Assembly (NCBI GenBank): GCA_030916555.1
Contig: JAUPWK010000018.1
Location: 1-28,425 of the forward strand
Length of the DNA stretch: 28,425 bases
Direction of reading: 5' to 3'
From: Patescibacteria group bacterium
Lineage (GTDB): Bacteria; Patescibacteriota; Patescibacteriia; UBA9934
The notes under the pieces are model-generated. The model did not search any database, was not told the origin of the DNA, and saw only the letters and a program-made list of their open reading frames with translations. Made by a program: the position numbers and the translations under genes. Shown piece by piece: positions 1 to 28,425 of this stretch (position 1 is its first letter; each line of letters opens with the position of its first letter).

Positions 1-1151
1 GTAGGCGCAACTACAGCCGCAGGAGTCACGCGTGGAGCGGCTAAAGGTGCTTTCTGCACTTCCTCAGCGCCTAAACAAAACTGTACCAACGCAATCTCAA
101 GCGGTAATTGCGGAAACTGGCTTGGAGCCGAGCGGCCCCGAGCGCTCAAAAGCACATCGAGCAATCGTTGAAAATCAAATGCTGACAAACGCTTGGCATA
201 CTCCTGAAGTTTGGCCAGAGTATCCTGGTCAAACTTCTCGAAATTCGCGTCACCGAGCGCTGCGAATAATAAGGATCGTGAAAACTCAATCAGCTCATCC
301 AGCAAGTGACGCACTGACCCACCTTCCTCCACAAATGCTTGAAGGATCTGAAGCACCCGGGCGGTCTCCTTACGTGTGAGTGCATCAGCCAAATTCATGA
401 CAACGCCTTGGTAGGTAGCCGGGATAATAAGCGTCGCTACGGCCAAGGTGACATGCTTCTCCCCCAAAGACAGTAATTGCCCAAGCAAGCTCTCAGCGTC
501 GCGTAAACAACCCTCTGACAATCTCGCAATCGCCACCATGACATCCTGATCAAACTCAACACCTTCAGCCCTCGCAATCGTTTCAAGGCGCTCAATCATC
601 TCCTTAGCCGGAATGCGGTGGAAATCAAAACGCTGACAGCGCGAAATGATCGTGGCTGGAATTTTGTGCAGTTCAGTTGTGGCCAAAATGAACACGACAT
701 GTGAAGGCGGCTCCTCAAGTGTTTTCAAAAGAGCATTAAACGAAGAGGTCGAAAGCATGTGGACTTCATCGATGATGAAGACTTTGTACTTTCCGCGCGA
801 AGGTGCAAAACGTACGTTCTCAATAATGTTCTCCCGGGTCTCTTCAACTTTGGTTTGAGAAGCAGCATCAATTTCTACCGTATCCAAAAATCGTCCGGCA
901 TTGGCATCCGTACAGATAGAACATTGATTACAGGGCTCTGCTGACCCTGGGGCGCGGTTTTCGCAATTCAAGGCTTTAGCAAGCAAGCGGGCAATGGTGG
1001 TTTTTCCCACACCCCGAGGACCGGCAAACAGGTAAGCATGGGCAACTTTTCCGGCGGCTAATTGATTGGAAACGGTACGTACAACATGTTGTTGTTCAGC
1101 AACATCAGCAAAGGTAGAAGGACGATATTTTCGATACAAAGCTTCAGCCAT
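1..1151 (-). CDS. dnaX: DNA polymerase III subunit gamma/tau (3' end runs off the window)
   Basis: Not in the ORF track because the stop is outside the window. Manual translation from ATG at 1151 gives MAEALYRKYRPSTFADV...HAYLFAGPRGVGKTTIAR (Walker A). The codons read at 396-303 and near the window edge are open and end in a Pro/Ala-rich linker (KAPLAAPRVTPAAVVAP). Confidence 0.97.
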   Translation of the reverse strand, partial: MAEALYRKYRPSTFADVAEQQHVVRTVSNQLAAGKVAHAYLFAGPRGVGKTTIARLLAKALNCENRAPGSAEPCNQCSICTDANAGRFLDTVEIDAASQTKVEETRENIIENVRFAPSRGKYKVFIIDEVHMLSTSSFNALLKTLEEPPSHVVFILATTELHKIPATIISRCQRFDFHRIPAKEMIERLETIARAEGVEFDQDVMVAIARLSEGCLRDAESLLGQLLSLGEKHVTLAVATLIIPATYQGVVMNLADALTRKETARVLQILQAFVEEGGSVRHLLDELIEFSRSLLFAALGDANFEKFDQDTLAKLQEYAKRLSAFDFQRLLDVLLSARGRSAPSQFPQLPLEIALVQFCLGAEEVQKAPLAAPRVTPAAVVAP

Positions 1152-1232
1152 ATGCGGTCGAGTTTACACTGATACGTGTAGCCTCGGCAAGCCACTTTTA
1201 TGCCCAGTATCATGCACGCCTAAGACAAAACG

Positions 1233-3740
1233 CTATAGACTTGAAGGCGGCGACATCGGCGCAGCCACGACCTCTTTTCGTGAGGCATAACCCGCCCGCT
1301 CAAGGATATCCCGCGACACAATTTCTTTATCTTGACCGAACTGTAAGCGTGAAATTTCTTTAAGGGCATCCCCCACTTTTCTGCTTCCCTTAGCCGGTGG
1401 GTAGGCTTTCATGGTGAATGGTTTGGCTTGAGCGTTATCAATAATCATCTTCACGTTCCAGGTGTACATGTCCGTGTTCATGAGGTCCTGACCTGAGAAC
1501 GTAGGCTCAAAAACCTTACCCAGGGTTTCAATATCTTCTGGACCAACACGGGCAACCATAATAGTACCCACGTTACCAAGCACCGCATCACGAATTTCGC
1601 TTTTCCCGTCACGCACCAACTGACCCATGTATTGGTGAGCGAGCACCAAGTTCAAGCGATACTTACGTGCCTCAGACAAGATGGTAGCAATAGACGGAGT
1701 AACAAAGTTCTGGAACTCATCAATGTACAGGTAAAAATCTTTACGTTGATCCTCCGGGATGTCGGCACGAGTAAAGGCAGCCATCTGAAGCTTCGCCACC
1801 AAAATCAAACCAAGTAGTGAAGCATTAACTTCACCTGTCTTACCTTTTGAAAGATTTACAAGGAGAATCTTCTGGTTATCCATGATGTCCCGGAAATTAA
1901 AGGCCGATTTAGATTGACCGATAATATTCCGCATCATTTCATTTTCCACAAAACGGCCGACCTTCGACACCAAATATCCCATCATTTCGCTCTTATGGTA
2001 ATCCGAGGTTTTCGCCATTTCATCCTCCCAGAAAGAACGAACAAGGGGATCTTTCACCTTTGCTACCCAGGCCTTCTGGAAAGCGTCGTCAGAGATCATG
2101 CGTGGGATTTCAACAATCGTACCTGGGTTCTTCACGTCCGCCATGAGCGTTAACATGTAGTTGCGCATGTTGTGCTCAAACATTGGGCCAATCATTTCCG
2201 GCGGGAACAGCATGTAGAAAATGCTGATCATTTCTTGAACCGCAAAATCACGCATGTTTTCATCTGGCGCCTCAAGCATGTTGAGTCCCATTGGTCGCTC
2301 CAAATCTGACGGGTTGAAATACACCACGTCATCGAGACGCTCCTTTGGGATAAGACCCATGAGATCATCAGCTAAGTCTCCGTGCGGATCAATAACTGCA
2401 ACACCCTTCCCGTTTCGAATATCCTGCAAGGCCATGTTCTTAATGAACTCGGTCTTACCGGAACCGGTTTTACCAATAATATACGTGTGACGGCGTCGAT
2501 CCGCCTCATTCATGTAAATTTCAGTCTTCTTACCGCGATACACATTGAACCCGATATGGAGACCTGACTGTGGAACATTGACCGGGGCTGGCGCCGTCCG
2601 AGCACTCATCCAACGAATATTCGGGGTCTCCGAAGTTGGAAGCGGTAAGTGCCACAAACTCGCCAACTCTTCCGTGTTCAAAACAAGGAAGTGGGACTGA
2701 TGAAAAGTTCTAAAAATAAAGCCTTCAAGAATCGCCTTCCGTGATGAAGGGATATTTTTCTCAAATGAATTGCCGTATTCGTACACGTTGTACTGTCCAA
2801 ATGCCTGCAAGACGTTCGTGAGATACATTTGTGCCTCTTCCGTATTTGCAGCTGAAGCCACTACACGAATAGTAGTTTCAAGTCCGGCTTTACTCAGTTT
2901 ATTTTCAATGCCTTCAAGCATCTTAGTCTCCGCGGCAGATAATCGGCGCTCGCGCTGCTTCTCTTTACTCTTTTCGATATCTTCTTTGGTCGCAAACCAA
3001 CCATGAGATTTCGAGCCCTTTTTAGCGTCCTGAAAACTCATGCCCTGTTGCATGTTGCGAACAATCCGCAAACCTAAAGCTCGCCACGTACTCTTGGCCG
3101 GCCGGACTACAAACTGAATAGCTACGCCATCACTCTCTCCCACTTTTGCTAAAGCGTTTGTGATTGCGTTCAATGGATCTCCATCCATCTCCTTATATGT
3201 TTTGATTGGAATCACGCTCTCACGTTTAAAACGCAAATACCCAGCCACTACCGTTCCGGTGGGCGTAAACATGTTGTAATCCTCAATTGGCTCAACAAAA
3301 GCGTCGCTCCACTGTGCGTGAATCTGTTGTTCTACGAACTCTTGGTAACGGCGCGGCACCGTAACATAAAAAGTTACCAACTTTTCGTGCGCGACAATTT
3401 CAAAAGCAAAACTATCCGTCCGCCCCACAAACCAAGCCCAAAAGCCTTTATCTGGTTTCAACCCGCCCAAAGCAGAAAAGAGCGTTTCCGTAATCGCGAT
3501 CTTCTCTTTTACTCCTGCTGCGTTGTCATTTTGACGCGTATCGTCATCGTTTTTAAAACGTGGAATAGTGATACGAAGCGTTACAAGCACATCCTCACCC
3601 CCACGCGCTCGAGCGCGAGCCTCAAAGAACTTGCGCAAGCGCCAAAATCCAAGTCCCAAAAATGCCGCCACAATAGCGAGCGCAATCAACCAAGGTAAAC
3701 CTGCAATAAGCAGTGCCTGGAGTGTGAGACTATCGATCAC
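1233..3740 (-). CDS. Membrane-anchored VirD4/TraG-like (T4SS coupling protein / HerA-FtsK superfamily) ATPase
   Basis: 835 aa with an N-terminal TM helix, Walker A IIGKTGSGKT, VAVIDPHGDL, Walker B LYIDEFQNF and LSEARKYRLNLVLAHQ. The GTG start overlaps the upstream stop (GTGA). Confidence 0.88.
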   Translation of the reverse strand: MIDSLTLQALLIAGLPWLIALAIVAAFLGLGFWRLRKFFEARARARGGEDVLVTLRITIPRFKNDDDTRQNDNAAGVKEKIAITETLFSALGGLKPDKGFWAWFVGRTDSFAFEIVAHEKLVTFYVTVPRRYQEFVEQQIHAQWSDAFVEPIEDYNMFTPTGTVVAGYLRFKRESVIPIKTYKEMDGDPLNAITNALAKVGESDGVAIQFVVRPAKSTWRALGLRIVRNMQQGMSFQDAKKGSKSHGWFATKEDIEKSKEKQRERRLSAAETKMLEGIENKLSKAGLETTIRVVASAANTEEAQMYLTNVLQAFGQYNVYEYGNSFEKNIPSSRKAILEGFIFRTFHQSHFLVLNTEELASLWHLPLPTSETPNIRWMSARTAPAPVNVPQSGLHIGFNVYRGKKTEIYMNEADRRRHTYIIGKTGSGKTEFIKNMALQDIRNGKGVAVIDPHGDLADDLMGLIPKERLDDVVYFNPSDLERPMGLNMLEAPDENMRDFAVQEMISIFYMLFPPEMIGPMFEHNMRNYMLTLMADVKNPGTIVEIPRMISDDAFQKAWVAKVKDPLVRSFWEDEMAKTSDYHKSEMMGYLVSKVGRFVENEMMRNIIGQSKSAFNFRDIMDNQKILLVNLSKGKTGEVNASLLGLILVAKLQMAAFTRADIPEDQRKDFYLYIDEFQNFVTPSIATILSEARKYRLNLVLAHQYMGQLVRDGKSEIRDAVLGNVGTIMVARVGPEDIETLGKVFEPTFSGQDLMNTDMYTWNVKMIIDNAQAKPFTMKAYPPAKGSRKVGDALKEISRLQFGQDKEIVSRDILERAGYASRKEVVAAPMSPPSSL

Positions 3741-4243
3741 AAAACATTACCTGAATTTTTAGCTTGTTCCTCTACGTAATCCATGACTTTGTCTAACTTG
3801 ATTTTAGCTTCTTGGCGCAAAAAATACACGTTTACCCCAGGAATCATGCCAAGCCAATCACTAACGAGCTTCAAAACCTTGTGCACCTTCACTCGAGCAG
3901 TAACCACCATCTCATGAATTGTTTTTGCAACTTCCTCACCTTTTATCTTGAAGGCTTCACGCTTTTCTTCGGGCAACTGCGCATAAATCTCCCCCAAATT
4001 TTCAGCCAGCAGATTCTCAATTTGAGTTAGACCTGGATCTTTTTCTGGAACATTCTCTACCGCACCTGAAGTGGTGATGGTTGATTTCACGTTCGCCAAA
4101 TGCTGCGCGTCGACCCGCGGCGTCTCATCTTTATGAGGCGCAGACTCTGACCCACGCTCTTGTGACTCAAAATTTGACTCGCGTTCCGCTGAGCCAACTT
4201 CCGGACTAAGCAAATTTACTCCCTCTCGGCGATCTTCGTTCAT
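3737..4243 (-). CDS. Hypothetical protein: acidic disordered N-terminus plus helical C-terminal domain
   Basis: ORF track 3737..4249. Start moved to the second ATG (4243) because an extended -10 (TGTTAAAAT, 4258-4250) abuts the first ATG. Stop overlaps the VirD4-like start. Confidence 0.8.
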   Translation of the reverse strand: MNEDRREGVNLLSPEVGSAERESNFESQERGSESAPHKDETPRVDAQHLANVKSTITTSGAVENVPEKDPGLTQIENLLAENLGEIYAQLPEEKREAFKIKGEEVAKTIHEMVVTARVKVHKVLKLVSDWLGMIPGVNVYFLRQEAKIKLDKVMDYVEEQAKNSGNVL

Positions 4244-4249
4244 GCGCAT

Positions 4250-4258
4250 ATTTTAACA
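4250..4258 (-). promoter_or_regulatory. Extended -10 promoter (TGtTAAAAT), probably leaderless
   Basis: TGn-TAAAAT followed by 6 nt and then the ATG at 4243. Confidence 0.5.
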
Positions 4259-4261
4259 CAA

Positions 4262-4302
4262 AAACAGATCGACCTCACCGTATTGGTGAGGTCGATCTGT
4301 TT
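4262..4302 (-). terminator. Intrinsic terminator after the TMEM43-family gene
   Basis: Perfect 18-bp inverted repeat AAACAGATCGACCTCACC / GGTGAGGTCGATCTGTTT with a 5-nt loop and a T-tract on the minus strand. Confidence 0.85.
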
Positions 4303-4311
4303 GATTCACGC

Positions 4312-5418
4312 TTACTTCGCTACCTGTTCAGCTGTCCTACGTTTTGTGATTACAGCACCCGAACCAAGCACACCCAACAAAATCAGGATACATACCACAA
4401 TGACTGCCCAAATATTGTGCAAAATAGCAAACACGATAATGGCAACGGCACTTAAAACAAAGGCAACGGCAAAGGTGATAACACTGATAAAAGCCTTACC
4501 CACTCCCCCAATGACCGGAATGAAACTCATGAGTGCAGAAATTGGTCCAAACAAGGCCCACAAACCAAACCACATCATAAGGAACCCAATCAAACGAAAA
4601 GCCCACAAAGCCCCTTTGTATTCAGCGCGCATTTGCGCAATACCTTGCTCATGCGTGCCCTCAACTACACGATACAATTCGTCACCATGCTTGTTCACAT
4701 ATGGGTTGACCGTCGTGCCGCTCAGCTGACCAAAAATCGTTCCATCAAATGGGACTTTGACAACGTGATAACTTATGCGCAAATCTCCAATATCTGGATC
4801 CGTGGATGTACCGGCGGCACTCTCACGAACATACACATACTCTCCAGCTAAAAGCGTTGCATTCTCCGTCAAAGAAACCATCGACTCGTTGAGTTGCAAG
4901 GTTACGGTAGATGGAACTCTGATCGACTCTGGGTCAAAAGCCAACTCTCCTACCTTGGCAGTGCTGGCAACGGTAGTAGCGTCGCTTATCTTCGATGCGA
5001 TATTCGCATGACCTTCAGATACGTGAAACTTAGTGGAATCAGCTGGCTCATCTACCCAATCAGTCTTATACAAATAATTCGTCTCGCTACTCTGAGAACC
5101 GTCAGCATTTGTGTGGGTAACATTTTCCGTGGTCTCGACCCAAGCCATGACCTCAACCTGACGCTCAACTTTCACATACGGACCCGGCTTCAAATACAAC
5201 TCATCACCAATCACGGGTTCAGCGGCCACCTTGCCGGTCGCTGAAATCAGCTGCCCTGCCGCGTCCGGGGATGCTGCGACGTTATTCGCGTCAACGACTA
5301 CTGCCCGCTTAGCAATCTGCGCATAATTCGTGCGGCCTTCGTTCCAGTATAAAACTCCAAACGACAACAGGAATAACACGATTCCGACAAGCACGCCTTG
5401 AAATGGTTTTACGGTCAT
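4312..5418 (-). CDS. TMEM43 (DUF1625)-family membrane protein
   Basis: N-terminal TM ending in LYWNEGR, a large soluble domain and three C-terminal TMs (WAFRLIGFLMMWFG...), matching the TMEM43/LUMA-family layout. Confidence 0.8.
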   Translation of the reverse strand: MTVKPFQGVLVGIVLFLLSFGVLYWNEGRTNYAQIAKRAVVVDANNVAASPDAAGQLISATGKVAAEPVIGDELYLKPGPYVKVERQVEVMAWVETTENVTHTNADGSQSSETNYLYKTDWVDEPADSTKFHVSEGHANIASKISDATTVASTAKVGELAFDPESIRVPSTVTLQLNESMVSLTENATLLAGEYVYVRESAAGTSTDPDIGDLRISYHVVKVPFDGTIFGQLSGTTVNPYVNKHGDELYRVVEGTHEQGIAQMRAEYKGALWAFRLIGFLMMWFGLWALFGPISALMSFIPVIGGVGKAFISVITFAVAFVLSAVAIIVFAILHNIWAVIVVCILILLGVLGSGAVITKRRTAEQVAK

Positions 5419-5429
5419 ATTGAAATAAA

Positions 5430-6812
5430 TTAACGTAATTCTCTGACTCTTTGTCCGTCGATAGTATCCTCAACCTGCAAACCCAGCTTCGCAAACTCGG
5501 CACGAAGCTCATCTGAACGCTGAAAATCTTTCGCTGACCTTGCAGCCTGACGAGCGTCAAGAAGCGCCTGAGCCTCAGAAGAGAGTTTAAGTGGGCGCGC
5601 GACCACATCTTCAAGCGCTAGCCCGAGCACTTCATCATAGGCTAAAAGCGTAGCCGCCTTAACGGCGCTTGGCAGCATATCATCACCAACTAATTTCCAC
5701 ACGAGCGCCAATGCCTGAACCGAATCGAGATCGTCCCGCATGAATGCCATAAAGGCCTCAAACGAAGCTTGATCGACGGTTGTAGGCTTGTCCCAAGTAC
5801 GCACGGTATCAACTAATTTATTCAAAGCGTTCTGCGCGGCCTGAGCTGACTCCCAAGTGAAATTCAACGACGATTTGTAATGCGCGCCAAGCACAAAATA
5901 ACGATACGCAAGCGGCGAGATCCCCTTCGTGGCCAGGTCATCGAGAGAATACGTATTACCAAGCGACTTGCTCATCTTGCCCCCGTCAATCAACAAAAAT
6001 TCGTTGTGCAGCCAATAGTTCGCCTCGAGCACTCCACGCGCTGCCTCTGCTTGAGCAAGTTCATTTTCATGATGAACTGCAATGTGATCAATACCACCCG
6101 TATGAATATCAAAGGGCATGCCAAGGTATTTTTCTGCCATGGCCGAACACTCAATATGCCAACCCGGAAAACCCTTCCCCCACGGTGATTCCCACTCCAT
6201 GTGGCGTACCTCATCTTTAGGCGAAAATTTCCAAAGAGCGAAATCGCTAGCATGATGCTTCTCGCCAATTTCAACTCTTGCTCCAGCCTCTTTATCTGCC
6301 AATTTCTGGCCTGACAAACGACCATAACCAGGAAGCTTCTCAGTAGAAAAATAGACTCCATCACTCGTCGTGTAGGTGAGCCCCTTCTGCTCAATCGCCC
6401 GAATCATTTCAATCTGCTCGGCGATGTGATCTGTCGCTTTGGGCATGACGCTTGGAGTAAGCGTATTCATGCGCTGCAAGTCGCGTAAAAATAATTTCGT
6501 ATAGGCATCCGCCACCTCCCAGGCTGTTTTGCCTTCGCGACGAGCACCTTTTTCAAGCTTGTCTTCTCCATCATCGGCATCGCTCACTAAGTGTCCGACG
6601 TCAGTAATATTCATGACATGCGTCACGGAATAACCGGAAGCTTCAAACATGCGTCGAAGCACATCTGCAAACACGTAGGCGCGTAAATTTCCGATAGAGG
6701 CACGATCGTAAACCGTTGGACCACAGACATACATGCCCATGGCTCCATCTTTCAAAGGCTTAAATACTTGTTTTTGACGCCCCAAGGTATTGAAAAGCTG
6801 AATGGTATTCAT
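5430..6812 (-). CDS. cysS: Cysteine--tRNA ligase
   Basis: CGPTVYD, PGWHIECSAM, DIHTGGIDHIAVHHENE and KMSKSLGN are present; the HIGH motif reads SIGN. Confidence 0.97.
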   Translation of the reverse strand: MNTIQLFNTLGRQKQVFKPLKDGAMGMYVCGPTVYDRASIGNLRAYVFADVLRRMFEASGYSVTHVMNITDVGHLVSDADDGEDKLEKGARREGKTAWEVADAYTKLFLRDLQRMNTLTPSVMPKATDHIAEQIEMIRAIEQKGLTYTTSDGVYFSTEKLPGYGRLSGQKLADKEAGARVEIGEKHHASDFALWKFSPKDEVRHMEWESPWGKGFPGWHIECSAMAEKYLGMPFDIHTGGIDHIAVHHENELAQAEAARGVLEANYWLHNEFLLIDGGKMSKSLGNTYSLDDLATKGISPLAYRYFVLGAHYKSSLNFTWESAQAAQNALNKLVDTVRTWDKPTTVDQASFEAFMAFMRDDLDSVQALALVWKLVGDDMLPSAVKAATLLAYDEVLGLALEDVVARPLKLSSEAQALLDARQAARSAKDFQRSDELRAEFAKLGLQVEDTIDGQRVRELR

Positions 6813-6823
6813 AGCTACGCCAT

Positions 6824-6852
6824 AGAGTACCGCGACAAGAATGAAAGTACAA
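6824..6852 (-). promoter_or_regulatory. Possible sigma70 promoter for cysS
   Basis: TTGTAC-17 nt-TACTCT, 11 nt upstream of the cysS ATG and just downstream of a terminator. Confidence 0.35.
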
Positions 6853-6859
6853 CCAAAAA

Positions 6860-6888
6860 CACAACACCCCTATTCAAGGGGTGTTGTG
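6860..6888 (-). terminator. Intrinsic terminator of the ECF/anti-sigma operon
   Basis: 12-bp stem CACAACACCCCT / AGGGGTGTTGTG followed by TTTTT on the minus strand; it contains the anti-sigma stop codon. Confidence 0.8.
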
Positions 6889-7499
6889 GTAGGAATATCA
6901 GCAATTTTCTGGAGCCGGAGATCGATACCATGAAGATATCGAGCCTTTTCAGCGGTCCCCATATTGGAAAGCTCGATCTCGGTGCGTAGGCGCGTAAGGG
7001 CATCCGTTACCTCGAGTTTAACATTGGTTTTTATCAATTCTCGGCCTGCCTCATCATGACGGAGTTCTGATAACTCACCGACCGTCACGCTCATCGAGTC
7101 AGCCAAGTGATCAATCAGCTGAGGCGGTAATGGCTCGTTATGTCGTACGCGGTAAGCAATCTCAGCCGCGCGACGTCGCATGATCTTGGCATGAAAACGA
7201 ACCTGAGCCTCCGGGGATCGATTAAAACTTCCTTCAATATCTTCAAGAGTCGTTTTCACTGGATACAAGGTATCGCCCTCCGTAATCGAGCTTGAAGCGT
7301 AAGCATACGATCCAAACCCCAAAAACATGATAAGTGCCAGGGATGCGGTCGCGAACGCATACCGCATGGCATGAACAGGAAACGTATGCTTCACAAGCGG
7401 TTGATCCGCCACAAGACGGGACCGCAATGAGGCCTTGAAATCCGCGTCAGGCGTACTGTCGCGGCGCAATTGACGCAATTTTGGGGTTAATAAAATCAT
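6870..7499 (-). CDS. Putative anti-sigma factor (single TM plus DUF5667-like helical domain)
   Basis: Short cytoplasmic N-terminus (PDADFKASLRSRL), one TM, then EGDTLYPVKTTLEDIE. ATGA overlap with the ECF sigma gene. Confidence 0.7.
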   Translation of the reverse strand: MILLTPKLRQLRRDSTPDADFKASLRSRLVADQPLVKHTFPVHAMRYAFATASLALIMFLGFGSYAYASSSITEGDTLYPVKTTLEDIEGSFNRSPEAQVRFHAKIMRRRAAEIAYRVRHNEPLPPQLIDHLADSMSVTVGELSELRHDEAGRELIKTNVKLEVTDALTRLRTEIELSNMGTAEKARYLHGIDLRLQKIADIPTTTPLE

Positions 7500-7987
7500 A
7501 CGTACGTTTTCATGAGTTCTTTGAGCTTCTTCATGGCACGGTAAGTTTCGACTCGGACTGAACCGGCGGGCTTCTCAAGATTTGTTGCGATCTCTTTATA
7601 ACGATAACCGAGTAAATATTTCTGCTCGATCAGCCGGCGTTCATGCGGCTTTAACTGACTTATGGCTTCACGCAGGTGATCGAGATCATTAGCAGCCTCT
7701 GTCGTTTTTACTCCGTTTTCTCCTTCAAGCGAAAAGGCAATATCATCTAAATCAACATGCTCTTTTTTATCGCGCCAGTAATTGATCACTTTATTGCGTG
7801 CAATTGTCATGATCCAAGCTTTCTCTCCACGTGTAGGGTCAAAATCTGCAAAGGCCGCAAGCGCTGAGGTAAAAATATCAGCCGTTAAATCTTCAGCGAT
7901 CGCCGTATTTTGTGAAACACGAAAATAGACGAAACGGTAGACCGCGTCGAAATGCGTGTCATAAAAGGCCCCGAAATCACCTGCCAT
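7496..7987 (-). CDS. ECF-type RNA polymerase sigma-70 factor
   Basis: 163 aa; region 2 (VYRFVYFRV...AEDLTADIF...WIMTIARNKVINYWR) and region 4 (YKEIATNLEKPAGSVRVETYRAMKKL). Confidence 0.92.
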   Translation of the reverse strand: MAGDFGAFYDTHFDAVYRFVYFRVSQNTAIAEDLTADIFTSALAAFADFDPTRGEKAWIMTIARNKVINYWRDKKEHVDLDDIAFSLEGENGVKTTEAANDLDHLREAISQLKPHERRLIEQKYLLGYRYKEIATNLEKPAGSVRVETYRAMKKLKELMKTYV

Positions 7988-7998
7988 AGGCTACTAAG

Positions 7999-8025
7999 AT
8001 TACACAGTTCGCGTAAAAACGTTAC
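7999..8025 (-). promoter_or_regulatory. Candidate autoregulatory ECF promoter
   Basis: GTAAC-16 nt-TGTAAT, 11 nt upstream of the sigma ATG, resembling the AAC...CGT-type ECF promoter layout. Confidence 0.4.
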
Positions 8026-8085
8026 GTACAATACGGTTCTTTTGAGTCCTTTACGTATGCACGAACCATTAAATATAGCCCATTT

Positions 8086-9810
8086 TTATGGTTTTGGCAA
8101 TATCTCACTTGAAAGCATTTCATCAAGAGTTACACAGTTATTCGTCTGATCCAGACGTATAGTTTGTGACTGAACAATAGAAAAATCTTTTGATGGACTC
8201 CTGAAAACTGCATACACGGTATGCACAGCATCGTCAGGTGGAAGTTGCCAAATATGATCAATTTCCGTTTCAGAAAAGTCGAGCACTACTGAGCTCCTAA
8301 AGAACACGTCATTGCTCAAAATAACCGTATCAGCATCTTCAGCTTCGAGATGGATTTGAATCTCTCTTGAAGTTGTACATGATGCTCCATCATTAAGCGT
8401 CATCGACACATGGCTTGGGTAGCTCGACGACCATGCGGAACCAGTTGCTTGTTGTAGGTATAAAAGCCAAAGCGCGCCACGGTCTGTCCCACCATCATCA
8501 TCACCCACTGCTCCAACAATAAGCTCTGGCACACCTGACCCATTCAAATCATCAATCACTGATAACCCCAATCCAAAATTATCGCCTGCATCAATTAATC
8601 CAGTAAGAACGCCGGTGGCTCCACTCATCTTCTGGTAACGGCGCACACCCCCTTCAGCATTGAGGAATAAAACATAAGCAGCACCACTATCAGCTCCTGG
8701 GGCATCATCTGCCCAAGCGCCAACAAGTACCTCATCAATGCCGTCTTGATCTAGATCCCCAATCGCAGCCAAAGCAGCTCCAAATCTATCCCCGGCGTGA
8801 ATGGCATCGGTAAAATTAACAGTGAGACTGGAGATTTTTGCTTGACTTGCAACAGTTCCATCAGCGTTCATGAATAACACATAAATCGCCCCTGTATCCG
8901 CCGCACCGTCGTCATCGAGTGATGCACCAACGATCAAATCACGAACTCCATCCGCATTCATATCTGCAACACTTGCAACGGACGCACCAAAACGATCACC
9001 GTTATCAAGAGCAGAGCTATTCATGCCACCGGAAATGCTGTTTATCTTATGATAACCAGAGACCGAACCGTCACGCTGCATATACAAAATCCAAATCGTC
9101 CCCCTGTCTATACCCCCGTCATCATCCTGCTTGGCTCCAACTGCTAAATCATCGATGCCGTCTCCGTTCACATCAGGAATAACTGCCACGGTCTCGCCGA
9201 AGACATCAAAGTTATCCAGCACTCCGGTAAATGAACCTGATGTGTCGCTAATACGCTGCTCTGCTTTTACTGTACCGTCACTATTCAGAAAAAGTACGTA
9301 AAAAGCCCCACGATCCGTGCCGCCGTTATCGTTCGCGCGTTCACTGACCACAATATCCTCAACCCCATCCAGATCCAGATCACCAAGCGGATAAACACCG
9401 AATCCAAAATCATCCGCGCTATCAATTGGCCCTGTGAATGCACCAGAGGCCATGCTTACTTTTTGGTAATTTTTTACGGTGCCGTCCGCATACATGAACA
9501 AAATATAGACTGCTCCAAAATTCGTACCTCCATCATCGTCCTTCCACGCACCAACAGCAAGATCGCGAACTCCATCGCCATCTAGATCCCCAATATCTGC
9601 CATTCCGGATCCGAATTGATCGCCGTCTTCAAGCAATGCGCTTATTGAATCCGTGAACGAACTAAGTTTTTTATCAGAAATCACTACACCGGTTGACACC
9701 CTTGCGAGATACGAATGAATCTCGACCGTAAAAATACCAACTACACTCGCCATGACAACGGCAATCATGGAAAAAGCAAAAATGAATTTTCTTGAATATG
9801 GCGCAAGCAT
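8086..9810 (-). CDS. Surface protein with six FG-GAP (integrin-alpha-like) repeats and a C-terminal Ig-like domain
   Basis: Six copies of FG...GD(L/V/M)(D/N)xDG..DL.VGA..DD.G..D.GA.Y.L after an N-terminal TM/signal anchor. Start reassigned to ATG 9810, 6 nt downstream of TGcTATAAT, which also removes the overlap with the upstream gene. Confidence 0.88.
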   Translation of the reverse strand: MLAPYSRKFIFAFSMIAVVMASVVGIFTVEIHSYLARVSTGVVISDKKLSSFTDSISALLEDGDQFGSGMADIGDLDGDGVRDLAVGAWKDDDGGTNFGAVYILFMYADGTVKNYQKVSMASGAFTGPIDSADDFGFGVYPLGDLDLDGVEDIVVSERANDNGGTDRGAFYVLFLNSDGTVKAEQRISDTSGSFTGVLDNFDVFGETVAVIPDVNGDGIDDLAVGAKQDDDGGIDRGTIWILYMQRDGSVSGYHKINSISGGMNSSALDNGDRFGASVASVADMNADGVRDLIVGASLDDDGAADTGAIYVLFMNADGTVASQAKISSLTVNFTDAIHAGDRFGAALAAIGDLDQDGIDEVLVGAWADDAPGADSGAAYVLFLNAEGGVRRYQKMSGATGVLTGLIDAGDNFGLGLSVIDDLNGSGVPELIVGAVGDDDGGTDRGALWLLYLQQATGSAWSSSYPSHVSMTLNDGASCTTSREIQIHLEAEDADTVILSNDVFFRSSVVLDFSETEIDHIWQLPPDDAVHTVYAVFRSPSKDFSIVQSQTIRLDQTNNCVTLDEMLSSEILPKP

Positions 9811-9816
9811 GCATTG

Positions 9817-9825
9817 ATTATAGCA
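9817..9825 (-). promoter_or_regulatory. Extended -10 promoter (TGcTATAAT), leaderless
   Basis: Perfect TGn-TATAAT, then 6 nt (CAATGC), then ATG 9810. Confidence 0.6.
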
Positions 9826-9884
9826 GTCTACAAAAATAAACACCCGTCCTTGCCAGCTAGACAAAAACGGGTACGGAATCAAGC

Positions 9885-10493
9885 TCAGCCAAAGGTGATT
9901 ACCGCGGTGCGCACGGGCTTCACCTGACCAAACGTATACACCTGGCACCGGTTGTTCGGGAAGTCGGCCGTATCAACCACGAGGGCGATGACGGCATCGT
10001 TTGCGAGCTTCTCCTCACGCTCCCAGGGCTCCACCTGGAACGCGCACTGGCGTTCGCTCACGATCATTCCGACCACCCTATGCTTGCGGTCACCCTCGAT
10101 GATCGGTTGACCCAACCCACCGAAAGGCTGATGAAGGGTGCAGTCACGAATCCGCTGAAACAATTCCACTCCAAGCCGGAGCTCGAACTGCCTCCACAGA
10201 GCCTGTTGATATTCCGCCGGCCCGATCTCGAGCCACGGAATCGGCTCCAGGTGCCGAATCCTGGGAGTAGACCCCTGTGGAGTACTCACGGCACGCAGCG
10301 TCTGTGCGCTGGATCGGCTTGATGACGTCAGACTAACCAGATGCCAGCCTTCACGCAACCACACCGCCCAGACAGACTCTGAGTACTCGTTCTTGAACGA
10401 GTCCTGCCAGAAGCCGCCCTCTCGAATGACCCCAAAACACGCACGACCGTCGTTCAGCTGGGCCACGTAAACACGAGCCCTTGTGAGATCCAT
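9885..10493 (-). CDS. Hypothetical protein (202 aa)
   Basis: ORF track 9885..10556. ATG 10493 preferred because it follows GGGAGG and lies downstream of a promoter. No family recognised. Confidence 0.65.
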   Translation of the reverse strand: MDLTRARVYVAQLNDGRACFGVIREGGFWQDSFKNEYSESVWAVWLREGWHLVSLTSSSRSSAQTLRAVSTPQGSTPRIRHLEPIPWLEIGPAEYQQALWRQFELRLGVELFQRIRDCTLHQPFGGLGQPIIEGDRKHRVVGMIVSERQCAFQVEPWEREEKLANDAVIALVVDTADFPNNRCQVYTFGQVKPVRTAVITFG

Positions 10494-10527
10494 GTGAACA
10501 CCCCTCCCGGCAAAATGCCGAGTGATA

Positions 10528-10556
10528 AATATACCGGAAATTGCCAAGCTTGGCAA
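10528..10556 (-). promoter_or_regulatory. sigma70 promoter overlapped by a perfect 16-bp palindrome (operator candidate)
   Basis: TTGCCA-17 nt-TATATT; TTGCCAAGCTTGGCAA at 10541-10556 is its own reverse complement. Confidence 0.5.
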
Positions 10557-10559
10557 GAA

Positions 10560-11060
10560 TTAAGCGTTGTCACCACGAAAAATCGCCATGAGGAGCACAG
10601 GTGCTAATAACCATGCGCACTGAGCCCAGGGAGTAATGAATACGAGTTGAACATACGGCGTAATAATCCCTTCGCTCCAAAAAGAACCCAAGATAACCAC
10701 AATAAGTCCAGCCAAAGCTCCAGCGAACACAAAACGTTCTAGCCCTGTTGGCACTACATACGGCTCAAAAAAACGGTTGCGTCGGAAAATAATGCCAAAA
10801 ATAAGGCTCGCGATCATGAAGGCGGCAACGTCAAGCTGGGATTCCGGATATACATTCAAATACGGAATAAATGCGAGTGACGGCAAAAGGTGCACCACGA
10901 GCCCCGCAAACACAATCGCAACAAAAGACACAATGATCGAATTTCTCCCAAGCGTAAACGCAAATACCACACTTCCTGCAAAAATTGCAGCTACCACAAG
11001 CGCATCCCAAACGAGTCCGTTCAATAACCCCGTTATAAATTGGAGCGCGGTCTCATACAT
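10560..11060 (-). CDS. Integral membrane protein (about 5 TMs, CvpA-like layout)
   Basis: 166 aa, hydrophobic throughout; the family assignment is weak. Confidence 0.75.
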   Translation of the reverse strand: MYETALQFITGLLNGLVWDALVVAAIFAGSVVFAFTLGRNSIIVSFVAIVFAGLVVHLLPSLAFIPYLNVYPESQLDVAAFMIASLIFGIIFRRNRFFEPYVVPTGLERFVFAGALAGLIVVILGSFWSEGIITPYVQLVFITPWAQCAWLLAPVLLMAIFRGDNA

Positions 11061-11083
11061 AGTCCTCTTAGTATACCTAACTA

Positions 11084-11118
11084 AAAACCACCCCAGGACA
11101 AAGCCCTGGGGTGGTTTT
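11084..11118. terminator. Intrinsic terminator ending the heat-shock operon
   Basis: 14-bp stem AAAACCACCCCAGG / CCTGGGGTGGTTTT immediately after the dnaJ stop; T-tracts on both strands. Confidence 0.85.
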
Positions 11119-11120
11119 GA

Positions 11121-12170
11121 TTATTCTTCCCGCAAATTGAGTTCTTCCAAGAGTCGTCTCGCATCTTTATCAAGCTTCTGTGGCGTAATGACTTTAACGA
11201 TCACAATCTGGTCGCCACGACCACGATTACTTGGCACACCTTTACCACGCAACCGCAGCTCATCGCCGCTTTGAGTGCCTGGTGGAATTTTCATGCTCAC
11301 CGGACCGTCGACCGTATCAACGGTTACCGTGTCGCCGAGTGCAGCCTGTGTGAAGCCAACTTTCTTTGTAACGTATAAGGTTGTGCCTTCACGACCAAAA
11401 CGCGGATCTGGAGATACTCTCAAACGAAGATATAAGTCGCCCGGCTCGCCCTGGGTACCAATACTCTCACCCTCGCCGCGAACACGCATCTGCATGCCGT
11501 CCTCAACGCCAGCAGGAATATCAACGCGCAAAGTCTTTCTGCCACGTGACGTACCTTCACCGCGACACTCCGTACAGGCTTTCTCCGGCTTTTCGCCACG
11601 ACCATCACAGTCGGTACAGGCGACGCGCATTTGAACCGAACCCAAGATGGTGCGCTGATTCGCAATCGTAAAACCTTTGCCCTTACACGTAGCACATTCT
11701 TTTAGCTTGGTTCCCGGCTCTGCACCTTGGCCGCCGCAACGTGCACAGGTATTGGTTTTGTTTAGGCTGATTTCTTTGGCCACGCCAAAAATCGATTCCT
11801 TAAAGGTCATGAAGACTTCCATCTCAACGTCATCACCCTTTGGGGATCGACCACGACCACCAGTAGAACCGCCAAAGAAGCTTCCAAAGATATCGCCAAG
11901 ATCACCAAAAGCGCTGGGATCAAAGCCCCCAGGGAATCCGCCAGCGCCACCAAAACCTTGCGGACCGTCAGCGGAGCCGTACTGATCGTAACGGGCTCGC
12001 TTTTCCGCATCTCCAAGTGCCTGGTAGGCCTCATTGATCTCCTTAAACTTCGCCTCACTTCCCCCTTTGTCCGGATGGTGTTCGTGGGCCAGCTTACGGA
12101 AGGCTTTTTTGATATCGTCCTGTGAGGCCGATTTATCAACGCCTAAAATTTTGTAATAGTCTTTGGACAC
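11121..12170 (-). CDS. dnaJ: Chaperone DnaJ
   Basis: J-domain with HPD, G/F-rich linker, four CxxCxGxG repeats and C-terminal domains. Confidence 0.98.
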
Positions 12171-12171
12171 A

Positions 12172-12348
12172 TTATTTGATTTCTTCAGCCTTAACGTCGA
12201 TCACCTGACCGTCAGTCTTCACTTTACTGGATGATTGTTTACTTTTGCCAAACACTAAACGCAATAGTGGGAGCACGACAACTGTAAACAGGCCCGTGAC
12301 CACGGCCCAGCGCAGCTTCCACTTCGCAAGCTTGGCAAAAAATCCCAT
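12172..12348 (-). CDS. Small single-TM protein (58 aa), absent from the ORF track
   Basis: [58 protein letters not shown]. It fills the gap exactly: 2 nt after the upstream stop and 1 nt before the dnaJ start. Confidence 0.75.
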
Positions 12349-12350
12349 AC

Positions 12351-12557
12351 TTATTCAGCTTTGTGATCATGACCGCAATCGCAGTCATCAGTTACTTCTG
12401 ACTGCGGAGCAATCTTACAACAACCGCCGTCTCCGCCCTCGCAACACGACGTCTTCTCCTTTATATCTGTATGACCCTGACCGCAACAGTCATCTGTCGC
12501 CGCCTGCGTCTTAGCCTTACCTGAAAACATCGCCTTGAGAGAATCGAAGAAAGACAT
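12351..12557 (-). CDS. Small Cys/His-rich (metallothionein-like) protein
   Basis: 68 aa with 8 Cys (CC, CC, CC, CxC) and 3 His; tightly packed inside the dnaK-dnaJ operon. Confidence 0.7.
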   Translation of the reverse strand: MSFFDSLKAMFSGKAKTQAATDDCCGQGHTDIKEKTSCCEGGDGGCCKIAPQSEVTDDCDCGHDHKAE

Positions 12558-12567
12558 ACGGGATTTA

Positions 12568-12957
12568 TTAAGCGGTTTTAGTGTCTACCTTCTCTTCTAC
12601 GTTCCAAGAACACAACTTCATTGGTTCACCGCCATCAACACGACCCCAAACACTATACTCCCCAGCCGCCGGAACCAGAACTCCCCCAATCCGAATCACA
12701 ATGTTCGCACTTGGACCCTTGAGCTTGTTCTTGAACAGCTGACCCTTATCAACGAGGGTATTTGAGCTGTCGGTCAGATAGATCTCAACTTCACCCTCAG
12801 CTGGCAAACTGGTCAACCGTGCCCCAAAGAAACCGCGGAGCGCCATGGGCGTTCCTTTCTGAAACACTGTCCGATCAAACACGTGCATGTAACTCTGCAT
12901 GCCATTGACTGACATGGTCGCGAACTCACAAAACAGTGCGTATTCTTTCTGGATCAT
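12568..12957 (-). CDS. Beta-sandwich protein, DUF6941-like
   Basis: 129 aa; the N-terminal ALFCEFA...HVFDR and C-terminal PAAGEYSVWGRVDG patterns recall DUF6941. Confidence 0.6.
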   Translation of the reverse strand: MIQKEYALFCEFATMSVNGMQSYMHVFDRTVFQKGTPMALRGFFGARLTSLPAEGEVEIYLTDSSNTLVDKGQLFKNKLKGPSANIVIRIGGVLVPAAGEYSVWGRVDGGEPMKLCSWNVEEKVDTKTA

Positions 12958-13035
12958 AGAGCAAACGATTGATCGTCCCGACGTATAAAATCACTTCGAG
13001 ACTTGATTAAAATTGTAGGGAACCGATTAACCAGC

Positions 13036-15496
<2,461 letters not shown>

Positions 15497-15500
15497 AATT

Positions 15501-16019
15501 TTAACGCTCGTTTACGATCACTTTCGCCGGACGGAGGACAACATCACCGATTTTCCAACCTTTGATAAGTTCTTCGAGGACGGTGCCGTCTTCCTTTGAC
15601 TCGTCAGGCTTGGAGCCACCGGATTCGTGGAGATTGGGGTCGAATTTTTGGCCGACCGTTGCAATTGGCTCGACACCCATGCCTTTCAAGGCCTCCGCAA
15701 ATTGACGCTCGATGTGACCAATACCCTGGAACCAGGTGTCAAAAGCTTTCTGAAATTCGGGCGTCGTTTGTCGGACGTCGGGAACATGCTTCATGACGTA
15801 GCCAAAGTTGTCGACCACCGGTAGCAAGTCTTCTGCAAGCGAGCTTCTGACCCGGCGGCGATCAGTCTCACGCGTTTGGGCATTCTGCTTTTGCAGGTTC
15901 TCATAGTCTGCTAAGGCTCGCTTCCAACCTGCCAAGTATTCGTCACATTTGGCTTGAAGATCTACCTGAGGCTCAGCGGGTTGCACGAGCTCGTCTTGAG
16001 GTTTCTGTTCATCGGTCAT
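15501..16019 (-). CDS. grpE: Nucleotide exchange factor GrpE
   Basis: RALADYENL, LLPVVDNF, FDPNLHE and GWKIGDVVLRPAKVIV. Confidence 0.97.
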   Translation of the reverse strand: MTDEQKPQDELVQPAEPQVDLQAKCDEYLAGWKRALADYENLQKQNAQTRETDRRRVRSSLAEDLLPVVDNFGYVMKHVPDVRQTTPEFQKAFDTWFQGIGHIERQFAEALKGMGVEPIATVGQKFDPNLHESGGSKPDESKEDGTVLEELIKGWKIGDVVLRPAKVIVNER

Positions 16020-16738
16020 AGCGGAAGTAAAGGTTGTTCAAGAACTTTTTTGGCTTGGGTCAGAAGCGCGATGTTGCGGTTGTAATCCATGCGGAGCGGC
16101 CCAACAATGCCGAGCACACCTTCAACCCCGTTGCCAAGATCACTTTTTACCACTACAGACGCCAGTTCATTGCCAAGAGGATTTTCATCTCCCAAAAGCA
16201 CGGTTACTTCATCTGTAGCTGAATTCAAGATGTCTTTGAAGGCGGCATCGAACCGTTCCAAACTTTCCGCAAGCAGGAGAATGGCGCTCCCGGACTGAAA
16301 CTCTGGCTTACGCAAGAGGTTTGCCAGTCCAACCGTGGTACTCCAGGGACGACTGGTGGCCAACATGACGGCCTCACCGGATTCTTTAGCTACTGCATGG
16401 GCCACTTGAGCCAAGCGTTCTTCCGGAGTTGGAGCTCGCGGAGCCCTGCGCACGGTAATGTTGATGCGAATGTTTTTCTGCACGGGTTGCGAGGCCTTCT
16501 GTTCTTGGCCTTGCTTAATGTAAAAGCGGTAGGCCTTCTCTGTCGGCACGCGGCCAGCGGAGGTGTGTGGCTGAGCAATGAGGTCAAGTTCCTCAAGCAC
16601 CGCCATGTCATTCCGAACTGTAGCTGATGAACACGGTAAGTTATACCGTTCACACAGCTGCTTTGAGCTAACGGGCTCAGCAGTGCGGATATACTCATCA
16701 ATAATGAGTTTTAAGATTTGCGCCTGACGTGGGTTCAT
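16016..16738 (-). CDS. hrcA: Heat-inducible transcription repressor HrcA (short form, 240 aa)
   Basis: RQAQILKLIIDEYIRTAEPVSS, SSATVRNDMAVLE, PHTSAGRVPTEKAYRFY and GIVGPLRMDY; CIRCE upstream. Confidence 0.95.
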   Translation of the reverse strand: MNPRQAQILKLIIDEYIRTAEPVSSKQLCERYNLPCSSATVRNDMAVLEELDLIAQPHTSAGRVPTEKAYRFYIKQGQEQKASQPVQKNIRINITVRRAPRAPTPEERLAQVAHAVAKESGEAVMLATSRPWSTTVGLANLLRKPEFQSGSAILLLAESLERFDAAFKDILNSATDEVTVLLGDENPLGNELASVVVKSDLGNGVEGVLGIVGPLRMDYNRNIALLTQAKKVLEQPLLPL

Positions 16739-16772
16739 AGGCTGATGTGACCCGAATCCATCACAAAATCAA

Positions 16773-16799
16773 TTAGCAGTCCATATTATAGACTGCTAA
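16773..16799. promoter_or_regulatory. CIRCE operator
   Basis: TTAGCAGTC-N9-GACTGCTAA, a perfect inverted repeat with one change per arm from the canonical TTAGCACTC-N9-GAGTGCTAA. Confidence 0.93.
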
Positions 16800-16812
16800 C
16801 GATGGGTGTCAA
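16785..16812 (-). promoter_or_regulatory. sigma70 promoter of the hrcA-grpE-dnaK-dnaJ operon
   Basis: TTGACA-16 nt-TATAAT, with the -10 inside the CIRCE spacer. Confidence 0.85.
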
Positions 16813-16821
16813 GGGGATATT

Positions 16822-17700
16822 TTAGGCGGCGTCTTCTTGATCTTGTTCTTGACTCGACCGATCCAAAACCTCTGTTTTTGCGTTTTCGTAGTCAGAGACT
16901 GACCTCTCCTTCGCTACCGGTGCTTTCTCCCGTGCAGCTAACTCTTTTTCAAATTTCATTCTGCCGTACCGCTCTGTCTCGGTTTCATCAGAATCATCTT
17001 CAGAAGCAAGTAAGCCCTCATTTGTGTAAGCGATCGAATCTAAAGAGATACTCTTAAATGCTTCAGCACGAGCCATGAGTTCGTCAGTTGCGGAAGCCAT
17101 CTGCTCCTTCTTACTGCGCAGCTGCATTTTTTCGCGTTGATTAAAAACTGATTTCATCTTATCAAGGTGCTGCGCCAGTCGATCTCTGGCCGCCTTTTGT
17201 TCAGCGGCGTTCCGTGAAGAATTGATTTCCTTCACAATATCATCAATAACGGTAATTTCAGCACGGCGCGCCGCGTTCTCCATTCCGATCTGGAACTCAG
17301 CATCTGCAATTGCATCCTCTGCAGTTGTCTCCTTCTTTTTTGTCGGCCGTTCAATGGTCGCCGCCTTTACAACAGGCCGAACGTCTGTCTCAGGTAAATT
17401 CTGAACACGTTTCTGAGGTGCTGCAATCTCAACAACCGCTGCCGGCTCTGCACCATCTGAGTCATCAAGGAGCGCCTTGAGTTCAGCCCGGAGTTTGTCG
17501 GCTTTGGCCATGTCCTTTTCTTTAAGTAAGGCGGCTTGCATGGCTCTGGCTTGTTCCATCTGTCCAATTGAATCAAAACCAAGCTCCTCATGGAGCGGAA
17601 TTTCGCGCCCAGCAACAACTTCTTGATCTTCCTGTGATTTGATCGTTTCAAGTTCCGGAACATCTGACTCTGGCTGACGGCGAGGTAATTCTCTTTCCAT
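16822..17700 (-). CDS. Hypothetical acidic, coiled-coil-rich protein (292 aa)
   Basis: Long ORF starting 2 nt after the antiporter stop; E/A/K-rich; no family recognised. Confidence 0.8.
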   Translation of the reverse strand: MERELPRRQPESDVPELETIKSQEDQEVVAGREIPLHEELGFDSIGQMEQARAMQAALLKEKDMAKADKLRAELKALLDDSDGAEPAAVVEIAAPQKRVQNLPETDVRPVVKAATIERPTKKKETTAEDAIADAEFQIGMENAARRAEITVIDDIVKEINSSRNAAEQKAARDRLAQHLDKMKSVFNQREKMQLRSKKEQMASATDELMARAEAFKSISLDSIAYTNEGLLASEDDSDETETERYGRMKFEKELAAREKAPVAKERSVSDYENAKTEVLDRSSQEQDQEDAA

Positions 17701-17702
17701 AT

Positions 17703-19382
17703 TTAGACATCATTGGCAGCTTCAAGGTGCTGTTGTTCTTTCTTGCCAAGACTACCCCACTGAAGCTTGGCTGTCTTCTTCTTTTTCAACAGCTCCGCAA
17801 AATGCTCTCCACCTAAGGCCGTTGGCACAATGACATACGTGGCTCCAAGTGCGTAGCAACGTGCAGCATCAGCCGATGATTTTACGGTCACGATGATTGT
17901 GGCTTTGGTTTTGTGATGCGTAAGGAAATCAAGAATATCTTCATTCACCGCCATATCCGGAATAGCAGAAATGACCATTCTTGCCTGATCGGCCCGAATA
18001 AACTTCATAACCTCCTCATTTCCAGCATCACCGTATACCGCCCTAATACCTGCATGCTCAAGCTCCTCAATAACTGCAGGATTAAAATCAAGCACCAAGA
18101 AATCATCAGTGAGCTCTTCTACTTGCGGTAAAATTTTCTTGCCCATTTTATCAAATCCGAGCAGAACTACCTCTGGAGCCGGACCTTCATTGTCATGCTC
18201 GTCCTCGCCTCTGCGCTTCAAGCCTGGCAAAAACTGCGCCACCCACTCATACACGCGCTCATTTGAAGCAATCATGTATGAAGAGCCGGCAATTGTAATG
18301 AGCGCCACCATGGTGACAAGTGTCGTCAGGTGATCGTCCAAAAGTCCAAGAGAAATACCGCCAGCAATCAAGATAAATGAAAATTCACTTACCTGAGCCA
18401 TGGTGGTGCCGGCCAAAAATCCGGTTCTTGGGTGATACCCCATGAGCCGCATGATAATCACAAGGATGATCGGATTCCCAACCAAGATGAGCAAACTAAA
18501 AGCGACAATTGGGAGCGTAAACTGGGCCAAATCAGAAGCCACAAGTTGCGTCCCGAGCATGACAAAGAACAGGACCAAGAAAAAATCACGGAGCGGCCTG
18601 ATCTTGGCTTCGATCTCATGCTGGAAACCAGTGCCGGACAAAGAAATACCGGCAAGCAAGGCACCAATCTCCAAACTGAAACCCATGAGCTGCAACGCAG
18701 AAGCCACCGCGAAACACCATGACAAAGCCACCAAAAACAACAACTCTTGAGAAGTGGCCGCGTACCGGAAGAGATGCGGAATAATAAACTTTGCAAACGC
18801 AGCAAGCACCGCGACTACCAGCAAACCTTTAACAAGCGATCCCGTAAGCACCGTTACCAGCGATCCCCCATCCGCATAAGCCGCAAGGAGGAGTAGGAGC
18901 ATCATGGCAATCAAATCTTGCACCAGCAAAATACCAACCGCGATTCGTCCGTGCAGCCGATCAATATCTTCTTTATCCGTCAGCAACTTTACGATGATGA
19001 TAGTAGATGAAAATGCAAAGGCGACTCCCAAAAATGCACTCGTAACGAGATCAAAACCCAGAAGTTGGGCTAATCCAAACCCTGCAGCACTGGTCACACT
19101 TACCTGTCCAACTCCAGCCGCTAACGCAACGCCACCAACATCTTTCACGTTTCTCCAGTTCAAATTGAGTCCGACAATAAACAGCAAGAAGGCAATACCA
19201 ACTGACGACAGGGCCTGAAAAATTTCAAACGACTGTGTAAATCCGAGCATGCTCGGCCCCACCAAAACTCCCGTGAGAATGTAAGCAACAATGAGCGGCT
19301 GGCGTAATTTATGCGCCAAAATAGACACCACTCCGGTCATGACAATGACCGCTGCGAATTCCAAAAATAATTCGTTGAGCAT
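17703..19382 (-). CDS. CPA2 cation:proton antiporter with C-terminal TrkA-N/KTN domain (Kef-like)
   Basis: About 13 TMs, FSSTIIIVKLL and GILLVQD motifs, C-terminal VVLLGFDKMG...YGDAGNEEV; GGAGG and TGtTATACT upstream. Confidence 0.92.
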   Translation of the reverse strand: MLNELFLEFAAVIVMTGVVSILAHKLRQPLIVAYILTGVLVGPSMLGFTQSFEIFQALSSVGIAFLLFIVGLNLNWRNVKDVGGVALAAGVGQVSVTSAAGFGLAQLLGFDLVTSAFLGVAFAFSSTIIIVKLLTDKEDIDRLHGRIAVGILLVQDLIAMMLLLLLAAYADGGSLVTVLTGSLVKGLLVVAVLAAFAKFIIPHLFRYAATSQELLFLVALSWCFAVASALQLMGFSLEIGALLAGISLSGTGFQHEIEAKIRPLRDFFLVLFFVMLGTQLVASDLAQFTLPIVAFSLLILVGNPIILVIIMRLMGYHPRTGFLAGTTMAQVSEFSFILIAGGISLGLLDDHLTTLVTMVALITIAGSSYMIASNERVYEWVAQFLPGLKRRGEDEHDNEGPAPEVVLLGFDKMGKKILPQVEELTDDFLVLDFNPAVIEELEHAGIRAVYGDAGNEEVMKFIRADQARMVISAIPDMAVNEDILDFLTHHKTKATIIVTVKSSADAARCYALGATYVIVPTALGGEHFAELLKKKKTAKLQWGSLGKKEQQHLEAANDV

Positions 19383-19449
19383 AATCCTCCGATTTGCTCA
19401 AAAGTATAACACGCTAGTGGTCGATGCTATGACCGCACGACAAAGCTCC

Positions 19450-19770
19450 CCATCCCGAGCGACGGCGAAGGATCCGAGACCGGCCACCGCTATGTTTTCT
19501 CGACCTCCAGCCAAATGCCCCTGCCGGGGAGGCGTACTTTCTTTGGCTGCCCAAAGAAAGTACCAAAGAAAACCACCCGCCTCTCGGTCTGTCGAGGGCG
19601 AAGTTTGACGTCGCTTCGGGCAAAACAAATCCCAGCTGATTCTCTATTCCCTGAACAAACAGGTGAAGTGGTATCAGCTGGGGTTGTTTTGCTATTCCTA
19701 CGCTTCCGCCAAACTTCCTGACGAGGCACACCTCGACAGACTCTTCGGCGGGATAGCGATTCCACCGCTT
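19450..19770. repeat. Multi-hairpin REP/MITE-like non-coding element
   Basis: 13-bp perfect hairpin 19534-19563 with a repeated third arm; 10-bp stem 19588-19597/19731-19740; ~20-bp stem 19620-19640/19673-19692; and a CATCCCGAGCGACGGCGAAGGATCC unit at 19451-19475 resembling CGTC-type REP palindromes. Confidence 0.6.
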
Positions 19771-19784
19771 ACCGCCGTGAAGAA

Positions 19785-20789
19785 CTAAACGATATACGCA
19801 CCGTTTTCGTAAATGACTTTGTCATCGACCACTACACGTTCCGTTTGGGCAAAGACATCCACATGATATTGACCTTCACGGCGCTTGAGTCCTGGCTTAG
19901 CATAAATGGAATGTTTTGCACCAAGAGACAGGTGAATGCCACACATACGCTCATACGTTCCGATATCCATAACCCGGCGATCGCGACTGAAAGCGCGATT
20001 CATACCAAGACCAAGCTCACGCACCCAAACTTCTTCATCTGCTTTAATTTGCTCAATAACGGCATCAAAATCAGGCGTTGAATTTTTCACGGCAACCACT
20101 CGTGATTTTTCAATCACAAGCGTAATTGGCTTGTCTGGAGTGTTCACCCGGAAATCAGTATCACCAAAAGCAAAGATGTTCACCTCACCGTTCACGCCAT
20201 CCAAATTCTTGGCCTCAGTAAACACTTCACCAATCGGAAACTGACCACCGACATTTTTCATGCCCGTGTAATCACCAACATTCAATTTGGCATCTTCAAA
20301 AGCGGAGTCATACCGCAAACTTGCTCCCCCGCTTTCCACCACCGCCGAACTCGCCGTGTCAAGCAATCCTTTGAGCGTTTTTCCAACAACACGATAATAC
20401 GCTGGATCATACGCGAGTGAATTCACATACACCTCAATATCGTCTCCCTGCATGCGGAACAAATGAGGGTGTTCGATAACTTTTAAACCTTGTTTAAAAA
20501 GCTCAACGCGAATTCTAAACTCATTCAGACGAAAACTGAGTGACTGAACAAGCACCACGAGATCGCCGGCCTGCAAATCAGCAAAGGCCTTAAGAATGTC
20601 GGCGGTTGAAGTTTTTTCAAAGTCGATAAAGGTAGCTTCAGGCAAAGCCTGACGATATCCCCCTGTCACCAACGTTGATAATTGGCTGTACTCATCAAAA
20701 ACAATCACCGCCCGCTTGTTCGGCGTATGTTCGACAGCTTGTGAGAGAATATTTTTTAAATTTTGCGTAAGCGTTTCTAGGAGTGTCAT
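19785..20789 (-). CDS. M29/aminopeptidase T-like metallopeptidase
   Basis: GQFPIGEVFTEA, RELGLGMN and ERMCGIHLSLG motifs typical of the thermophilic metalloprotease (M29)-like fold. Confidence 0.75.
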   Translation of the reverse strand: MTLLETLTQNLKNILSQAVEHTPNKRAVIVFDEYSQLSTLVTGGYRQALPEATFIDFEKTSTADILKAFADLQAGDLVVLVQSLSFRLNEFRIRVELFKQGLKVIEHPHLFRMQGDDIEVYVNSLAYDPAYYRVVGKTLKGLLDTASSAVVESGGASLRYDSAFEDAKLNVGDYTGMKNVGGQFPIGEVFTEAKNLDGVNGEVNIFAFGDTDFRVNTPDKPITLVIEKSRVVAVKNSTPDFDAVIEQIKADEEVWVRELGLGMNRAFSRDRRVMDIGTYERMCGIHLSLGAKHSIYAKPGLKRREGQYHVDVFAQTERVVVDDKVIYENGAYIV

Positions 20790-20835
20790 ATTTTGGCTAA
20801 GACTCTACACGTTTCCCCTATATGTGTACAGTCCA

Positions 20836-20863
20836 TTGACCAGGGCCAAGGAAGGGCTATAGT
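20836..20863 (+). promoter_or_regulatory. sigma70 promoter of a micro-gene
   Basis: TTGACC-16 nt-TATAGT, followed by a GCCCC-TGCA-GGGGC hairpin at the predicted 5' end. Confidence 0.55.
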
Positions 20864-20912
20864 GGATATGCCCCTGCAGGGCTACGTAGTTACACGATTA
20901 TTTATTCATTAC

Positions 20913-21020
20913 ATGTTTCTCACTATGTCACAGGATAATAAACCAAAACCAATGACTCCTCCAAACAAGCCTTTCGCAGGCGATGAGAAGAAGAGCTTCG
21001 GCGACGAGAAAAAGCAGTAA
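20913..21020 (+). CDS. Micro-protein (31-35 aa) with a duplicated GDEKK motif
   Basis: (MFLT)MSQDNKPKPMTPPNKPFAGDEKKSFGDEKKQ*. The two GDEKK copies differ only at synonymous positions; own promoter and terminator. Confidence 0.55.
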   Translation: MFLTMSQDNKPKPMTPPNKPFAGDEKKSFGDEKKQ

Positions 21021-21036
21021 ATCAAGATCTCATCAA

Positions 21037-21060
21037 AAAAGAGCCCACGTGGGCTCTTTT
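21037..21060. terminator. Bidirectional intrinsic terminator
   Basis: AAAAGAGCCC-ACGT-GGGCTCTTTT between convergent genes. Confidence 0.85.
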
Positions 21061-21070
21061 CTGTTTGGCT

Positions 21071-21511
21071 TTAGAATTTAATCGGCACTTCAATCGATTT
21101 ATCGTTGGCTGGTAAACCGGATGGGTTATCTTTTGCGAGCACAAGCTTGCCAGTGGCAGTAGTTGGAGTGGTATAGGTAATGACTGCCTTAAAATTCACA
21201 AAGTCCTCGGTCATCCAATCACTCTGAGCTTCAGCCACACCGGAACCAAGCAAGACATTGTTTGCATCGTAAACGCTAACTGGGAATGAAGCTTCAAAGT
21301 ACCACGTTCCACGTGCCTTACCCGTCACCGTAACTGGGCTCGAGATCTTCGAATTCTTTGCAGGTGTCGTTACCTGAATGAGACCACTCAAGTCATCAAC
21401 TTGAACTTGGTCATCGTTATTGTCATCTGGAACCGGTGTCGGCGAAGCTGGAAGGCAGCCAGCACCAATGGCAATAAGGAGTGCGAAAGCTGCAAATACT
21501 TTATACGTCAT
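21071..21511 (-). CDS. Gmad2 immunoglobulin-like domain lipoprotein
   Basis: Lipobox-like IGAGC, then SPVTVTGKARGTWYFEASFPV...AQSDWMTEDFVNF...KDNPSGLP. Confidence 0.85.
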   Translation of the reverse strand: MTYKVFAAFALLIAIGAGCLPASPTPVPDDNNDDQVQVDDLSGLIQVTTPAKNSKISSPVTVTGKARGTWYFEASFPVSVYDANNVLLGSGVAEAQSDWMTEDFVNFKAVITYTTPTTATGKLVLAKDNPSGLPANDKSIEVPIKF

Positions 21512-21520
21512 ACATGAAGT

Positions 21521-21916
21521 TTACGTGTTAATCTTAGGTTTAAAATCGAGCGCCAGTGAATTAATGCAGTATCTGAGGCCCGTTGGTGCTGGCCCGTCTT
21601 CAAACACATGACCCAGGTGAGCATTGCAATAAGCACATTTTACCTCAGTCCTCCGCATACCTAACGATGCATCGACGTGAGAGGTAACATTCCCCTTGGT
21701 AACGACATCATAAAAACTGGGCCACCCGGTACCAGAATCAAACTTAGTATCTGAAGAAAATAATGATTTTCCACAATTCACGCAGATGTACTCCCCTGCC
21801 TCGTGATGATCATAATACTTCCCGCTAAACGGTGGCTCAGTCCCCTTCATGAAACAAATGTTGTGTTGCTCTGGGGTGAGGTGAGGATTAGCGTTTGGTT
21901 CCATACTGAAGCTCAT
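21521..21916 (-). CDS. msrB: Peptide-methionine (R)-S-oxide reductase
   Basis: GTEPPFSG, two Cxx[22 protein letters not shown] and RYCINS. The true start may be ATG 21904. Confidence 0.97.
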
Positions 21917-22427
21917 GTTTTAAGGCACGATACTCTGGCTGAGTCTGGGCGACAAGCGCCCAAAACCGTTTAGAATGATTCATCTCTTTCAGATGACAAA
22001 GCTCATGCACGATAATGTAATCAGCCAAGTGCGACGGAAGGAGCGAAATTTTATAGGTAAAACTCAGCCTCCCCGTACTCGAGCAGCTGCCCCAACGTGT
22101 TCGCTGATTTCTGATTACCACATCTTTCCAAACAAACCCGTAAAACTGATTAAAATACTTCAGTCGATCTTGAGCGAGTCGCAAGGCTGAAGATTTAAAC
22201 GTTTTGAGTTCAGCGGCGGTGCCACGCCATGAATATGGACGCGGCTTTGCCTTTAAGCTGCGCTGAGCATTGGCTATCCAATCAGCCTTACTTGCGACGA
22301 GTTTATCAATCACTGCCCTTGAAGCCCGCTTTGGAGCCGTAACCACGCACGCGCCATCAGGCTCAATCCGAATCCGCACGTGTTTAGCACGAGCAAAGGT
22401 TCGAAGCGTGTAGGTAATGGTCGACAT
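21888..22427 (-). CDS. M48/YgjP (DUF45)-family metal-dependent hydrolase
   Basis: [20 protein letters not shown] (HExxH) and [10 protein letters not shown]. Confidence 0.9.
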
Positions 22428-22486
22428 GGTAACGACATATTACCCTAAATCTACAGGTAAATGTCTCCGCGTGACGCAGCGTGTAA

Positions 22487-22515
22487 TTGACTTTTGCTTA
22501 AAATTCTGCTAATCT
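22487..22515 (+). promoter_or_regulatory. sigma70 promoter
   Basis: TTGACT-17 nt-TAATCT, followed by AAGGAGG and ATG 22541. Confidence 0.65.
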
Positions 22516-22540
22516 CAGGCAACTCAAGGAGGTGCCTGTG

Positions 22541-22678
22541 ATGCCATATTTGCCCGTGTCCGCTTTCCCGAATGTCCCCCTGTACGCCTGGGTATGCCTC
22601 GCCTTGTGCCTAGGCCTCGTGGCGGCGTACTTCATGTTCCTGTCCGCGCAGGAGCAGCGCCTTCCGTCCAACCGATGA
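22541..22678 (+). CDS. Small single-TM protein (45 aa), absent from the ORF track
   Basis: MPYLPVSAFPNVPLYAWVCLALCLGLVAAYFMFLSAQEQRLPSNR*; AAGGAGG 8 nt upstream; own promoter and terminator. Confidence 0.7.
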   Translation: MPYLPVSAFPNVPLYAWVCLALCLGLVAAYFMFLSAQEQRLPSNR

Positions 22679-22686
22679 TCAGCTCT

Positions 22687-22728
22687 TCACCGCCCGGCCA
22701 CTCTTGGCTCGGCGGTGATCATTTTTTT
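22687..22728 (+). terminator. Intrinsic terminator
   Basis: TCACCGCC / GGCGGTGA stem with an inner GGCCA/TGGCT stem, followed by seven T. Confidence 0.8.
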
Positions 22729-22736
22729 AAGCAAAG

Positions 22737-22764
22737 ACCGCATCCCAAGCAATAGAGATGCGGT
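22737..22764 (-). terminator. Probable terminator of the 23279/23104 transcript
   Basis: ACCGCATC / GATGCGGT 8-bp stem; weak U-tract (CTTTGCTT). Confidence 0.5.
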
Positions 22765-22801
22765 TCGTTATCGTGACTGAGGGTCACGACATGACATTCG
22801 A

Positions 22802-23104
22802 TTACTCCTCAAGAAGTGCTTGCGTAGCTTTGATGAGCCCTGTCACATGCTGGAGTCCGGCCCGAAGCATGAGTCCAAGCGCTAGCGACGTCGCCGCGTG
22901 GGGCAACATCGACAAGCCCCCAAAGCACAACATCACGGTGCCACCGATCAGCAGTGCATACATGATGGGCAGTAGCAGCACGCAGCCTGTCATGACGAGC
23001 AGGGACAGAACGCGCAAACGGAGCACGTCCTTTTTATGCACGTTCACGTGCAAATCGGACTGATCATCAAGCGAACCACTCGTCGGCTCAGCGTCGTGAA
23101 GCAT
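22802..23104 (-). CDS. Small membrane protein (100 aa, 2 TMs)
   Basis: Two hydrophobic segments; a G-run 4 nt upstream of the ATG; 19 nt downstream of the 51-aa gene. Confidence 0.55.
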   Translation of the reverse strand: MLHDAEPTSGSLDDQSDLHVNVHKKDVLRLRVLSLLVMTGCVLLLPIMYALLIGGTVMLCFGGLSMLPHAATSLALGLMLRAGLQHVTGLIKATQALLEE

Positions 23105-23123
23105 ACAGCCCCCCCCAAACGCC

Positions 23124-23279
23124 CTAACGGTGCTCGGAATTGCGTCGAGATGTCAGCGTCAACGCGAGCCCCAACAGACCGACGATGACGAAGAATCCGT
23201 AGAAGGAAGGCGGTCTCGTACCGAGGACCGGATCCGGATGAGACGCGAACGCCGCCGCAGTCAACAGGGACAAAAACAT
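23124..23279 (-). CDS. Micro-protein (51 aa): signal peptide, short linker, C-terminal TM anchor
   Basis: MFLSLLTAAAFA-SHPDPVLGTRPPSF-YGFFVIVGLLGLALTLT-SRRNSEHR*; GGAGG 4 nt upstream of ATG 23279. The ORF-track start at 23324 lies inside the promoter. Confidence 0.65.
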   Translation of the reverse strand: MFLSLLTAAAFASHPDPVLGTRPPSFYGFFVIVGLLGLALTLTSRRNSEHR

Positions 23280-23295
23280 GAAACCTCCAACACCG

Positions 23296-23354
23296 AGAAT
23301 ACGGCACACACATATATACGTCAAGTTGACAAACGGCTAATTTTAGCCTAATAT
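23296..23354. promoter_or_regulatory. Back-to-back bidirectional sigma70 promoter
   Basis: Minus: TTGACG(23324-23319)-17-TATTCT(23301-23296). Plus: TTGACA(23326-23331)-17-TAATAT(23349-23354). The two -35 boxes are 1 nt apart in the palindrome GTCAAGTTGAC. Confidence 0.7.
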
Positions 23355-23380
23355 TCTCACGCAACCACACAGGAGGCACC

Positions 23381-23587
23381 ATGTGCAGAAGGGCTTTCGG
23401 GCCAGACGAAGAAGACGAAGTCGTAGAAGATCCGGACACCCAGGAGGCCATCCTCCCTGTTTCCCGCCATTTTCCGACTCCAAAAACGCGGGTCGGGACA
23501 GCGATAGCGTCAAAAAACGGCCAGCAGGCCGTGACTCGACGCCTCACGGAGCGCAACGGAGCGCCACCGACCAAACGTCGGCGCTAA
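23381..23587 (+). CDS. Small, probably disordered protein (68 aa; acidic N-terminus, basic C-terminus)
   Basis: AGGAGG 4 nt upstream of the ATG; promoter upstream and terminator downstream. Confidence 0.6.
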   Translation: MCRRAFGPDEEDEVVEDPDTQEAILPVSRHFPTPKTRVGTAIASKNGQQAVTRRLTERNGAPPTKRRR

Positions 23588-23609
23588 GCGCCGTGAGCTA
23601 CAACGCAAA

Positions 23610-23640
23610 GCGCCACCCAATAACTCGGGTGGCGCGTTTT
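23610..23640. terminator. Intrinsic terminator between convergent genes
   Basis: GCGCCACCC / GGGTGGCGC 9-bp stem followed by GTTTTT on the plus strand. Confidence 0.75.
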
Positions 23641-23658
23641 TCTTAATTATTCAGTTTG

Positions 23659-24258
23659 TTAGGCTTCGGCGTGTAACTTGAGCACGGCTGGACGAGCATT
23701 CAGCCCCTGCATCCAGCGCACGATGTTGGCGTACGTTGAAACATCAACTCCAGACGTTTCCGCTCCCGCCACCGTGCTGCTGACATTAATATCCGCGACA
23801 GTGAAAGTGCCAGCGACTAAATATTCCTTACCTTCAAGCGCAGCATCAAGGATTGGTAAGAATCGATCAATCGCAGCCCGAGCAGCAGCGGTGTCATCAT
23901 TATCTGGAGTTTTACGGTAACCTTGCAAAATCAGTGTCATGAAAGGGTCAGCAAGGTTTGCAAGTGCCCAGGCGTTCCACTGTGCCACCAAACCGTGCTC
24001 TTGCAAAGTGCTCCCAAGCAAAGCTGGCTGATGTTTTTCTGCCAAGTATGCGTTAATGGCAAATGACTCAAACAAAACAAAATCGTCATCCATCATGACC
24101 GGAATTTTGCCGTTTGGATTCAATTTAAGAAAAGGCTCAGATTTGTTCTCGCCAGCGGCAAAATCGACGCTCACAGTCTCATAAGCGAGGCCGAGTTCAG
24201 CAATCAACCAATGACAACGATATGCACTGGAACGCTTGGTACCGTAAAGCTTTAACAT
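23659..24258 (-). CDS. Glutathione S-transferase family protein
   Basis: FLKLNPNGKIP, LFESFAINAYLA and YLVAGTFTVADI. Confidence 0.93.
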   Translation of the reverse strand: MLKLYGTKRSSAYRCHWLIAELGLAYETVSVDFAAGENKSEPFLKLNPNGKIPVMMDDDFVLFESFAINAYLAEKHQPALLGSTLQEHGLVAQWNAWALANLADPFMTLILQGYRKTPDNDDTAAARAAIDRFLPILDAALEGKEYLVAGTFTVADINVSSTVAGAETSGVDVSTYANIVRWMQGLNARPAVLKLHAEA

Positions 24259-24351
24259 AGTCGTATATAAACTAATAATGCGTCATGAGTATGGTCTAAT
24301 ACATCCGTCTTGTCTATGGAAGTATATCGAAATACATGCCACGCAATTACG

Positions 24352-24380
24352 TTGACTTTTTTGCTAAAATCAACTATCTT
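24352..24380 (+). promoter_or_regulatory. sigma70 promoter
   Basis: TTGACT-17 nt-TATCTT, then GGAGG and ATG 24401. Confidence 0.65.
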
Positions 24381-24400
24381 ACGCCAGCTCCGGAGGTGAC

Positions 24401-24826
24401 ATGGGACTTTTCCCTGAGTGTTCTGACAAACGCCTGGAACGACTCGTTGAAGCTGTCTTCATACCGCTATTCATCGCGGCATTGATCGACCCGGAACACT
24501 CGACCGCCGTAGAAGGCGGAGTGCACACACCTTATCACCGCCAGGTGACGGCAAGTCTCCCGGGTCAAGACCCGGTAACGCTGAGCTGGGGGTACACATC
24601 CCCTCCCAACCAGCCTGCGCTCGGCACGATCTTCATTCGCTTTCGTCAGGGCACGCTGCAGTGCAGCTTCGTGTACTATCTGGCGATCAAGCTGATGGAT
24701 GATGGGCTTTGGCAGTATGAAGTTGCGCGCGCTGATGGTCGCGAATGTACGCCCATCAACTACACTCGCGCGAGTACCATGATCGGTGACTTGGCACGAG
24801 ACTTCGGCAAGCTTCACCGAAGCTGA
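24401..24826 (+). CDS. Hypothetical protein (141 aa)
   Basis: Own promoter, SD and terminator; no family recognised. Confidence 0.7.
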   Translation: MGLFPECSDKRLERLVEAVFIPLFIAALIDPEHSTAVEGGVHTPYHRQVTASLPGQDPVTLSWGYTSPPNQPALGTIFIRFRQGTLQCSFVYYLAIKLMDDGLWQYEVARADGRECTPINYTRASTMIGDLARDFGKLHRS

Positions 24827-24836
24827 CGCCCCCCTT

Positions 24837-24864
24837 CGCAGCCCTAACTATGGGCTGCGTTTTT
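24837..24864 (+). terminator. Intrinsic terminator
   Basis: CGCAGCCC / GGGCTGCG 8-bp stem followed by TTTTT. Confidence 0.8.
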
Positions 24865-24868
24865 GCAT

Positions 24869-24911
24869 AAAAAAATGTCCGAGCATCGGGTTTTCAGGCC
24901 CTAGCTCGGAC
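24869..24911 (-). terminator. Intrinsic terminator of the candidate ncRNA
   Basis: GTCCGAGC / GCTCGGAC stem with an inner stem, followed by A and seven T on the minus strand. Confidence 0.7.
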
Positions 24912-25212
24912 GTGCGTTCGACGGCTATCTTGGTGCTGTTATACACCTTGAAGTTATTTTCGCCGGCTACTAGCTAACGAGACGAAGTGTATCCTCGAGT
25001 AACGCACAGTTCAGAAAACCGTGCTGAACTGGGGCGAACCCGACATGATGCCGGTTCAACCAAGCGCTACTGCCGGTACGGATTTATCGACGTTACGCGC
25101 CGGACTACCATCTGCCAATGGTGTTACGCAACGACGTCGCGGATCAGTCTCAAGAACCTACCGCGATCTACCTCACCCTGTGGCCCCCCGACCACTCCCC
25201 ACAACTGAGACC
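24869..25212 (-). ncRNA. Candidate stand-alone structured ncRNA (~344 nt), family unassigned
   Basis: Bounded by a TTGACA-17-TATACT promoter and a terminator; only very short ORFs on this strand; multiple helices with G-U pairs. Confidence 0.5.
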
Positions 25213-25219
25213 GAGGAAA

Positions 25220-25248
25220 AGTATAAAGCATTTATTTGGCTGTGTCAA
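25220..25248 (-). promoter_or_regulatory. Near-consensus sigma70 promoter
   Basis: TTGACA(25248-25243)-17 nt-TATACT(25225-25220), just downstream of a terminator. Confidence 0.75.
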
Positions 25249-25270
25249 GCGAATATACGAGTTGATCAAT

Positions 25271-25297
25271 AAAAAACCCATCGGCGCTGCCGATGGG
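25271..25297 (-). terminator. Intrinsic terminator
   Basis: CCCATCGGC / GCCGATGGG 9-bp stem followed by six T on the minus strand. Confidence 0.8.
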
Positions 25298-25314
25298 AAG
25301 GTCTCATCCCGAGC

Positions 25315-25713
25315 TCAGAGACCCATGCAGATGTACACCAAACGGTTGTCCGGATTGTTCGGATCCACCGCCAGGTGCTGACGAAGCAGGAGTGTGCTCG
25401 GCCAAAACTGCAGGTCGTTGTCCTGAGTACGCTCGACACAAGCCCATGCGTCAGGATCTTCTTGCCGCTGCACGTAGCAGTCGTGTTGCAATGACCGCGA
25501 AGCCGATACCTTCAACCGGTCCCGCATCTCTACCTGAAACAGGCTGGGATCATCCGGTGGCCGGTGATCGAAGATCTCGAGTCGAGCGGGCGCTCCGCTC
25601 CGGTTCTCGATGAAGTACATCGGGGGCGAATCGGGACTCAGCGCCGACGCGCACGAACCGGCCTCCGGAACCGTCGAGCAGCTACAGCCGACCAAAAACA
25701 CCAAATAACGCAT
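25315..25713 (-). CDS. Hypothetical exported or lipoprotein-like protein (132 aa)
   Basis: MRYLVFLVGC (lipobox-like), 6 Cys, GAGG upstream, own promoter and terminator. Confidence 0.6.
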   Translation of the reverse strand: MRYLVFLVGCSCSTVPEAGSCASALSPDSPPMYFIENRSGAPARLEIFDHRPPDDPSLFQVEMRDRLKVSASRSLQHDCYVQRQEDPDAWACVERTQDNDLQFWPSTLLLRQHLAVDPNNPDNRLVYICMGL

Positions 25714-25748
25714 GGCTACCTCTTCGTCTCAGGAAGCGAGACCGTGGA

Positions 25749-25776
25749 AGAATATCAAATATTAGCAAAAAATCAA
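25749..25776 (-). promoter_or_regulatory. Probable sigma70 promoter
   Basis: TTGATT-16 nt-TATTCT overlapping the murF stop codon. Confidence 0.45.
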
Positions 25777-27059
25777 GCTAACCACCGATCCTCCTGCCGA
25801 ACCAACAACTCTGTCGCCTTACCAGGTTCGGCTAAAATATCCTTAACAAGACGCTCCATGCGCTGTGACTGAGAACCCTTTACAAGCACAACATCGCCTG
25901 TCTCAAGAATGCGATCCAGATAACGGCCAGCTTCAACCGAATCCTTAAACCAAATCGTTTTGTCCTCTGGCATACCCGCCGCAATAGCAGCTTCAATTGC
26001 GAACTTCATCTGAGGACCAACCGCTACAAACAAATCCGCAGCTGTAGCTACACGCTCACCAATCATGCGATGCTCAGCCTCAGATAGGCTTCCAAGCTCT
26101 GCCATGTCCGCCAGTGCAGCAATCCGACGATCCTTAAGCTCCCCTGGAGTAAACTGCTCTAACGCCTCAAGTCCGGCAATAACCGAAGCTGGAGCGGCAT
26201 TATAACTGTCGTCCAAAATAAGCGAACCCTTAATACCAGCCAACGGTCGCAAACGACCATTCACCGGTACAAGCTCCTTTGAAAGCGCGGCCGTGGCCGT
26301 GACTAAAGGCACACCGTGATGCACTGCCACCTGAACGGCAGCAAGGGCTGCGGACACCATAGACACAGTGGCGCAATTCAAAAGCTCAAGCTCGGCAGTC
26401 TCGTTCCCAACGTGCAACGTGGCCTTTGTAACCACAAACACCTCCCCCACATCAAAGCTTTCCTCTTTCGGATAGGTGAACTGAATATCTGTAGCGTATG
26501 CATCACCATTACTTAAGCTATACGTTCTCACGGGAGCATGAAAACGTTTGCGCATGCCCATAACACGAACATCGTCGCCATTTAAAAGCACAAGTCCGTC
26601 CTGCAAGACTGCTTCACCTAAGGCCGCCTTCTCATCAATAAGTGCCTCAAGGCTTGGGTAATTCGAAACATGTACTGGAGAAATCGCCGTAATCACTACT
26701 GTCTGCGGATGTGCAATCCGAATAAGCCCAGCCATATCGCCAGGCTTGTCCACGCCATATTCGAGAACAAGATACTCCGGCATATCTTTGCTCCGCACTG
26801 CCCGAGTAAACAATTTCAACCACTCCCAAGCGTTTTTTCCCGGACTCTGCTCGCCAAGAACTGCGAGGGGTAAACCAATTTCGTTATTGTAATTTTTATA
26901 CGGCGTACGAACACGATATTTTGCACCAAGTGCAATCGCAATTGCGCTACGTGTTGAAGTCTTCCCCACCGAACCCGTAACTGCAACCACTGTTGGGTGG
27001 TACTTTTTGATTTTCGCCTTGGCGATGTTGGCTAACGCTTTGATAACGAGATTTTTCAT
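25773..27059 (-). CDS. murF: UDP-N-acetylmuramoyl-tripeptide--D-alanyl-D-alanine ligase
   Basis: VTGSVGKTST, NYNNEIGLPL, VLEYGVDKPGDM, ILDDSYNAAPAS, LADMAELG and VLVKGSQ. Start set at MKNLVIK (27059) rather than the ORF-track 27122. Confidence 0.93.
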   Translation of the reverse strand: MKNLVIKALANIAKAKIKKYHPTVVAVTGSVGKTSTRSAIAIALGAKYRVRTPYKNYNNEIGLPLAVLGEQSPGKNAWEWLKLFTRAVRSKDMPEYLVLEYGVDKPGDMAGLIRIAHPQTVVITAISPVHVSNYPSLEALIDEKAALGEAVLQDGLVLLNGDDVRVMGMRKRFHAPVRTYSLSNGDAYATDIQFTYPKEESFDVGEVFVVTKATLHVGNETAELELLNCATVSMVSAALAAVQVAVHHGVPLVTATAALSKELVPVNGRLRPLAGIKGSLILDDSYNAAPASVIAGLEALEQFTPGELKDRRIAALADMAELGSLSEAEHRMIGERVATAADLFVAVGPQMKFAIEAAIAAGMPEDKTIWFKDSVEAGRYLDRILETGDVVLVKGSQSQRMERLVKDILAEPGKATELLVRQEDRWLA

Positions 27060-27194
27060 ATATTTAAGCAAGTGACTGACCAAACGATATATATTCCGCA
27101 GACATGGTCGTAATGCATACAAGCCTGACCTGCCGACGACCTAATCCCTCCGCACGTCGGGATGGTCATAAAGGTCATCAGCTACAAATACAGG

Positions 27195-28425
27195 TTACTC
27201 GATTGGGCGCTCTGGGGCAACGCCGTAATACTCCAAAAGGAAAGCGGCGATTTCGCCAAAGACCGGCGCAGCCGTACTCTCTGCGTAGATCACTCCTTCT
27301 TTGGGATTTTCGATTTTTACAATCATGGCAAAAACTGGATCCTGAACCGGACCATAACCAGCAAATGAACCATTGAATTCAGTTGTCGAATATACGCCAT
27401 TTCTTGCAATCTGCGCCGTTCCGGTTTTGCCACCAATGTAATAACCCGGCACACCTGCTTTTTTACCGTGACCGTATTCCACCACTGACACCAACATTGC
27501 ACCAACAGTCGTTGCCGTTGCAGGAGACACAACTTGTCGAACCTCCTGTGGCTCCGTCTTCTCAACCGTACCGTCCGCATAGCGCAATTCATCAACAATA
27601 TATGGCTTCATAAGCAAGCCACCATTTGCCAACGCCGCATATGCAGTCACGATTTGTAATGGCGTAACCGTGATTCCTTGCCCGAAAGCAGCCGTAGCTG
27701 GATACACCTCTGACCACTCATCAAGTGAAGCAATTGTTCCGGCTACTTCTGATTTTAACTGAATACCCGTTGGCTCACCAAAACCAAATTTCTTCACGTA
27801 ATCTTCTAGAGCGTCACGCCCCATCTGACGCATTACCCAAACCATTCCTGTGTTAATCGACTCTTCCAGCACCTCGATCATGGAAACATTACCAAACACT
27901 TTTTGAGCAGCGTTATGAATGGTAAACGTATCAATTTTCACTGAACCAGTATCTGTAAAGCGGGAATCTGGACTTACCGCGCCTACATCAATTGCGGCCG
28001 CCATAGTGAGCGGCTTAAAAATTGATCCCGGTTCGTAGGCGCTAAAGATAGCCGTATTGTTATATACAGCCGCGTCTTCTACATGGCCATACTCCGCTGG
28101 ATAAAAATCTGGAGCGCCGCACATCGCCAACACCTTACCGGTCTTAGGCTCGAGAATTACTACTGTCCCAGAGTCTGCGCGATGCTGTTCAACACCGCGC
28201 TCCAAAATCTCACACACTTTTACCTGCAACGTGCGGTCAATTGTAAGTACAATATCTCCCCCATCAATCGCAGGTTTAAACTCACGATTCCCTACCCCAA
28301 TCCAGCGCCCCGACACATCAGTTTGTGAATTTAAGTGGCCAGGCTTACCAGACAAAAAATCATTAAAATACCCCTCAAGGCCATAGAGTCCACGTGGCTG
28401 ACCATCGTCTTTACGTCCCAAAAAA
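27195..28425 (-). CDS. Class B penicillin-binding protein (FtsI/PBP2 family), 5' part outside the window
   Basis: YEPGSIFKP (SxxK), SINTG (SxN) and GGKTGTAQ (KTG); upstream of murF as in dcw clusters; frame open to the window edge. Confidence 0.93.
   Translation of the reverse strand, partial: FLGRKDDGQPRGLYGLEGYFNDFLSGKPGHLNSQTDVSGRWIGVGNREFKPAIDGGDIVLTIDRTLQVKVCEILERGVEQHRADSGTVVILEPKTGKVLAMCGAPDFYPAEYGHVEDAAVYNNTAIFSAYEPGSIFKPLTMAAAIDVGAVSPDSRFTDTGSVKIDTFTIHNAAQKVFGNVSMIEVLEESINTGMVWVMRQMGRDALEDYVKKFGFGEPTGIQLKSEVAGTIASLDEWSEVYPATAAFGQGITVTPLQIVTAYAALANGGLLMKPYIVDELRYADGTVEKTEPQEVRQVVSPATATTVGAMLVSVVEYGHGKKAGVPGYYIGGKTGTAQIARNGVYSTTEFNGSFAGYGPVQDPVFAMIVKIENPKEGVIYAESTAAPVFGEIAAFLLEYYGVAPERPIE

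What the first reader, a model, noticed from the sequence alone, without database searches (positions are those of the whole stretch)
24869..25248. Orphan ~344-nt transcription unit with a near-consensus promoter and terminator but no credible ORF
Seen in sequence: TTGACA-17-TATACT (25248-25220) lies right after the terminator of the upstream gene. The predicted +1 is near G25212, and a hairpin plus U7 ends the unit at 24911-24869, back to back with the plus-strand terminator. The minus-strand ATG ORFs I found inside the unit are only 11-14 codons. Helices include GGUCUCAG/UUGAGACU, GUGGUC-GGGG-GGCCAC, CGACGU/ACGUCG enclosing ACCAU/AUGGU, UGAACC..GGUUCG and CAGUUCAG/CUGAACUG. Partial resemblances from memory: the UUGAACC...GGUUC hairpin recalls the 3' side of 6S RNA, and GGGGAGU...CGUCGUUGCG-hairpin-CCGG recalls yybP-ykoY. 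Neither family's closing stem is found, and the tmRNA and RNase P signatures are absent. Inference: a highly expressed, possibly new or very divergent ncRNA of this lineage.
Basis: partly seen in the sequence, partly recalled or inferred. Interest (0 to 1): 0.78.

Follow-up and report, generated by a model that had tools for sequence, protein, structure and literature searches.

The report
New structured RNA gene in Patescibacteria
The flagged stretch is a real, separately transcribed, roughly 344-base folded RNA gene that selection keeps at least as constant as the essential gene next to it; it matches no catalogued RNA family, was found only in a handful of closely related ultra-small (Patescibacteria) bacteria, and its job is unknown.

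Summary
On the minus strand, TTGACA-17-TATACT (25248-25220) and a hairpin plus U7 (24911-24869) bracket about 344 nt with no conserved ORF.

I recovered the same unit from three other uncultured lineages (92%, 86% and 84% identical). A fifth lineage has a 566-nt relative that shares the 3' core.

- **Selection:** among the three most divergent lineage pairs, murE third codon positions are only about 50% identical and murE DNA 78-80%. The RNA is 79-87% identical.
- **Not coding:** indels are 1-3 nt and break every frame.
- **Structure:** nine of nine double substitutions in helices are compensatory. One helix is completely rewritten in the 566-nt relative. SCI is 0.88, and no shuffled alignment of 200 folds as well.
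- **Expression:** contigs from three RNA libraries of three studies lie only inside the unit.
- **Known families:** Rfam gives nothing. Relatives carry ordinary RNase P RNA and tmRNA, so it is not a divergent copy of those. It is not 6S-like in size or shape.
- **Distribution:** no copy in 162 genomes of the order or in 185,579 species representatives.

Function is unknown. My best guess is a trans-acting RNA that works through its fold. This scan has already noted many such orphan RNAs in Patescibacteria on other DNA.

The parts
25220..25248 (-). Sigma-70-type promoter: TTGACA (25248-25243), 17-nt spacer, TATACT (25225-25220).
   Evidence: Matches 11 of 12 and is one of only two such sites in the window. 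The 29 nt are identical but for one spacer base in all four 344-nt lineages. This holds even in L096, where the promoter overlaps the murE stop codon.
24869..25212 (-). The RNA itself, about 344 nt. The 5' end is inferred from the -10 box and the 3' end from the terminator U-tract.
   Evidence: No conserved ORF. Homologues are 79-92% identical while murE third codon positions are 50-78% identical. SCI 0.88; alignment-shuffle z -4.6. Sense strand alifold -109.7 kcal/mol against -79.7 for the antisense. RNA-library contigs lie at 24981-25172, 24934-25103 and 24899-25077.
25180..25195 (-). Hairpin H1 (GUGGUC-GGGG-GGCCAC).
   Evidence: Found in the MFE and consensus folds. Three pairs change between U-A/U-G or G-C/G-U and stay paired.
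25137..25166 (-). Helix H2 (UCGCGG/CCGCGA) enclosing the small hairpin H2a.
   Evidence: G-C to A-U in H2 and U-A to C-G in H2a in the L095/L030 lineage. H2a competes with pairing of the 5' end GGUCUCAG.
25088..25136 (-). Long hairpin H3/H3a with a conserved internal loop.
   Evidence: G-C to A-U and C-G to U-A double changes plus several G-U/G-C switches. In the 566-nt relative, H3 is entirely rewritten as CUUCACU/AGUGAAG while the loop sequence is kept.
25072..25109 (-). Most conserved core: GGUAGUCCGG, 10 nt, CGAUAA, 2 nt, CC, 2 nt, ACCGGC.
   Evidence: The spacing and letters are identical in all five lineages, including the 566-nt relative. The pattern with up to 3 mismatches hits only the window's own genome among 162 genomes of the order.
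24998..25071 (-). Stem P4 (AGUAGCGC/GCGUUACU) enclosing hairpins P5 and P6.
   Evidence: C-G to U-A in P4, and A-U to U-G and U-G to G-U in P5. In the 566-nt relative P4 is kept, and P5+P6 are replaced by one hairpin capped by GGAA.
24960..24975 (-). Invariant motif AGCUAGUAGCCGGCGA (hairpin H7 region).
   Evidence: Invariant in the four 344-nt lineages. Recognisable as GCAAGUAGUCGGUGA in the 566-nt relative.
24932..24947 (-). Hairpin H8 (GGUGU/AGCAC).
   Evidence: G-C to A-U double change and U-G to C-G.
24869..24920 (-). Conserved CGAACGCAC, then the intrinsic terminator (stem 24911-24877, U7 24875-24869).
   Evidence: The outer stem and U-tract are kept in all lineages. The inner loop is rewritten in L096. 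The same motif and a similar terminator occur in the 566-nt relative.

Best explanation
The stretch is a stand-alone gene for an abundant, about 344-nt, multi-helix non-coding RNA of a family not in Rfam. It is transcribed from its own near-consensus sigma-70 promoter and ended by an intrinsic terminator. It sits in a variable gene slot between murE and ygjP/msrB in a narrow clade of Patescibacteria related to Candidatus Uhrbacteria. Shown here: it is conserved under purifying selection, its helices are maintained by compensatory change, it does not code, and it appears in RNA libraries. Inferred: it acts in trans through its fold. A junction holds invariant single-stranded letters (GGUAGUCCGG, CGAUAA, ACCGGC, AGUAGCCGGCGA), and these most likely form a binding site for a protein or small ligand, in the way of an RNP or sequestering RNA, and less likely a base-pairing regulator. 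My odds: real structured ncRNA gene about 0.9; acts through a bound partner at the conserved junction about 0.5.
For: - **Promoter and terminator:** both are present and conserved in four lineages.
- **Purifying selection:** among win, L095 and L096, murE third positions are 50-52% identical and murE DNA 78-80%, while the RNA is 79-87%.
- **Not coding:** indels of 1, 2, 2, 3 and 1 nt; no ORF is shared on either strand.
- **Structure, independent test:** using the fold of the window sequence alone, 9 of 9 double changes and 31 of 48 single changes keep pairing. For the two relatives tested, 27 of 39 changed cells are canonical against 29-40% with slid partners.
- **Structure, consensus fold:** 10 pairs have compensatory change. 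SCI is 0.88 and 0 of 200 alignment shuffles fold as well. The sense strand folds far better than the antisense.
- **The 566-nt relative:** it lies at the same position and keeps the loop letters while rewriting helix H3. It also keeps a long-range helix, which reads AUCC:GGAU, GUCC:GGAC or CCCC:GGGG in the three types.
- **Expression:** contigs of three RNA libraries from three studies lie only inside the unit and not on the flanking genes. A DNA library covers the flanks.
- **Autonomy:** neither neighbour is obligatory. L096 lacks the lipoprotein gene and L099 lacks the 141-aa gene.
Against: - No function is shown.
- There are only five lineages, all close kin, so the covariation counts are small and share ancestry.
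- The RNA-library evidence comes from assembled contigs, which show neither strand, nor ends, nor level.
- No partner protein is identified. The adjacent 141-aa protein is acidic to neutral, evolves fast and is absent from one lineage, so it is not a good candidate.
- The narrow distribution argues against a housekeeping role.
- Preferring protein or ligand binding over base pairing is an inference from size and architecture alone.
Confidence: 0.6

Rival explanations
1. It is a trans-acting base-pairing regulatory sRNA. One of the invariant unpaired stretches would be a seed that pairs with mRNAs.
For: It is a stand-alone gene with a strong promoter and a Rho-independent terminator, as in classical sRNAs. 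It has several invariant unpaired stretches. It lies among stress-related genes: GST, MsrB and a YgjP-like peptidase.
Against: It is three to four times longer than typical sRNAs and has at least eight conserved helices, which a seed-type regulator would not need. The best complementarity to the rest of the genome is 14 nt at E about 0.8, which is chance level. It has no anti-Shine-Dalgarno stretch.
Confidence: 0.15
2. It is, or was, a cis-acting leader (a giant riboswitch or attenuator) controlling the downstream glutathione S-transferase gene through its terminator.
For: In every lineage the RNA lies upstream of GST on the same strand. In L099 only 70 nt separate its terminator from the GST start, and no promoter-like site was found between them. 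The invariant UACUCGAGGA could pair with the 5' arm of the terminator (GUCCGAG) as an anti-terminator; this I read directly from the sequence.
Against: In four lineages a convergent 141-aa gene with its own terminator lies between the RNA and GST. GST there has its own promoter-like site at 24316-24288, yet the RNA stays strongly conserved. The terminator is a full-strength hairpin plus U7 in all lineages. RNA-library contigs do not run past it. No riboswitch family matches.
Confidence: 0.1
3. It is an mRNA or dual-function RNA for a micropeptide. The candidate is the 11-codon sense frame MSGSPQFSTVF (window 25046-25011).
For: The frame is present in the window and in L029. In the L095/L030 lineage a 3-nt insertion keeps it in frame.
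Against: No Shine-Dalgarno sequence precedes it. The start is ATG in some lineages and GTG in another. In L096 the stop UGA becomes UGG, extending the frame to about 25 codons, and that change is exactly what keeps a U-A pair as U-G in helix P6. The region is absent from the 566-nt relative.
Confidence: 0.04
4. It is a very divergent copy or functional analogue of a housekeeping RNA (RNase P RNA, tmRNA, 6S RNA or SRP RNA).
For: Its size is close to RNase P RNA and tmRNA. The window's own assembly has no hit for RF00010, RF00023, RF00013 or RF00169. No 6S RNA is detectable anywhere in the genus.
Against: 16 of 18 genus relatives have ordinary RNase P RNA (51-138 bits), including G017, the nearest relative. 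15 of 18 have tmRNA (83-109 bits). So those genes are simply unassembled in this 91%-complete, 96-contig genome. The unit gives no hit to any of these models even at E<=10, and ARAGORN finds nothing. It is missing from near-complete genomes of the same genus, which a housekeeping RNA would not be. It is twice the length of 6S and is branched, not rod-like. SRP proteins are missing from the order altogether.
Confidence: 0.03
5. It is non-functional: a decayed gene remnant or spacer that happens to carry a promoter and a terminator.
For: It lies in a variable, recombining slot of the genome.
Against: It is more conserved than the murE coding sequence and far above third-position identity. Changes are compensatory. 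The promoter is conserved. It is present in RNA libraries.
Confidence: 0.03

Closest known systems
Orphan large structured bacterial ncRNAs of unknown function (raiA motif RNA, OLE, ROOL, GOLLD)
   Same: A stand-alone gene a few hundred nucleotides long. It has many helices kept by covariation, invariant junction and loop letters, apparent abundance and no known job.
   Different: There is no sequence or structure match to any of their Rfam models, even at E<=10. The phylum is different. The distribution is much narrower: five lineages of one genus-level clade. No recurrent partner gene is seen.
6S RNA (Rfam RF00013)
   Same: An abundant stand-alone RNA with a sigma-70 promoter and an intrinsic terminator.
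   Different: It is 344 nt against about 185 nt. The fold is branched and multi-domain, with no 5'/3' closing stem and no central bubble. There is no model hit.
RNase P RNA (RF00010) and tmRNA (RF00023)
   Same: Similar length; highly structured.
   Different: No model hit and no ARAGORN call. Relatives have the canonical genes elsewhere, and most of them lack this RNA.
yybP-ykoY manganese riboswitch (RF00080)
   Different: No model hit at E<=10. The unit is not a 5' leader of a Mn-related gene. It is followed by a terminator and, in four lineages, by a convergent gene.
Other orphan promoter-to-terminator structured RNAs that this scan has noted in Patescibacteria (AI notes)
   Same: The same anatomy (consensus promoter, 300-500 nt ORF-free folded RNA, terminator), the same phylum and the same lack of an Rfam match.
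   Different: This unit shares no short words with any of them, so it is a separate family. I could not compare structures.

Membership tests
6S RNA (RF00013) | Match to the covariance model | tested here: not met
   No hit in the window at gathering score or at E<=10. None in the genome.
6S RNA (RF00013) | About 150-200 nt; rod-like fold with 5'/3' closing stem, large central bubble and terminal stem | tested here: not met
   It is 344 nt. The consensus fold is multi-branched with two domains and no closing stem between the ends.
6S RNA (RF00013) | Binds sigma-70 RNA polymerase holoenzyme and templates pRNA | not testable with these tools
   Needs biochemistry.
RNase P RNA, bacterial type A (RF00010) | Model match, including the P4 helix with its conserved sequences | tested here: not met
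   No hit at E<=10. Read by eye, AGUCCGG and GCCGGCG can form only 5 pairs, not a P4 helix. Relatives carry canonical copies at 51-138 bits.
tmRNA (RF00023) | tRNA-like acceptor/T-arm domain plus a tag reading frame | tested here: not met
   ARAGORN finds none in the window. No model hit. Relatives carry canonical tmRNA.
SRP RNA (RF00169, RF01854) | Domain IV hairpin that binds the Ffh M domain | tested here: not met
   No model hit. No Ffh M domain or SRP-type GTPase was found in this genome or in near-complete relatives.
yybP-ykoY riboswitch (RF00080) | Model match | tested here: not met
   No hit at E<=10 on 24700-25400.
yybP-ykoY riboswitch (RF00080) | Lies in the 5' leader of a Mn-homeostasis gene on the same strand | tested here: not met
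   Downstream lie a terminator and a convergent 141-aa gene. The next same-strand gene is a GST.
Diversity-generating retroelement template RNA | Template repeat similar to a variable repeat in a nearby target gene, plus a reverse transcriptase | tested here: not met
   No repeat links the unit to the fast-evolving 141-aa gene or to anything else in the genome.
Structured ncRNA gene (generic kind) | Own promoter and terminator, no conserved ORF, base pairs kept by compensatory change, sequence under purifying selection | tested here: met

The most novel reading that the evidence does not exclude
The conserved junction (GGUAGUCCGG-CGAUAA-ACCGGC, with P4 and the AGUAGCCGGCGA motif) may be the sensing or catalytic core of a new class of large RNA. 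In its ancestral arrangement, still seen in the 566-nt relative, it would sit as a leader directly before a glutathione S-transferase gene and gate that gene in response to a redox or thiol-related signal. The 344-nt version would have been freed from the gene and kept as a trans-acting RNA. That would make it a new large riboswitch or ribozyme-like class from the candidate phyla radiation.
Probability: 0.08. Interest if true: 0.8.

Novelty: new member of a known kind. Interest (0 to 1): 0.45.

Why it matters
Patescibacteria have genomes under 1 Mb and very little spare DNA. An RNA gene of 344 nt, held more constant than an essential cell-wall gene and visible in metatranscriptomes, is therefore unlikely to be idle. 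It adds a well-supported family, with a usable structural model and a longer relative, to the growing set of orphan structured RNAs in these uncultured bacteria. It also gives a defined conserved core to probe for a ligand or protein partner. Its reach is limited: it was found in only five closely related lineages, none cultured, and nothing yet points to its function.

Tried and rejected
- **Rfam:** the whole window at gathering score gave nothing. Searches at E<=10 on the unit, two homologues and the 566-nt relative gave only chance hits: AgvB on the terminator, lncRNA fragments, serC, Rubella_3 and CRISPR-DR28 on a neighbouring terminator.
- **ARAGORN:** nothing.
- **Divergent RNase P RNA, tmRNA or SRP RNA:** rejected.
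- **BLASTn:** the unit against 60 relatives gave nothing. There is one copy in the window's own genome.
- **Exact-pattern scans:** three patterns against genome contigs and one against viral contigs found nothing. The one metagenome scan gave three loci (L026-L028) that share only a 20-25-mer and are unrelated.
- **Covariance models:** R1 (5' domain) was run over 151 genomes of the order. It gave two weak hits (19.7 and 14.9 bits) with no 3' domain beside them, so I count them as chance. R2 with filters off on the murE-downstream loci of 16 of the 18 genus genomes (G017 and G005 contigs end at or within this region), and R1 and R2 on the next-nearest GST-bearing lineages, found nothing new.
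- **nhmmer:** the alignment against the syntenic loci found nothing.
- **Core-motif pattern:** with up to 3 mismatches over 162 order genomes, only the window's own genome matched.
- **DGR template or antisense target:** no repeats and no significant complementarity.
- **Neighbouring ORFs:** PADLOC, PHROGs, NCBIfam and Pfam found nothing except the GST. The ESM Atlas gave no usable lead for the 141-aa protein.
- **Literature:** searches found no description of this RNA.
- **Not used:** The count of structure pairs, because it needs a long typed structure string. I computed the equivalent counts in scripts.

Full report
**Observation**

On the minus strand the window reads TTGACA (25248-25243), 17 nt, TATACT (25225-25220). 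This follows directly after the terminator (25297-25277) of a 132-aa lipoprotein-like gene at 25315-25713. The promoter matches 11 of 12 positions. It is one of only two such sites in the 28.4-kb window; shuffles average 0.39.

About 344 nt further on lies the stem GUCCGAGC/GCUCGGAC (24911-24877) followed by U7. It is back to back with the plus-strand terminator of a convergent 141-aa gene. Sense ATG frames inside the unit have 14 and 11 codons. The +1 position is inferred. The single-sequence fold is not significant on its own (z -1.23).

**Organism and setting**

The genome is 0.81 Mb in 96 contigs and 91% complete. Relatives found through MurE are Patescibacteria; one genus member is labelled Candidatus Uhrbacteria.

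The neighbours are:
- a PBP transpeptidase and a Mur ligase upstream;
- the 141-aa orphan, a glutathione S-transferase, two more orphans, a YgjP-like peptidase and MsrB downstream.

In genus member G003, MurE is followed almost directly by MsrB. In G014, 2.4 kb of other DNA lies between them. The block at roughly 22430-25770 (GC 0.53-0.55 against about 0.47) is therefore a variable slot.

**Known families**

- Rfam gives no hit at gathering score on the window. At E<=10 on the unit it gives only chance matches. ARAGORN finds nothing.
- The window's own assembly lacks hits for RNase P RNA, tmRNA, 6S RNA and SRP RNA. This made me consider a divergent housekeeping RNA.
- However, 16 of 18 genus relatives have ordinary RNase P RNA, including G017, the nearest. 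15 of 18 have tmRNA. Those two genes are therefore simply unassembled here.
- 6S RNA is undetectable in the whole genus. The unit is twice the size of 6S and is branched, not rod-like.

**Homologues**

BLASTn against 60 relatives found nothing. Both flanking orphan genes match only G017, at contig ends. Public runs told a different story: 20 runs from 12 studies (freshwater, wastewater, sludge, runoff) hold part of the unit.

Through homologues of the two flanking orphan proteins I fetched the following contigs:
- identical copies (L031, L033);
- a copy with two differences (L032);
- L029, 92% identical;
- L095 with its fragment L030, 84%;
- L096, 86%.

The 29-nt promoter is identical in all but one spacer base. 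In L096 the lipoprotein gene is absent, and the -35 box overlaps the murE stop codon.

Through GST homologues I reached the next lineages out. L099 (identical to L100 in the RNA region) has a lipoprotein homologue, a terminator, a TTGACT-17-TAGTAT promoter and a 566-nt ORF-free stretch ending 70 nt before GST; it has no 141-aa gene. Its last 205 nt or so align to positions 104-344 of the window RNA. The alignment score is 62, against a shuffle mean of 25 and maximum of 39. More distant lineages (GST 68-74% identical) have no copy.

**Selection and coding**

Among the window, L095 and L096, murE third codon positions are 50-52% identical, which is near saturation. murE DNA is 78-80% identical. 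The RNA is 79-87% identical. For the window against L029 the figures are 78%, 90% and 92%. The unit is thus held at least as constant as an essential coding sequence.

Indels of 1, 2, 2, 3 and 1 nt break any long frame.

The 11-codon sense frame changes its start (ATG to GTG). In L096 it loses its stop through a change that keeps a helix pair. It also lacks a ribosome-binding site.

**Structure**

To avoid circularity I first used the fold of the window sequence alone. On it:
- L029 has 12 one-sided changes that keep pairing and 3 that break it;
- L095 has 8 and 9, plus 8 two-sided changes, all compensatory;
- L096 has 11 and 5, plus 1 compensatory change.

For L029 and L030, 27 of 39 changed cells are canonical. 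With the 3' partner slid by 1-3 columns the figure is 29-40%.

RNAalifold on six sequences gives 101 pairs, 10 of them with compensatory change. The structure conservation index is 0.88. The consensus energy beats all 200 column-shuffled alignments, with z -4.6 overall and -3.2 without the terminator. The reverse complement folds much worse, -79.7 against -109.7 kcal/mol, which supports the minus strand as the RNA.

The 566-nt relative is the strongest witness:
- Helix H3 is completely rewritten (CUUCACU/AGUGAAG in place of the window's CGACGUCGUUGCG/CGCGUAACGUCG), while the internal loop GGUAGUCCGG stays letter for letter.
- A long-range helix reads AUCC:GGAU in the window, GUCC:GGAC in the three other 344-nt lineages and CCCC:GGGG in L099.
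- Stem P4 is kept, while its two inner hairpins are replaced by a single GGAA-capped hairpin.

Long-range pairings other than this one are not settled. They differ between the two consensus folds. The 5' end GGUCUCAG can pair with UUGAGACU as an alternative to a local hairpin.

**Expression**

I laid contigs of three RNA libraries from three studies and one DNA library on 24300-25800.
- The RNA-library contigs lie at 24981-25172 (no differences), 24934-25103 (two differences) and 24899-25077, plus three short diverged pieces. All are inside the unit; none lies on either flanking gene.
- The DNA library covers 24860-25800 on two contigs, with a short break between them.

This fits a transcript much more abundant than its neighbours. 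Contigs, however, show neither strand nor ends.

**Distribution**

- There is one copy in the window's own genome.
- nhmmer and covariance models R1 and R2 found no copy at the syntenic loci of the other genus members. R1 found none in 151 order genomes.
- The 38-nt core pattern with up to three mismatches hits only the window's own genome among 162 order genomes.
- A relaxed exact pattern hits none of 185,579 species representatives.
- The family is known so far from five uncultured lineages around this species. G017 probably belongs to the L029 lineage (both have MurE 93.7% identical to the window's), with its contigs broken in the two flanking genes, so that the RNA region itself is unassembled.

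**What it does**

Nothing here shows a function.
- Neither neighbouring orphan gene is obligatory.
- No defence, phage or known family signal is present in the slot apart from the GST.
- No repeat links the RNA to the fast-evolving 141-aa gene, and no significant complementarity to the rest of the genome exists.

The size, the many covarying helices and the invariant junction letters point to an RNA that works through its three-dimensional fold, by binding a protein or ligand. A seed-type regulator would not need them. I put that at about even odds, given that it is a real ncRNA.

The L099 arrangement, with the RNA directly before GST and no promoter between them, keeps a cis-leader reading alive at about 0.1. 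Against it, the four 344-nt lineages have uncoupled the RNA from GST and still conserve it.

**Novelty**

It is a new family of a known kind, the orphan structured bacterial ncRNA. This scan's earlier AI notes list several hundred notes that match a search for orphan structured ncRNAs in Patescibacteria, on other DNA. None shares sequence words with this one.

Noticed in passing
Whole genome G000 and relatives (not in the window): The signal recognition particle pathway appears to be missing from this Patescibacteria order. There is no small SRP RNA (RF00169) in 31 genomes of 7 families, including a single-contig genome, and no large SRP RNA in the 5 genomes tested. No Ffh M domain (PF02978) and no SRP-type GTPase domain (PF00448, which covers Ffh and FtsY) was found in G000 or in four to five 97-100% complete relatives, while 14 of 14 control genomes score. 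No G1...DTAGR motif occurs in any real frame of G000. RNase P RNA and tmRNA are found normally in the same genomes. I found no paper stating this.
   Followed up: partly
Genome G000: The window's own assembly has no RNase P RNA or tmRNA hit, although nearly all genus relatives do. These genes probably fall in assembly gaps of this 96-contig, 91%-complete genome.
   Followed up: partly
window 24401-24826 (+): The 141-aa orphan protein convergent with the RNA evolves very fast: 60-72% amino-acid identity between lineages whose MurE is 87-94% and whose GST is 91-94% identical to the window's. Its tree is discordant. L029 and L096 share 85% here and 96% GST DNA, but only 79% murE DNA. This suggests recombination or diversifying selection. 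It has a hydrophobic N-terminus, no family match and only two other clusters in 5.8 billion proteins.
   Followed up: partly
window about 22430-25770: A variable gene slot lies between murE and ygjP/msrB, with raised GC (0.53-0.55). Here it holds the lipoprotein, RNA, 141-aa, GST, 176-aa and 100-aa genes. It is almost empty in G003 and holds other DNA in G014. Other relatives have a Na+/H+ exchanger, GGDEF or SASA genes there.
   Followed up: partly
window 25738-25763 versus 25207-25232: The -10/+1 region of the RNA promoter (…TCCTCGGTCTC) is repeated at 77% identity upstream of the lipoprotein gene (…TCCACGGTCTC), just after the murE stop. In L096 the lipoprotein gene is absent and the RNA promoter itself abuts murE. 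The lipoprotein gene may therefore have been inserted or lost with a duplicated promoter segment.
   Followed up: partly
L099:3363-3928 (+) and L100: A 566-nt ORF-free, promoter-to-terminator RNA lies directly upstream of GST in a neighbouring lineage. It is homologous to the window RNA in its 3' 205 nt and probably throughout, with expansions. It has no Rfam match.
   Followed up: partly
window 16784-16812 (-): This is the only perfect 12-of-12 promoter in the window (TTGACA-16-TATAAT). It lies upstream of the 240-aa gene at 16016-16738.
   Followed up: no
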